Below are positions 1 through 64,000 of a stretch of 64,000 nt of DNA, piece after piece. Under the pieces are notes generated by a model that was given only the letters and a program-made list of their open reading frames with translations, had not been told where the DNA came from and searched no databases. A program made the translations under genes and the position numbers. The stretch's first letter is position 1. Each line of letters opens with the position of its first letter. The stretch is from an uncultured Chromatiales bacterium (lineage in GTDB: Bacteria > Pseudomonadota > Gammaproteobacteria > S012-40): assembly GCA_964442745.1 (NCBI GenBank), contig CAYUAI010000001.1, positions 69,175 through 133,174 on the forward strand, given 5' to 3'.

Positions 1-980
1 AGTGCAATATCATCGGCGCCATAAGCTAATGCATACCGCGCAGCCATTTTTGCCAATGTTGTGGTTTTTCCCACCCCCGTAGGACCTACCAAGGCAAAAA
101 CACCGGCATGCTTTAAAACAACATCATCCATCACTTTCAGTCGAGTCGCCAACACGGTTAATGCCCGCTTCCATACCACATCAAACGGCTCTTCTTCTTT
201 GACTTCTTGCAAAATACGACGACTGATAACAGGACTGATACCTAACTCCATCAATTTACGTAATACCTTAGCTTTTTGAGGCGTCCGTTTACCCATATCC
301 CCCCAAGCTAATGACGACATTTGATGCTCTAGCAAACCACGCAAATCATTTAACTCTTTCCAGACATTAGTCAATGACTTTCCATCTTCAGGCGTATTTT
401 TATTTAAATCTTCTCGCGGTATTTTTTTGGCAAACTCGGCTAATTGCGATTCCTGATTATCAACGTGATGTTGATTATCTAATGAAGCCAACTTTCCATT
501 CCTCGTATACGAAGGAATAAAAGATTCAATCTCCTCATCATCGCTAACCAACTGTGGTGCCCAATCTTTTTTCTCTGATTGATTCCCTGCGTTATTGATT
601 ACGCCCTGAAAAATATCTTTCGATGGTTTTATTGAGGTTGATTTTTTTTCAGTATTCTTATCATAAGATTCTGCCATAACACGCTTCCAAAATGGGGCGT
701 CTTCATCCGCTTGCGGCTTCATTATGCTCGACATATCATCCATTAAGCCTGCCAAGTTTTTATGATTTTCTTCGCGGTTTTTCATATTTTTTTCTGGTAA
801 TGCCACCGCTTCAACGGTTGACTCCGAGAGAATGGCATCGTCATAATCAACTGCCGCAATAATTTCCACACCTGTCTGCGTTTTTTTATTTGACAAAATC
901 ACGGCGTCAGAGCCTAATTCTTCTCTCACTTTACTGATTGCCTGTCTGATATCGGGCGCATTAAAACGTTTCAACTTCAT
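1..980 (-). CDS. flhF: Flagellar biosynthesis GTPase FlhF (3' end outside window)
   Basis: Reverse translation from the ATG at 980-978 gives MKLKRFNAPDIRQAISKVREELGSDAVILSNKK..., which resembles a typical FlhF N-terminus. At the window edge it gives the SRP-type P-loop LVGPTGVGKTTTLAKMAARYALAYG. The gene lies directly downstream of flhA. It is absent from the ORF track because it is truncated. Confidence 0.9.
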   Translation of the reverse strand, partial: MKLKRFNAPDIRQAISKVREELGSDAVILSNKKTQTGVEIIAAVDYDDAILSESTVEAVALPEKNMKNREENHKNLAGLMDDMSSIMKPQADEDAPFWKRVMAESYDKNTEKKSTSIKPSKDIFQGVINNAGNQSEKKDWAPQLVSDDEEIESFIPSYTRNGKLASLDNQHHVDNQESQLAEFAKKIPREDLNKNTPEDGKSLTNVWKELNDLRGLLEHQMSSLAWGDMGKRTPQKAKVLRKLMELGISPVISRRILQEVKEEEPFDVVWKRALTVLATRLKVMDDVVLKHAGVFALVGPTGVGKTTTLAKMAARYALAYGADDIA

Positions 981-1056
981 TGATGCAGTCTCTCTATCTT
1001 TTTTACCACCCGATGTATCCTGCGACCTTGGAGCAACCCAGGCTTAAAAATATGTA

Positions 1057-3129
1057 TCATGCTCCCACCGTTGATATCACTTTGATTTGTTTATTATCAG
1101 GAATTTCATTAAATGAGAGCACGTGTACATTTGGCATTGACCGTCGAATGTATTTGGCTAGCATTGGCCGTAAAACTGAAGATACTAACAGTATTGCAGG
1201 TTGACCTGCCATCTCTTGCTGTTGCACGGCCTCCTGCAGCGACACATGTATTCTTTCAGCCAACCCTGGCTCAATTGCCGCGCCGTTTTCATTAGCGACC
1301 TGTGTCGTTTTTTGCAATATTTGTTCCAGTGCTGGATCCAATGTAATGACCACTAATTCCTCAGCTGAACCATTGATCTGCTGTATAATTGACCGCCCCA
1401 AAGACATGCGTACTACTGCGGTTAGCACTTGCGGATCTTGTGTTTTCGAAGCACAGTCTGCCAAGGTCTCAGCAATGGTACGCATATCGCGGATTGGAAT
1501 ATTTTCCTCTAATAAACTTTGCAATACTTTCAATAAAACACCCAATGATAATGCATTTGGTATCAATTCTTCGATAAGCTTCGGAGCTACCTTGCCAAGC
1601 TTGTCTACCAACTGCTGCACTTCTTCCCGGCCTAGCAGCTCATGTGCATGCATCTGTAATATCTGACTCAGATGTGTTGCCACAACAGTACTTGCATCCA
1701 CCACGGTATAACCTAGCGTTTGGGCATGATCACGTTGTGTTATGTCAATCCAAACCGCTTCTAAGCCAAAGGCTGGATCACGACTCGCGATCCCTGATAA
1801 ATCACCAAATACCTGGCCTGGATTAATCGCTAAATCCTTCTCAGTGTAAATCTCTGCCTCGCCCAATGGCACACCATGTAAAGTAATTCGATACGCATTG
1901 GGGGTCAGCTCTAGATTATCTCGAATATGCACAGGGGGAATTAAAAAACCCAGCTCTTGGGATAATTTTTTACGAACCCCTTTTATTCGATTCATCAGTT
2001 GTCCACCCTGGGATTTATCGACTAATGGGATTAATTTATATCCGACCTCTAAACCAATCAGATCGACATTAAGTACATCATCCCAGCTCAATTCCTTGGG
2101 TGGAGGCGGCGGCGCAGGCTGGCTATCCTGCGTTAAACTCTCTTCGGTCGATCGTATCTCTCTATTTGCCAACAAATACGCACCGCCACCGCAAGCGACA
2201 CCAAGCGTAAGAAACGCCACATTCGGCATACCCGGAATAAGCCCCATGCCCCCAATGATCCCTCCTGTCACACCGAGTGTTTTCGGGCTACTGAACATTT
2301 GCGACATAATCTGTTGCCCCATGTCCTGCGAAGAAGAAACACGCGTAACGATAAGTGCCGCCGCCGTGGAAAGAATCAGCGAAGGGATTTGTGCAACTAA
2401 ACCATCCCCAATAGTCAACAAGGTATAAAACTCCAAAGCATCAGAAAAACTCAGACCATGTTGAACCATTCCAATAATGAAACCACCGATAAGATTAATA
2501 AAAAGTATTAGAATACCGGCAATGGCATCGCCTTTTACAAATTTGCTAGCACCATCCATGGATCCATAAAAGTCGGCTTCATTGACCACTTCGTTACGTC
2601 GTTGCTGAGCTTCTTCTTGGGTTAAAATACCCGCATTCAAATCCGCATCAATGGCCATTTGTTTACCTGGCATGGCATCCAGAGTAAAGCGTGCACTCAC
2701 TTCTGAAATCCGACCAGCCCCCTTGGTCACCACCACAAAATTAATAATCACTAAAATAGCAAAAATCACGATGCCTACCGCATAATTCCCCCCAATAACA
2801 AATTCACCAAATGATTTAATCACCTCGCCGGCGGCATCTGTCCCCGTATGTCCTTCTAACAAAACGACCCGAGTTGAAGCAATATTTAGCGACAGTCGGG
2901 CCAAGGTAGAAAATAATAAAATAGTCGGGAATGAAGAAAACTCCAAGGGTCGATTGACATAAATGGCTGCTAATAAAATAATCATTGCTAACGCAATATT
3001 AAATGTAAAAAAAATATCCAATAAAAATGTCGGCAGAGGAATAATTAGCATGCCCAGCATCACAACTAGAATAAGAGGAACACCGATCCCGCAACTAAGG
3101 ATACGCTGTAGATGCTGCTTTACTGTCAT
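1057..3129 (-). CDS. flhA: Flagellar type III export gate protein FlhA
   Basis: 690-aa ORF with a multi-TM N-terminal half, a proline-rich linker (PAPPPPPKE) and a large cytoplasmic domain. The length and the FHIPEP-type conserved blocks (GEFVIGGNYAVG, KFVKGDAIAGI) fit FlhA. It is flanked by flhB and flhF. Confidence 0.97.
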   Translation of the reverse strand: MTVKQHLQRILSCGIGVPLILVVMLGMLIIPLPTFLLDIFFTFNIALAMIILLAAIYVNRPLEFSSFPTILLFSTLARLSLNIASTRVVLLEGHTGTDAAGEVIKSFGEFVIGGNYAVGIVIFAILVIINFVVVTKGAGRISEVSARFTLDAMPGKQMAIDADLNAGILTQEEAQQRRNEVVNEADFYGSMDGASKFVKGDAIAGILILFINLIGGFIIGMVQHGLSFSDALEFYTLLTIGDGLVAQIPSLILSTAAALIVTRVSSSQDMGQQIMSQMFSSPKTLGVTGGIIGGMGLIPGMPNVAFLTLGVACGGGAYLLANREIRSTEESLTQDSQPAPPPPPKELSWDDVLNVDLIGLEVGYKLIPLVDKSQGGQLMNRIKGVRKKLSQELGFLIPPVHIRDNLELTPNAYRITLHGVPLGEAEIYTEKDLAINPGQVFGDLSGIASRDPAFGLEAVWIDITQRDHAQTLGYTVVDASTVVATHLSQILQMHAHELLGREEVQQLVDKLGKVAPKLIEELIPNALSLGVLLKVLQSLLEENIPIRDMRTIAETLADCASKTQDPQVLTAVVRMSLGRSIIQQINGSAEELVVITLDPALEQILQKTTQVANENGAAIEPGLAERIHVSLQEAVQQQEMAGQPAILLVSSVLRPMLAKYIRRSMPNVHVLSFNEIPDNKQIKVISTVGA

Positions 3130-3180
3130 ATTTTTGACACCCCCTTACTCTCAAGCCTATCGCCAGAATACGCTGCAACA

Positions 3181-4320
3181 TTAATCATCTTTGCGCAAAT
3201 CTTCCGGTATTTCTACATCATCATCCATGGTTAATGGTGCTGATAAATCAATTACAGAACTTTTTTTCAGTTGAAAAATATAGGCTAATACCTTAGCCAC
3301 CGCAGTATAAAGCCCTTCTGGAATTTCTTGACCTAGCTCTGTATGGTAATACACAGCACGTGCCAAGGCCGGAGAAGATAAAATAGGTACATGATGATCA
3401 ACAGCAACCGCACGTATACGGCCGGCTAAAAGATCTGATCCTTTGGCAACTAAGGTGGGTGCTCTCATGTTTGCTTGGTTATACTTAAGCGCAACGGCAA
3501 AATGGGTAGGGTTGGTAATGATAACATCAGCGGTTGGTACCTCCTGCATCATTCTTCGCTGTGCCATCTCACGTTGTACCATTCTAATTCTTGCTTTTAC
3601 TTCCGGACTTCCTTCCGTTTGTTTGTTTTCATCTTTGACTTCTTGCACAGTCATTTTAAGTTGTCGTCTGTTATCCCATAATTGAAACGGTACATCAACC
3701 ATAGCAACAATCACTAAGGTAAAACAGAGTATAAGAAAAAAGTATGTAACTTGTTTTCCCGTTTCCACTAACGCGACATCGACGGACTGATATCCAATGG
3801 CAATAATTGCTGGCATATTCCACCATAAAAGACCAACAGCAACCGCCGCAATAATGGCAAATTTTGCTAATGCCTTAACCAGCTCCAACAATCCTTTGGG
3901 ACCGAAAATACGTTTAAAACCAGAAAAAGGATTCAATCGATTGAATTTTGGAACCAGCGCTTTAGTACTAAAATTCCATCCCCCTAATGAAATAGAAGAA
4001 AGCACACCAACAACGACTAAGATAAGCGAAAAACCAGCAATTGCCCAAAGCCCTTCTAATACCAGATCTTGAAACAAATTCACCATAAACTGGCTATCAA
4101 AAATTTTCTCTCTTTCTAATACAAACCCACGAACCATCACTTGAGATAAATCATTAATAATTTGCCCACCCATCATAATAAAAGTCACCGCAGAAATGAC
4201 CATAATCAAAAAAGTATTTAACTCTCTAGAGCGTGGGAGTTGACCATCTTCTCTCGATTTTTGAATTTTTTTACTGGTAGGTTCTTCGGATTTTTCCTGA
4301 CCGTCTTTGTTTTCTGCCAT
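3181..4320 (-). CDS. flhB: Flagellar export switch protein FlhB
   Basis: 379-aa ORF with the N-terminal EKSEEPTSKKIQKSREDGQ motif, four TM segments and the NPTH autocleavage site (IITNPTHFAVAL). Confidence 0.95.
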   Translation of the reverse strand: MAENKDGQEKSEEPTSKKIQKSREDGQLPRSRELNTFLIMVISAVTFIMMGGQIINDLSQVMVRGFVLEREKIFDSQFMVNLFQDLVLEGLWAIAGFSLILVVVGVLSSISLGGWNFSTKALVPKFNRLNPFSGFKRIFGPKGLLELVKALAKFAIIAAVAVGLLWWNMPAIIAIGYQSVDVALVETGKQVTYFFLILCFTLVIVAMVDVPFQLWDNRRQLKMTVQEVKDENKQTEGSPEVKARIRMVQREMAQRRMMQEVPTADVIITNPTHFAVALKYNQANMRAPTLVAKGSDLLAGRIRAVAVDHHVPILSSPALARAVYYHTELGQEIPEGLYTAVAKVLAYIFQLKKSSVIDLSAPLTMDDDVEIPEDLRKDD

Positions 4321-4359
4321 GAGCCACCTGACAAATTTTTATGAAAGTTAACACCCTGC

Positions 4360-4373
4360 CGGGTATATACCCG
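4360..4373. repeat. Perfect 14-bp palindrome CGGGTATATACCCG in the flhB-fliR gap
   Basis: Read directly from the sequence. It lies about 40 nt upstream of the flhB start codon, inside an unusually long 230-bp gap in the operon. Confidence 0.6.
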
Positions 4374-4550
4374 TACCATTTGAGATTTAGGCTTTATTAC
4401 GGCCCTATTTGTGCCCTGACTGTGTTGAAACTCCTCGCAATAATCCCGATATTCCTTGTCGTTTCGCTTAGTCAGAACAAAAATATGTCTCGCACTCAAT
4501 ACCTAAATCTCAAGCGCTACGGGTATAGAATAAAGAATGGTTACGTAGTG

Positions 4551-5327
4551 TTAGTATTGTTTCGTAAATGTCTTAATATCTTGCATCGCTTGATTTGATA
4601 GATTTTCCAAATTAACTAACACGGCAGGTAACGTCACCATAATGACATAAAACCCAGCAATGATAGTAATAGCAAAACCAATCGCAAAAATATTTAACTG
4701 AGGTGCCGCTCTCCCCATGACACCTAAAGATAAATTAATCAATAGCAAGGCAATAATCGCCGGCAAAGAGACTAACACCGCACCGGAAAACATATGACTA
4801 CCCCAGGCGACCATTTGATCAAAGTTTTCTCTCACCAACCCTTCCATTCCAATCGGCAAGCTATAAAAACTATCAGCCATCACAGAAATTAATATTAAGT
4901 GTCCATCCAATAGCAAAAAAAACAGAGTGACTAATACCATATAGAACATACCTAACACCGGTGCTTGAGAACCATTGACCGGATCAATCATCATCGCAAA
5001 ACCCAATCCCATTTGCATGGCAATAATTTGCCCTGCAATAATAAATGCACTAAACACCAAATGAAAAATAAAACCCATGGAAATCCCAATTATCATTTGC
5101 TGTAAGATAACGTAAAACCCTCTCGGACTAAGTGCATCAATATAAGGTACTTCAGGAATAACGGGAGCCACCACGATCGTAATTCCGAGGGCAATCATTA
5201 GACGGACTCGCACGGGGATAAAATTAGAGCTGAAGACGGGCATGGCTGATATCATGGCAGCAATTCGAATAAACGGCCATAAATAACTACCGACCATGGT
5301 ACTAATTTCTTCACCTGTAAAATACAA
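4551..5327 (-). CDS. fliR: Flagellar export apparatus protein FliR
   Basis: 258-aa polytopic membrane ORF with a TTG start. The N-terminus (...YLWPFIRIAAMISAMPVFS) aligns with my recollection of E. coli FliR (YFWPLLRVLALISTAPILS). It sits between fliQ and flhB. Confidence 0.93.
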   Translation of the reverse strand: MYFTGEEISTMVGSYLWPFIRIAAMISAMPVFSSNFIPVRVRLMIALGITIVVAPVIPEVPYIDALSPRGFYVILQQMIIGISMGFIFHLVFSAFIIAGQIIAMQMGLGFAMMIDPVNGSQAPVLGMFYMVLVTLFFLLLDGHLILISVMADSFYSLPIGMEGLVRENFDQMVAWGSHMFSGAVLVSLPAIIALLLINLSLGVMGRAAPQLNIFAIGFAITIIAGFYVIMVTLPAVLVNLENLSNQAMQDIKTFTKQY

Positions 5328-5355
5328 TTTTTCGCCTATGATAAAACAATTAAGT

Positions 5356-5392
5356 TAAGGAATGGGCGACGCAATAACTTACCAGTTTTCAT
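5356..5392. repeat. Short intergenic repeat (family 1b), copy 1
   Basis: TAAGGAATGGGCGACGCAATAACTTACCAGTTTTCAT recurs at 32506-32542, with 32 of 37 positions identical by eye. Confidence 0.7.
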
Positions 5393-5420
5393 CCCACCTT
5401 CGGCCTGTCTTCGCCCGTTC

Positions 5421-5638
5421 GTAAGTTAAATTGATTTTAGAGAAAAATAGACGAGTAGCGTGGATTAAGCGTAGCGAATTCACGAGGAACAAGCCTCGAA
5501 AACAAATGAGTGAACCCTTGGCCTTGTCATCATTCAATGCCACACTGGCTCATTATTATATCGCTCATTGCTGGCGTAAATTCGCTGCGCTTAACCCACG
5601 CTACATGGAGAATAAATCTGAAATCAGCTTAAACTTAC
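5421..5638. mobile_element. MITE-like element (family 1), copy A, with long imperfect terminal inverted repeats
   Basis: The left arm 5421-5484 and right arm 5575-5638 are reverse complements in two segments. The outer segment starts GTAAGTT. The inner segment is TAGCGTGGATTAAGCGTAGCGAATTCACG versus CGTAAATTCGCTGCGCTTAACCCACGCTA, about 26/29 matched. A second copy lies at 37755-37945. The element has no coding capacity; the 104-aa ORF across it is spurious. Confidence 0.75.
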
Positions 5639-5750
5639 GCCCGATTTTTCATTCCAAAACTCAAAATATAACGACTATTCTTACGCTTTTGTTCACTCAG
5701 AACGAACCAATACAAATCCAATCTGGGCACGAAACTAAGATATAGATTGA

Positions 5751-6020
5751 TTATCCAATGAGATAAGGAATATTTTCAAACGTTGTTCGAATATACGATA
5801 ACATTAAATTTAACATATAAGGACCGCCTAACATTAATGCCGCAAATGTTATTAATAGCTTAGGAATAAAACTTAATGTCATTTCATTGATTTGGGTAGC
5901 CGCCTGAAACATACTGACCAACAGACCTACCGCCAATGCTGGCAATAAAGTAATGGCTACCAATATAATAATGATCTGCAGTGTTGCTTGAAAAGTATCA
6001 ATTACCACGCCCGGTGTCAT
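5751..6020 (-). CDS. fliQ: Flagellar export apparatus protein FliQ
   Basis: Small two-TM protein. Starting at the ATG at 6020 gives the canonical 89 aa (MTPGVVIDTF...). The track ORF begins 4 codons earlier at a GTG (6032). Confidence 0.93.
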   Translation of the reverse strand: MTPGVVIDTFQATLQIIIILVAITLLPALAVGLLVSMFQAATQINEMTLSFIPKLLITFAALMLGGPYMLNLMLSYIRTTFENIPYLIG

Positions 6021-6056
6021 TTTTAAAGTCACTCCAGTTTAGTCAATACGAGTTAT

Positions 6057-6812
6057 TTATACATAAAAACTTGAGGCTAATGTTCCCATAATCAATGACC
6101 ATCCATCCACTAACACAAATAACATAATTTTAAACGGTAGCGATATCATCATTGGTGACAACATCATCATACCCATTGCCATCAGTACACTCGCGACCAC
6201 AAGATCAATCACTAAAAATGGAATATAAATTAGAAACCCAATCTGAAAAGCTGTTTTTAATTCACTGGTTATAAATGAAGGAATTAATAATGAAAAAGGT
6301 ATGTCTTCAATCGAGTCGAATTTTTCCCCACCTGAAATTTCAGCAAACATTGCCAGATCAGTTTCACGTGTTTGTGCCGTCATAAACTCTCTGAAAGGTA
6401 CACCAGCAATTTCAAAAGCTTCCTGCATCTCAATTTTCTCATCCATATAAGGTGTTAATGCATCGTTATATACTTTTTCAAAAATAGGTGACATAATAAA
6501 AAAAGTTAGAAAGAGTGCAAGACCAATAAGTATTTGTCCAGACGGTGCCTGCATCAAACCAATCGCTTGTCTCAAAATTGACAGCACAATAATAATTCGA
6601 GTAAATGCAGTTAACATCATTAAACCTGCCGGGATGAGTGTTAGCATTGTCATAATAGCTAACACTTGCAATTTCAAAGTATAGGTTTGGCTTCCATCGT
6701 CCTGAGTAGCCACCGTCACCATCGGTATCCCTGGATCCGCCGCCCAGCTAGCCATAGGCATAATACATAACAAACATAATAATAAACGCAGTATATAAAA
6801 CATGGGGCTCAC
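6057..6812 (-). CDS. fliP: Flagellar export apparatus protein FliP
   Basis: 251 aa with a signal-like N-terminus and conserved FliP blocks ([42 protein letters not shown]). Its GTG start overlaps the fliO stop. Confidence 0.96.
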
Positions 6813-7249
6813 GATTTTTTCTTTAAGTATTGATTTAACTGCTGAACAAAAGGCCGTTTGAATTTTTCTACATCAATCTGACATTCAATTGGATGTTCAA
6901 GTACATGCAGTTTTTGTATTTGACCTGGGGTAATTCCCAATAAAATTTGTTGGTCACCCACTTTCATTAAAACAACCCGCTCTCTATTACCTAAACTGAT
7001 TCCACCGATTAATTTTAAGGACTGACTCGACACACCCACCTGCTGGCCAAATCTCCGATAAAACCAAGCGCTAGCAAAAATAGCAATCACCACTAAAAAT
7101 AAACCAACGGCGACTTTAACAAGACTCGCCATCACCTCAGGTGAAGAGCTGAGTTGCATGCCTGTATTCGGCTCCACTGCATACACAAGTTCTAGTGGCA
7201 ATACCATCATGCTCACTAAGACTAATAATTTACGAATAATGTACATCAT
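6809..7249 (-). CDS. fliO: Flagellar protein FliO
   Basis: 146-aa single-TM protein in the fliN-fliP position. It overlaps both neighbours by 4 nt. The call rests on synteny and topology, because FliO is poorly conserved. Confidence 0.8.
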
Positions 7250-7689
7250 CGTAATTTTTGGATTCTTTCCATGGAGGTAATCACATCGGTGAGTCGAATA
7301 CCAAATTTTTCGTTGACGACAACCACTTCACCATGGGCAATCAGTGTTCCGTTCACTAACACATCTAATGGCTCGCCCGCTAAACGGTCAAGCTCTACGA
7401 CTGATCCCTGATTGAATTTCAAAAGATTTCTAATACTTATTTTTGTCCGACCAATTTCCATAGAAATCGTCACCGGAATATCCAGAATCATATTCAAATC
7501 GACATCGCCGTCGGCATCGCTTGTCGACTCATTTTCCTCAGCTAATTCATCTAAGTCAGCAAGTTTCACATCATCATCGACGGCGACAGATTGATCTGCT
7601 TCATCATTAGCTTGCTCAGCAAAGGCTTCTGCCCATGGATCATCAACTTCACTCGTGGATTCTTTGTCTTGGTCAGTAGGCTCAGTCAT
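7246..7689 (-). CDS. fliN: Flagellar motor switch protein FliN
   Basis: 147 aa with an acidic N-terminal region and a C-terminal SpoA/FliN domain (LDIPVTISMEIGRTKISIRNLLKFNQGSVVELDRLAGEPLDVLVNG). Confidence 0.93.
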   Translation of the reverse strand: MTEPTDQDKESTSEVDDPWAEAFAEQANDEADQSVAVDDDVKLADLDELAEENESTSDADGDVDLNMILDIPVTISMEIGRTKISIRNLLKFNQGSVVELDRLAGEPLDVLVNGTLIAHGEVVVVNEKFGIRLTDVITSMERIQKLR

Positions 7690-7712
7690 GTCATTTTGCT
7701 CATCTATTTATG

Positions 7713-8687
7713 CTATGGATTAATCAGCTTATTAATAATTTTAATCGCGTGATTTCCATTGTGAGATCCATACTCACATGAAAAAACAGGTACATCCGAT
7801 GCTTTCGCAGTGACATATTTACCAATTTCAATGGGAATCACATCACCCGGCTTAAGTTGTTGGATTTGCCGTAATGTCAGTTCGGTTTGTGTTAAATCAC
7901 AACGAATATCTAACATCGCATCCATAATTTCTTCGCGCAATGCCAGCGTCCATCGCTCATCCATATCAACATGGTCACTCAGTACGCCGGCATCAAGTAA
8001 CTCCCTGATTGGCTCAAGCATGAGATACGGCATGGTGACATGAAATGCACCACCTCCACCTTCAAGCTCAATGTTAAATGTAGACACGACAACAACTTCA
8101 CTTGGACTCACTATGTTCGCAAAATGTGGATTGACTTCAGCATTAAGAAATTCAAAGTTAACATCTAATACCGGCCCCCAGGCTTCCTTTAAATCTAAAA
8201 AAGCTTGGCCTAAAATACTCTCTACAATTTTTAACTCAGTCGGTGTGAACTCGCGTCCTTCAATTTTGGTATGAAATCGTCCTTCTCCGCCAAAATAATT
8301 ATCGACAATAATATAAACTAGCTTGGGATCAAGCACAAAAAGTGCGCTACCGCGTAACGGATTGACTCGCACCATATTCAGGCTGGTGGGTACAAATAAG
8401 CCATGGATATATTCAGCAAACTTCATCATTTGCACACCATCCACAGAAATTTCTGCCGTACGCCTTAGCTTATTGAATAAACTTATTCTAAAATATCGAG
8501 CAAAACGCTCATTGATCATTTCCAATGTGGGCATACGCCCACGTGCAATGCGATCTTGTGTGGCAAAATCATAAGAGGATATATCCTCTATGTCACCAGT
8601 ATCAGCGTCATTATCAAGATCGCCACTTGATACGCCATGTAATAGCGCATCAATTTCATCTTGCGATAATATTTCGGGTCCCGACAT
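7713..8687 (-). CDS. fliM: Flagellar motor switch protein FliM
   Basis: 324 aa with the N-terminal LSQDEIDALL CheY-P binding motif and a typical FliM middle and C-terminal domain. Confidence 0.95.
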   Translation of the reverse strand: MSGPEILSQDEIDALLHGVSSGDLDNDADTGDIEDISSYDFATQDRIARGRMPTLEMINERFARYFRISLFNKLRRTAEISVDGVQMMKFAEYIHGLFVPTSLNMVRVNPLRGSALFVLDPKLVYIIVDNYFGGEGRFHTKIEGREFTPTELKIVESILGQAFLDLKEAWGPVLDVNFEFLNAEVNPHFANIVSPSEVVVVSTFNIELEGGGGAFHVTMPYLMLEPIRELLDAGVLSDHVDMDERWTLALREEIMDAMLDIRCDLTQTELTLRQIQQLKPGDVIPIEIGKYVTAKASDVPVFSCEYGSHNGNHAIKIINKLINP

Positions 8688-8689
8688 AA

Positions 8690-9226
8690 TTATTGAATAA
8701 CGAAGCTAGTAAAAAAGACTTTTTCGATATTTCCCGTCTGAGCCGCACTACCCACCTGTTCAGTAAGTATATTTTGCAACGTCTCTAGCACTAGGACGAG
8801 TAACTTTTCCTTACCTTCCACCGAACGAAAAGTTTCAGAATCTTGAGCACTTAATAACATGAGTATATTGTTTCTCACCATGGGTGCATGCGTAGTTAAG
8901 TTATCAATCGTTGACTGATCTCTCGTCATAATTTCGATGGTCACCTGCAAAAACCTGGAACGATTTTTTTCTCTAAAGTTGATCACAAAAGCAGGATCTA
9001 GAGGAAAATAAATCGGCGGCCCTGAAACAACAGCCACCGGGGCCTCCTGAGATGGCGCCTGACCTGCCCCGCCCGAATTATCAAGCATACCTGATTCCTT
9101 GAGCATAAAAAAAGTCCCTCCCATGCTGACACTAATCACCACGATCGCACCAATCACTATCAACAATATCATTTTAATAGGAGAACCTTTTTTTCCCCCC
9201 TCTGCGGCTACAGCGTTTTTTGACAT
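8690..9226 (-). CDS. fliL: Flagellar basal-body-associated protein FliL
   Basis: 178 aa with a single N-terminal TM segment and a conserved FliL core (FVINFREKNRSRFLQVTIEIMT). It is the first gene of the fliLMNOPQR unit. Confidence 0.88.
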   Translation of the reverse strand: MSKNAVAAEGGKKGSPIKMILLIVIGAIVVISVSMGGTFFMLKESGMLDNSGGAGQAPSQEAPVAVVSGPPIYFPLDPAFVINFREKNRSRFLQVTIEIMTRDQSTIDNLTTHAPMVRNNILMLLSAQDSETFRSVEGKEKLLVLVLETLQNILTEQVGSAAQTGNIEKVFFTSFVIQ

Positions 9227-9271
9227 AAATACTCACCTTCATTGTTAATCCCATTCGATAGCTGTATGAAA

Positions 9272-9286
9272 GCAAGCCTTATACCA
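9272..9286 (-). promoter_or_regulatory. Candidate sigma-54 (-24/-12) promoter for fliL
   Basis: The minus strand reads TGGTATAAGGCTTGC, so the GG and GC elements have exactly the consensus spacing of TGGCAC-N5-TTGC. The -12 element is about 46 nt upstream of the fliL ATG. RpoN dependence of fliL operons is known in Pseudomonas and Vibrio. Confidence 0.55.
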
Positions 9287-9567
9287 GTAATAAATGATGA
9301 TTTTTAATTGGTCGAGTATTCGCTAGATTTGTCTTGGAAAATTAGAAAAAAGGTTGATTTGACAATGGTTTTCTAAAATAAATTAGATGAATGAAATAAA
9401 TAACTTAAGGGAAATACTGCCAAATCAAGAATCAGATACAATTAAAGGACAGGATGCACTACCTTCGATTTATTAACCAGCTTAGGCAAGAGTTTGACAT
9501 TATCATCAATGATAATTTTCACAGTTGTAGGGTCATTGTTGTTTATTCTTAACGCGAAATCCATTCA

Positions 9568-10839
9568 TTACGCGCCGTAAATATGCGCCTCCCAAAACGA
9601 AAAACTAAATTCCGTGGCATTTTTATTGCCAATAACTAAGGTACTAATGATATCATCCGTGTCTCCATTGAATATTGTCAGGGTACCCTCCGTCAAATTA
9701 GGCACTAACACAAACCAGGACCCAGATCCATCATCAACAAACGCGATAGGCCGGCGGCCACAATCACATTGACCGACTTCAATCACATGGCTTACTGACA
9801 TAGCCGGCAACCGTGTCGTATCAAAAATATAAAGCAAGTTTGTCTTGATGTTGTCACGCTGCACTCCCTTTCCGGTACTCGCCGTCGTGACATACAACTT
9901 ACTACCATCGGGGTTAAATCGATAAGTACTCGGATAAATGTCGGGAAAGTAATAGGCGTTTTCAATGGTTTTCGTCTCGGTGTCAAAGACAGATAAGCAG
10001 CCTTGCACATGCGCCGTATCGGATTTTCGGTCAACCCCTTTACCGATCAAATACCGGCCACTGGGATTTCCTAACAGATTACTGCTCGTGGGCATTTCAA
10101 TCGCATCTTCAACTTGATTGGTCTCCGGATTAATCACGGCTATCGTATGATATCCATTATTTAAATTATACAGCTTGCCCGTATGCTCCGAAAAAATCAT
10201 GCCATGAGGAAATGCATTATTCGGCACCATCGACGGTGCCATGCCTTCTTTTTTGGTATCAAACAAGTTGATGACATACAATATTTTCAAAAAATTTTCA
10301 GCATCCATATCATCATTAGCGATAACACTGATGGTTCCATCCACCAAATTACTCACAAACGCACGCTTCGGCAATTGAGGCCACTTTTTAGACGGCCCCA
10401 CAAATGTCGTCACATGATGACCGCGCCCCACACAAAGCGTTGCCAGCACTTTATTTTCTGGCTGCGTCACGACGGTTACCGAAGCCCCATTATCACCACA
10501 ATTCAATACATCATTGCCGGTCTCTTTGTCCCCATCATTCATATACCACATGCGTTGACCAAGGACATCCCGATAGGCATAAGCCGCAATCGCGTCTTTA
10601 GGAAAATGGGTATCAACACGAATTTCCTTCGTCACTGGATCGAGCAATAAAACCCCTTTATTATTGTCAAAATGCAAAAAAATGGGTTTTTTCTCAACAG
10701 CTAATTGCGTTTCTTCGACAACCGGGATAGAACTGACCTGCCAACGACCATCGAGCGTTAATGAAGTCAGTGTACCGACACATCCATCGCCAGAATAACA
10801 AACAAAAGACGGTATTGGCCGGTCTTGAGCATTTTGCAT
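9568..10839 (-). CDS. Hypothetical beta-propeller protein (YVTN/YncE-like repeats), no obvious signal peptide
   Basis: 423-aa ORF with recurring propeller-blade-like segments (KLYNLNNGYHTIAVINPETNQV, NPDGSKLYVTTAS, GTLTIFNG). I recognise no catalytic motif. Confidence 0.55.
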   Translation of the reverse strand: MQNAQDRPIPSFVCYSGDGCVGTLTSLTLDGRWQVSSIPVVEETQLAVEKKPIFLHFDNNKGVLLLDPVTKEIRVDTHFPKDAIAAYAYRDVLGQRMWYMNDGDKETGNDVLNCGDNGASVTVVTQPENKVLATLCVGRGHHVTTFVGPSKKWPQLPKRAFVSNLVDGTISVIANDDMDAENFLKILYVINLFDTKKEGMAPSMVPNNAFPHGMIFSEHTGKLYNLNNGYHTIAVINPETNQVEDAIEMPTSSNLLGNPSGRYLIGKGVDRKSDTAHVQGCLSVFDTETKTIENAYYFPDIYPSTYRFNPDGSKLYVTTASTGKGVQRDNIKTNLLYIFDTTRLPAMSVSHVIEVGQCDCGRRPIAFVDDGSGSWFVLVPNLTEGTLTIFNGDTDDIISTLVIGNKNATEFSFSFWEAHIYGA

Positions 10840-10961
10840 AATTTGTCCCTCAACATAAATTTTAAATATCGATTCAGTATATTCGTTGCAATAGCACTTT
10901 AATTTGATAAAACCATCTTACATTACAGATTAGCAATAAGATCATACGGCCTCTTGACGAA

Positions 10962-12479
10962 TTAACGATTATTATGCAATTCAATCACTTCTTGCTCTAG
11001 CGATTCTTGTTCATTTTTTTGTTTTTGGGCATCACTACGCTGAACTTCCAAACTTGCCAAATAGGCTTCAGAGATATCACCCGTCACATAATCACCATTA
11101 AAGCATGAAGCATCAAATTGACTGACGACTGAAGCAGAACGCCGAGTCGCTGTAATTAAATCCTCTAAATCCTGATAGATCAACCAATCGGCACCAATCG
11201 CCTCAGCAATTTGTTTTTCATCACGGTTGTAGCCAATTAATTCATCGGTCGTTGGCATGTCAATACCATAGACATTGGGATATCGAACGGGGGGTGCCGC
11301 TGAGGCGAAAAAAACATTTTTTGCCCCTGCCTCTCTTGCCATTTGAATAATTTGCTTTGAGGTCGTGCCACGCACAATCGAATCATCCACTAACAAAACA
11401 TTTTTACCTTTAAACTCCAGCTCGATGGGGTTTAATTTTTGCCTGACCGACTTCTTACGCTGAACCTGCCCCGGCATAATAAATGTTCGACCAATATAGC
11501 GGTTTTTAATAAACCCCTCTCGATACTTAACTTCCAAGGTATAAGACAATTGCAAAGCCGCGGTACGACTGGTATCTGGAATAGGAATCACTACATCGAT
11601 ATTATGATTAGGCATTTCACGCTGAATTTTATGCGCCAAATGCTCCCCCATGCGTAGTCGGGCTTTATACACAGAAATACCATCCATAATAGAGTCTGGA
11701 CGTGCAAAGTACACATATTCAAATAAGCATGGCGATAATACTGGGTGATCGGCGCACTGCTGGGTTTTAATATGTCCATCCATACTCACAAAAACCGCCT
11801 CACCTGGCTCGACATCACGAATAAACTCAAAACCTGCGGAATTAATCGCAACACTTTCTGAGGCAATCATATAGTCAGTCTTACCATTGCCTGTGCGTTG
11901 CCCGAATACCAAGGGTCGTATCCCATTGGGGTCACGAAAAGCGACAATCCCAAATCCGATAATCATGGCAACGACGGCGTAAGCACCCCGACAGCGTTGA
12001 TGAACCGCCTTGACTGCCGTAAAAATATCATTTTCATCAATACGCAATTTATCACGGGCCTGCAACTCATGAGCAAAAACATTGAGTAGAATTTCAGAAT
12101 CTGAACCGGTATTAATATGCCGCAAATCCTCCTGAAACAAACCTTCTTTTAATTCTTCCGCGTTGGTTAAATTACCGTTATGTGCCAAAATAATTCCATA
12201 AGGCGAATTCACATAAAAAGGCTGTGCTTCGGAAGAAGATGAACTACCTGCCGTAGGATATCGCACATGACCAACCCCCATATTGCCGCGCAACCGCAAC
12301 ATATGCCGTGTTTGGAAAACATCTCTGACCAAGCCATTGGCTTTACGTAAAAATAGACGACCTTGATCACACGTCACAATACCCGACGCGTCTTGCCCTC
12401 GATGCTGCAATACCGTTAACGCATCATAAATATCTTGGTTAACACTGGTATTGGCAACAATACCCACAATTCCACACAT
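10962..12479 (-). CDS. purF: Amidophosphoribosyltransferase
   Basis: 505 aa starting MCGIVGIV (Ntn catalytic Cys) with the PRTase motif [13 protein letters not shown]. Confidence 0.97.
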
Positions 12480-12597
12480 GCCTATACTCCAACAATGGCG
12501 ATATATAATAATTCAGTTTCTAACAACATTTAAATCACTTCGCCTCTGAAAATCGCGACGTCCTAATATAATGGATTAAATATTCAGTGGTTTAATG

Positions 12598-13092
12598 TCA
12601 GTCAAAAGTCACATATTTTACTAATTCCGGTGGTAATTGCCCACGCAACCAGGGAAGCAAATGGGTAAAATAATCCACCATCACCGAGGTTTGCCACCAC
12701 GCGTGCCCAGGTAACTTGCTCATCAAGCTAGCCAATAACACCACGACACTCACCACCACCACAGCACGCGCTAAACCAAAAAGGGCACCGACCATTCGAT
12801 TAATTGTACTTAGCTTATTTTTTTTGATGAAACTACCCAATAAATAATTAACAACCGTACCAAGCATCAACGTTGTCATAAATAAAAAAATAAACGATAC
12901 GGCGATTCTTAATGCCGGCATACTTAAGTGAGGAGCCAATAACACCGTCACCTGATGCGTATAAATCATCGCGACTAACACGGCAACAATCCAAACGATC
13001 AACGATAGAAATTCCCGAACACCTCCCCGAAAAAGACTGATGCTTGTGGAAATAAGTAGGATTGACAAAATTAAGATATCAATGGGATTCAT
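12598..13092 (-). CDS. cvpA: Colicin V production membrane protein CvpA
   Basis: 164-aa four-TM protein. It occupies the E. coli dedD-cvpA-purF position. Confidence 0.9.
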   Translation of the reverse strand: MNPIDILILSILLISTSISLFRGGVREFLSLIVWIVAVLVAMIYTHQVTVLLAPHLSMPALRIAVSFIFLFMTTLMLGTVVNYLLGSFIKKNKLSTINRMVGALFGLARAVVVVSVVVLLASLMSKLPGHAWWQTSVMVDYFTHLLPWLRGQLPPELVKYVTFD

Positions 13093-13119
13093 ATTTATTT
13101 TTCAAACATCCACATCGAT

Positions 13120-13722
13120 TTAACCGTCATTGGACAACTTCACCAACAACCCTTTCAAGCCCGTTTCTGCCTGCAGTACTTTGCGTATCGCCTCAGCACG
13201 CTCTTTACTTAACTCAGGGCCGACTCGCACTCGCCAAATTATTCCATTTTTTCCGGCAACGGCAGAAACATAGACCCGAAACTGTTTTGCCCGCAATCGA
13301 TCCTGCAGCGCCTTGGCATTATTTTCTTTAGAAAAACTGGCTAACTGCACCATCCAGGTCGGTGAATAACTCGGCAACGATTCCCTGGCTGGAATGACCT
13401 CCTGTAGGGAAGGCGATGATGGTATTTTTTCCTGCGGATCAATCGCCAGGGTGGACAGAGGCAAATCACTTTGGCGTAGTGGCATTTCACGTGTCACTTC
13501 ACCGCTTGGCTGAAATTCACTCTCATTTCTTTTAAACTCACCCACCTCATCCACTCGAAAGCGCATACTTGCTACCTCTTCAGGCATGACTGGAATATTG
13601 GTTTTTTCCAAACGAATCGGATCGGCATCCTTTGGTTCGAGAAGAATTGGTATAAATATGACAGCCAACGATAATAGAACAATAGCGCCAACAATGCGAT
13701 GAGTTAGTGTCGATTCACTCAT
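13120..13722 (-). CDS. dedD: SPOR-domain cell-division protein (DedD-like)
   Basis: 200 aa with an N-terminal TM segment, a low-complexity linker and a C-terminal SPOR-like domain (WMVQLASFSKENNAKALQDRLRAKQF...WRVRVGP). Its position between folC and cvpA matches E. coli. Confidence 0.75.
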   Translation of the reverse strand: MSESTLTHRIVGAIVLLSLAVIFIPILLEPKDADPIRLEKTNIPVMPEEVASMRFRVDEVGEFKRNESEFQPSGEVTREMPLRQSDLPLSTLAIDPQEKIPSSPSLQEVIPARESLPSYSPTWMVQLASFSKENNAKALQDRLRAKQFRVYVSAVAGKNGIIWRVRVGPELSKERAEAIRKVLQAETGLKGLLVKLSNDG

Positions 13723-13728
13723 GACTCT

Positions 13729-15042
13729 TCAATTATCCTTCCTAGACTCAATGTGTTTTAAGGTCACTGATACGGTATAAAATGAACCAAAAACCAATAA
13801 TCGATCACTCGAATTCATTGCCTTCATTGCTGCTTCATAGGCCATTTCGATTTTCTGAAAACATTGCACAGCCGCTAGCGGCGATCCATCGTCGCCCTCT
13901 TGTCGATGAAAAAAATATGTCTCAACATCAGCGGCTAACATACCTCGATCGACTTGCAAATCCACCAAGAACCAATCATCAATAAGCGTTTTCAAGGGGG
14001 CAATCATCGCTGCAATGTCCTTATCTTCCAACACCCCAAAGATGGCATAGGTTTTTCCGGCACAATACATTTTAGACAAATTATCAGCCAATTGAATCGC
14101 CGCCGCCTCATTATGTGCAACATCAACAATACATGTTGGCAGACCAGGCAACACTTGAAAACGTCCAGCTAATTGAACCGATATCAAACCTTGGCGTATG
14201 TCCTGATTGCTGACGGGCAAAGCCTCTTGCAAAATATCCAACACACATAACACCGTTGCGGCATTATCTAACTGGTGTCGTCCGAATAAACGCGGCCAAG
14301 GCAAGGTATATTTTTGTTGTTGACCGCACCACCAATTCCATGTTTGTTGAGTCGCAGTCATACCAAAGTGATGATTTCGTAAATATACATGGTGACTGGC
14401 AGATTTTACCAACGCAATAATGGCCTCGGATAAATCCGTATCGCCGACCACCAAGGGTTTATCGGGACGTGAAATGCCCAATTTTTCAATGGCAATCGCT
14501 TCTCGGGTATTTCCAAGCCAATCCATGTGATCTAACGCAATACTCGTCACCACCGCCACATCCGGATCCACCAGGTTAACCGCATCTAAACGCCCACCCA
14601 GTCCCACCTCTAAAATAGCCACATCTAATGATGACTGCTGAAAAATATGAAAGGCGGCTAATGTTCCAAATTCAAAATAAGTCAAACTGATATCAGCCCG
14701 CCGCCGATCAATGCAGTGAAAAGCCTGACAAATCGATTGATCTGTCACGGCTTGACCATTCACTCGGATACGCTCATTATAATTAAATAAATGGGGCGAA
14801 GTATAACAGCCTACTCGATAATTCGCCGCCAATAAAATTGACTCAAGCATCGCGGCGGTGGACCCTTTGCCATTGGTACCAGCCACCGTAATCACAAACC
14901 GAGCGAGAGGCTGCTGCTCATTCATTAATTTTTGAGAAACCTGAGAAACACGCTCAAGTCCCATATCAATGGTTTTATTATGTAATTGAGACTGCCAATG
15001 TAACCATTGATCTAATTGCAAAAAACGCTCGCGTTGATTCAC
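13729..15042 (-). CDS. folC: Bifunctional folylpolyglutamate synthase / dihydrofolate synthase
   Basis: 437 aa with a Mur-ligase P-loop (VAGTNGKGST). It has a GTG start and lies downstream of accD. Confidence 0.93.
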   Translation of the reverse strand: MNQRERFLQLDQWLHWQSQLHNKTIDMGLERVSQVSQKLMNEQQPLARFVITVAGTNGKGSTAAMLESILLAANYRVGCYTSPHLFNYNERIRVNGQAVTDQSICQAFHCIDRRRADISLTYFEFGTLAAFHIFQQSSLDVAILEVGLGGRLDAVNLVDPDVAVVTSIALDHMDWLGNTREAIAIEKLGISRPDKPLVVGDTDLSEAIIALVKSASHHVYLRNHHFGMTATQQTWNWWCGQQQKYTLPWPRLFGRHQLDNAATVLCVLDILQEALPVSNQDIRQGLISVQLAGRFQVLPGLPTCIVDVAHNEAAAIQLADNLSKMYCAGKTYAIFGVLEDKDIAAMIAPLKTLIDDWFLVDLQVDRGMLAADVETYFFHRQEGDDGSPLAAVQCFQKIEMAYEAAMKAMNSSDRLLVFGSFYTVSVTLKHIESRKDN

Positions 15043-15059
15043 TCAATACCGCCATACAT

Positions 15060-16064
15060 TTAGTTCATCGCACTCGGTTCTGGGCGCTCACTGTCCAGTA
15101 CCTTATCGTGTTGTTCGTTTTCCCCCACATTCGATGACTCGTTTTGTTCTTTTTCTGGTGCAACACTTTTTTCTGTGACGTCAGATTCCACTTGCGGTAC
15201 AATATCCACGAGTTCAACGGGATATAACATCAACGAAATTTTAGCTATTTTTTCACGCATTTCACGCCGATCAACAATCATGTCAATGGTACCATGCTCT
15301 AATAAAAACTCACTGCGCTGAAATCCATCAGGCAATGTTTCTCGCACCGTTTGCTCGATCACACGCGGCCCCGCAAAACCAATCAATGCCTTAGGCTCAG
15401 CAATATTCACATCGCCTAACATGGCCAAACTCGCAGAGACGCCCCCCATGGTCGGGTCTGTCAATACGGAAATAAAAGGAATACCTTGTTCACTCAATTT
15501 TGCGAGGGCGGCACTGGTCTTAGCCATTTGCATCAAGGAAAATAAGGCTTCTTGCATACGCGCGCCGCCACTTGCTGAAAAACACACAAAAGGAATTTTA
15601 TCTTCCAAGCAAATATTCACTGCCCGCACAAAGCGCTCCCCCACCACCGATCCCATGGAGCCTCCCATGAACCGGAATTCAAAGGCCACGGCAACTAAAG
15701 GCACCCGGTCGACGGAGCCTTTAATGGCGATTAACGCATCTTTTTCTTCGGTCGCTTTTTGTGCTTGGCTAATGCGGTCTTTATATTTTTTACTATCTTT
15801 AAATTTTAAGGCATCCACCGGTTCAAGCACTTCACCAATTTCCGCACGGCCCTCTTTATCCAAAAACCAATCGAGCCGTTGCCTACCATAAACTCGCTCA
15901 TGGTGCCCACACTTGGGACAGACATTAAGATGGCGCTCCAGCTCGGCACGAAACAAGACCGCACTGCAACCATTACATTTTGCCCAAAGGCCTTCGGGAA
16001 CCGCACGTTTAGTCAGATTCTCCGTACGGATTTTTAAGGGCATTAATTTTTCAAACCAACTCAT
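15060..16064 (-). CDS. accD: Acetyl-CoA carboxylase carboxyltransferase beta subunit
   Basis: 334 aa starting MSWFEKL, with a Zn-ribbon (CNGCSAVLF...CPKCGHH) and a carboxyltransferase domain. The C-terminal tail is acidic. Confidence 0.96.
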
Positions 16065-16112
16065 TTATCGTTATCCGTTATATGCTAAAGAATACTCTTT
16101 CAAAATCGATTT

Positions 16113-16922
16113 TTAAATACGACGATCAATAGCTGTACGCAAGCTCGCTACAAATGCAGATAATTCCGTCAGCATTTCTGCTGGCTTATCTTGTAAAGAC
16201 TCAATGCGCTTCACGACCGCGCTGCCCACCACCACAGCATCAGCAAACTGACCAACCTCCGCTGCTGTTTGAGGATCGCTAATGCCAAAACCCACGCCGA
16301 TAGGTAAATCTGTCAAATGGCGTAATTGTTCCATTTTTTGTTTGACATCATGGACATTCAAACGGGAAGAGCCCGTCACCCCTTTTAGTGAAACATAATA
16401 GAGAAAACCGCTGGCACATTGCGCAATACGCCGTACCCGCTCATCGGTGCTCGTCGGAGCAATTAAGAAAATGGGATCAAGTGCTTGCTGATTCAAGGTT
16501 TCAATGAAATCTTTGGCTTCTTCCGGAGGCAAATCCACCGTTATCACCCCATCCACACTCGCTTTTTTGGCGCGCTCAGCAAACAAACGATACCCCATCG
16601 CCTCAATGGGATTCAGATAGCCCATCAATACCACAGGTGTATGTTGGTTTTTTGTTCGAAACAAGGCCACCATATCCAGCACCTGAGACAAACTAACACC
16701 ATGCACTAAAGCCCGCTCACAAGCCGCTTGTATGACCGGACCATCGGCCATGGGATCAGAGAAAGGCACTCCCACTTCGATGATATCTGCACCACTCTCA
16801 ACCATGGCGTGCATAATATCCACGGTACTTGAGGGTTGCGGATCACCGGCAGTAAGGTAAGGAATAAGCGCCGTCTTTTGCTTTTGTTTTAATGCCTGAA
16901 ACGTTGTACTCAGCCGGCTCAT
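16113..16922 (-). CDS. trpA: Tryptophan synthase alpha chain
   Basis: 269 aa with typical TrpA blocks ([29 protein letters not shown]). It overlaps trpB by 4 nt. Confidence 0.96.
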
Positions 16923-18115
16923 ACCTGTATCCCCTCGCGTTGCGCAACCGTGTGAATGTCTTTGTCACCACGACCCGATAAATTCACCAAAATATTGGTA
17001 TCTTTTCCGAGTTCAACCGCTAATTTAGCTGCATACGCCAAAGCATGACTCGACTCCAAAGCCGGCATGATGCCTTCAATGCGAGTTAAATCATGAAAAG
17101 CTTGCAATGCCTCATCATCGGTAATCGCCACATAATTGGCACGCCCGGTATCTTTTAACCAAGCATGTTCAGGCCCCACCCCTGGATAATCCAATCCCGC
17201 TGAGATAGAATGAGTTTCAATAATTTGCCCATTATCATCTTCCATTAAATAGGTTCGATTACCGTGCAATACCCCCGAACGACCGGCACATAGCGGTGCC
17301 GCATGACGTCCCGACGTAAGACCATCACCACCGCCTTCAACGCCATACATGGTGACTGAAGTGTCATCAATGAAAGGGTAAAATAAACCAATGGCATTGG
17401 ACCCTCCCCCCACACAAGCCACTAACGCATCAGGCAAGCGCCCTGTTTGTTCGAGCATTTGCTGGCGGGCTTCCCGACCAATAATTGCCTGAAAGTTGCG
17501 AACCAAGACAGGATAAGGATGCGGCCCAGCCACGGTACCAATAATGTAGAAGGTATTGTCAACGTTAGTCACCCAATCCCGCATGGCTTCATTGAGTGCA
17601 TCTTTTAGGGTTTTAGAGCCAGAAGTCACCGGCACCACTTCCGCCCCTAATAAACGCATTCGATAAACATTTAATGCCTGTCGCTTGATATCATCGGCCC
17701 CCATATATACCACACATTGCAAGCCAAGACGGGCAGCAACCGTTGCCGATGCCACACCATGTTGGCCAGCACCGGTTTCTGCGATAATGCGCGTTTTACC
17801 CATGCGTTTCGCCAATAGCGCTTGCCCTACCGCATTATTTATTTTATGCGCCCCCGTGTGATTTAAATCTTCACGCTTTAGATAGATATTGGCACCACCG
17901 AGCAAACTCGACCAACGTTCCGCAAAATAGATAGGGGACGGGCGACCCACATAGGTCGCTAAATCAAGATCTAATTCCTTAACAAACTCAGGATCCGTTC
18001 GAAATCGTTGATACGCTGCGTGTAGTTCATCAAGTGGCTCCATGAGGGTTTCGGCAACAAAGCGTCCACCGTAGAAGCCGAAATGACCATTTGCATCGGG
18101 TAAATTAACTGCCAT
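16919..18115 (-). CDS. trpB: Tryptophan synthase beta chain
   Basis: The PLP-lysine region HTGAHKINN and the [15 protein letters not shown]-terminal block are present. I prefer the ATG at 18115 over the TTG at 18133 used by the track. Confidence 0.96.
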
Positions 18116-18749
18116 CTGTTGTAACCTTATCAATTAAATTGACTTGCTTAATAAAATTTTTAATTTTTGTGGGATCTTTTATCCCTTGACTCACTTCGAC
18201 ACCGCTACTCACATCCACCGCATAAGGCTGTGTCATCGTAATCGCCCGGCCCACATTATCGACGGTCAAGCCACCCGCCAAAATAATGGGTTTCTGTAAA
18301 TTTGGGGGGATGCGATGCCAATCAAAGCGATCACCACTACCGCCACTGCCACCACTAGCATGACTATCGAGTAAAAAACCACTTGCCCCTGATAAATAAG
18401 GCTGCACGTATTCAAGGGGATCAATCCCACCGCCCATCGGCACGGCTTTGATATATGGCAAATCAAAAGCTTCACATAGAGCAACAGGCTCATTACCGTG
18501 AAATTGCAGTGAAGACAAGGACAGATGGCTGACTATTTCTTCTATTTCAATCAGCGTATTGTCCATAAACAAGCCCACCGTACTCACAAATGGCGGCAAT
18601 ACATTCAATAGCGTTTCCGCTTGTTCCAGCGTCACATGACGAACACTTTTTTTCACAAAAACCAAACCAATGGCATCAACCCCCAAGCCCGCAGCATACG
18701 ATGCATCATCGGGCCGCGTTATCCCGCATATCTTGATTCGAGTTCGCAT
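18105..18749 (-). CDS. trpF: Phosphoribosylanthranilate isomerase
   Basis: 214 aa starting [11 protein letters not shown], with a TIM-barrel PRAI pattern. It lies directly upstream of trpB. Confidence 0.92.
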
Positions 18750-18933
18750 CCCCTTCCCCTGCCTGAAACCTATATTACAACCAATTTTGAAAATGAGCGA
18801 ATCACAGAACGACTATAAATCAACCAGTTTTTCATGTAATACATTGAATAGTATTTTTAGCTTGAGACAACACCCACCAAATCAACCGTGCCCATTATGT
18901 CCGCGCACCCGAAGCAAAACAAAAACAGATAGA

Positions 18934-19719
18934 TTACCAAACTGCGTTGCTCGGCGAAAGCTGAGGTAGAGAAAATTTATCAGGATAGGAAACTTGCTGT
19001 AAATACAAGCCATATGGTAACGCCGTCACTCCCCCTTGTGTTCGGTCTCGGTGCTCCAATACCATTTTAGCCCACCCGGGTGATTGCTTACCACAGCCGA
19101 TATCAATGAGTACACCCGCTATGTTTCTAACCATATGCTGCAAAAATGCATTGGCTTCAATAGTGATGATTATATATAAACCAAAACGCTGAACGGATAA
19201 TTCATAGATCTGCCTTATCGGCGTGCTTGCTTGGCAAGCCACCGCTCGATACGAAGAAAAGTCATGCTCACCCATCAAATCACAAGTAGCTTGAGCCATA
19301 CGTTGCTCATTAAGTGGTCTTGCTATCCAGGTGACTCGTTTTCGTAAATAGCTGGGTCTTATCGCACGATTGAAAATAATATACTGATAACGCCGTCGAA
19401 CCGCTGAAAAACGCGCATGGAAATCATGGATAACCGGTGTTGCCCATAGCACGCTCACTTGATCCGCTAAAAAACGGTTCGCTCCAAATACCCAGGCTCG
19501 GTTATCTCGCTGAACAGCTGTTTCAAAATGCACCACTTGCTCAGCCGCATGTACTCCGGTATCTGTACGTCCCGCACAAATAACCGATATTGGGCTAGCC
19601 GCTACTTTAGTCAGTGCCGCTTCGACGGCTTGCTGCACCGTTGGCACACCACACTGCGTTTGCCAGCCACAGAATGCACTGCCATCATATTCAACCCCCA
19701 TGGCAATTCTGTTTGCCAT
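18934..19719 (-). CDS. truA: tRNA pseudouridine(38-40) synthase
   Basis: Contains the conserved GWQ and GRTDTGVHA catalytic-Asp motif. I prefer the ATG at 19719 (MANRIAMGVEYDG) over the GTG at 19743. Confidence 0.93.
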   Translation of the reverse strand: MANRIAMGVEYDGSAFCGWQTQCGVPTVQQAVEAALTKVAASPISVICAGRTDTGVHAAEQVVHFETAVQRDNRAWVFGANRFLADQVSVLWATPVIHDFHARFSAVRRRYQYIIFNRAIRPSYLRKRVTWIARPLNEQRMAQATCDLMGEHDFSSYRAVACQASTPIRQIYELSVQRFGLYIIITIEANAFLQHMVRNIAGVLIDIGCGKQSPGWAKMVLEHRDRTQGGVTALPYGLYLQQVSYPDKFSLPQLSPSNAVW

Positions 19720-19747
19720 CGAACCTTCATTATTTAATATCACCGGA

Positions 19748-20446
19748 TCACGCCACCCACCAAAATAACACTATCATCAATAAAGGCACACTCCATTGAG
19801 TCCAAGGGGGACAAGATTGCGCATCAAAGCATAATTCAACGGGTTCATAAGATTGATTAAACACATTAACTAAAGGATTTAACAAGGAATTGACTAATAT
19901 ATCAAATTTATTCTGCAAGGAGTGATTCGTTACGGGTGGAGGTTTGCTCAGCCAGTCATCAGGTCGTTTATTATTTTTAATCAGTTCGAGCGTTAAAACT
20001 GTCCGCACGATAAACCGCGTCCGAGAAAACCCCAGATAGGCCAGCGGCAAACTCAGCCAATATAAACCCGCAATCATTGCCGACGTTCGGGTCGCGACAA
20101 ATAATACATTAACGGCGACCACAATGAAAACCAGCGAAATAATACGCTCAACGGCGAGTAACACACCCTCACCAGTCGGTGACAAGGTTGGCCATGTAGC
20201 AATGATAGCCTCCCCTGGGATAAACCAAAAATAAAGGATCAATATGGAGATGAAAAAAAATCGCAACCGGCGCAACATTTGCCAAGTGGCTTGAAGTGGC
20301 TTTTCTGGGAGTTGACACCAAACCAACAGTAACATGCCACCAGCGAGTAATAAAACATAGCGATGGGCCACCGCCACATTAGCAGTAAAAACAAGCAGCA
20401 TCATGACTCGAACGGCAGGATGAATGGAAATCAAAGGTGCCCGCAA
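19748..20446 (-). CDS. Polytopic membrane protein, possibly EcfT/CbiQ-like
   Basis: 232 aa with about 5 TM segments. The segment VATRTSAMIAGLYWLSLPLAYLGFSRTRFIVRTVLTLELI resembles the conserved T-component pattern. Its stop is 5 nt from the truA ORF. No ECF ATPase lies nearby. Confidence 0.45.
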   Translation of the reverse strand: MRAPLISIHPAVRVMMLLVFTANVAVAHRYVLLLAGGMLLLVWCQLPEKPLQATWQMLRRLRFFFISILILYFWFIPGEAIIATWPTLSPTGEGVLLAVERIISLVFIVVAVNVLFVATRTSAMIAGLYWLSLPLAYLGFSRTRFIVRTVLTLELIKNNKRPDDWLSKPPPVTNHSLQNKFDILVNSLLNPLVNVFNQSYEPVELCFDAQSCPPWTQWSVPLLMIVLFWWVA

Positions 20447-20511
20447 TAAGGTAAGATTTATTTTTTATTCACCGCTTTTCAATCGGTGACAATTATCAAA
20501 AAATCCAGTGG

Positions 20512-20532
20512 GTATACTCATGCTGAGTATAC
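20512..20532. promoter_or_regulatory. Perfect palindrome GTATACTCA-TGC-TGAGTATAC (candidate operator)
   Basis: 9+3+9 inverted repeat read directly from the sequence, 66 nt upstream of the 19748-20446 ORF start. The same core (ATACTCA..TGAGTAT) recurs at 37340-37361. Confidence 0.45.
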
Positions 20533-20646
20533 ATAATGGCTAATATGCTTTCTATACACCGAGCAAACCATCTTCACGTATTGCGTTCGTTAAAGAAAGA
20601 ACGCCAAAATAGTTCACTAAACATATACTCCATAACCAGTAATATA

Positions 20647-23475
20647 TTAGCCATGACTCCGTTTTCGTAGCTGTAACATTAAGCTTTCTGCTTCCCGTTT
20701 TTGCTCTTCATTACCACTTTGCACAACTTCGTATAATAGTTCATTGGCCGCTTCAACATCACCCATATCCACATAGGCACGAGCTAATTCCATTTTGGTA
20801 GCAACCTCATCATTTAGCAAGAAAAATGAGCCTTGCTGGCCCTCAGATACAGATTCCTGCGTCGAATCGTTAACAATACCATCTGCGGGCATTTGACCCA
20901 CCACCGCATGAGTGAATTCCGACTTCGGCTCATCACCTAAAGGAGCCAACACTGAAAAGTCATGCACATCCAGCATGGCAGAAAGCTCATGGGCTTGCTC
21001 GTCATCTGAGATTTCTATTTTGGACAAATGATCCACATCTAAGGCCGACGGTTTATCCTTAGCCGCTATGTCATCAATAAACAAATCCGCCTTGATATCA
21101 ACATCGTCAGGGGATTTATCTACGACGGGGTTGGCTGGCGGTGATTTCGTGGAAAAATCAGGCACACTAAATTCTAACGGTGGCAAATCATCATCTTGCC
21201 ATTCCTCACTGGCTGCAGATTCACCTACCTCGCTTAAAGAACCCGATATACTTGCTGCCGTTTCTTGTTTTTCGGAAACAAATTTAGGGGTTAATTCAAG
21301 GCTGCCATCAGCACTTTCCGCGTATAACTCGTAACTACCGGGCAGCTTATCGATCTCCTCCTCATCCATCGCTTGCGGAGGCGTGGCTTCATCATCTTTT
21401 GCTTGGGCGCCTGAAACTTGTTCAGTAAAGTCCTCAGATGGCAACTTTGCGAGCAACTCATGATCAGCCTGCTGGCCTTTAAAAGCAGGATTATCAGGAC
21501 ATAATTCAACCCCCATATCCATCACCCGCTCCCAAATCGGATGCTCTGCACCGCCGAGTACACGATAGAGTTGATCAGCCCGCTCATTAAATGTCTCAAT
21601 ATCCCGTTGTGCGTACGAAATTTCCAGTAATTTCAGCTTTAACTGATGTCGCTCTGGTTCGATTTTAATGGCTGTTTTTAATAAATCTTCTGCTTTTTTA
21701 AAGCGTCCATAGGCGATATAAACATCCGCTTCAGCCAGAGGATCAATATCACTGGAGCCACTGGCCATCTGACTATTTTCGGGGGGAGCAGCAAAACCCA
21801 AATCTGAAATTGCACTAAAGTCATGGACTTCAATCTGCTCTTCTTCATTACCTGTGTGACTACTGCCCTCACTCAGATCATTTTGACTCGGGTCATCTGC
21901 CTCTGGCGTAAACCAAGTATCTTCTTCCCGCATTGAGGCAAGTTCAGCCTCTTCATCTTTATCGATTCGTTTGCGAATCAACATCCAGATCAACACAATT
22001 AACAATAACAATACCCCGGCAGCGGTTGCCAAATTCACAGGGTCTTGCAGTAATGCTTGGATTTTCTCTTTAAGGTTATCCACTGTTGATGGCAGTGCCG
22101 CTTCTTGCTCAGCGAGCTCAGGAATAACATTGCCTTCAGACAATATTTCAGTCACAGCAACGTCCTCACCCAAGCTTTGCTCATCCGTGCCTGGCACATT
22201 GAGCTCAAGCGTTGGCACATCTGCCTCGACTTCAACCTCAGACGTTGTTCCTTGCAACATTTGCAACTCTTGATCTTTTAATTGGATCAAGCGTTGCATC
22301 GACGCCACTTGATTCTCCAACGCAGACAAACGAGTATTGAGTTCCTCATTTTCCCGACGTGAGGCCTCAGCAGCTTCATTAGTTAAAGCCAGCTCAATAC
22401 GTACCGCTTTAATCTCTTCTGACGAAGCATTCACACCCGCATTATCATTACCGACCGGTATAAAATCTTCGCTTACCGGACTCACTAGCTCAAGCAACTC
22501 AGGTGTATCATTCGCCAGTTCGGTAGTCTCATCAAACACGTCAAGGCTGTCACTACCGCGTGGCGTAACATCAGCGGATTTGGATGTCACTGCATTACTT
22601 GCCTTGCGCTGCCGACTCACTTCCAACCATTCTCGATGATGTCGTTTCATCTCAGCAATCGCCTCGGCTTTGCTGATGCCCGGCAATGCCTGAGGGTCCT
22701 TGATGCGCAAGATCGCGCCGGCATTTAGCATTGATACATTATTACCAAAAAACGCTCGAGGATTATCACGAAACAGACCTAACATCATTTGTTCAACGGA
22801 GATACCGGTGGGCTTTATCGCATCCGCAATTTCCCATAACGTGTCGTTATTCTTCACGGGTCCATATTGAATATCATCCTGCTCTGTATCAGCAAAAAAA
22901 TCATCATTGGAAGCAGGCAATGAACGTTCAATCGGTGCCGGTTCAGTGACAGGCATCGAGCTTTCTAACGGCTGATTTATTGCGAAACGGGTGGGGAGTG
23001 TGCTTTTAGGGGGATCCACTGGCGCTGTTTTTTCATCGACAAAAACCGGCGGATCCAGCAATACGGTAAACTCTTTTAACGTTCGACCATTTGGCCAATT
23101 AAATTCGAGAAGAAAACTCAGAAAAGGCTCACGAATCGAGTCTTTGCTACTGATGTGAACACGATACTCGCCCTTTACATCCTCAAGTATTTTGAAGCTT
23201 AAATGCTTTAGCTCAGGGGTTAAATCAATACCCATGCGCTCGTAAACATCATCCCTTGCTAAAGAAACCGTTAACCCATCGAGATCTTTTGGTTTTATAT
23301 TTTTAATGGGGATTTCGGCATCGAGTGGCTGATTCAGCGCAGAGTTTAATGAGATGTTACCAACACCCAGTGCAAAAACCGTCGCCGGTGACATAAAAAG
23401 ACACAGCAAAACAGTAGTACAAACGGTTAAACAAATTTTTTTGAGGAGATAAAACCTTCCGATACTAACGTCCAT
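20647..23475 (-). CDS. fimV: Type IV pilus / polar-organising peptidoglycan-binding protein FimV
   Basis: About 940 aa with a signal/TM N-terminus and a LysM-like motif (YGPVKNNDTLWEIADAI). It also has a long acidic coiled-coil region, a central TM segment, TPR-like repeats and the conserved FimV C-terminal peptide (ATKMELARAYVDMGDVEAANELLYEVV). It sits between truA and asd, as in Pseudomonas. I prefer the ATG at 23475 over the TTG at 23505. Confidence 0.85.
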   Translation of the reverse strand: MDVSIGRFYLLKKICLTVCTTVLLCLFMSPATVFALGVGNISLNSALNQPLDAEIPIKNIKPKDLDGLTVSLARDDVYERMGIDLTPELKHLSFKILEDVKGEYRVHISSKDSIREPFLSFLLEFNWPNGRTLKEFTVLLDPPVFVDEKTAPVDPPKSTLPTRFAINQPLESSMPVTEPAPIERSLPASNDDFFADTEQDDIQYGPVKNNDTLWEIADAIKPTGISVEQMMLGLFRDNPRAFFGNNVSMLNAGAILRIKDPQALPGISKAEAIAEMKRHHREWLEVSRQRKASNAVTSKSADVTPRGSDSLDVFDETTELANDTPELLELVSPVSEDFIPVGNDNAGVNASSEEIKAVRIELALTNEAAEASRRENEELNTRLSALENQVASMQRLIQLKDQELQMLQGTTSEVEVEADVPTLELNVPGTDEQSLGEDVAVTEILSEGNVIPELAEQEAALPSTVDNLKEKIQALLQDPVNLATAAGVLLLLIVLIWMLIRKRIDKDEEAELASMREEDTWFTPEADDPSQNDLSEGSSHTGNEEEQIEVHDFSAISDLGFAAPPENSQMASGSSDIDPLAEADVYIAYGRFKKAEDLLKTAIKIEPERHQLKLKLLEISYAQRDIETFNERADQLYRVLGGAEHPIWERVMDMGVELCPDNPAFKGQQADHELLAKLPSEDFTEQVSGAQAKDDEATPPQAMDEEEIDKLPGSYELYAESADGSLELTPKFVSEKQETAASISGSLSEVGESAASEEWQDDDLPPLEFSVPDFSTKSPPANPVVDKSPDDVDIKADLFIDDIAAKDKPSALDVDHLSKIEISDDEQAHELSAMLDVHDFSVLAPLGDEPKSEFTHAVVGQMPADGIVNDSTQESVSEGQQGSFFLLNDEVATKMELARAYVDMGDVEAANELLYEVVQSGNEEQKREAESLMLQLRKRSHG

Positions 23476-23519
23476 TATTTCCGTTGCCTTCCTGCCCACC
23501 TGCAAGCACAGTTTGTCAC

Positions 23520-24542
23520 CTACAAGTAGTCGTTTATTAAAATTTCAGCAATTTGCACGCTGTTAAGAGCGGCCCCCTTGCGGACGTTATCGGCAACTAC
23601 CCATAAATTTAAACCTTTGGTGCAAGAAATATCTTCCCTGATTCGTCCGACATAAACCGGATCGTTTTTTGCGCCCTCGGTGACCGCTGTCGGGTATCCT
23701 CCGGGTTTGCGCTCATCCAGCACCACGATACCGGGCGCTTTTTCCAAGAGGTCTCTGGCCATAAGCGTGGTAATCTTGTCACGTGTCTCAATATGAATCG
23801 CCTCGGAATGCCCATAAAACACCGGTACCCGCACGGCCGTCGGGTTGACCAATATCTCGCTATCCTCCAAAATTTTACGGGTTTCCCAAAGCATTTTCAT
23901 TTCTTCTTTGGTATAACCGTTGTCCATAAACACATCAATCTGTGGAATCACATTAAAAGCGATCTGCTTGGGATAAACGTCGGTAATCATTTCTTTGAGA
24001 TTAAGCAATGCCGTGGTTTGGCCAATTAACTCATTCATTGCCGTTTTGCCCGACCCAGAAACCGCCTGGTAAGTGGCCACATTAATACGTGTAATACCAA
24101 CCGCATCATAAATCGGCTTTAACGCTACTAGCATTTGGATGGTTGAGCAATTAGGATTGGCAATAATGCTGCGGGCTTGGTAGCCATCAATTGCGTGAGC
24201 ATTAACTTCAGGCACAATGAGCGGAACATCATTGTCATATCGAAAATGTGACGTATTATCAATTACCACACAACCACATTCCGCCGCTTTCGGTGCATAC
24301 TCGGCAGAAACCGAGCCACCCGCTGAAAATAAGCCAATGTCAGCTTGGCTAAAATCAAATTCAGCTAAATGGCCTACCTTATATAATTTCCCATTTAATT
24401 CAACCCGACTACCCGCCGAACGTTCGCTCGCCAAGGGATAAAACTCAGCGATTGGAAAATGACGCGCCTGCAAGATGGATATCATTGTCTCACCCACCGC
24501 TCCCGTCGCACCAACCACCGCGACATTATACTTTTTGGTCAT
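23520..24542 (-). CDS. asd: Aspartate-semialdehyde dehydrogenase
   Basis: 340 aa with the N-terminal VAVVGATGAVG Rossmann motif and the active-site NPNCSTIQM. Confidence 0.96.
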   Translation of the reverse strand: MTKKYNVAVVGATGAVGETMISILQARHFPIAEFYPLASERSAGSRVELNGKLYKVGHLAEFDFSQADIGLFSAGGSVSAEYAPKAAECGCVVIDNTSHFRYDNDVPLIVPEVNAHAIDGYQARSIIANPNCSTIQMLVALKPIYDAVGITRINVATYQAVSGSGKTAMNELIGQTTALLNLKEMITDVYPKQIAFNVIPQIDVFMDNGYTKEEMKMLWETRKILEDSEILVNPTAVRVPVFYGHSEAIHIETRDKITTLMARDLLEKAPGIVVLDERKPGGYPTAVTEGAKNDPVYVGRIREDISCTKGLNLWVVADNVRKGAALNSVQIAEILINDYL

Positions 24543-24570
24543 TTAACACATTCCTTAAAAACTAGAGTTC

Positions 24571-24735
24571 AGCCAACATCGGGCAACCGATCATTTAATC
24601 CCACTTGAGACCGTGGTTCCAGCGGAATTTTTCTTCCGGCGGCGATACAAAGCAAAAATCTGCCGCCTTCAGAAAACCCTCTGTGAAATCAATTCTCTTC
24701 GCGATTTTCAAACACGAGGCGGCCCAATCTCGGGT
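24571..24735. mobile_element. MITE-like element (family 2), copy 1
   Basis: It shares its left end (CCAACATCGGGCAACCGATCATTTAATC) and a roughly 55-nt core (CCTTCAGAAAACCCTCTGTGAAATCAATTCTCTTCGCGATTTTCAAACAC) with 30415-30575. It fills the asd-leuB intergenic gap and abuts the leuB stop codon. Confidence 0.7.
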
Positions 24736-25830
24736 TTAGCTTATTGAATTGATATTTTTGAGCGCCTGTACAATGGCATCGCCCATCTGTGATGTCGTTA
24801 CTTTTGTCGTGCCAGCCGTATAAATATCCGCCGTACGCAAACCACTGGCTAATACCTCATCCACCGCCAGCTCGATACTTTTGGCTAAACCACTTTCATT
24901 CAATGAATAACGCAGCATCATTGCCACCGACAATATCGTCGCCATCGGATTGGCAATACCTTGATTGGCAATATCTGGCGCTGAACCATGAATCGGCTCA
25001 TACATGCCCTTGCCCATGGCATCCAACGATGCCGAGGGCAACATACCAATCGAGCCGGTTAGCATCGCAGCACAATCTGACAAAATATCACCAAACATAT
25101 TCGTCGTGACGATGACATCAAATTGTTTCGGGGCTCGTACCAATTGCATTGCCGCATTATCAACGTACATGTGGCTTAACTCAACATCTGGATAATCTCT
25201 CGCCACATCGGTCATAACTTCGCGCCATAATTCAGTGCATTCTAGTACATTTGCCTTATCCACCGAACAGAGTTTTTTATGGCGCTTCTCGGCAATTTCG
25301 AATGCAATACGCGCAATCCGTTGAATTTCTGATTCACTATAAACGAGCGTGTTAAAACCTTGCCGTTCACCATTGGCTAACGTTCGAATGCCGCGCGGCT
25401 GGCCAAAATAAATGCCTCCGGTTAACTCACGTACAATGAGAATATCCAAACCCGCGACCACCTCGGGTTTTAAGCTTGAGGCTTGCGCTAATTGAGGCGC
25501 CAAAATCGCCGGTCTTAAATTGGCAAATAAACCCAGCTCTGCACGTAATCCAAGCAAACCTTTTTCCGGTCGCTGAGCCATCGGCAACGATTCCCATTGC
25601 GGACCACCCACGGCCCCAAGCAAAATCGCATCAGCCGATTTCACACACATTTGGGTTTCATCCGGCAACGGTATCCCCTTCGCCTCAATCGCGGCTCCCC
25701 CGATAAGCGCGTCTTCTATCATTAACTGAAAACCAAAATCACTCTGTAGGCAATGTAATACTTTTAAAGCTTCTGCCACAATTTCTGGCCCAATGCCATC
25801 CCCTGCCAGTACTGCAATTTTCTTCATCAT
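24736..25830 (-). CDS. leuB: 3-isopropylmalate dehydrogenase
   Basis: 364 aa starting [17 protein letters not shown], with the signature NMFGDILSD. Confidence 0.97.
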
Positions 25831-25948
25831 TGCTATCTTCCACGATCAATCCTGTAATCCACTCAAACCGACAAGCACTCGCATCAATCCGCTCACTGAC
25901 AGCCCACCACGGTCAATATTCACCCAAATTTATCAGACCATGCTCAGT

Positions 25949-26611
25949 CTATTTCACAACCGCTTTGCGTTCACAAAACAACCAAGGCGCTTCTTTTTGG
26001 CGTTGTAATTCATATTGTTTAATCGCATCAACATGCTGTAATGTCAGGTCAATATCATCCTGGCCCTTGATCAAACATTCTTTCCTGAAAGCATCAAGCT
26101 CGAACTCAATGGTCAATTGCCCAGGCGTTGTTATTTGCTGTGTCGGCAAATCTATCACCAGTTGATAGCCCTCCGTTGCCAGGGTTTCTTGAAACAACTG
26201 ATCAACGATTGATTTACTTAATATGATGGGTAGAATACCATTCTTAAAACAATTATTGTAAAAAATATCCGCAAAACTTGGTGCAATAATCGCCCGAAAT
26301 CCGTAATCTTGCAATGCCCAAGGCGCATGCTCACGACTGGAACCACAACCGAAATTATCTCTCGCAAGCAGTATGGTCGCCCCCGAATAGCGCGCCTGAT
26401 TTAAAATAAAATCGGGATTGGGTTGCCGTTTACGCTGATCCATACCTGGCTCACCATGATCCAAATAACGCCACTCATCAAACAAATTGGGACCAAAACC
26501 GGTCCGTTTGATTGACTTTAAAAATTGTTTTGGAATCATCGCATCAGTATCCACATTCGATTTATCTAATGGAACAACAAGCCCTGTGCATTGGTTAAAT
26601 GCTTGCATCAA
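25949..26611 (-). CDS. leuD: 3-isopropylmalate dehydratase small subunit
   Basis: 220 aa with typical LeuD blocks ([27 protein letters not shown]). Confidence 0.96.
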
Positions 26612-26620
26612 GCGTTCTCC

Positions 26621-28030
26621 TCAAACTAATGTACGTACATCAACAAAGTGCCCAGCAACAGCGGCGGCAGCGGCCATGGCGGGACTCACTAAATGCGTCC
26701 GTCCAGCTGTGCCCTGGCGACCCACAAAATTTCGATTGGAAGTCGAGGCGCAACGCTCTTGTGGTGCTAAGCGATCAGCATTCATCGCTAAACACATCGA
26801 ACACCCCGGTTCTCGCCATTCAAAACCCGCCTCACGAAAAATATCGTGCAAACCTTCTTGCTCAGCTAATTGTTTCACTAAACCCGAACCAGGAACTACC
26901 ATCGCCAATTTGATATTGGCTGCCACTTTTCGGCCTTTGACAATGTGTGCCGCTTGACGTAAATCCTCAATCCGTGAGTTAGTACACGAACCAATAAACA
27001 CGGTATCAATGTGAATGGCCGTCATTGGCGTATTAGCCTCAAGCCCCATATATTCAAGAGCGGCGCGCATACCTGCTCGTTTGACCTCATCCCGTTCAGT
27101 CATGGGGTCCGGCACATGACCATCAATGGCAACCACCATTTCCGGTGACGTCCCCCAACTCACCTGCGGTTTAATCTCTGCGGCATCAAGATCAACCACA
27201 CAATCAAACTGAGCATCCGCATCACTATGCAAATATTGCCAAGCCGTGACCGCCTGTTGCCATTGCTCACGGGTCGGTGCGAAGGGTCGATTTTTTACAT
27301 AGTCGATGGTTTTTTGATCCACCGCGATCATGCCGACACGTGCCCCCGCCTCAATCGCCATATTACATACCGTCAGGCGCCCTTCGATGGATAATGCCTT
27401 AATCGCATCGCCACCAAACTCAATGGCATACCCGGTGCCGCCCGCCGTGCCTATCTTGCCGATAATCGCCAAAATAATATCCTTGCCAGTAATGCCAAGC
27501 ATCGCTTGGCCATTCACTTGAATTAGCATATTTTTTGATTTTTGTTGAATCAAGCACTGGGTCGCTAACACATGCTCTACTTCTGAGGTGCCAATACCAA
27601 AAGCTAATGCGCCTAGGGCACCGTGGGTGGCGGTATGTGAATCACCACACACCACCGTCATACCTGGCAAAGTCGCGCCTTGTTCCGGTCCTATCACATG
27701 AACAATGCCCTGCCGAATATCATTCATTTTATATTCAGTGATACCAAAGTCTTCACAGTTTTTATCCAGTGTTTCTACCTGTAATCGGGAGATCGGATCG
27801 GCAATCCCCTGGATTCGATCCACGGTGGGTACATTATGATCGGGGGTCGCCAAGTTTGCCTGCGTTCGCCACACTTGCCGCCCTGCCAATCGCAAACCGT
27901 CAAACGCTTGTGGCGAAGTCACTTCATGCACTAAATGGCGATCGATATATAATAAGGCCGTCCCATTAGGTTGCTCGTATACACAATGCGCCTCCCATAA
28001 TTTGTCGTAGAGCGTTTTACCCGTCATCAT
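26621..28030 (-). CDS. leuC: 3-isopropylmalate dehydratase large subunit
   Basis: 469 aa starting [11 protein letters not shown], with aconitase-family Fe-S cysteines ([19 protein letters not shown]). Confidence 0.97.
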
Positions 28031-28204
28031 CGTTCCTCAGTCACTACCAATATTTATCATGAATTTTATAGGGGTCATCAACTTTTTGACGCTTCCCCTT
28101 AAAAACACCCGTTGACCCACACGAACCGCTAAGATCATCAATCGTAGTGTACTAATGGCACTACTATTACTCAAACGCATAATATTCATGTAATATATTC
28201 TTAT

Positions 28205-29092
28205 TTGGAATACTTATCTATCGTGGACTTTGCTGCATTACGTGCCTTTACCGCTGTTGCCGAACATCAATCTTTTTCGATGGCGGCCAGTGTATTATTT
28301 TTAAGCCAATCGGCCATCAGTAAACGAATTTCGGGTCTCGAAATGGCCTTGAATTGCAAATTGTTTGATCGAATTGGCCGCAAAACGCTTCTCACAGAAG
28401 CCGGCCTTACCTTACTCCCCCGAGCCCACCAGATACTGGCAGCCGTTGAAGATAGTCGCCATGCACTGCATAATCTGACGGGGGAAGTTAGCGGTGAAGT
28501 AAAAATCGCCACCAGTCATCACATTGGCTTACATCGCCTGCCTCCGGTATTAAAAGCCTATATTCGCCGCCATCAAGCAGTGAGTTTGGATATGCGATTT
28601 TTAAACTCGGAAGCCGCTTGCCACAGCGTTGAACAAGGTGAAGTTGATTTAGCCATTATCACACTACCACTGTACCAGCATCACAAACTGTCCTATGCAC
28701 CACGCTGGACAGACCCCCTGGTCTTTGTGGCTAGCCTCGATCACCCGCTCTGCCCAACAAGCACCATCGAGACAAGCGAGCTTGTCACGCACCGAGCCAT
28801 TCTGTCAGCACCAGACACCTACACCCGAGCGATTCTTGATTCAGCACTCGCCGCTCAACACGTCACAATCCAAACGTGCTTGGTCACCAATTATATGGAA
28901 ACCATAAGAATGATGGTGAGCATCGGTATGGGTTGGAGCTTATTACCTAAATCCATGGTAACCAATGAACTTAAGGTACTCACCGTCAAAGATATCCAAT
29001 TAAGCCGAATGTTAGGCACGGTCATTCATCTCGATCGCACGTTATCCAATGCCAGCAAGGCTTTACTGGAAACACTCCAACAATTCCGTTGA
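28205..29092 (+). CDS. LysR-family transcriptional regulator, divergent from leuC
   Basis: 295 aa with a TTG start and an N-terminal wHTH (LRAFTAVAEHQSFSMAASVLFLSQSAISKRISGLE) followed by a LysR substrate-binding domain. Its position matches the LysR gene next to leuC in Pseudomonas. Confidence 0.9.
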   Translation: MEYLSIVDFAALRAFTAVAEHQSFSMAASVLFLSQSAISKRISGLEMALNCKLFDRIGRKTLLTEAGLTLLPRAHQILAAVEDSRHALHNLTGEVSGEVKIATSHHIGLHRLPPVLKAYIRRHQAVSLDMRFLNSEAACHSVEQGEVDLAIITLPLYQHHKLSYAPRWTDPLVFVASLDHPLCPTSTIETSELVTHRAILSAPDTYTRAILDSALAAQHVTIQTCLVTNYMETIRMMVSIGMGWSLLPKSMVTNELKVLTVKDIQLSRMLGTVIHLDRTLSNASKALLETLQQFR

Positions 29093-29234
29093 CATTCGAC
29101 TCCGTGCTAATTCATGCCGATAACGAGAAATCCAACACCTGGCAAAGTCGTTGCAATACTGCAATTTATTGATCGTTGATGATATTTTCAATATTCATCA
29201 ATGTCGGATTTAGCAATGATAGGAGCATAAAATC

Positions 29235-29441
29235 ATGACGCTGGCACAGCCCAAAAAAAACCTCGCCACACTTCAACCCACGATGGATGAACGGAAACCA
29301 ATGAATGGCAATGGTGCCATTCTCGACCAACATGGTAGTGAAGTTATCATTACAGAAAATATGATTATTGAAGCCTGCGAGAAACTCCATCGAGAATGGG
29401 GGTCCGTATTCCGACCAAGAAATGCAAACAAACTAGAATGA
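29235..29441 (+). CDS. Small hypothetical protein (68 aa)
   Basis: ATG preceded by AGGAG with 9-nt spacing. I recognise no family. Confidence 0.45.
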   Translation: MTLAQPKKNLATLQPTMDERKPMNGNGAILDQHGSEVIITENMIIEACEKLHREWGSVFRPRNANKLE

Positions 29442-29495
29442 TGACAGCAAAGCACCCACAATCCCACTTCATGACGAGTATTGCATGTGATAAAT

Positions 29496-30305
29496 TTATT
29501 CAGCGGTTATCATACGCTCTTCGGTAGCGGCAGCAACCAACTTGTTAAATACGTAACCTTCCACCCTCACTTTGAGCCAATTATCCACACGACCAAGCGA
29601 TTCGATGCTGACCCCCTGAGGAATAGTTAATAGCTTTTGACTCTTGCTCGATGCCTCAACTCTTAAATTAACCCCAAATTTTCCACTCACTGTCAGCACT
29701 TCAACAACGGGTGAGACGGGTATCCCAACCGCTTGATTGTGCTTTATCTGATCCATGGCGTGGGATAACTCAACGAACAATGCCTCAATTTCTTTATTTT
29801 TATCGGCTAATTCTCCGGTCAGTTTTTGATTCGTGCGCTCTATTTGAGAATAGGCTTGAATAGCCGTACCCAGCTTCGCTCGCTCAGCATTCAATGCTTG
29901 TTCGCTTACCACAAATTGCTGGCTTAATTTTTGATTCGACTGTATTACATCCTGATATTGTGCCTCAATTGCTTGCAATTGCTGATGATAAGCGGCAATT
30001 TGATCATCATATTGCTGAATTTTTTTTTCATATTCGGCCATTTTTTCCGCTGGGAAGTCCAATTCTGGTTTTATTTTATGGATTGCTGTATTTTTTTCAC
30101 TCATCAAGTCATCAAACTCTGACCTCGACTTAGCCAATTCAGCTAGACGAGCTTGCAGTCGTCTAATTTCCAGCTGCTTGGCAGACACGTCGCTCAATGC
30201 CACCAATTTCTCATCTTCCCGTTGACCAGCAACAAAAGCCAATATAAGTAATCCCACCAGCAAAACAGTCATGACCCAAAAATATCCACCAGACAACTTT
30301 TCCAT
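29496..30305 (-). CDS. Membrane-anchored coiled-coil protein with C-terminal SH3b-like domain
   Basis: 269 aa with an N-terminal TM segment (YFWVMTVLLVGLLILAFVAG) and about 170 aa of heptad-like Q/E/K-rich sequence. The C-terminal segment is SH3b-like (GVNLRVEASSKSQKLLTIPQGVSIESLGRVDNWLKVRVEGYV). Confidence 0.7.
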   Translation of the reverse strand: MEKLSGGYFWVMTVLLVGLLILAFVAGQREDEKLVALSDVSAKQLEIRRLQARLAELAKSRSEFDDLMSEKNTAIHKIKPELDFPAEKMAEYEKKIQQYDDQIAAYHQQLQAIEAQYQDVIQSNQKLSQQFVVSEQALNAERAKLGTAIQAYSQIERTNQKLTGELADKNKEIEALFVELSHAMDQIKHNQAVGIPVSPVVEVLTVSGKFGVNLRVEASSKSQKLLTIPQGVSIESLGRVDNWLKVRVEGYVFNKLVAAATEERMITAE

Positions 30306-30414
30306 GAAGCACTCCGTGCGTATTGATCAACCAAAGTTCATGCTTTTGAACCTCTCAATCACCTCAAATAGACGCCCAACACGAAGCGGCTTGCAATTGC
30401 TATTCCTGTCTTAA

Positions 30415-30575
30415 AACCGACATTGGGCAGCCTATCATTTGATCTCGATTGATCCTTGATTCCACCAAAATTTTTCGTCAGTCAGCTATACAATAAGCAT
30501 GACCTCCTTCAGAAAAACCCCTGTGAAATCCATTTTCTTCGCGATTTTCAAACACTAAACTGCCCAATGTCGGTT
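30415..30575. mobile_element. MITE-like element (family 2), copy 2, with perfect 16-bp terminal inverted repeats
   Basis: AACCGACATTGGGCAG (30415-30430) is the exact reverse complement of CTGCCCAATGTCGGTT (30560-30575). The interior is homologous to 24571-24735 and, in reverse orientation, to about 59379-59485. Confidence 0.8.
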
Positions 30576-30687
30576 AAAATATTCGATAATCACTCAAAAT
30601 TCATCAGGCCGCTTAAAAAAAACGGACTCACCAAACGTAATAATAATCAAACCAAGCGGGCGAATTCATTGCATTTAAAAAAACATC

Positions 30688-32454
30688 TTACGACACGGCT
30701 TGTTCACCGAACTGCCAACGGACGGCTTCCCGATAGGCGACATGATGTGTCAACAAATCGTGGTGTGTTCCTTGACTCATACTACCATCGTCATTCAGAT
30801 AAATAATATAATCTGCCGCCCGTATCGAAGCATAACGATGTGCAATAATAATCGTTGTTCGCTGATTAGATAATTGATGAATAACATTGATAATTTTTTT
30901 TTCTGTTTGGCTATCTAGTGCAGAACTCACTTCATCGAGCACCAAAATTTTTGGATCTCGCAAAAATACTTGTGCCAAGGAAAATCGCTGCATTTGCCCG
31001 GTTGACATAAACTGACCACGATCACCGATCAGCGTATCTAACCCAAGTGACCACTGTTGAATAAATTCCCAACAGTGACTCATTTCACAAGCTTGCACTA
31101 GCTCTTGTTCGGAGGCATTAGGTTTGGCAAGGAGAAGATTCTCCCGTACTGTCTCATAAATAATCACCGGACCTTGCCACACAATCGCAATATGTTTGCG
31201 AATCGACTCAATACTCACCGCCTGCAGATCTTGCCCATCAATACAAATCGTTCCTGGACTTGGATCATAAAATCGCATCAGCAAATGAGCCAAGGTTGTC
31301 TTACCAACACCACTGCGACCCACAATCGCAACCGTTTTTCCTCCAGCGATAGTGAAATCTAAATGACGAAACAACGGCTCACATTCATCATAAGCAAACG
31401 TCACATCGCTAAAGGTAATGCTACCTTGAGTCACCTTTAAAGGTTGAAGCACACACGTATCATTGACAATGGATGAGGTCACCTTAAAAGGTTCGATAAC
31501 ACGATGCGCCGCCGCTAAATCAGCTTGCGCTTGAAAAGGGGCCTGAGCAATACCACGGACTGGCACGGATGAATACCCTAAATACAATAAAAAACTGACC
31601 AAAGCCCCTAATGACAAGTCACCGGCCTGGATACTTTTGACACCGGCATAAATAACGATGAGTCCCACGAAATAAATAAGGAAAGAAAAACTCGATGAAA
31701 AAGCAACATCTAACCAGCGCTCTTTCATTGCCCATCGAAATGCCTGAGCAAAAGATTTTTCATGGCCGTCTTTGATTTGTTTGGCCGCATCAAATGCATT
31801 GATGCCTCGCAAATGTGTCAAGGTCTTTTCTTCGTAAGCGAGCAATGTCCCATTTTTTTTTAAAAACTGCGCGGCCGCTTGCTTTTTCCGCTTTCCAAAA
31901 AACTGCTGATGCCAAAGAAAAAACGGCGATAACAGAAAGGCAAGCAACGCCAACTGCCAATCGATCCAAAATAACATCAAACAATAAAGTAATGCCGTCG
32001 TCAAATGAGAAACCAAAAAAAACGGTAGCTCAATAAATAAATTTTGGGTTTTATCCACATCGTGACTCATACGCGCCAGCAAATCCCCTTTGCTGTAACG
32101 ATTGGCTTGCATGATAGATAACACCATAAAACGAGCTAGGACTTCTTGCCGAACGCGTCCGACAAAGCGCAACCCAATCCAATTACTGGCTAATGTTGAC
32201 CAAAACAATAACACTTGATTAACTAATATGATAACGATTAGCGTCATCAATGAGACAACCAGTCGAGAGTAATCGCCAGACGCTAAGATATCAAACGGTA
32301 CCCCTAAATACCAAATAAGTGCCGTATTACTTACCGCAATACCAACAATCCCTAACAAAACTAAAAAGGCATAATTTTTATCAGGGAGCAAATACGGCTT
32401 AAAGTAAGAGAAGCTGTTAATGATGTCGGAGAAAAATATCAGTCTAGTCACCAT
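30688..32454 (-). CDS. ABC exporter, fused permease/ATPase (MsbA-like half transporter)
   Basis: 588 aa with a six-TM N-terminal domain followed by Walker A (GRSGVGKTT), the ABC signature (MSTGQMQR) and Walker B (ILVLDEVSSALD). Confidence 0.92.
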   Translation of the reverse strand: MVTRLIFFSDIINSFSYFKPYLLPDKNYAFLVLLGIVGIAVSNTALIWYLGVPFDILASGDYSRLVVSLMTLIVIILVNQVLLFWSTLASNWIGLRFVGRVRQEVLARFMVLSIMQANRYSKGDLLARMSHDVDKTQNLFIELPFFLVSHLTTALLYCLMLFWIDWQLALLAFLLSPFFLWHQQFFGKRKKQAAAQFLKKNGTLLAYEEKTLTHLRGINAFDAAKQIKDGHEKSFAQAFRWAMKERWLDVAFSSSFSFLIYFVGLIVIYAGVKSIQAGDLSLGALVSFLLYLGYSSVPVRGIAQAPFQAQADLAAAHRVIEPFKVTSSIVNDTCVLQPLKVTQGSITFSDVTFAYDECEPLFRHLDFTIAGGKTVAIVGRSGVGKTTLAHLLMRFYDPSPGTICIDGQDLQAVSIESIRKHIAIVWQGPVIIYETVRENLLLAKPNASEQELVQACEMSHCWEFIQQWSLGLDTLIGDRGQFMSTGQMQRFSLAQVFLRDPKILVLDEVSSALDSQTEKKIINVIHQLSNQRTTIIIAHRYASIRAADYIIYLNDDGSMSQGTHHDLLTHHVAYREAVRWQFGEQAVS

Positions 32455-32505
32455 GTAGAAACCTGATTAAGGTTGAATCATTTTTATGTACAAGACATAC
32501 TCAAC

Positions 32506-32542
32506 TAAGGAATGGGCGACGTAATCACTTCCCGGTTTTTAT
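32506..32542. repeat. Short intergenic repeat (family 1b), copy 2
   Basis: TAAGGAATGGGCGACGTAATCACTTCCCGGTTTTTAT matches 5356-5392. It lies in the 104-bp gap between the LplA-like gene and the ABC exporter. Confidence 0.7.
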
Positions 32543-32558
32543 TGCCGATGGGTTTTAG

Positions 32559-33632
32559 CTATCGATCAATACGACATATCCCAGATAAAATATCTCTGAT
32601 AGTTTGAGGGTTCAGAAGGCCATGAATATCATTGACGTTAGCGGTGGACAACCGCCTAAAGCGCTGGTGTAATGCGCCCCCCGTTAGTGCCACACCGCTT
32701 AACCTCTCAAAGACATCCGAATAAACGCGCTGACCTACGTGGTTAACCAATTGACATCCGCCTACCTTACCATCTTTTTGCAACAAAAGCATTCGCATTT
32801 CATCCCCCAGACTCGGCAAATTAATTTCTAACAAATAGGTACGAGAGGCAATTTTAACACCGTTTGGGATCAGTCGCCGCCCAGACTGAAATAGCCATTC
32901 CCGTGACCCCAGCTCATTTTCAGCTATCGTAACTTCCTCATATTCCCGCGACGTTAATTGACTTGGCAGTATTGACAATTGACAGTACTTCTGGATATTT
33001 TTCAGAAAAATAGCCGTTAATTGCTGATAGGTGGGCACCGGCCTGATAGATTCTTGAATCGTTGTCATATGCACACGCAATAACTCAATGAAAGTTTGGC
33101 GAAACGCCGCCGATGGCACATTGAGACAATCCCCCATGGTTTGATAGTTAAAGTCATATAAAAAACTACCCACCATGACCGTGGCATTCTCAATGGTGGC
33201 CGCACCTGTTCCACCGAGTTTACGGCCATTCACTTGAATATCATTGGGCAACTTGAGGTAGGCATTAATACCGAATGCCTGATACGTTTCAATCACCGGA
33301 CGAATAAAAAATGGATATAAATCCGCGACCCTGTTGGGTGCTTTTTTTTGAGGAAAAACAAAGTGAAAAAAAAGCTGGTGCGAATCAAGATACACGGTAC
33401 CACCACCCACGTGGCGACGAATAATCGGCAAGCGATTTTTTTGGCAATAGCCAACATCAATCTCACCAAGATCCTGATGCAAACCAATACAAACATAAGC
33501 CTGACTTGGCTGGCTAATAACCAGTATCGGATGACACTCACTGGACAATGAGGCAGCCAACCCAGGATAAATCGCCTGAGATTTAAGCGGATCGACAACC
33601 CCACATTCAATAACCCTCAAATATTCTCTCAC
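32559..33632 (-). CDS. Lipoate/biotin protein ligase family protein (divergent LplA-like)
   Basis: 357 aa with a GTG start. It carries BPL_LplA_LipB-type motifs: RRHVGGGTVYLD (compare LplA RRSSGGGAVFHD) and the lysine motif GRKLGGTGA (compare GRKVSGSA). A C-terminal domain of about 130 aa follows. Confidence 0.7.
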   Translation of the reverse strand: MREYLRVIECGVVDPLKSQAIYPGLAASLSSECHPILVISQPSQAYVCIGLHQDLGEIDVGYCQKNRLPIIRRHVGGGTVYLDSHQLFFHFVFPQKKAPNRVADLYPFFIRPVIETYQAFGINAYLKLPNDIQVNGRKLGGTGAATIENATVMVGSFLYDFNYQTMGDCLNVPSAAFRQTFIELLRVHMTTIQESIRPVPTYQQLTAIFLKNIQKYCQLSILPSQLTSREYEEVTIAENELGSREWLFQSGRRLIPNGVKIASRTYLLEINLPSLGDEMRMLLLQKDGKVGGCQLVNHVGQRVYSDVFERLSGVALTGGALHQRFRRLSTANVNDIHGLLNPQTIRDILSGICRIDR

Positions 33633-33730
33633 AATACCCCATCAATCGACATGTTTTCCAATGTGAGTTGGATGAACGCCTATAAAGTACCCAATGAAGC
33701 CTGAGCCATCATTCCCCCACAACTTCCCTC

Positions 33731-33758
33731 TTAATGTTTAGCACATGCTCGGTATAAT
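33731..33758 (+). promoter_or_regulatory. Candidate sigma-70 promoter for selO
   Basis: TTAATG, a 16-nt spacer, then TATAAT (33753-33758), about 30 nt upstream of the selO ATG. The -10 is a perfect match and the -35 is weak. Confidence 0.3.
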
Positions 33759-33788
33759 AGAAAAATGACCCTTTGATCCTGAGGCGCA

Positions 33789-35258
33789 ATGAACACATTA
33801 GAAACACTGAATTTTAATACGGCGTTCGCCCAACTTGGCGCCGCTTTTTCTGTGAGACAATCTCCCACGCCACTGAGCAATGCTAAACTTGGAGGATTCA
33901 ACGCCGCCGTTGCCTCGCTCATTGATTTATGTCCGCAAGAATCCAAGCGATTAGACTTTGTCGAATATTTTACTGGTGTTAAGCCATTGCCTGGCATCGA
34001 TCCGATCGCAACCTGTTATTCAGGTCACCAGTTCGGTCATTATGTTCCTCGGCTTGGCGATGGACGAGCTTTATTGCTCGGAGAGATTGTCAATCAGCGT
34101 GGCCAACGCTGGGAAATTCAAACCAAAGGATCCGGCCCCACCCCTTTCTCCCGACAAGGGGATGGTCGTGCCGTGTTAAGATCAAGCCTTCGAGAATATC
34201 TGTGCAGTGAAGCCATGCATGGCTTAGGCATCCCAACGACTCGGGCACTTTGCCTCATCCATAGTGATACCCCCGTCTATCGGGAAACCATCGAAACGGG
34301 CGCGTTATTAGTCCGAGTGGCGCCGAGTCATGTACGCTTTGGCTCTTTTGAATATTTTTTTTATACGGATCAGTACCATCACCTGCAAACCTTAGTAGAT
34401 TACCTCATTGGTGCTCATTATCCAGAACTCCCTGAAAATGAAAATAAATATTTGGCACTACTGGAGTCTATTGTATCAAAAACAGCCGGCTTGATCGCAA
34501 AATGGCAAGCGGTGGGGTTTTGTCATGGCGTGATGAATACCGACAATATGTCCATGCTGGGACTCACCTTAGATTATGGCCCCTTCGGATTTATTGATCA
34601 ATATGACCCCGAGTTTATTTGCAATCATTCCGATCACACAGGCCGCTATGCATTTAATCAACAACCCACCATTGGCTTGTGGAATCTCACGGCATTAGCT
34701 CAATCGCTAACCCCATTCCTTGACATAGAACAAGCCAAGTCAGCCCTCGCCCAGTATGAAACCCATTACATGGCCGCATATAGCCAACAAATGCATCACA
34801 AACTCGGCTTACAGGAAACGACACCAGAGACCGCCGCATTACTCAATAAGCTATTAACATTGCTCGCAAAAAATCAAGTCGATTATAGCTATTTTTTCCG
34901 TCAACTGAGTCAATATGGCACGGAACAATTACCCCTTGCCACCGCCTTGCATGATTTATTTATTGATCGGGAGAATTTTCACCAATGGATTATCAACTAC
35001 CAAGCTCAACTCCGCCACGAAAACCAAGCGGACCCATTACGTTTGCAAGCAATGAATCAAATAAACCCTAAATATGTGCTGAGAAATTATCTGGCTCAAA
35101 TGGCAATCAGTGCAGCACAAAACAACAACGATTTTACGGTGATGGAAGATATTTTAAAAGTAGTCAGTGAACCGTTCCTTGAGCATCCAACACTTGATCA
35201 CTATGCGGCGTTACCACCCGCCTGGGCAACCGCGATCGAAGTGAGTTGTTCCTCGTAA
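33789..35258 (+). CDS. selO: Protein adenylyltransferase SelO (YdiU/UPF0061)
   Basis: 489 aa with a pseudokinase-fold SelO pattern (CYSGHQFGHYVPRLGDGRALLLGE, GVMNTDNMSMLGLTLDYGPFGF). Confidence 0.93.
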   Translation: MNTLETLNFNTAFAQLGAAFSVRQSPTPLSNAKLGGFNAAVASLIDLCPQESKRLDFVEYFTGVKPLPGIDPIATCYSGHQFGHYVPRLGDGRALLLGEIVNQRGQRWEIQTKGSGPTPFSRQGDGRAVLRSSLREYLCSEAMHGLGIPTTRALCLIHSDTPVYRETIETGALLVRVAPSHVRFGSFEYFFYTDQYHHLQTLVDYLIGAHYPELPENENKYLALLESIVSKTAGLIAKWQAVGFCHGVMNTDNMSMLGLTLDYGPFGFIDQYDPEFICNHSDHTGRYAFNQQPTIGLWNLTALAQSLTPFLDIEQAKSALAQYETHYMAAYSQQMHHKLGLQETTPETAALLNKLLTLLAKNQVDYSYFFRQLSQYGTEQLPLATALHDLFIDRENFHQWIINYQAQLRHENQADPLRLQAMNQINPKYVLRNYLAQMAISAAQNNNDFTVMEDILKVVSEPFLEHPTLDHYAALPPAWATAIEVSCSS

Positions 35259-35481
35259 TAAGGAATTAAAACAACAAAACAGCGCAACCTTTTGCTGCAT
35301 TTCATATCAAATCGGGTATAATTGGCGATTAGATAAAAATAACCATTGCCTAAAAATATAATAACAACGAAACAATTTTGTAAGTTCAAATTCCCGACAA
35401 TCAATAGCACATTATTTTATTGCAGGTACATCCATCGGGTTATTTATTCAATGTGGACGGTAAATCATAGAGGAGAGGGGT

Positions 35482-36723
35482 ATGCCAATTAAACAAACCA
35501 TCAGCGCACTTGTAATGACGGCCATTATTGCAGGTTGCAGTGAATCTCAATCAACCCTATCGAAACAAACATCAACGAATAGTAAACAACGCAACCAATC
35601 CGTCATGTTGCTCGCCGAAGAAAAAGGGGACCCCATTAATAACATCGACCCAACAGCAAGCCCTAGGGATTCCATGGCGATGGCAAGCAAAACCGCCATA
35701 TCAGATGCAGCCTATGCGGCAAAAGTGTCTCAAATTCGCAACCGCTCAGCAAACAGCAGCACAGTAACCCCTGCAAACACTGGCGAAACTCAAGTGGTGC
35801 AACACATTGACTATCGTGCCGGAATAATCCAATCTTATAGCACCTTCGAATATCAACTTAGTCAACGCACACGTCGCTTACGCTACATCACACCGGGCAC
35901 CGATGGGATATGGTTCAATAGTGATGATGAAATTGGCAGTTATGTTGAATTTAACGCATTAAAAAATGGCATTCAAACCAATTCGATTCTCTACACTGGC
36001 GCCGGCCCCGATCTCATCTGGCTGACAGAAGATGATTTAGTGCGCTTTTACCGCACAGACGCTTCAGATTCAGCAGACGGGGCCATTGGTAGCGCGGCTT
36101 ATGTGAAACCAGGTATTGATGCCGAATGGTTCACCAGCGATGACGAACTGCGCTGGACCACCGCACAAACCACGAATGCGGATGGGGCCGAGGAATGGAT
36201 TCAATACAGTGACCCAGGTGCGGACGGCGATTGGTTTACCAGTGAGGATAATCTCGTCGGCCATTTTTCCATCCAAACATTTAATACTCAAGGCCTATCA
36301 GACCAACATACCTTTTACCGAAGTCCAGGCCCTGATCTGATCCGCTTCACCGCCGATGACGCCGTCAGTTACTATCATCAATATTTTTATAATGCTGAAA
36401 ACCTATTAAATGAGGTCATCCTTTTTCATGGTGGTCCCGGCCCTGATAACATCTATTTTACCGCCGACGATCGCATTGCTAACTGCTCAGCAATCAGCCA
36501 AAATGCCGATGGATCAGAAAACCAAACTGTCAGTTTTCGACCTGGAGCCGATGCCACTTGTTTTACCGCTGACGATGAAATTCGGCTCTACCATGTGCAC
36601 ACCTATGACTCAACCCAAGATCTTGTCGGCAGCAAAACATTTAGCAGTCCCGGGGCCGATAACGAATGGTTTACTGACGATGATATTATCACTAATGAAA
36701 ATACGTTTGCCCCAGTATCATAA
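35482..36723 (+). CDS. Lipoprotein with eight PG-x-D-x-x-[WF]-F-T-x-D-D repeats
   Basis: It has a lipobox (AIIAGC|S). The eight spaced repeats are PGTDGIWFNSDDE, AGPDLIWLTEDD, PGIDAEWFTSDDE, PGADGDWFTSEDN, PGPDLIRFTADDA, PGPDNIYFTADDR, PGADATCFTADDE and PGADNEWFTDDD. The RBS is strong (GAGGAGAGGGGT-ATG). Confidence 0.8.
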   Translation: MPIKQTISALVMTAIIAGCSESQSTLSKQTSTNSKQRNQSVMLLAEEKGDPINNIDPTASPRDSMAMASKTAISDAAYAAKVSQIRNRSANSSTVTPANTGETQVVQHIDYRAGIIQSYSTFEYQLSQRTRRLRYITPGTDGIWFNSDDEIGSYVEFNALKNGIQTNSILYTGAGPDLIWLTEDDLVRFYRTDASDSADGAIGSAAYVKPGIDAEWFTSDDELRWTTAQTTNADGAEEWIQYSDPGADGDWFTSEDNLVGHFSIQTFNTQGLSDQHTFYRSPGPDLIRFTADDAVSYYHQYFYNAENLLNEVILFHGGPGPDNIYFTADDRIANCSAISQNADGSENQTVSFRPGADATCFTADDEIRLYHVHTYDSTQDLVGSKTFSSPGADNEWFTDDDIITNENTFAPVS

Positions 36724-36740
36724 GTAAGGAGTGATTAAAT

Positions 36741-36817
36741 AACCTCAGTTGAACGCCGCATCGAAGCGTAAGAGGCGGATTTAAATTTGTATATTGTACG
36801 GGGTATCAACTGAGGTT
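36741..36817. terminator. Long-range perfect 12-bp inverted repeat between convergent genes (possible bidirectional terminator or structured element)
   Basis: AACCTCAGTTGA (36741-36752) pairs with TCAACTGAGGTT (36806-36817). The 53-nt interior has a secondary CCGC...GCGG pairing. It lies between the stops of 35482-36723 (+) and 36877-37302 (-). There is no clear U-tract. Confidence 0.35.
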
Positions 36818-36876
36818 TCAGGCGAATAAATTAAGGCATCGGCTCGCAATAACTCGCCCATGTCTTATTCTCGCAT

Positions 36877-37302
36877 TTAATCTTCTAAGGTGACAATCTG
36901 CGGAAAATCTTTTGCATATTTTTGAATCCATTCCGCGGCGGCCTGCCCACCGCTCAACGCTCTCCCCTCCTCGATCAAAACCTCTCTTTTGTAATGCTCA
37001 ATGTGACAAACCTGCTCAATCATACGTGCTCGATAGGCATCATTTTTATCCAAGAGTTCAACACCTAGTTCAAAAAATTGGCTTAATTTTTTACACCACA
37101 CCACTCGACAGTGTGCTTCAAATGCAGGGGTACCAAAAGGAATTTTAATCAATAAAGGGGTACCTTCCTCAATATAGGAATTCGAATGAAATGATAAACC
37201 CCCTAAACTAATATTACTCAATTTATCGGTTTGACATTTCAATGAATCTTGAAACTCTACATCAATTGGGATATCTGAAGGATGCCGAATATATCTGCGC
37301 AT
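36877..37302 (-). CDS. Single-domain PilZ (c-di-GMP binding) protein
   Basis: 141 aa with canonical motifs: RRYIR at residues 2-6 and NISLGG at residues 30-35. Confidence 0.85.
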   Translation of the reverse strand: MRRYIRHPSDIPIDVEFQDSLKCQTDKLSNISLGGLSFHSNSYIEEGTPLLIKIPFGTPAFEAHCRVVWCKKLSQFFELGVELLDKNDAYRARMIEQVCHIEHYKREVLIEEGRALSGGQAAAEWIQKYAKDFPQIVTLED

Positions 37303-37339
37303 TATACCGCCCTCCTTGTTAATGATCGTTAGCTATAAC

Positions 37340-37361
37340 CATACTCAATGCTTTGAGTATG
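37340..37361. promoter_or_regulatory. Perfect palindrome CATACTCAA-TGCT-TTGAGTATG (candidate operator)
   Basis: 9+4+9 inverted repeat, 38 nt upstream of the PilZ ORF start at 37302. It shares the ATACTCA/TGAGTAT half-sites with 20512-20532. A degenerate version, TATACTCA-AG-TAAGTATA, lies at 38452-38469. Confidence 0.45.
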
Positions 37362-37754
37362 CTGGGAATAGAAAATAAATGGCTTTAGCCTTTGCCTGTT
37401 TATCACTATGTACCATAATCAATAAAGGTACTGCATCACCAACCCACCACACAGCCTAAACAAAATGCGGCCGCTCAACCCGAATCTGGCAAAGCGATGT
37501 AACGATTGAGTCAATTACACCAACGACAAGCAGACAACATAAATAAGTGATTTAATTCTCACGTCTAAACTAGTCCCCTATTTATAATTTTATACCATAT
37601 ACTAATAAAAACCTAACATCCTCACTGCGAGCTCCTAATGCAAAGTTTTCATTCAGCATAAAAAGTATTGATGCATGTGGCATAAACTATCACTTTTGCA
37701 TCTGACCGGATGTGAAGTGTGAAACCCAAAAACCAATACTGTAAATTATATCAG

Positions 37755-37945
37755 TGATTAATTTCAGAGAAAAATAGACAGGTAACATGGACTAAGCGTA
37801 GCGAATCCACGAGAAACAAGCCGCGAAAAAAAATGAGTGCACCCTTGGCCTTGTCATCATTCAATGCCACACTGGCACATCACATCAAGTAACTCATTGC
37901 TCATTGCTGATGTGGATTCGCTACACGGAGAAAAAATTTAAAACA
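37755..37945. mobile_element. MITE-like element (family 1), copy B (right arm partly deleted)
   Basis: It aligns with 5431-5625 by eye at roughly 80-85% identity. A 45-nt core, AATGAGTGCACCCTTGGCCTTGTCATCATTCAATGCCACACTGGC (37832-37876), differs at one position. The inner stem CGTAGCGAATCCAC / GTGGATTCGCTAC is retained. Confidence 0.7.
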
Positions 37946-38792
37946 AGTATTCGTCTTTAGATGCGATAAACAACGCCGATATTGAGCCAATTCAATGCGG
38001 GGTGATTGTCATCGATTTTACTTTTTGAGTGTTATTAGCCTCACCAAAACCTTCCGCCCAAGTCAGTTATTAATCATCAAGGCAACACTTATCGCAAGAT
38101 ATATTCCTTAGCCAATAAATAATCTCCTGCACGGAGAAGCCTGGCGACAGCAAACGCCCTATCGCACGATATGTAATGAAAAACAATCACTCGCAAAAAA
38201 ACTTAAATCAATTTTTAACCCAAACGGTGCAAAACAAGCCCGTCTTGTATAATTTTTAGCACCGATACCAATGCTATCGTATCCCGTTGATAGAAAAATA
38301 AATCTCAAATAATCAATCTGGTAGAACCATTTAAATCTAAGCTACGGCCGTCAAAAACATAGACTATTTTCATCGGTGAAAGCCGCTGAGTCATGCACCA
38401 AGCCATCCTCACCCTCATTTCCAAACTTCATACCTGCACTCGTTACTACTATATACTCAAGTAAGTATACCTTTCGCGTAGGTATTAGCATACAATAGCA
38501 ATGTTTATTCAACGATAGCAGCTCATCAGCAACCTTCGATGGAAAAGCAGCGGCGGTATCCAACAACCCCAGCTAACGACTTTTACCACAATCAGCGAAA
38601 CGGCATCAGTTTGTTTGCGCAGCGAACCAAATGGGAGAAATTCAATCACGGTGACAAATATAGTCACTTTTTTTATGTGACAAAATTAACTAACATATAC
38701 CTTCTTATTGCTTTTTTCACTGACCTTTATCACTAAACTTGACACCTTCAGCAAATAGACTAAACAAAGTAAAACAACGATATGGAATTTGA

Positions 38793-39248
38793 GTGAAAAA
38801 GTCTCGGCATTTCAACAAAAAAATTAATCTACTACTCGGAGTCATTTTACTGAGCGCGTTGAGTATTGTTATTCCTGGAATCGCTCATCCCAGCAACACT
38901 GTCATTATTAATGCCTCCGTTCCTCAAACTGAACTCAGTAAAAGTACCCTGCAAGCGATCTTCGGCATGCGTTTGCGAAAATGGCCAAATGGAGCACCTA
39001 TCAAGGTATTTATCTTAAGCGATGAGAACCCCTTACACATCCAATTTTGTAAACTCATATTGAATGCTTTTCCACACCAGCTTAAGCGGGCCTGGAATCG
39101 TTTGGTTTATTCAGGCACAGGACAAGCCCCCATTGAAGTGGCTTCAACGGAACAAATGCTAGCGCGCATTGCGACCACTTCGGGTGCCATCGGGTATATT
39201 GACAGGAGTTTATTAAATGACCAGGTTCGGTCTATACAAATCAAATAA
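38793..39248 (+). CDS. Secreted PstS/PBP-like-2 fragment protein (about one lobe of a phosphate-type binding protein)
   Basis: 151 aa with a GTG start and a signal peptide. It has hallmarks of the PstS-type fold (LQAIFGMRLRKWPNG, TSGAIGYID) but is only about half the length of a full binding protein. Confidence 0.6.
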   Translation: MKKSRHFNKKINLLLGVILLSALSIVIPGIAHPSNTVIINASVPQTELSKSTLQAIFGMRLRKWPNGAPIKVFILSDENPLHIQFCKLILNAFPHQLKRAWNRLVYSGTGQAPIEVASTEQMLARIATTSGAIGYIDRSLLNDQVRSIQIK

Positions 39249-40446
39249 CAAATCACTCCTGCTTGGATTTATTGCCGTATGTGGAAGCTTTATGGCATCC
39301 ACCGCCAATTGTTTGGCGATCAACTTGACCGACACCATTCAAATTCACGGCTTTGCCAGCCAAACGCTGATTCGCACCTCGAAAAATAATTTCTTTGGCG
39401 ATAGTGACAGCGGCGGTGGTAGCTTAGACTTTCGAGAAATTGGTCTAAACGGCTCCATGCAAATCACCGCTGACTTACATCTTTTTGGTCAACTCATTTC
39501 ACGGCGTGCCGGACAAAACGATGATGGAGATATTCAACTTGACTATGGCGTTATCGACTATAATTTCTACTCTCAAGCAAACTCAAGAGCCTCCCTCCGC
39601 CTCGGCCGTATTAAAGTGCCTTACGGATTTTATAATGAAACACGCGACGTGCCCGTCACGCGTCCAAGCGTGTTTCTCCCCCAATCAATTTACTTTGAGC
39701 GCAGTCGAAACCTGACATTATCCGCAGACAGTTTGTTATTGGCCAGCGCTTATCGTACTAACGCCGGAGAAATCTCCTTTGAATTTGGCGGCGGCTCCCC
39801 CAATGTGGATGATACCAACATCGAACATGCTATATTGGGCAAAGATTTGCCAGGGAAATTGCGCGAAGACATCTCTTATTCCGGCAGAATACAATATCAG
39901 CAAAACAATGAACAATATCGTGTCTCACTAACTCATTCCCAACTCAATATAAAATATAAACAAGCCGGTCAAGCCAATAAATACGGACCTGGAAAAATCA
40001 AATTTACCCCATGGATTGCCTCACTGCAAATTAACGACGAGTTTTGGAGCATTACCATGGAATACGCTCGACGAAAATTCAACCGAAATGGTTTTAACGA
40101 TACTGGTCTCGATCGAATTACGACAGGAGAAAGTTACTATATACAGGGACGCTACCGATTATTGAAAAACCTAGAAGCCATTTTTCGTTACGACGTGTTA
40201 TACCACGATATCAAAGATCGCAGCGGCACTAAAAATGCTTTGGATAGTAGCAAACCTCGCCATAGTTTTTTCGCCAAAGACTGGACCCTTGGCTTAAGTT
40301 GGAGCATCAATCGATATATCCAACTGCGCAGTGAAATTCACTTTATCGACGGAACGGGCTGGCTGCCACAAAGCGATAACTCTGACGCCAACGAAACTCA
40401 ACGCCGCTGGCGATTATTCGCGCTCTCGGCCACTTACTCTTTTTAA
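39217..40446 (+). CDS. Predicted outer-membrane beta-barrel protein
   Basis: 409 aa. The ATG has an AGGAG RBS and overlaps the upstream gene by 32 nt. The signal peptide ends ANCLA. Alternating amphipathic strands are rich in Y/G/R, and the C-terminus is ...LSATYSF, with the terminal Phe typical of OMPs. Confidence 0.6.
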   Translation: MTRFGLYKSNNKSLLLGFIAVCGSFMASTANCLAINLTDTIQIHGFASQTLIRTSKNNFFGDSDSGGGSLDFREIGLNGSMQITADLHLFGQLISRRAGQNDDGDIQLDYGVIDYNFYSQANSRASLRLGRIKVPYGFYNETRDVPVTRPSVFLPQSIYFERSRNLTLSADSLLLASAYRTNAGEISFEFGGGSPNVDDTNIEHAILGKDLPGKLREDISYSGRIQYQQNNEQYRVSLTHSQLNIKYKQAGQANKYGPGKIKFTPWIASLQINDEFWSITMEYARRKFNRNGFNDTGLDRITTGESYYIQGRYRLLKNLEAIFRYDVLYHDIKDRSGTKNALDSSKPRHSFFAKDWTLGLSWSINRYIQLRSEIHFIDGTGWLPQSDNSDANETQRRWRLFALSATYSF

Positions 40447-40631
40447 TCCGAACCTGATGGAAATAACACCCATGATAAACATCAGTCATGACAGACTTTC
40501 TAGCCCGCTTCAATGTGCTAGGATGGGTTAATATCGTTTTGATTTCGGTCTGAATTTAAGCGTAGCTAACACTTTGCCTAATTTATTGAAGTGAAAAACT
40601 TTAAACGACTAAGCCACCTGCCAAATTATTT

Positions 40632-43535
40632 ATGATAGAAAGGAAACTAAAAAAATTATCAATACCCCCATACTTAAGCCTTAAATGGAAAGCCGTTTTA
40701 ATTCTGGGTTTATTATTACTGTGTATTAACGCCGTGTTTCCCATCATTAATTACACCGGCTTAAAATCACAATTCATCGAGCAGCGTAAACAACAACATA
40801 TACGTTTTAACATTGAAATCACCGAACTCATCCAACAGGCTTTTATTAGCTTACAAAAAGTTGGCGGTATATTGCCTTCCCTGGAAGGCATGAATAAAGC
40901 ACTTAATATTTTTGATGCAGAATCCCTATTTGAGCACTTTAATGTTCATTGGTACCCATTACAAATCGAACAAAACATTGATACCATTGGTTTTTTTAAT
41001 GCCCATGGCAAACTGGTTGCTGATTGGGGACAAACCAATCATTTACAAAACCAACCAGAGCTTGCCCTGCTCGCTAAAAAAGCCATCGATCTAGAGCAAC
41101 CCTTGCCATTACTCGACTGCCGTGATAGCTGTATCCAGTTTGCCGTCGTACCGTTATTAAATGATGGCTTGACTGTCGGTGCCGCGATCATTGGCTCGTC
41201 ATTAGCCGATGCCATATTAAGCTTCAAACAGTTTACCGACGTTGATGTCGGTATTTTAGTAAAGACCAATCAAAATAATGCGACGCACCCCATCAATCAT
41301 AGCGACTTAACCCAAGCCAACTGGCGCTCTCGCATTACCGCATTAACCGACCTTTCAAAAAATATTCCGTTGATCCGTATCGCCGCGGAACAAACATCAT
41401 CCATTCACGATACACGTAGAGGCGTCGTAGTCCAATATGAGCAACGCGCTTTCGAAATCAAAGCCACCCGCTTTGAAAACTTCGCCATTATTGGAGAAGG
41501 CTATATTGTCACCATTGCCGATGTCACCGATTATTTAGCAGAAATTGATGCGGCAGCGGTGCAAAATATAGGAACAGGCATTATCGGACTACTGTTATCT
41601 TCATCAGCGCTGCTATTGATTCTTTGGCAACCTCTCACACGACTCAAAAATACTGCCTCTAACTTACCATTGCTGGCAGAAAGAGCCTTTAACGACGCAC
41701 GAATCAACATTAAAAAATCTCACCATCGATCTTATTTAAAAGATGAAATTGATTTGATGAGCCAAACCGCCATTGACCTTTCCTACCAATTAGAAGACTT
41801 GGAAAATGAAGTCCAAGCGCAAACAAGTTCGCTGGCAGATAAAGTCCAGGAACTTGCCAGTGAAAGAGACTTCATCAAACATTTATTTGATAATGCGCAA
41901 GTCATTATTATTACCCAAGACAAATTGGGTAATATCTTGCTAATCAATGACTATGGGTCAAAAACCACCGGTTATACCAACGAAGACCTGACGGGTAAAA
42001 GTTTTTCAAAAACACTGAGCAATATTAATAACATTTCCAGCCACAATCGCTTATTAACCGAAGTGGCACTGGGTATTCGCCAGCAAATTCAACTGGAAAC
42101 CACCGTGACTTGTAAACATGGCGCAAAGCGTAATGTGGTTTGGTTACATTCCCATTTAAACGCCTCAAGCAATAAAGATCCGGTGATGTTATCCGTTGGA
42201 CTTGACATTACTGAACGAAAAGAAGCTGAGCACCGCCTCGCTTGGCTCGCGGACCATGATCCACTCACTGGACTTTTCAATCGGCGCCGTTTACAAGAAG
42301 AAATTGAGAGAATCCTAGAGCAAGGTAAGCGATACAAACACACCGGTGCAATTTTTTTCATTGACCTTGATCAATTTAAATTTATCAACGATACCAGTGG
42401 ACATCAGGCCGGTGACACGCTGCTCATTGAAGTGTCACAGAAATTAAAAAAACTGCTGCGAAGCTCAGATATCCTCGCACGATTGGGCGGCGATGAATTC
42501 ACCATTGTTATTCCAGAAATTGATCAAGAAGACACCATCAACGTTGCGCAAAAAATCAATGAAGAATTAGACAATATCGAACTCTCCATTGGAAAAAGAA
42601 GACACAAGGTCTCCGCCAGCATTGGCATTGCCCTCTTTCCTGAACATGGCCAAGATACCAAGAACCTATTATCGAATGCGGATCTTGCGATGTATCGCGC
42701 TAAAGATGCCGGACGCGGTCGATGGCACTTATTCACCAACGATGAATTTGATAAAGAACGATTGCATGCACACGTATATTGGAAGCAGCGTATTGAAAAT
42801 GCACTCGTTGAAAATCGTTTTACATTATTGTTTCAGCCTATTTTGGACATCACAACCGATCATATATCACATTATGAAGTCCTTCTCAGAATGCAAGACA
42901 GTCAAGGTAATCTATTAGCCCCGGGCATGTTCATTGAGGTAGCAGAGCGCACCGGACTCATACGCGCCATCGACCATATGGTTCTGCATCAAGCATTCAT
43001 TAAAATTGCGGAATTCAATTTATCCTCAAGCATACATACTTTTTCGGTTAACCTTTCGGCCCATTCGTTTAATGACTCAGAGTTATTGCCTCTAATCAAA
43101 AAATTATTAAAACAGACACAGCTACCACCCGAGCATATCATTTTTGAAGTCACCGAAACGGCCGCACTTGCCGATCTCACCGGTTCACGCACTTTAATGC
43201 ATGCCATTAAAAAATTAGGCTGCCAATTCGCATTGGATGATTTTGGTGTCGGCTTTTCGTCTTTTAACTATTTAAAAGAACTTCCCTTTGATTACATAAA
43301 AATTGACGGTTCTTTTATTCGTCAAATTGCGCAAAATTATGATGATCAAATACTCGTTAAAGCCTTATGCGATGTGGCCAAAGGTTTCGGCAAAAAAACC
43401 ATTGCCGAGTTCGTGGAAACGGAAGAGACACTGAATATTTTACGAGAATACCAAGTGGATTATGCGCAAGGTTATCATATTGGCACACCCTCTGCTTCTC
43501 TAGTAACAAGTGACGAGTTTTCATTAAATTATTAG
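40632..43535 (+). CDS. Membrane sensor diguanylate cyclase/phosphodiesterase (periplasmic domain-PAS-GGDEF-EAL)
   Basis: 967 aa with two TM segments flanking a periplasmic region of about 270 aa, then a coiled coil and a PAS domain. The GGDEF domain has an RSSD I-site 5 residues before GGDEF. The EAL domain carries YEVLLRM, EVTET, DDFGVGFSS, KIDGSF, AEFVETEE and AQGYHIG. Confidence 0.95.
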   Translation: MIERKLKKLSIPPYLSLKWKAVLILGLLLLCINAVFPIINYTGLKSQFIEQRKQQHIRFNIEITELIQQAFISLQKVGGILPSLEGMNKALNIFDAESLFEHFNVHWYPLQIEQNIDTIGFFNAHGKLVADWGQTNHLQNQPELALLAKKAIDLEQPLPLLDCRDSCIQFAVVPLLNDGLTVGAAIIGSSLADAILSFKQFTDVDVGILVKTNQNNATHPINHSDLTQANWRSRITALTDLSKNIPLIRIAAEQTSSIHDTRRGVVVQYEQRAFEIKATRFENFAIIGEGYIVTIADVTDYLAEIDAAAVQNIGTGIIGLLLSSSALLLILWQPLTRLKNTASNLPLLAERAFNDARINIKKSHHRSYLKDEIDLMSQTAIDLSYQLEDLENEVQAQTSSLADKVQELASERDFIKHLFDNAQVIIITQDKLGNILLINDYGSKTTGYTNEDLTGKSFSKTLSNINNISSHNRLLTEVALGIRQQIQLETTVTCKHGAKRNVVWLHSHLNASSNKDPVMLSVGLDITERKEAEHRLAWLADHDPLTGLFNRRRLQEEIERILEQGKRYKHTGAIFFIDLDQFKFINDTSGHQAGDTLLIEVSQKLKKLLRSSDILARLGGDEFTIVIPEIDQEDTINVAQKINEELDNIELSIGKRRHKVSASIGIALFPEHGQDTKNLLSNADLAMYRAKDAGRGRWHLFTNDEFDKERLHAHVYWKQRIENALVENRFTLLFQPILDITTDHISHYEVLLRMQDSQGNLLAPGMFIEVAERTGLIRAIDHMVLHQAFIKIAEFNLSSSIHTFSVNLSAHSFNDSELLPLIKKLLKQTQLPPEHIIFEVTETAALADLTGSRTLMHAIKKLGCQFALDDFGVGFSSFNYLKELPFDYIKIDGSFIRQIAQNYDDQILVKALCDVAKGFGKKTIAEFVETEETLNILREYQVDYAQGYHIGTPSASLVTSDEFSLNY

Positions 43536-43589
43536 AGACACATCGCAACCATACCTAACAACGGTTGTGAACAACGCAAAGGGTTAGAG

Positions 43590-44312
43590 ATGAACACTGC
43601 AATGATAAATAGAATTCAAATGAAACACAGCAATTTGTCGTTACAAGCACTGGACAAACGAATCACGACATTACCACTTAAGCGTAATTTAAGCTCAATC
43701 CCAACATCCTATTTCCCCGGTAAAAAACAATACCGCATTAGCTCAGTGCATAACCAAAAAGATCGTGACGATGTTTATCGTTTAGTGCATGATGCTTACG
43801 TTGAGCAAGGCTATGCGGAACCACAAAAAGAAGGCAAACTCGTTTATTTTGAAAACTTAGATAATTTAAAAGAAACGACCATTTTAATTGCACACGACGG
43901 TGACAAACCCATTGGCACCGTCTCTGTCACCTTAGATAATAAACACAGCGTACCCATGGATGGAGCATTCATACAAGAATATGAGGCTATTCGTCAAGAA
44001 AATCGAAAAATTGCTATCGTGTGGCGTCTTGTGGTTCACAAAGAATATCGATCAAGCCATAAACTCGTTATCGAGTTAATAAAAAATGCAATCATTGTGG
44101 CTTCTTATGCCGGTGCCACCACCAATGTGTCAGTACTTAACCAAATTCATGAAAGCTTCTATCAAAAAATTTTTGGTATGCGAGTCATTGCCCGCAGCAA
44201 TCAACTTATCAGCCTGAGTAATTTGCCTGCCGCCTTAATGCGATGTGACAAAGAAACCTTCCCTAAAAAATGGCTCGATCACACCCAACCTTCCTGTCGT
44301 TTTGTATCTTAA
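43590..44312 (+). CDS. GNAT-superfamily acyltransferase, FeeM / N-acyl amino acid synthase-like
   Basis: 240 aa. The N-terminal pattern (KDRDDVYRLVHDAYVEQGYAEPQ) and central block (IVWRLVVHKEYRSS) resemble the autoinducer-synthase-like N-acyl synthase family (FeeM, TIGR03694-type). This rests on motif recognition only. Confidence 0.5.
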   Translation: MNTAMINRIQMKHSNLSLQALDKRITTLPLKRNLSSIPTSYFPGKKQYRISSVHNQKDRDDVYRLVHDAYVEQGYAEPQKEGKLVYFENLDNLKETTILIAHDGDKPIGTVSVTLDNKHSVPMDGAFIQEYEAIRQENRKIAIVWRLVVHKEYRSSHKLVIELIKNAIIVASYAGATTNVSVLNQIHESFYQKIFGMRVIARSNQLISLSNLPAALMRCDKETFPKKWLDHTQPSCRFVS

Positions 44313-44393
44313 TCAAGAGATCATTTCCCCCTTGGCAGATAGCTCGAACACAGATACATGGATGTACTTTCGATTTAACAAGTAAAAAATAAT

Positions 44394-47300
44394 CTATACA
44401 GACCGGCCTGAATTATTTTTTAATACTTGCCCCCACTGATCTCTCAATCGCTTGATAGAAACAGGAAATGACGTTTTTAATTCTTGCGCAAAAAAAGATA
44501 CCCGCATTTCTTCAATCATCCATCGAAATTTTTCAAATTCAGGATCGCTAACCTTTTGTAAGGCTTGTTTATCGAAATGTGATTTACAATACTCCCATAA
44601 CGGTAACAATTGTAATCTCTGATTTTGATCACGCTCGGGCAGGCTTGAAAATTTCTCAATCCGTTTATTGATGGCACGCAAATAGACAGGCAACCGGCGC
44701 AACCAAATTTTATCGGTCTCTGCCACAAAACCATCATAGATCAAATACTTCAATTGATCATTGATATCTTGCCATGTATCGCTGGTTACCCTAGATTTGT
44801 TTTTCTTCATTTGCTGCATCAGCTGATGATATTCCGCCAACACCCGACCAATAAGCGTACAAAACGTATTCGCTTCGTCAATTAATAACGCTTGTCCGGC
44901 GGCCAGTTTTTTTTCAAATTCATCTTGCTGTCGGATATCCGTGCTTTTAAGTTGAAATACCTGGTCAAAAACTGCACTAACCAAGTCTTCTTTCAATGAA
45001 GAGCAAGCGCCAATGACACTGTATTGCAAACACAATTGATCGATATTAAGTAAGTTTCTCAGCAAATATTTGGTTTGTTTAGCGATGGATAACATCAATA
45101 AACGCCGCACCCCTTTTTGATGGGTAACACATGCTTCAGCCTTGTTATCTATTACCGTCAACGACACCGAATTTTGACAGTCCAATAATACCGGATAGGC
45201 TTTGATTCGTATCTCTTGATGCACCAAATCAATATGCTCAGGTATATGACCAAAATCCCACGCTAAAATATTCTCACGCTGCCACGACGTTTTTGGTAAT
45301 GCTTGAAACACGGCTTGTGTCCGATTGCCTAATTCTGTCCGTAACTTATCTAAATCTCGACCCATCGCCAATATTTTATTTTTTTCGTCGACAATTTCAT
45401 AACGCATAAACAAATAATCCGGCATATTTTCGAAATTCCAACTATCGATGGGAATATCGACTCCTTTGGTTTTTTTAATATATTGGGGAAGCCATTCAAG
45501 CAATGAATCATTTATTGAATCGAATTGCTGAACACACTGTTTGGCAAATGACGGAATGGGGACAAGATGCTTACGTAACAGCTTAGGCAACGACTTCAAT
45601 AGCAAATTAATTTTTTCTTCGATCAAGCCAGGCACTAAACCATCAAAATGACGATGTGTCACTTGATTCAACATAGCAAGCGGAATTTTAGTCGTCACCC
45701 CATCAGTGTTTTGACTGGGTTCAAAGTGATAGGTGAGAGGAAATACAGTTTGTTCAATGGTAAAATGATCAGGAAATCGTTCGTTAAGATGAGCGTCGGA
45801 TGATGTTTTGATTAAGCTTGCTTTATCGATAAATAAATAATTCGCGTTCTCTTTTTCTTTATCTTTTCTCCATTTTTCAAAACGTGCTCCCGAATAAATC
45901 GCTTCAGGTAATCGTTCATCAAAAAACTGGTAGATAGTCTCATCATCAACTAAAATATCTTGGCGTCGCACCTTGGCTTCCAAGTTTTTTATTTCTTGTA
46001 TCATCGATTTATTGTGCTGCATAAATGCCGCTCGCGTAAAAAAATGGCCCTCGACTAATGCCTGCTGAATAAAGATTTTTCGCGCCACTTGAGGATCAAT
46101 GGGACCATAGTTAACTTTGCGCTTAACAACCAATGTCAGTCCATATAGCGAAACTCGTTCATAGGCAGCCACTTGCGCGGGCCGTTTTTCCCAATGTACC
46201 TCATCATAACTACGTTTTACCAGGTGTGAAGCCAGCGGCTCAACCCACATCGGCTCAATTTTAGCCACGGTGCGCGCATATACCCGAGTGGTCTCCATAA
46301 TTTCCGCCGCGACCAACCATTTAGGGGAGGTTTTAAATAATGCTGACCCTGGCGAAATATTAAATTTCAGCCCACGCGCTCCCAGGTAAGTTTGGTCATC
46401 ACTCTTAACACCAATCTGTGCTAATAAACCCGATAACAAAGCACAGTGTATCGAATGATAATCTCCAACTTGCTCGCTCAAGTGTATGCCGGCGGCGGTG
46501 CAATGCGCTTTTAATTGTTTATAAACATCCCACCATTCTTTAATACGAATATAAGACAAATACTCAGACTTACACAGCTTTCTAAATTTGTTTTGCGTTA
46601 AATGCTTGGATTGCTCTTGCAAATATCCCCACAAATTAACCAACGTCATAAAGTCAGAATGCTCACCGATAAATCGCCGATGTTTTTCATCCGCTTTTTT
46701 TTGTGCATTCAAAGGTCTTTCTCTTGGATCCTGGAGGCTCAAAATTGAGGTAATAATGAGTATTTCATGTAAACAATTTTCTTTCATTGCTGTTATAATC
46801 ATGCGGCCCAGTTTAGGATCAACTGGAATTTTTGCCAGTTGTTTGCCCACTGGGGTCAGACGATTGCTATCATCGACGGCACCTAACTCATGTAACAGCT
46901 TATAACCATCTTTTATCGACCGTTTATCCGGTCGCTCAATAAACGGAAATTGCTCAATATCGCCCAAGCCAAGATAAAGCATTTGTAATATGACCGCCGC
47001 CAAATTGGTACGCAGAATTTCCGGCTCGGTATAGGGTATCCTCGCCTGATAATCTTCCTCAGAATATAAGCGTATACAAACCCCGGCACTCACTCGTCCA
47101 CATCGACCCGCCCGCTGATTAGCCGAGGCTTGCGATATTCTTTCGATCGGCAAACGTTGTATTTTAGTCCGATAGCTATATCGACTGATACGGGCAAACC
47201 CAGGATCAATCACATAACGAATGCCTGGCACCGTTAATGACGTTTCAGCCACATTGGTGGCTAACACAATACGTCGTCCTCGGTGATTCTCAAATATCCG

Positions 47301-48293
47301 CTGCTGCTCTTTAGCACTCAATCGCGCATACATCGGTAAAATTTCTGTTTCAGGTGGATGACATTTCCGCAAGGCTTCGGCCGTCTCTCGAATGTCTCTC
47401 TCGCCCGCCATAAAAATTAAGATATCACCCGGACCATAACTGACTAACTCATCAACCGCATCAATAATCCCTTGCTGTACATGATTATCCCGTTCATTAT
47501 CATCATCCCCCGACAAGGCTTGATAATAAATATCCACCGGGTATGTCCGCCCTGAAATTTCAATAATTGGCGCCTCCTCAAAGTGCTTAGAAAAGCGTGA
47601 GGTCTCGATCGTTGCTGAGGTAATAATGACTTTTAAGTCTCGACGTTTGGCTATCACTTGTTTTAAGTAACCCAACAAAAAATCAATATTTAAACTACGC
47701 TCATGCGCCTCATCAATAATAATGGTATCGTATTGATCAAGAAACTTATCCGACTGCGTTTCTGCTAACAAAATGCCATCAGTCATTATTTTAAGATAGG
47801 TTTGTTCACTGGTTTTATCAGAAAACCTAACCTTATAACCGACAGCATGCCCAAGACTCGCTTCCAATTCCGAGGCAATACGGGTCGCCACACTGCGAGC
47901 CGCCACTCGCCGCGGCTGGGTGTGGCCAATCATTCCTCGGATTCCCCGCCCCATTTCCAAACAAATTTTTGGCAATTGAGTGGTTTTTCCGGAACCGGTT
48001 TCACCACACACAATCACCACCGGATGCGCGCTTAGCGTATCCATAATCTCTTGCTTCTTTTCAAGAACCGGCAAATTATCGGAATACTGGCAAATCGGTT
48101 TGTTGGCTTGACGAATGTAAAACTTCTCAGTCGATTGGCTAATTTTTTGTTCCAGCTGAATAATCTGTGCCGAAGACAGTTTCCCTTGGGTGGCTAGTCG
48201 TTGTAAATTTTTCGTCTGTCTGCGCAGTTGATATTGATCCCGCCGCATACAGTGCTCAATTTTTTCATTAATTTCATTGAATCGTGCTTGCAT
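44394..48293 (-). CDS. hrpA: ATP-dependent RNA helicase HrpA
   Basis: About 1300 aa with DEAH-box helicase motifs (GETGSGKTT, DEAHER, SATI, TNVAETSLT, QRAGRCGR) and the long HrpA C-terminal region. I prefer the ATG at 48293 (MQARFNEI...), which avoids a 31-nt overlap with mazG. The track ORF starts at 48326. Confidence 0.95.
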   Translation of the reverse strand: MQARFNEINEKIEHCMRRDQYQLRRQTKNLQRLATQGKLSSAQIIQLEQKISQSTEKFYIRQANKPICQYSDNLPVLEKKQEIMDTLSAHPVVIVCGETGSGKTTQLPKICLEMGRGIRGMIGHTQPRRVAARSVATRIASELEASLGHAVGYKVRFSDKTSEQTYLKIMTDGILLAETQSDKFLDQYDTIIIDEAHERSLNIDFLLGYLKQVIAKRRDLKVIITSATIETSRFSKHFEEAPIIEISGRTYPVDIYYQALSGDDDNERDNHVQQGIIDAVDELVSYGPGDILIFMAGERDIRETAEALRKCHPPETEILPMYARLSAKEQQRIFENHRGRRIVLATNVAETSLTVPGIRYVIDPGFARISRYSYRTKIQRLPIERISQASANQRAGRCGRVSAGVCIRLYSEEDYQARIPYTEPEILRTNLAAVILQMLYLGLGDIEQFPFIERPDKRSIKDGYKLLHELGAVDDSNRLTPVGKQLAKIPVDPKLGRMIITAMKENCLHEILIITSILSLQDPRERPLNAQKKADEKHRRFIGEHSDFMTLVNLWGYLQEQSKHLTQNKFRKLCKSEYLSYIRIKEWWDVYKQLKAHCTAAGIHLSEQVGDYHSIHCALLSGLLAQIGVKSDDQTYLGARGLKFNISPGSALFKTSPKWLVAAEIMETTRVYARTVAKIEPMWVEPLASHLVKRSYDEVHWEKRPAQVAAYERVSLYGLTLVVKRKVNYGPIDPQVARKIFIQQALVEGHFFTRAAFMQHNKSMIQEIKNLEAKVRRQDILVDDETIYQFFDERLPEAIYSGARFEKWRKDKEKENANYLFIDKASLIKTSSDAHLNERFPDHFTIEQTVFPLTYHFEPSQNTDGVTTKIPLAMLNQVTHRHFDGLVPGLIEEKINLLLKSLPKLLRKHLVPIPSFAKQCVQQFDSINDSLLEWLPQYIKKTKGVDIPIDSWNFENMPDYLFMRYEIVDEKNKILAMGRDLDKLRTELGNRTQAVFQALPKTSWQRENILAWDFGHIPEHIDLVHQEIRIKAYPVLLDCQNSVSLTVIDNKAEACVTHQKGVRRLLMLSIAKQTKYLLRNLLNIDQLCLQYSVIGACSSLKEDLVSAVFDQVFQLKSTDIRQQDEFEKKLAAGQALLIDEANTFCTLIGRVLAEYHQLMQQMKKNKSRVTSDTWQDINDQLKYLIYDGFVAETDKIWLRRLPVYLRAINKRIEKFSSLPERDQNQRLQLLPLWEYCKSHFDKQALQKVSDPEFEKFRWMIEEMRVSFFAQELKTSFPVSIKRLRDQWGQVLKNNSGRSV

Positions 48294-48295
48294 TT

Positions 48296-49087
48296 TTATA
48301 ACGTATATTTTTTTGCTTGATCCCAATAAGCTTCCATCTCGGCGACCGATAACGCCGACATATTGCCATGTGCTTGTTTGATGACAGTTTCCATATAGCG
48401 AAAACGTTTTTCAAATTTCCGATTAGCTTTACGTAAAGCGGTCTCAGGGTCGATCTTGGCATAACGTGCGATATTCACACAGACAAACATCAAGTCACCA
48501 ATTTCTTCAGTGAATGCCTCTTCATCGTTAGCTTGCCAGGCTTCGACAGTTTCTTGCAGCTCCTCTTCGACTTTGGCAAAAATATCTTGCATGTGACACC
48601 AGTCAAAACCCGCTAACGCCGCTCTTTTTTGTAATTTATTTGCGAAGCTCACTGCGGGTAAATGATAATTCAGCCCATCGAGTAAGCTTTGACTTGATTG
48701 ATCACTTCGTTCTTGCTGTTTCAATTTTTCCCATTGCTCGGTTTGTTGCTGCGCATTGTCAATGGTTTCATCCGCAAAAACATGAGGATGGCGCCTTCGC
48801 ATTTTTTCTGTAATTTCAGTGACAATATCTTCGAAACTAAAAAGTTGCTGTTCTTTGGCAATTTGCGCATAAAAAACAATCTGGAACAATAAATCACCCA
48901 ATTCATTCGCTAATTTGTCAAATTTCCCCTGCTCAATCAATTCAGCCACTTCATAAGCTTCTTCAAGGGTATGCGGAATCAGGCTCGCAAAATTTTGTTC
49001 CCGATCCCACGGGCATCCTTGATCGGGATCACGCAAACTTGCCATTATTGCTAATAACTTATCCATTGATGTCATATCTTTTCTCAC
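48296..49087 (-). CDS. mazG: Nucleoside triphosphate pyrophosphohydrolase MazG
   Basis: 263 aa with tandem MazG domains (CPWDREQNFASLIPHTLEEAYEV, EELGDLLFQ / EEIGDLMF). It overlaps relA by 4 nt. E. coli has the same relA...mazG linkage. Confidence 0.93.
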   Translation of the reverse strand: MRKDMTSMDKLLAIMASLRDPDQGCPWDREQNFASLIPHTLEEAYEVAELIEQGKFDKLANELGDLLFQIVFYAQIAKEQQLFSFEDIVTEITEKMRRRHPHVFADETIDNAQQQTEQWEKLKQQERSDQSSQSLLDGLNYHLPAVSFANKLQKRAALAGFDWCHMQDIFAKVEEELQETVEAWQANDEEAFTEEIGDLMFVCVNIARYAKIDPETALRKANRKFEKRFRYMETVIKQAHGNMSALSVAEMEAYWDQAKKYTL

Positions 49088-51255
49088 TTCATACGTGCCA
49101 CATAGTATACGCCACGCAGTTGCATCAATTTAGCCACCACGTTGTTCAACTGATCATTACTTTTTATTTGCAGGCTAATGTACATTTTTGCCTCATGGCT
49201 CCGCTTATTTGAGCGGGTATTAGCGCCCAGCACATTAATATTATCTGCGGCCAATAGCGAGGTAATATCGCGTAGCAATCCAGATCGATCGACAGAGTCA
49301 ATTTCAATATCGACTTCGTATAACTTGTCCTGGTGATGACTCCAAGCGACCTGTAATATTCTTTCCGGATAGTTTTTTTCCAGCTGAGACACATTCACAC
49401 AGTCTGCACGATGGACACTCACTCCTCGCCCTTGGGTAACAAAACCAACCACCGCATCGCCTGACATCGGTTTACAACATCGAGCAAGAGTTGTTAGCAG
49501 GTCACCCACCCCTTCAATCTCAATATCACGTTCAAGCTGGTGTGCTGCACGAGATATCGTTGGCACATCGCTTTTCAGTAATTGTTTGGCAACCTTCTCG
49601 GCGGTTAATAGATTTGCAATCTGAACAACGCCTAATTCACCTCGCCCAATGGCCGCATAGAGTTCATCCACATGGTTAAAATTGAATTTATTGGCGACCG
49701 CCAGCAATTGCCGTGGATCAATGGGCATCTGCTCAATGCCTCGTGCCAATAAATTACGGCCATTCGTCATATGCTCTTCTTTGAACTGTTGTTTAAACCA
49801 ATGCCGGACTTTTGCTCTGGCGCGAGGGGTATTCAAATAACCATAGTGCGAAATTAACCAGTCTCGACTCGGCTGACCCTTTTTGGATGAAATAATTTCG
49901 ACTTGCTGGCCACTGCTTAACTGCGTTGTCAAGGGTACCATGTGACCATCAACTCGCGCCCCTCGACATCGATGCCCTAAATCCGTATGGACATGGTAAG
50001 CAAAATCCAGTGGTGTTGCCCCATTGGGCAAATTAATCACCGAACCTTGAGGTGTCAGCACATAAATACGACTAGGGGATGGTCGAGTTTGTTGCGAACC
50101 CATCACTGCAGGCGCATGACGGGTTTCTTTGACACTTAATAATGATCGGATCGACTCGATATGCTGCTCGACTTCTCTATCATGCTTAGAGCCTTCTTTA
50201 TAGCGCCAATGGGCGGCCACCCCAAGTTCCGCATGTTCATCCATCGCTTGGGTGCGAATCTGTATTTCTATCACCTTATCATCCGGTCCCATCACCGCCG
50301 TATGTAATGATTGGTATAGGTTTCTCTTTGGCGCTGCAATATAATCATCGTATTCACCCGCAACATAAGGCCAATGACTATGCACGACACTCAAGGCGGT
50401 ATAGCATTGCGTCAAATCATCCACTAACACCCGCACCGCTCGTACATCATACAGTTCATCAAACTTCAAATGCTTTTTTTGCATTTTCCGCCAAATACTG
50501 TAGATATGCTTTGGTCGTCCATACACCTTGACAGGAATGCCTGCTTGCTGCAAAATTTGTTGTAGCTCAGTCACCACTTGCTGGATATATTGCTCTCGGT
50601 CAATCCGCCGCTCTTCTAAAAATGTGGCAATTTCTTGGTATTTTTTAGGCTCTAGATACCGAAACGTAAAATCTTCTAGCTCCCATTTAATCTGTCCGAT
50701 ACCTAATCGATTGGCTAAGGGTGCAAATACATCTTGGGTTTCTTGTGCCAACAAGTGTTTTTCTGATTCACTCGCATTTTTCGCTTTGCGCAGGCGTAAT
50801 AACTGGTAGGCTAACAAGATAAAAACAACCCGAACATCACTCATCATCGAGAGCAACATCATATGCTGACTTGACGAATCCGACGGCGACTTTTCCGATG
50901 ACTGCTTTAATGCAAAACCATCTCGCTCGGCGACCAATAAACGCTCAGTTTCAGCATATAAATTGCCAATCACCTGTCCAAATACCTGTGATATCTTTTC
51001 AATAGCAACCGATTGTTCACAAAAACTTTGATAAATAATCGCCGCACAAATGGTTTCACGATCCACTCTGATGTTTTCTAAGGTTGTGATAATCTGCTCG
51101 ACATCCGTCACCCATGCTGGAAACTCTGCCGCCGCAAAAAATGCCGCCGGCTGTAACCCAATGTTTGCTGAATGAACAAACAAATCGGTCACATAAGTCG
51201 GCCAACTTTTAGGAAAAACGGCATTTTGAATCGTTTGGTTTTTTTTCTCAGACAT
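49084..51255 (-). CDS. relA: GTP pyrophosphokinase RelA ((p)ppGpp synthetase I)
   Basis: 723 aa with a degenerate HD region, a RelA/SpoT synthetase domain (YGRPKHIYSIWRKM, DVRAVRVLV), TGS and ACT domains. mazG lies immediately downstream. Confidence 0.92.
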   Translation of the reverse strand: MSEKKNQTIQNAVFPKSWPTYVTDLFVHSANIGLQPAAFFAAAEFPAWVTDVEQIITTLENIRVDRETICAAIIYQSFCEQSVAIEKISQVFGQVIGNLYAETERLLVAERDGFALKQSSEKSPSDSSSQHMMLLSMMSDVRVVFILLAYQLLRLRKAKNASESEKHLLAQETQDVFAPLANRLGIGQIKWELEDFTFRYLEPKKYQEIATFLEERRIDREQYIQQVVTELQQILQQAGIPVKVYGRPKHIYSIWRKMQKKHLKFDELYDVRAVRVLVDDLTQCYTALSVVHSHWPYVAGEYDDYIAAPKRNLYQSLHTAVMGPDDKVIEIQIRTQAMDEHAELGVAAHWRYKEGSKHDREVEQHIESIRSLLSVKETRHAPAVMGSQQTRPSPSRIYVLTPQGSVINLPNGATPLDFAYHVHTDLGHRCRGARVDGHMVPLTTQLSSGQQVEIISSKKGQPSRDWLISHYGYLNTPRARAKVRHWFKQQFKEEHMTNGRNLLARGIEQMPIDPRQLLAVANKFNFNHVDELYAAIGRGELGVVQIANLLTAEKVAKQLLKSDVPTISRAAHQLERDIEIEGVGDLLTTLARCCKPMSGDAVVGFVTQGRGVSVHRADCVNVSQLEKNYPERILQVAWSHHQDKLYEVDIEIDSVDRSGLLRDITSLLAADNINVLGANTRSNKRSHEAKMYISLQIKSNDQLNNVVAKLMQLRGVYYVARMK

Positions 51256-51489
51256 GGCGCTATGTTACACAATATATCACTTCATGATAAATAAAATGTC
51301 TTGATAAAGGACTCACAGCCAAAATTTATGACATGTAAAAGCATTGCCATGTGAATCAATTGTTGCCATAATCTCTGCGCAAACTTTGCAAATGGACTCG
51401 CCTATTTGCCATGAGTGATTTATTTTTTCGTCACGGCAAACGTAGCGACAAAACCACGTCATTGTTTGCCATAGACCCACAGCTAAAAT

Positions 51490-51565
51490 GCCCCGGTAGC
51501 TCAGAGGATAGAGCAGCCGCCTCCTAAGCGGCAGGTCGGACGTTCGAGTCGTCTCCGGGGCACCA
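51490..51565 (+). tRNA. tRNA-Arg (anticodon CCU)
   Basis: A 76-nt cloverleaf folded by hand. The acceptor stem is GCCCCGG/CCGGGGC, the D stem GCTC/GAGC, and the anticodon stem GCCGC/GCGGC with loop CT-CCT-AA. The T arm is GGACG-TTCGAGT-CGTCT, followed by discriminator A and an encoded CCA. Confidence 0.93.
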
Positions 51566-51594
51566 CACTCACAACACCACAAACGCTTATTCGT

Positions 51595-52491
51595 ATGCAG
51601 ATTACAGATGGATACTTAACAGTCAAATTCAACACCTTGGGTGCTGAAATGCAGTCGCTATGCGCAAACGATAATCAAGAGTTTTTATGGCAAGCCGACC
51701 CGTCGATTTGGCCACGATATGCGCCTGTCTTATTCCCCATGGTAGGACGACTGAAAAACGACCAATTGATTCATCAAAATAAACCATTGACACTCACACA
51801 ACATGGTTTTGCCCGTGATAGCGAATTTTCTGTATTAGACCACAACCACCTATCCATCGCATTTGTATTATCAAGCAACGCCACCAGTAAAATGCACTAC
51901 CCATTTGATTTTGAATTGGTCATTCGTTATACACTTCATCAACACATATTGCTCATCGATTATACGGTAAGAAATCCAAGTGCCATGTCACTGCCTGTCA
52001 GTATCGGTGCTCACCCCGCATTCAAGTGGCCACTGGTTGAGAATAAAGCAAAAAACCAACACTTTATTCAATTTGAGAAACCTGAACAAGCACCAATTCG
52101 CCGTTTATCATCCGGGTTATTATTACCCGATGAGCAACCCTCACCGGTGAATCACGACAGGCTAATGTTAGATGATGCGTTATTTGAAAACGATGCATTA
52201 ATTTTCGATCAACTGCAAAGTCGTTCACTCACCTATGGTATCATCAATCAAGACTACCCTCGCCTCCATATTCACTACGCTGACTTTCCCCATTTAGGCC
52301 TATGGAGCAAATCACGCGCAAATTTCTTATGTATCGAACCTTGGCAGGGCTACGCAAGCCCTCTCACATATGATGGCGAATTTTCTGCAAAACCGGGGAT
52401 CATTCAGATCGCTTCCTATGCCGAACAATCTTGGCGCCATCGTATTGAAATCAAAATAGCAGATGAAATAGCGGCGATTTCCATCCCTTAA
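51595..52491 (+). CDS. Aldose 1-epimerase family protein
   Basis: 298 aa. The pattern PVLFPMVGRL...QHGFAR...GAHPAF...EPW is typical of the small aldose-epimerase/LacX-like family. Confidence 0.8.
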   Translation: MQITDGYLTVKFNTLGAEMQSLCANDNQEFLWQADPSIWPRYAPVLFPMVGRLKNDQLIHQNKPLTLTQHGFARDSEFSVLDHNHLSIAFVLSSNATSKMHYPFDFELVIRYTLHQHILLIDYTVRNPSAMSLPVSIGAHPAFKWPLVENKAKNQHFIQFEKPEQAPIRRLSSGLLLPDEQPSPVNHDRLMLDDALFENDALIFDQLQSRSLTYGIINQDYPRLHIHYADFPHLGLWSKSRANFLCIEPWQGYASPLTYDGEFSAKPGIIQIASYAEQSWRHRIEIKIADEIAAISIP

Positions 52492-53114
52492 CTCTTCCGC
52501 TTACGAATGAGCTCTCGTTGACGATCTAAAATATAGCGCATGAGCAATTTCCTATCGCTTTCGTAGAGCACGGGAAACTCCACCCCGATCCGAAAGACGC
52601 GCCTATCCTCGTCGGAATCTTCCAAATGACAATGAATAACCTGCCCATAGGTATCAATACCAAAACGCGCATCGACAACCACGAGCTTAATATGGAAGTA
52701 CTCACCAATACCATATGGCTCAGGCCGATTAAAACTAACACCACCTTCACTAATATCAATGGTGCGGGTTGTGGTAATGATGGTTTTATCTTCCGCCGAT
52801 TTTTTAAATTGGTCAAACACCAAATGTGATGTAATCACATCAATTTTTTTATTCAGCACTTCCAAATACTGAGTGAGACCCGGATTTTCTCTGCGAAAAA
52901 TGGCTAACATTGGACTGAGTTCACGATCAAGTTGTTCTAACTTAACACTGAATTCATCTTTTTTCGGTTTTAACTTACCGCTATGATTTTTTATCTGCGC
53001 TAACTCATCAGTCGTTACCGGGCGATATTCAATATAAACACATTCCTCAATGCGAAAATAACTGCGGCGCTCTTTTTCACTATCATCATTAAACGAAACA
53101 TGACTTTCACTCAC
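52488..53114 (-). CDS. PilZ-domain protein with widely separated c-di-GMP motifs
   Basis: 208 aa with RRSYFR at residues 16-21 and DISEGG at residues 120-125. The region between them looks helical. It starts 18 nt downstream of the RND permease on the same strand. Confidence 0.65.
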   Translation of the reverse strand: MSESHVSFNDDSEKERRSYFRIEECVYIEYRPVTTDELAQIKNHSGKLKPKKDEFSVKLEQLDRELSPMLAIFRRENPGLTQYLEVLNKKIDVITSHLVFDQFKKSAEDKTIITTTRTIDISEGGVSFNRPEPYGIGEYFHIKLVVVDARFGIDTYGQVIHCHLEDSDEDRRVFRIGVEFPVLYESDRKLLMRYILDRQRELIRKRKS

Positions 53115-53131
53115 CAGTTCATCCTTTTGTA

Positions 53132-56100
53132 TTATGCGATGGCTTTATAAGGGATTGCTTCAGTTTGTTTGAAGTTATGCTCACCAATCCGCAATAAGCT
53201 AGGTAATAAAATAAGAGTAAATAAAGTGCTCAAGCACATACCACCCACGATAACGGTAGCTAAACCGCGATAAAGCTCAGCCCCCGCACCGGGCACCAAC
53301 AATAATGGCAACATCCCAAAGATACTTGTTAACGTACTCATTAAAATGGGACGCAAACGCAGCCGAACGGCTTGTTCAACGGCGGCCGATCGATGTAAAC
53401 CTTCTCGCTCGGCGGCACGTGTCTGATGAACTAACAAAATAGCATTATTGACAACTAAGCCTAATAAAATGATAAAACCAATCATGGTCAGCAAGTCCAT
53501 CGGCTGAAACGAAAATGTATTCAATATCGCTAACGCTAACACACCACCAATGGTCGCTAATGGAATCGTCATCAACACCAACAAACTATCTTTAAATGAT
53601 CGAAACAATGCGCTAATCAATAAATATAGAATAATAATCGCCAGTAAGAAACTGCCACCCATACTCAACAAGGCCGTTTCCAATTGATCGGCTGTTCCTG
53701 AGTATTCCACGGTTCCATCTTCTGGCAGTAAACTAGTGATGATCGGCTCAACGTCTTCTCTGAGTAAGGCGATGGCTTCTTCTAGAGACATCTCCGTCGG
53801 TGGCGTCACTCGTAAGGTAATGGTTCGCCGTCGATTAATTCGGCGGATTTCTTCAGGCCCTGCCGTACGTTGCAACTGAACCAATTCACCTAAAGGCAGT
53901 ACACCAGCGTTAGGTGTTGCCAAAGGGATCGCAGCAAACTCTTCTGGAGTATCCCAAGGCTCACTCCGCAAGATCACATCAAGACGCTGTTCTCCATCAA
54001 AATAATCACCTACATGCAAACCACTGCCTAATGATCTAACAATATTGGCTAATTGACCTCGATCCCACCCAGCTTCCGCGATTCTTCGCTCATCGGGCAG
54101 TAAACGCAACTCTGGATTAGCCAAGTCCAAACCAGGAAAAGGTCGAACCGATGACCCAGGCAATACACTTCGTATGGTGCCAAACCCGGCTTGTGCTGCT
54201 TGCAATAATGACTCAATATCCCGGCCTTGAATATTAATATCAATCGTTCGACCGCTACCAAATCCGCCAAAAAGTGAAGATCGTTTGGCAAATGCCATGG
54301 TGTCCGGAAACCCCTGAATAACTCGATTAATTAAACCCACTAACTCATCGGTTCTCGCCGGATCTTTAGCTCGTACTCCCATAAATGCACCACCGTTGAA
54401 AATCACAAAGAAATAATTATCCACCACCAAATCTTCCTTGCCATCCACATAGGGTTGCATCCGCTCTGCCACCACAAACCCCATTTCTTTTTCTAAGGTG
54501 TCGATATTAATGCCCGGCGGAGGCAAAATAAAAGCAAACACCAGGTTACGATTCCCTTCAGGTAAATAATCGGCTTTGGGTAACAATAAAAAAGCTAAAT
54601 AAATAGGCAACGCAATCAGGCTAAAAATCCAAAAAAAACGGCGCCAACCCGTATTTGTTAACCACATAATAAATCGCGTCGTAGCACGCCACCAATGAGC
54701 ATGGGGATCTTGCATATTTGAATGCGCCAACCATTTATTAGCGGCCGTGGGTAGCACCGTCACAGCAACGATCAGTGAAAAACAGATAGCAACAGCGATC
54801 GCCAAAGCCAAATCCGCAAACAATTGGCCAGCTTCTTCTTTAAGGAAAACAACGGGTAAAAATATCGCCACCGTAGTAACCGTTGAGGCTAATAATGCGC
54901 CCCAAACTTGGCTCGTACCAAGTAACGCGGCTTCATCGCTCGGCTTACCGTTTTCACGCAAACGAACAATATTTTCCAAAACAACAATCGCGGCATCGAG
55001 CACCATGCCCACAGCAAAAGCTAATCCCGCGAGGGAAATCACGTTGAGGGTCCGACCCGCGGCATCTAATATAATAAACGAGGCCAATATAGTCACAGGA
55101 ATCGCCACCGCCACCATTAACGTTGCTCGAAAACGGCGCAAAAACCACCAGAGCACACCCACAGCTAAAATGATACCAAGCCCCAGGTTAGTCCTGACCA
55201 AATCAATGGACCGGTCAATATAAATTGTTTCATCATACACTTGTTCAAACGACAAATGAGCTCTTTTTAAAGGACCTTCACGCAGTTCATCGCCAGCAAT
55301 ACGCAACTGCTCCATCACCTCTAATACATTAACACCATTTTCCCTGTGTGCATTGACAGCCATGGCCGACGCCCCATTTTGAATGACAAACGAACTGCGG
55401 TCGACCTGGGCTAAACGAACCTCCGCGACATCCGCCAATCGAATAGGACGACCTTCACGCCATTCAAGCACCATATTGCCTAACTCATCCAAATCGTACT
55501 TGCCTGCAAAGCGGATCGTATAACGGCGTTTGCCCACATCCGCACTGCCCGCCGAAACATCATTACTCCCCCCCGCCAGCACCGCGACTTTGGGTAATTG
55601 TATACCTAAGCTCGCCGCTTTATAGGGATCAAAAGTAATACGCACTTCATTTTCACGTCCTCCCCGTACTTCAGATAAAGCAACACCTGGCACCCGTTCG
55701 AAGCGGGTTTGCACGACCTCTTCAATAAAATCTTGATAACTCGCAATATGTCGATCATTACCCGGCAACGGCTTTAAAATAAACCAGGCAATGGCCCGAC
55801 TATTGCCACCCACCGAACTGATCACCGGCTCTTCTACATCCTCAGGATAAAACGGCACACGATTCAACCGATTGAGCACTTCCAACAGGCCACGCTGCAT
55901 ATCCATGCCCACTTGAAAAGTAATCGTAATTTCGCCACGATTTCGTTGTGCTTTTGCAGTCAGCTCTGTCATACCTGGTAAACCGCGCAATACTTTTTCT
56001 TGAGGTTCGATAATATCCGCCTCAATTTCTTCGGGGGCGGCCGCACGCCATGTGGTACTAATGGTAATTTCCGGCTTTTCCACTTCAGGCGTTAATTGAA

Positions 56101-56200
56101 CCGGTAACCGAGAGAAACTAATCACACCGAATAAAATAGCCAGCAAGACAGCGACAAATACCGCCACGGGATTACCTAGAGAGTGCTTGGTTAAATTCAT
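53132..56200 (-). CDS. RND efflux transporter permease (AcrB/HAE family)
   Basis: 1022 aa with 12 TM segments, two large periplasmic loops and a typical N-terminus (NPVAVFVAVLLAILFGVISFSRLPVQLTPEVEKPEITI). Confidence 0.95.
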   Translation of the reverse strand: MNLTKHSLGNPVAVFVAVLLAILFGVISFSRLPVQLTPEVEKPEITISTTWRAAAPEEIEADIIEPQEKVLRGLPGMTELTAKAQRNRGEITITFQVGMDMQRGLLEVLNRLNRVPFYPEDVEEPVISSVGGNSRAIAWFILKPLPGNDRHIASYQDFIEEVVQTRFERVPGVALSEVRGGRENEVRITFDPYKAASLGIQLPKVAVLAGGSNDVSAGSADVGKRRYTIRFAGKYDLDELGNMVLEWREGRPIRLADVAEVRLAQVDRSSFVIQNGASAMAVNAHRENGVNVLEVMEQLRIAGDELREGPLKRAHLSFEQVYDETIYIDRSIDLVRTNLGLGIILAVGVLWWFLRRFRATLMVAVAIPVTILASFIILDAAGRTLNVISLAGLAFAVGMVLDAAIVVLENIVRLRENGKPSDEAALLGTSQVWGALLASTVTTVAIFLPVVFLKEEAGQLFADLALAIAVAICFSLIVAVTVLPTAANKWLAHSNMQDPHAHWWRATTRFIMWLTNTGWRRFFWIFSLIALPIYLAFLLLPKADYLPEGNRNLVFAFILPPPGINIDTLEKEMGFVVAERMQPYVDGKEDLVVDNYFFVIFNGGAFMGVRAKDPARTDELVGLINRVIQGFPDTMAFAKRSSLFGGFGSGRTIDINIQGRDIESLLQAAQAGFGTIRSVLPGSSVRPFPGLDLANPELRLLPDERRIAEAGWDRGQLANIVRSLGSGLHVGDYFDGEQRLDVILRSEPWDTPEEFAAIPLATPNAGVLPLGELVQLQRTAGPEEIRRINRRRTITLRVTPPTEMSLEEAIALLREDVEPIITSLLPEDGTVEYSGTADQLETALLSMGGSFLLAIIILYLLISALFRSFKDSLLVLMTIPLATIGGVLALAILNTFSFQPMDLLTMIGFIILLGLVVNNAILLVHQTRAAEREGLHRSAAVEQAVRLRLRPILMSTLTSIFGMLPLLLVPGAGAELYRGLATVIVGGMCLSTLFTLILLPSLLRIGEHNFKQTEAIPYKAIA

Positions 56201-57264
56201 GACTCATCACCGCCGGAGGGTAGCAACTTAACCAGCTGACCCGGTCGTAATCGCTCACTGCCACGAATAACTATTTTATCTCCCGCCCGAATATCACCCC
56301 TAACTTCAATAAATGCACCACTAGCAATCCCCGTGGATACACCCACACGCTCCGCTTTGCTTCCATCTCCGACGCGAAAAATAGAGGCTCCATTACGACG
56401 TAAAACAATCGCGTCACGCGGTACTGTCATCACTGACCGAGCACTATCAATGGGCACCGATACACGTACGGCTTGGCCAGCCAACCAGCGCTTCCCTTTC
56501 AATGAAATACGTACTTCAAACAAATGTGATTGCACATCACCAATGGGTACGATAGTGCGTAAATCACCTAATTCTGCTTGCGTTTTTTGGGTGATTTGTA
56601 TTCTATCTCCCAGTGTTAGGTTAACCACGCTCTCATGAGGGACCCGCGCCATCACTTCCAGGGCTTGGGGATTAACAAAGGCTAAAACTTCATCACCAGA
56701 ACTCACCCATTCGCCTTGACGCGCTAACCGTTCTGTCACCATACCACTAAAAGGCGCTGTTATTTTATGGCGCTTCAGGATTTCTTTTTCAAATTGTAAG
56801 CGTGCTTTGGTTAAGGATAATTCCGTTTTCGCCACACTAAAATCACTGAACGTTTTGTCGAACAAATTCCTTGCCGTTAAATTAGCCTCCGCCATCGCTT
56901 CAAGACGTTTTGCCTCCTTACCTAAATAAGCGAGCCGGACTTCTTCTCGTTCTAAGTTTGCCTCAATTTGTTGTACTTCTAAGTCCTGTAAGGTATCATC
57001 GAGCTTTGCAATAAATGCCCCTTTGCGTACATGATCTCCTACCTCAGCCACCCATGTTAAACGGCCACTCACTTCAGTCGCGATGTTGGCTTGCTGGCGA
57101 CTGATTACCGTTCCAGGGACGTCAATTATCGGCGCTAACGCTTGCTGTTTCGCAATACCAACGATGACCGGAGTCGCACGTGGACCAGACTCTCTCGCAA
57201 AAATTGAAGCTGACAACAGCACACATAATAACGACAACAAACTGCCAACGATATTTTTCATCAT
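56197..57264 (-). CDS. RND efflux periplasmic adaptor (membrane fusion protein)
   Basis: HlyD/AcrA-like architecture: signal peptide, a lipoyl/barrel-sandwich segment, a coiled-coil hairpin and a beta-barrel. It overlaps the permease by 4 nt. I prefer the ATG-ATG at 57264 (MMKNIVGSLL...) over the TTG at 57327. Confidence 0.9.
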   Translation of the reverse strand: MMKNIVGSLLSLLCVLLSASIFARESGPRATPVIVGIAKQQALAPIIDVPGTVISRQQANIATEVSGRLTWVAEVGDHVRKGAFIAKLDDTLQDLEVQQIEANLEREEVRLAYLGKEAKRLEAMAEANLTARNLFDKTFSDFSVAKTELSLTKARLQFEKEILKRHKITAPFSGMVTERLARQGEWVSSGDEVLAFVNPQALEVMARVPHESVVNLTLGDRIQITQKTQAELGDLRTIVPIGDVQSHLFEVRISLKGKRWLAGQAVRVSVPIDSARSVMTVPRDAIVLRRNGASIFRVGDGSKAERVGVSTGIASGAFIEVRGDIRAGDKIVIRGSERLRPGQLVKLLPSGGDES

Positions 57265-57549
57265 GCTTTCCAAACTTCCATAATTTAAAAATGGATTAAA
57301 TCCAGATACCTGCTTAGATACAAGCAAGAGATTCCCTCAAAAAAAACCGTGCTGTTAAATATTATAGTTTCAACTGTGGCACAATTGTTTCATCTAAAAA
57401 TACTTTCACTACAGGCGTACATTTTTCATACAAACAACCCGTAAGGATTTAAGAATTTGACATCAAGCTCAATAAAAAAGTGTCCCGAAACGCCTAGCAA
57501 GGTTAAATAACTGCATTTTATCTGCATAAAATAATCCGTTTTACCGCCA

Positions 57550-58113
57550 ATGAAAACTATCGCCAGCAATAATTTTATTATGCCAAAAAATCATCAAGAT
57601 CATCGCTTCACCGATCGACTCGGTAAAATCATGGCCTATATCACTTGGTTTCTGGTGTTAGCTGGACTCACTTTATTTTTTAATAACTGGTTAGCGAAGC
57701 AACACAATCCCAATCAGGATGTCAACAGTCACGTCACCAACGAAGGGATAAAGGAAGTCCAACTAACTCGCAATCGAGCAGGTCATTACGTCGCCACAGG
57801 ATTATTAAATGCGGAATCTGTGGATTTTTTGATCGACACGGGTGCCAGCGACATTGCGTTACCCGCCGCCATCGCCCAAAAACTTAATCTCTCTAAAGGA
57901 CAACCGATAGTATACCGTACGGCCAATGGCTCCGTGGTTGGTTATATGACGACCATTAAGCGGGTCAAACTGGGAGATATTGAGCTTTTTGACGTCGCGG
58001 CGGGTATCAACCCCGGCTTAGAAGAGAATTTTGCACTATTAGGCATGAGTTTTTTAAAACAATTAGAATTTACCCAGCGCGGTAAAACACTGACGATTCG
58101 GCAATACCCATGA
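57550..58113 (+). CDS. Retropepsin-like (clan AA) aspartic protease, membrane-anchored
   Basis: 187 aa with an N-terminal TM segment and the catalytic motif LIDTGASDIALP, matching the TIGR02281-type pattern. Confidence 0.8.
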   Translation: MKTIASNNFIMPKNHQDHRFTDRLGKIMAYITWFLVLAGLTLFFNNWLAKQHNPNQDVNSHVTNEGIKEVQLTRNRAGHYVATGLLNAESVDFLIDTGASDIALPAAIAQKLNLSKGQPIVYRTANGSVVGYMTTIKRVKLGDIELFDVAAGINPGLEENFALLGMSFLKQLEFTQRGKTLTIRQYP

Positions 58114-58148
58114 TAAGGTACTATGCATGCACAATGAAGGAGAATCAG

Positions 58149-58595
58149 ATGGCTTGGCTGCCACATATTACGGTTGCATCCGTGATTGAAAAGAACAATA
58201 AGTTTTTATTAATCGAAGAAATGATAGACGGGCGTGCCGTGCTAAATCAACCAGCGGGCCATTGGGAACAGGGTGAAAGTTTATTGGAGGCCGCTACTCG
58301 GGAAACCCTAGAAGAGTCTGCCTGGCACTTCACACCGGAAGCACTCATTGGCATTTACCGTTGGCAGCATCCCAAAAAAAGCAAAACCTATTTGCGTTTT
58401 GCTTTTTGCGGAAAAGCCGATCATTTTGAGGAAAATCGACCGCTTGATAAAGGGGTTATAGGTACGGCTTGGTTAACAGCAGAGGAAATTAAAATATTAG
58501 CGGCTAGACATCGCAGTCCACAAGTGCAACGATGTATCGATGACTATCTATCTGGCCAACGATTTCCACTCCATTGCCTTGCTGATGTTAGCTAG
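58149..58595 (+). CDS. nudJ: NUDIX hydrolase NudJ-like
   Basis: The Nudix box is GHWEQGESLLEAATRETLEESAW. It aligns throughout with my recollection of E. coli NudJ (PHITVASV..., NQPAGH, YLRFAF, RSPQV, SGQRFPL). The ATG at 58149 follows AAGGAG with 6-nt spacing. The track ORF starts earlier, at 58110. Confidence 0.85.
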   Translation: MAWLPHITVASVIEKNNKFLLIEEMIDGRAVLNQPAGHWEQGESLLEAATRETLEESAWHFTPEALIGIYRWQHPKKSKTYLRFAFCGKADHFEENRPLDKGVIGTAWLTAEEIKILAARHRSPQVQRCIDDYLSGQRFPLHCLADVS

Positions 58596-58613
58596 GCATA
58601 ATGTAGTCATTCC

Positions 58614-59126
58614 TTACAATTTTTCCCTCATAAAAACATGATTGCCAATTTGCACGGTTTTAACTTTTTTGGCGGCCCAATATGGATTGACTAACTTAGG
58701 TGCATAATAAAACAATGCCCCGCCAGTGATATCAACCGCACCATTGGTTTTTTTGTAATTGTGTTCATACTTATGATAGACAAACTCAGCCACCTCCTCT
58801 GCTAATTTCCAAGCCTTTGAGTCTTTTGGATGATCGCTTTTCCCATCCTGCGTCCAACTAAATTGCCGTGATTGCCACACCACTTTGCATACGGTATTTG
58901 GATAACGAGAACTCATCACTCGATTCATCGTAACAATAGCGACCGCCATTTGGCCTGTTTTATTTTCGCCGCGTGCCTCATGATATATATTTAAGGACAA
59001 GCAATTGATTTGCTTTTCATCTTGCTGGGCAAAAACCGTTGAAACATAACTCAGAATAAGAACGAGAACAAGAAAAAACAAAGACTGCATGGCTTTCGCA
59101 CCCCTATCAAATGCGTAATTGGTCAT
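58614..59126 (-). CDS. SleB-family cell wall hydrolase
   Basis: 170 aa with a signal peptide and a Hydrolase_2 pattern (LNIYHEARGE...VAIVTMNRV...YPNTVCKVVWQSRQFSW). Confidence 0.85.
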   Translation of the reverse strand: MTNYAFDRGAKAMQSLFFLVLVLILSYVSTVFAQQDEKQINCLSLNIYHEARGENKTGQMAVAIVTMNRVMSSRYPNTVCKVVWQSRQFSWTQDGKSDHPKDSKAWKLAEEVAEFVYHKYEHNYKKTNGAVDITGGALFYYAPKLVNPYWAAKKVKTVQIGNHVFMREKL

Positions 59127-59378
59127 AAATACCTCTCCCCAAATCGATCAGTTTACTCAGCGAAATAGCCTATCCTTATGGGAAAACGTTTTGGGGCGGT
59201 CTAAAGAATATTTAACTAGGCTATCTTCGAACGATTAAATATTCCTTGTGCATGTTCTCTGCCTAAACGACGGAGAGGCCATTGAATTAACACATTTTAT
59301 CGTCAGTACAAATACTATTTTCGATACGAATCAATTAATTACAATATTAGTTGGTCATTAAACTTAGAGACTCTGAGG

Positions 59379-59485
59379 AATCGACATGCTTAACATTTAA
59401 AAATCGCAAAGGAAATTGATTTCACCGTTCTTTTCTGATGGAATCAAGGAGTAATCGAAATGGAATAATAGGCTATCTATGACGG
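59379..59485 (-). mobile_element. MITE-like element (family 2), copy 3, degenerate and internally deleted, reverse orientation
   Basis: The reverse complement of 59397-59460 reads ...TCGATTACTCCTTGATTCCATCAGAAAAGAACGGTGAAATCAATTTCCTTTGCGATTTTTAAATG. This aligns with the 30443-30555 core apart from a deletion of about 45 nt. The end motifs AGCCTAT and GTCGATT are recognisable. Confidence 0.5.
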
Positions 59486-59559
59486 TAGATATAGATCTCG
59501 CCATTGATATTCAGTCGAGTTTAGGACGCCCCCCCAGCTCAGGGGTGGGGTTGATGGCT

Positions 59560-61458
59560 TTACCGCGATTCTAAATCATCCCAGCGTGCATAATGATAAT
59601 CCAGTTCTTTCGAAATCACATCGAGACGACTTGTCATTTCGTTGGCGTTATTAAAGTCCTTTTTGTAAAAATTAGGGGCCGCCATTTCGCTTTGTAATTG
59701 GAGTTGCTCTGCTTCAAGTTTTTCAATCATGGTCGGCAAGGATTGTAATTCTCTCTGCTCTTTATACGTTAATTTTTGACGAGCATTCACCACGTTAGAT
59801 TCAGATATCTCCCTCACCACTTTCTTATTTAATTTTTTTTCATTGGGATTGCTATCAACGACAGTCGGCTTTTGCCGCAGATAATCTTGATACCCACCGA
59901 CATATTGTTCAACGACACCCTTTCCGCTAAATACCCAAGTCGAACTCACAATATTATCTAAAAAGTGACGATCATGGCTAACCACTAACACTGTCCCTTC
60001 AAAATTAACAATTAAATTTTCTAATAACTCTAAGGTTTCAATGTCTAGATCATTAGTGGGCTCATCTAATACCAACACATTGGCTGGATTAGCAAATAAT
60101 TTAGCCAATAGCAGACGATTGCATTCTCCACCCGACAAGGAGCTGACAGGTGATTGTAAACGCTCAGGGTCAAACAAAAAATCTCTCAAATAACTCACCA
60201 CATGGCGATCCTGATCACCAATACGAATCGTATCATTACCATCACTCACATTTTCTCTGACGGTTTTTTCTAGCGCTAGCTGAGCACGTTGCTGATCAAA
60301 ATAAGCCACGCTTATATTAGTCCCCTGAGTGACGGTCCCCTCATCAGGCAACAGATCACCTAACATCAAACGTAACAAGGTTGTCTTGCCTGAGCCATTA
60401 GAGCCAATTAAACCAATTTTATCGCCTCGTAGCACACGCACCGAAAAATCTTTCACAATGAGGGAGTCTTCCCAAAAATAGCTTGCGCCTTTTGCCTCGA
60501 ATACCAATTTGCCCGAATTTTCGCTTTGCCCGATGGAGAAATCGGCATTGCCTAATACATGACGGCGCTTTGCTTGCTCTGCTCGCAAAGCTTTCAAGCG
60601 TCTTACTCGCCCTTCATTTCTTGTTCGACGTGCCTTGATCCCTTGACGCACCCAAACTTCTTCTTTTTGCAGTTTTTTATCAAACTGGGCACTCTGTTCT
60701 GCCTCAACGTTCAGTTGGTGTTCTTTTTTTATTTTATAGTTATCATAATCACCCGGCCAAGAGACTAGCTGCCCACGATCTAAATCCACAATGCGTGTCG
60801 CCACTTGACGCAAAAAAGTACGGTCATGAGTAATAAAGATTAGCGTTATTTTTTGACTGACTAAAAAATTTTCCAACCAATTAATTGCCGTAATATCTAA
60901 GTGATTGGTTGGCTCATCTAGCAACAAAATATCGGGCTGGCACACCAGCGCTTGTGCTAATAATACGCGACGCCGCCATCCACCCGATAAGTCACCAACT
61001 TTTTCTTCCGCATTTAATGACAACTGTGATAAAACAGTTTCAATGCGTTGCTGAAATTGCCATCCATTGGCATCATCCAACTGCTGTTGTAACCGAGAGA
61101 GCTTATCTAAAGCCGCTTGCTCGCCCTGCTCTGCCACTTGAATCGCGGTTTCATGATAATCAGAAATTAGCATTGCAACATCACCTAAACCTTTCGCTAC
61201 CAGATTAAAAACCGTAATATCTTCGGCAACGGGCACATCTTGATGTAAACTCGCCACACGGGCGCCAGGCTCAATCCAGAGCGAACCATCATCCGCTTTA
61301 ATTTCACTCGCCACGATTTTTAGTAACGACGATTTTCCAGCACCATTTCGTCCGATAAGACATAAACGCTCGCCCGCCGTGATAGTCAAGTTTGCTTTGT
61401 CTAATAGCGCATGATGACCAAACGCCAATGATATGTTATCTAGTCTAAGCAAGTGCAT
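59560..61458 (-). CDS. uup: ABC-F family ATPase Uup
   Basis: 632 aa with two ABC cassettes (GRNGAGKSS, LSGGWRRR / GSNGSGKTT, LSGGECNR), no TM domain and a C-terminal coiled coil. The length matches E. coli Uup. Confidence 0.88.
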   Translation of the reverse strand: MHLLRLDNISLAFGHHALLDKANLTITAGERLCLIGRNGAGKSSLLKIVASEIKADDGSLWIEPGARVASLHQDVPVAEDITVFNLVAKGLGDVAMLISDYHETAIQVAEQGEQAALDKLSRLQQQLDDANGWQFQQRIETVLSQLSLNAEEKVGDLSGGWRRRVLLAQALVCQPDILLLDEPTNHLDITAINWLENFLVSQKITLIFITHDRTFLRQVATRIVDLDRGQLVSWPGDYDNYKIKKEHQLNVEAEQSAQFDKKLQKEEVWVRQGIKARRTRNEGRVRRLKALRAEQAKRRHVLGNADFSIGQSENSGKLVFEAKGASYFWEDSLIVKDFSVRVLRGDKIGLIGSNGSGKTTLLRLMLGDLLPDEGTVTQGTNISVAYFDQQRAQLALEKTVRENVSDGNDTIRIGDQDRHVVSYLRDFLFDPERLQSPVSSLSGGECNRLLLAKLFANPANVLVLDEPTNDLDIETLELLENLIVNFEGTVLVVSHDRHFLDNIVSSTWVFSGKGVVEQYVGGYQDYLRQKPTVVDSNPNEKKLNKKVVREISESNVVNARQKLTYKEQRELQSLPTMIEKLEAEQLQLQSEMAAPNFYKKDFNNANEMTSRLDVISKELDYHYARWDDLESR

Positions 61459-62006
61459 ATAAAAACCCCAACATTGAATAAGTCACTGTATTTGTCGTTG
61501 CAACACAACATCAAAAAATTCATTCCTTAAATGCATGAAAATTCATCATTATCCCTAACGTTAATAAAAATAATAACGGAATCATGTCATGCGCTTAAAA
61601 AAAATCGTATGACCATACGAAAAACTCTAATCGAAATCGCCGTTAAACGTTTTAATGATACTTGCAAGGCTTTGAGCCTTTTTATGGCTTGCAAGCCGCA
61701 GCCAATTGTTTAACAATGAGACGATGCGACATGACATAAATGTTTAGCATCCATTTAACTGACATGTCTATTAAGGCTAAAATTAATCCTCTATGGCGTT
61801 ATTAAAGTGTCAAAAGACCCTCTTTCATTTGTTTATTAATTAACGGATAGACCACCTTTTTTAGAAGATGAAAAATACATTTATCAAATCATTTTAAATT
61901 CATATGACGGCATTAGTGTAAAGCTACGCTGGGGTTGTCATGGTATGAATAGTGCCTGATCTAAGATAAGTATAATGAAAAGTACTCTTTCGCAAGGAGC
62001 TCGTTC

Positions 62007-62264
62007 ATGGATCATATCACCTTACCCATTGCCAATGGCTGTTATTTCAGTCGTTATGGTGAAATGTACAAAGTGCGCATCGTATGCCATGCAGGCAACG
62101 ATATCACTCAAATTCTTCTGGAAAATACCCAAGGCGAGTTGCAATGCATGTCTGTAGCCACTTGGAAATCATTACGGATGATTCCTTGCTGCCTAAGCTT
62201 TCATGAATCACAAACAATCCATCAAAATAACTGCAAGGATAAAGACGATCGGGTACTAAACTGA
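62007..62264 (+). CDS. Small Cys-rich hypothetical protein (85 aa)
   Basis: ATG preceded by AAGGAG with 7-nt spacing, in an otherwise gene-less AT-rich 1-kb region. I recognise no family. Confidence 0.4.
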   Translation: MDHITLPIANGCYFSRYGEMYKVRIVCHAGNDITQILLENTQGELQCMSVATWKSLRMIPCCLSFHESQTIHQNNCKDKDDRVLN

Positions 62265-62460
62265 ATCGTAATACCTGTTAGCTCGATCATATTAAATCAA
62301 ACACAATGCAACAGGCACTGCATTAGTGCATATATACTTACTAAAATGAAAGCAATGGGATCAATTAATCGCTTACCCTCTATCATTCCTTAGTTGAGTG
62401 ACCTCTCATGGAAAAGCCCTAACATCGCAGCAAATCCATGAGAAGGTGTCACAAACGATA

Positions 62461-64000
62461 TTATTTATCCAGAAAGGCAAGACTCGTTAACTGATTATTT
62501 AGCCTAGCAACAAACGCCGCAGGATCTTCTAACTGTCCACCTTCAGCGAGCAGCGCTTGATCAAACAATATCTCTGTCCAATCGGTAAATTTATTATCCT
62601 CTTTTTCATTATTTAATCGCTTCACCAGCAAATGACTGGGGTTAATTTCCAGCGTTGGTTTACTGGAAGGCACGTCATGGCCCGCCGCTTTTAACATACG
62701 CTGCAAATTCGCCGCCATATCTTGTGCTTCCACCACCAAGCATGAGGGTGAATCGGTTAACCGGTGAGTAATTCTCACGTCCGTCACTTTGTCTCCCAGC
62801 ACCGCTTTCATTCGCTCAGCTAAACCCGTGAAGGCCGCCGCGGCCTTCTCTCTCTCTTCTTTGTCAGTTTGATCTTCCAAGCTGCCTAAATCTAAATCAC
62901 CTTTTGCAACGGACTGAAAAGATTTGCCATCAAATTCCGTTAAATGATTCATTAACCACTCATCCACTCGATCGAACATCAACAGCACTTCAATGCCCTT
63001 TTTTTGAAAAACTTCTAGATGAGGACTATGTTTCGCTGCCATATACGTATCTGCACTGACATAATAAATCTTATCTTGCCCGGTTTTCATCCGACCCACA
63101 TAATCCTCTAGCGAGACATTCTGCTCCTTATCATCATCATGGGTCGACGCAAATCTCAATAATTTTGCGATACGCTCTTTATTAGCAAAATCTTCACCCG
63201 GCCCCTCTTTAAGGGCACGACCAAACTCTTTCCAGAATGTTTTATATTTAGCCTGATCATTTTTCGCAAAGTTTTCCAACAAGCTCAACACTTTTTTCAC
63301 CGAAGCGCCACGAATGCTATCAATTTGTCGGTTACGTTGCAGAATTTCCCGCGAAATGTTTAATGGGAGATCATCAGAATCCACAATACCACGCACAAAA
63401 CGCAAATAATTGGGCATTAAGTGTTCCGTATCATCCATAATGAAAACCCGCTTCACATATAATTTAATTCCATGCTGGCGATCACGCTCCCATAAATCAA
63501 AAGGTGCCCGCGCCGGTATAAACAACAGCGATGTATAAGACTGGTTCCCTTCGACCCGAGAATGCACATAACTTAACGGATCTTCAAAATCATGAGTCAC
63601 ATGCTTGTAAAACTCATGATACTCTTCTTCTTTGATGTCTTTTTTCGCCCGTGTCCACAAAGCGGAGGCCTTATTGACGGTCTCTTCTTCCTTTTTGTCT
63701 TCATCTTCTGAATCCATCACAATGGGTACAGAAATATGATCGGAGTATTTACTAATCACACTCCGCAGGCGATATCCTTGCAAAAACTCATCTTCATCTT
63801 TTTTAAGATGTAAGGTAATTTCCGTGCCACGTGTAGGCTTTTCAACCGTTTCAATGGAATAGTCGCCCTCACCCGCAGACTCCCAACGTACTCCATGCTC
63901 GGCACCCAAACCCGCCCGGCGGGTCACCAATGTGACCTTGTCAGCCACAATATACGTCGAATAAAATCCAACGCCAAACTGGCCAATCAATTGTGCATCT
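62461..64000 (-). CDS. htpG: Molecular chaperone HtpG (Hsp90), 5' end outside window
   Basis: The ORF is open to the window edge. It carries Hsp90 blocks ([29 protein letters not shown], the C-terminal dimerisation region). Confidence 0.96.

Follow-up and report, generated by a model that had tools for sequence, protein, structure and literature searches.

In ScrABC of Vibrio parahaemolyticus, a signal synthase, a periplasmic binding protein and a membrane GGDEF-EAL protein are reportedly encoded in this order, and the binding protein together with the signal is said to switch the enzyme between making and degrading c-di-GMP, the output being a surface or biofilm lifestyle. In Burkholderia cenocepacia, the synthase gene for a lipid-like signal (BDSF), rpfF, lies beside that of the PAS-GGDEF-EAL receptor RpfR. 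NspS-MbaA of Vibrio cholerae is a GGDEF-EAL protein modulated by a periplasmic binding protein, and in YfiBNR (TpbB) of Pseudomonas and E. coli a c-di-GMP enzyme of the inner membrane is joined by a small protein in the periplasm and another in the outer membrane. FeeM, an N-acyl-tyrosine synthase from soil eDNA (PDB 2G0B), sits in a fatty-acid enol-ester biosynthetic cluster, not beside a sensor. Its GNAT fold is structurally related to that of autoinducer (AHL) synthases, and an active-site Glu on strand 4 is the putative catalytic residue (PMC4897644). As far as Craig 2011 is summarised in PMC7293339, genes for N-acyl amino acid synthases (NAS) are tied to PEP-CTERM/exosortase loci; a Methylomonas LW13 mutant in the NAS belonging to a PEP-CTERM/exosortase system lost a polysaccharide band (PMC11072679), and N-acyl tyrosines alter biofilm composition (PMC7293339).

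Here we compare with these systems a four-gene block found in a 64,000-nt stretch of DNA from an uncultured Chromatiales bacterium (hereafter, the window). The sequence-only reading of the window proposed that the block encodes an envelope-spanning signalling module and knew of no characterised system of this composition. The second point stands in part: a literature search, outside which lay Craig 2011, which might list these neighbours, returned no description of the four-gene set, but the same logic is found in ScrABC, NspS-MbaA, RpfF/RpfR and YfiBNR. On re-checking the sequence, all four ORFs (Table 1), the 32-nt overlap of the first two genes and the downstream gaps of 185 nt and 54 nt proved exact, and profile searches of the four proteins against Pfam and NCBIfam bore out the domain calls.

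Table 1. The four-gene block and two further genes of the window (window positions)
Feature	Position	Strand	Description
Half-PBP gene	38793-39248	+	151 aa, GTG start
Porin gene	39217-40446	+	409 aa
Sensor gene	40632-43535	+	967 aa
FeeM-like gene	43590-44312	+	240 aa
Beta-lactamase-fold gene remnant	37962-38275	-	
ABC gene	30688-32454	-	fused exporter type

The window neighbours that we annotated, in the smaller part of the 64 kb, are housekeeping genes (leuC, selO, hrpA, mazG and relA). A PilZ protein gene with intact RxxxR and NxSxxG motifs lies 1.5 kb upstream in the window lineage; across the surveyed loci it is no part of the conserved cassette.

The first protein of the block, which we call the half-PBP, has a signal peptide (ending ...PGIA, followed by HPS) and a mature domain of ~115 aa. 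Its only Pfam match, PBP_like_2, scores 25.1 bits, just below the cut-off of 27, and covers profile positions 95-187 of 267; TIGR04505 scores 16.5 bits against a cut-off of 175. Foldseek placed the AF2 model (pLDDT 88) over ~120 residues on one lobe of the PstS structures 4exl and 1twy, with an rmsd of 2.2-2.6 and a TM score, normalised to target, of 0.25-0.40. The two-lobe Venus-flytrap architecture of PstS/PBP_like_2 proteins (~250-340 aa) is not present, as lobe I is absent. The family is characterised by the invariant motifs FGMRLRxW, WxRxxxSGTGxxP and GAIGY, and comprises 351 clusters (50% identity) at E<=1e-30, nearly all of 130-220 aa, and about 2,270 such clusters at E<=1e-10. The sequence-only reading had allowed that the ORF might be a decayed pstS remnant; the conserved length and motifs, a dN/dS of 0.12 in comparison with locus L003 and the hundreds of clusters rule this out, and the half-PBP is one lobe of the PstS fold, conserved and under purifying selection.

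In a profile alignment to 1twy (a sequence alignment), the segment 'TREASSGT' lies opposite 'LsDesplH' of the half-PBP family, and the family's own invariant R103...S107-G108-T-G110 sits away from the canonical lobe-II motif position. We had considered equating R103...S107-G108-T with R135/S139-G140-T141 of E. coli PstS and dropped the idea, as the 1twy alignment sets the canonical motif elsewhere, on non-conserved residues. As judged by this alignment, the canonical lobe-II anion (phosphate) motif of PstS appears not to be conserved at its usual position in the family. Since, in addition, only one lobe is present, the 'PstS' label should probably not be taken to indicate phosphate sensing. 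No pstCAB genes were found around the block in the window; as the sequence-only reading had observed, no Pst-type permease or ATPase lies close by, the sole ABC gene being the exporter of Table 1. Nor did we find an ABC transporter among the annotated neighbour gene clusters of 82 loci, which take in part of the 30 commonest clusters.

The second protein starts with a signal peptide and ends in ...TYSF; it has no Pfam match at E<=0.1, no NCBIfam match and no PDB match by sequence. The outer-membrane barrel suspected from these features was recovered in the AF2 model (pLDDT 84, pTM 0.80), which has 16 strands and no plug. Strands 5 and 6 are joined by a helical L3-type loop (residues 134-168), which is the most conserved segment and yet the least confidently modelled (pLDDT 50-63). 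The top Foldseek matches in the PDB are DcaP, Omp32, OmpT and OmpF/C (E about 1e-12 to 1e-13). By its signal peptide, L3 loop and C-terminal aromatic residue, the modelled protein fits a 16-strand general porin. While OprP and OprO share the 16-strand architecture, and 10 of 35 porin homologues match Porin_O_P (PF07396) weakly (best 1e-5), we rejected OprP/OprO membership: the window porin lacks a Porin_O_P match, its best structural matches are general porins, and OprP and OprO are absent from the top 50. The closest porin among the best 80 of at least 591 species-representative loci is 48% identical to that of the window.

The porin gene starts inside the half-PBP gene, which also contains its AGGAG Shine-Dalgarno sequence. 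The overlap is exactly 32 nt in 35 of 81 loci, many of the remaining loci have an in-frame porin start 20-38 nt before the half-PBP stop, and the median porin-to-sensor gap across loci is 11 nt. The short gaps and recurrent 20-38-nt overlaps are consistent with an operon and with translational coupling. A promoter and terminator scan gave counts at or below shuffled expectation, and no riboswitch or other known RNA was found at E<=1 in the long upstream region or the intergenic gaps.

The sensor has hydrophobic segments at about residues 21-41 and 313-335. Its periplasmic dCache_3 domain (about residues 46-312) lies between TM1 and TM2; a linker, PAS, GGDEF with its I-site and, last, EAL follow TM2. 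The dCache_3 match (PF14827; 62.2 bits, threshold 25.7) spans residues 63-262, between both TM segments; Pfam also matches the PAS, GGDEF (166 bits) and EAL (241 bits) domains. Residues 610-623 (RSSDILARLGGDEF) read as RSSD-x5-GGDEF, placing the I-site RxxD five residues before GGDEF, and nearly all of the 67 sensor family members show this pattern. The EAL catalytic set is complete (YEVLLR, SVNLS, FEVTE, DDFGVG, KIDGSF, EFVET, AQGYH), and its motifs are kept across the same 67 members. With these motifs intact, the sensor is predicted to be a GGDEF-EAL enzyme that makes and breaks c-di-GMP. Its dN/dS is 0.06. The periplasmic domain, which has no PDB relative by sequence, contains an invariant CxxxC (C163, C167). 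At four loci, relatives retain the dCache_3 input with the output swapped to a hybrid His kinase; two of the four also have the synthase.

The 240-aa protein had been likened to N-acyl amino acid synthases and, by Pfam, is indeed of FeeM/NAS type and not an ordinary small-molecule acetyltransferase. It scores 114 bits against FeeM (PF21926; cut-off 27) over the full profile (1-158 of 158), and FeeM 2g0b is its sole, weak PDB match by sequence (phmmer E=8e-5, 25.6 bits). It falls outside TIGR03694 (16.3 bits against a cut-off of 111.95; hhalign to the family alignment, probability 40%). In two independent alignments, the Glu of FeeM 'LAEVVQF' and TIGR03694 'AEISRF' aligns to Ile143, a position occupied by Val in L056 and Ala in L067; R146, beside it, is conserved. 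The window protein thus differs from FeeM in lacking the canonical catalytic Glu, and its chemistry, to go by the alignments, may differ too. The gene is under purifying selection (dN/dS = 0.09), and its ORF may begin at Met11, since 230-aa versions are on record. A FeeM-type gene also accompanies the half-PBP/porin/sensor trio in L003/L004, L056 and L067; these relatives were found by phmmer in the surveyed loci, a word-index homologue search having given only two matches. Profile matches and gene position thus identify the 240-aa protein as a distant FeeM-type paralogue in the synthase slot of the cassette. In most relatives the same slot is filled by a TIGR03694 acyltransferase (family name 'PEP-CTERM/exosortase-associated acyltransferase'), from which the window enzyme differs as a non-member placed after the sensor; no TIGR03694 gene remnant was found upstream of the block in the window.

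The sequence-only reading was open to the objection that the genes might not travel together. A scan of species-representative genomes yielded at least 591 matching stretches, and in essentially all of the best 80 loci, which we analysed, half-PBP, porin and sensor are adjacent; carriers among these include nitrifiers, Nitrospirota, Desulfobacterota, Accumulibacter, methanotrophs and Halomonas. Of the 54 cassette loci with full flanks, 45 have a NAS gene no more than 10 kb away and nine do not. All 42 NAS proteins tested in the cassettes of relatives belong to TIGR03694 (up to 267 bits). Fifty-four of 66 TIGR03694 matches lie directly upstream, usually as the first cassette gene; in Halomonas (L064, L069) the gene is downstream of the sensor, as is the FeeM-type synthase in the window, L003 and L056, whereas in L067 the FeeM-type gene separates porin from sensor. 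In the reverse test, a metagenome scan, all 47 evaluable NAS loci read NAS, half-PBP, porin, sensor as far as the contig reaches, the 12-sequence NAS alignment used as the query biasing this count to the cassette-linked NAS clade. The grouping is far above chance, as at least 130 independent loci show it. The pairwise-identity matrix of NAS correlates with that of the periplasmic sensor domain at r=0.91 and with that of the cytoplasmic part at 0.67, although such correlations can stem from shared descent and the lower variance of conserved cytoplasmic domains. The recurrent linkage upholds the view that the four genes are a real, co-inherited, envelope-spanning module that joins c-di-GMP turnover to an acyl-amino-acid-type synthase.

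What the sequence-only reading missed is that the module belongs to the published NAS/PEP-CTERM-exosortase association. The cassette of Nitrosomonas eutropha comes immediately after PrsR, TIGR03098 and TIGR03099 (all above cut-off), making visible the exopolysaccharide/PEP-CTERM link published for TIGR03694 acyltransferases, and 11-21 of 82 loci have clusters homologous to exosortase-associated neighbours. Exosortase genes do not flank the cassette in the window and at many other loci; a PEP-CTERM motif scan and partial annotation of the 64-kb window recognised no PEP-CTERM or exosortase gene.

Set against the described systems, the cassette shares with ScrABC and NspS-MbaA, in about all loci, an operon in which the gene for a periplasmic binding protein adjoins that for a GGDEF-EAL protein that has a domain in the periplasm. 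The sequence relationship to ScrABC is, however, limited to GGDEF-EAL: ScrA is aminotransferase-type whereas the cassette synthase is a GNAT, ScrB has two lobes and the half-PBP one, and ScrABC has no dedicated porin and a periplasmic domain other than dCache_3. RpfR, unlike the cassette sensor, is cytoplasmic and uses PAS to bind its fatty acid. NspS, which binds polyamines, is of full size, and the NspS-MbaA operon lacks both synthase and porin. YfiBNR resembles the cassette as a three-tier envelope system, but YfiB is an OmpA/Pal-like lipoprotein and not a porin, YfiR bears no relation to PBPs, YfiN has GGDEF only, and there is no synthase.

We consider it likely that the window lineage has, in this block, its own form of a conserved, widespread and uncharacterised four-gene operon of synthase, porin, half-PBP and c-di-GMP sensor, which probably controls matrix or biofilm formation. 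The observed anatomy, folds, intact catalytic motifs, two-way cross-phylum linkage, output swapping and purifying selection are established. The comparative data suit the acyl amino acid as a sensed signal at least as well as an output, and we lean, with limited confidence, towards the signal. By analogy with ScrABC or RpfF/RpfR, we infer a synthase-plus-receptor circuit that sets c-di-GMP, in which ligand identity, protein contacts, direction of flow and downstream target are proposals. The receptor would consist of the 16-strand porin, the translationally coupled, secreted half-PBP and the dCache_3 sensor controlling the PAS-GGDEF-EAL output. The synthase would make an amphiphilic acylated amine or amino acid, which would exit the cell or re-enter the periplasm via or alongside the porin. 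The half-PBP would bind this product, either by itself or while docked to porin or dCache_3 domain, and in its bound form would tip the sensor from c-di-GMP synthesis to hydrolysis or back; the resulting level of c-di-GMP would then set exopolysaccharide, PEP-CTERM-protein matrix or floc production. We count in favour of the circuit that two distant paralogue types fill the synthase slot at differing positions, that the dCache_3 input persists with a hybrid His-kinase output and, in half of such loci, a synthase, and that the NAS and periplasmic-domain matrices correlate. Against it count the Ile in place of the catalytic Glu, the nine cassettes without a synthase within 10 kb and the lack of recognised PEP-CTERM/exosortase genes in the window; moreover, molecules as hydrophobic as long-chain acyl amino acids do not usually pass by way of a general-porin fold.

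The opposite direction, that of the sequence-only reading, has the porin, half-PBP and dCache_3 domain sensing an external or envelope cue that has nothing to do with the synthase (such as redox state via the CxxxC, or else an anion or nutrient), the sensor setting c-di-GMP, with the acyl amino acid as output, a surfactant or matrix lipid that is co-expressed or controlled by c-di-GMP. This strikes us as possible, if somewhat doubtful. The cassettes with no nearby synthase and the invariant CxxxC fit it, as do the PstS ancestry of the half-PBP and the weak matches of some porin homologues to the phosphate-porin family, although the half-PBP lacks lobe I and the canonical anion motif appears not to be kept in its usual place. 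The PilZ gene of the window lineage points the same way but lies outside the conserved cassette. An output would sit poorly with the synthase linkage being kept in some hybrid-kinase variants without c-di-GMP output, and with the synthase usually coming first in the operon, like in synthase-receptor pairs. The output direction is, on the other hand, favoured by NAS-PilZ fusions, which suggest that c-di-GMP acts on NAS (PMC4897644).

That half-PBP and porin show conserved translational coupling points to a stoichiometric complex, and the loop of the porin, most conserved and poorly modelled, is as expected for a partner-dependent element. Both would suit a YfiBNR-like envelope-stress relay with no diffusible ligand, in which the half-PBP inhibits or activates the sensor, the porin sequesters or releases the half-PBP according to the state of the outer membrane, and the synthase merely modifies the envelope; a lone PBP lobe, moreover, could not close on a ligand in Venus-flytrap fashion. 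We nevertheless regard such a relay as unlikely: dCache domains typically bind small molecules, Pfam and NCBIfam searches of the four proteins gave no YfiB or YfiR homology, and the two-way obligate linkage to the synthase would be left unexplained. Less likely still is an export or anchoring apparatus in which half-PBP and porin carry a product (the acyl amino acid, an acylated PEP-CTERM protein or an EPS precursor) over the periplasm and outer membrane, the sensor only monitoring flux. It would accord with the exosortase-A-associated neighbours in Nitrosomonas, the related neighbours at other loci and the NAS-exosortase association in so far as PMC7293339 summarises it, but the cassette has no conserved transporter of the inner membrane, exosortase genes do not adjoin it in the window and many loci, and its best-conserved partner, a 970-aa dual-domain c-di-GMP enzyme, points to signalling.

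Returning to the signal-sensing circuit, a possible, though rather unlikely, extension is that long-chain N-acyl amino acids or acyl amides are autoinducers of a new, widespread quorum-sensing-like system, with a dedicated envelope receptor leading to c-di-GMP. Such a system would switch on PEP-CTERM/exopolysaccharide matrix and flocs in nitrifiers, polyphosphate accumulators and methanotrophs, and the Desulfobacterota variants would relay the signal into a phosphorelay instead of c-di-GMP. On this extended reading, the PBP fold would be put to a new use in the single-lobe binding protein, its site completed, for example, by a porin loop or the dCache domain. The cassette offers a concrete circuit and candidate receptor proteins for binding assays, as the exosortase-linked synthase usually heads an operon that also encodes the proposed envelope receptor ending in a c-di-GMP enzyme. 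Among the carriers, Nitrosomonas, Nitrosospira, Nitrospira, Nitrotoga, Accumulibacter and Competibacter dominate wastewater nitrification and phosphorus removal, and floc and biofilm formation is the engineered trait in wastewater systems run by them. Structurally, the unmodelled porin family and the family of stand-alone, single-lobe PstS-fold proteins are of interest in themselves.

Finally, the 1.5-kb region upstream of the block, described as gene-less in the sequence-only reading, has the length given there but is not empty: it contains a frame-shifted N-terminal remnant of a 624-aa beta-lactamase-fold gene (Table 1), which is intact in the closest relative.

The four forward-strand genes at 38793–44312 encode a half-PBP (a single-lobe PstS-like protein), a porin, a sensor and a FeeM-like acyltransferase. 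As judged by the ORF list, the sequence-only reading of this block had the coordinates of all four, the 32-nt overlap between the first two and the subsequent gaps of 185 and 54 nt exactly right, and as an observation it is confirmed. The acyltransferase may start at Met11, since 230-aa versions are on record. Comparison with an 85%-identical metagenomic relative yields dN/dS values of 0.06–0.13 for all four genes and a nearby PilZ gene, indicating purifying selection; no Rfam elements were found in or around the block. The upstream 1.5 kb, previously described as gene-less, does contain a gene remnant: the frame-shifted N-terminal part (first ~130 codons) of a β-lactamase-fold gene that is intact in the nearest relative, locus L003 (624 aa; 7228–9102, reverse strand), and of which ~1.5 kb is deleted in the window.

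Features of the four-gene block and its surroundings in the window
Feature	Position	Strand	Remark
SelO (protein adenylyltransferase) gene	33789-35258	+	
Predicted lipoprotein, 413 aa	35482-36723	+	lipobox ...IIAGC
PilZ protein, stand-alone, 141 aa	36877-37302	-	1.5 kb upstream of block, opposite strand
β-lactamase-fold gene remnant	37962-38275	-	inside 37303-38792
Half-PBP, 151 aa	38793-39248	+	ORF list
Porin, 409 aa	39217-40446	+	ORF list
L3-type loop of porin, residues ~134-168	39616-39720	+	
Sensor, 967 aa	40632-43535	+	ORF list
CxxxC of sensor, C163-C167	41118-41132	+	periplasmic, dCache_3 domain
FeeM-like acyltransferase, 240 aa	43590-44312	+	ORF list

To survey gene neighbourhoods, we searched species-representative genomes with a profile of the porin family and took the best 80 loci out of at least 591 matching stretches. 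The carriers among these 80 include Nitrosomonas, Nitrosospira, Nitrosovibrio, Nitrospirota, Nitrotoga, Desulfobacterales, Thermodesulfobacteriota, Accumulibacter, Competibacteraceae, Methylococcales, Halomonas, Cellvibrionaceae, Sulfuriferula and others. A half-PBP gene lies directly upstream of the porin gene in essentially all of the 80, and a ~970-aa dCache_3-PAS-GGDEF-EAL protein is encoded directly downstream wherever the contig permits; the receptor trio, whose co-occurrence across genomes the sequence-only reading had left to such a survey, is thus adjacent in essentially all of them. The median gap between porin and sensor is 11 nt. In 35 of 81 loci, the porin has an in-frame start exactly 32 nt ahead of the half-PBP stop, and many of the remainder offer a candidate start 20–38 nt ahead; this recurrent overlap fits conserved translational coupling. 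Sensitive profiles detected a synthase gene within 10 kb in 45 of the 54 loci with full flanks. In the reverse test, which started from cassette-type NAS (N-acyl amino acid synthase) genes on metagenome contigs, every one of the 47 loci with sufficient DNA downstream has the order NAS, half-PBP, porin and then, wherever the contig reaches, sensor. Four loci have a hybrid histidine kinase output and keep the half-PBP, the porin and the dCache_3 input; the synthase is present in two of them. In a subset of gammaproteobacterial cassettes (L012, 11240–12025 on the reverse strand, and four other loci), a SAM-dependent methyltransferase gene adjoining the synthase is inserted between porin and sensor.

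Sequence analysis detects signal peptides on both the half-PBP and the porin. The sole domain match of the half-PBP in Pfam and NCBIfam scans is PBP_like_2 (25.1 bits, just under the cut-off of 27; profile positions 95–187 of 267), bearing out the earlier description of a protein with PBP-like hallmarks only; it fails the PstS membership tests. The mature protein spans residues ~33–151. Its AlphaFold model (pLDDT 88) superposes on one PstS lobe (4exl and 1twy, ~120 residues, rmsd 2.2–2.6 Å). When 1.84 billion cluster representatives were searched with a profile, 351 clusters scored E≤1e-30, and at E≤1e-10 there were 2,270; nearly all of the best 150 are 130–220 aa long, and fusions are absent from them. 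Decay from pstS is ruled out by these hundreds of clusters and by homologues of equal length with the invariant motifs FGMRLRxW, WxRxxxSGTGxxP and GAIGY. We do not infer phosphate binding, because, when profile-aligned to 1twy, the half-PBP family has non-conserved residues opposite the canonical lobe-II anion motif.

The porin, which ends in ...TYSF, has no matches in Pfam or NCBIfam scans. Structure prediction upholds the proposed outer-membrane barrel: the model (pLDDT 84, pTM 0.80) has 16 strands, no plug and, joining strands 5 and 6, a helical L3-type loop. The best PDB matches are the general porins DcaP, Omp32, OmpT and OmpF/C; the protein passes the general porin fold test and fails the OprP/OprO test, has no significant sequence match to OprP/OprO, and Porin_O_P is matched weakly by 10 of 35 homologues. 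The L3-type loop (GRxKxPxGFYNxTRDV...PQSIYFxRxRN) is both the best-conserved sequence of the family and the least confident segment of the model (pLDDT 50–63), as if it were partner- or ligand-dependent. A Candidatus Manganitrophaceae locus carries a tandem porin duplication (L011, 6430–8856).

In the sensor, the Pfam scan identifies dCache_3 (62 bits), PAS, GGDEF (166 bits) and EAL (241 bits), and the protein passes the dCache_3 and GGDEF-EAL membership tests; its periplasmic dCache_3 domain covers residues ~46–312. The intactness ascribed to its GGDEF, I-site and EAL motifs holds in the window (RSSD-x5-GGDEF and the full EAL catalytic set) and across the family, whose I-site, GGDEF and EAL catalytic motifs are all retained. 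The periplasmic CxxxC is invariant in 28 diverse family members, hybrid-kinase variants included, and in the same 28, W107, E155, P157 and P174 vary little or not at all; the CxxxC may form a structural disulfide or serve as a redox or metal site.

The 240-aa protein was proposed to resemble N-acyl amino acid synthases, and it matches FeeM (PF21926) over the whole profile with 114 bits. FeeM is also its sole sequence relative in the PDB, whereas TIGR03694 scores only 16 bits (cut-off 112) and membership of that family fails. While the protein passes the FeeM profile test, it does so without the putative catalytic Glu, located in FeeM 'LAEVVQF' and TIGR03694-family 'AEISRF': two independent alignments place Ile143 at this site, which is occupied by Val or Ala in the other two FeeM-type proteins linked to cassettes. 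An acyltransferase cluster of ~266 aa occurs in 61 of 82 loci, for the most part immediately upstream of the half-PBP, and all 42 tested members belong to TIGR03694 ('PEP-CTERM/exosortase system-associated acyltransferase'). A FeeM-type gene replaces it in the window, in the close relatives (L003/L004 and three read-archive contigs), and in L056 and L067; no TIGR03694 remnant was found upstream of the block in the window. In Halomonas, the TIGR03694 gene follows the sensor, in the position of the window's FeeM-type gene. The synthase slot is therefore conserved across loci, although both its occupant and its position vary. Two or three tandem TIGR03694 genes precede the half-PBP in L017 (6968–9440), L078, L082, L105, L106 and L108, which suggests several acyl products per receptor.

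In its anatomy, the cassette pairs a cytoplasmic synthase with a three-tier envelope receptor ending in a c-di-GMP enzyme. We favour a synthase–receptor circuit, whose ligand, contacts and direction we infer. This reading is favoured because searches from either side link synthase and input module, because the linkage survives both the output-domain swap and synthase replacement by a distant paralogue, and because the gene order mirrors that of ScrABC (synthase, binding protein, sensor). Pairwise-identity matrices of NAS track those of the periplasmic sensor domain (r=0.91) more closely than those of the sensor's cytoplasmic part (0.67), which is suggestive only, since common ancestry and unequal variance play a part. 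Metagenomic NAS–PilZ fusions (PMC4897644) support the reverse direction, in which the synthase would be an output of c-di-GMP, and so, in the window lineage, does the PilZ gene upstream of the block. The latter has intact c-di-GMP-binding motifs (RRYIR for RxxxR, NISLGG for NxSxxG), is kept in the close relative (dN/dS 0.09), lies outside the cassette in other lineages and may encode a local c-di-GMP effector. A YfiBNR-like relay operating without a diffusible ligand is also possible, as is an export role; the annotated part of the 30 most frequent neighbour clusters contains no ABC transporter. The earlier interpretation as an envelope-spanning c-di-GMP/acyl-lipid module is partly supported, the part that stands being that the genes form a conserved, linked cassette.

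A role for the cassette in matrix control is supported by the literature: NAS genes are linked to PEP-CTERM/exosortase systems (Craig 2011, as summarised in PMC7293339), in Methylomonas LW13, mutation of a NAS of such a system leads to loss of the polysaccharide band (PMC11072679), and N-acyl tyrosines alter biofilm composition (PMC7293339). The cassette of Nitrosomonas eutropha comes immediately after PrsR (TIGR02915), the exosortase-A-associated acyl-CoA ligase (TIGR03098) and the decarboxylase (TIGR03099), each scoring above its cut-off, and homologues of these neighbours occur in 11–21 of 82 loci. In the window, the annotated neighbours are the housekeeping genes leuC, selO, hrpA, mazG and relA, and a motif scan of the 64 kb revealed no PEP-CTERM tail.

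The sequence-only reading knew of no characterised system with this composition; among the systems compared, that holds for the parts, but not for the logic. Functionally, the cassette resembles ScrABC, NspS-MbaA, RpfF/RpfR and YfiBNR, none of which shares its half-PBP, porin, dCache_3 input or GNAT synthase; it is of a known general type, in which a signal synthase accompanies a c-di-GMP switch assisted by a binding protein. Searches of the open literature, covering Craig 2011 through its summary in PMC7293339, yielded no account of either the four-gene cassette or its receptor trio; the NAS–exosortase link is already published. The block is more general than first realised, and offers a concrete way into the unexplained biology of N-acyl amino acid synthases linked to exosortases.

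A penicillin-amidase (Ntn-hydrolase) family gene lies ~9.5 kb upstream of the porin in five Nitrosomonas loci (L014, 19–1947, and four others); the family includes AHL acylases, and the proximity may reflect lineage synteny only. The selO gene of the window is missing at the matching place in L003, an indel of ~1.5 kb. The predicted lipoprotein, with its repeated 'PG(A/P)D..WFT.DD' units, is matched by neither Pfam nor NCBIfam and is likewise conserved in L003.
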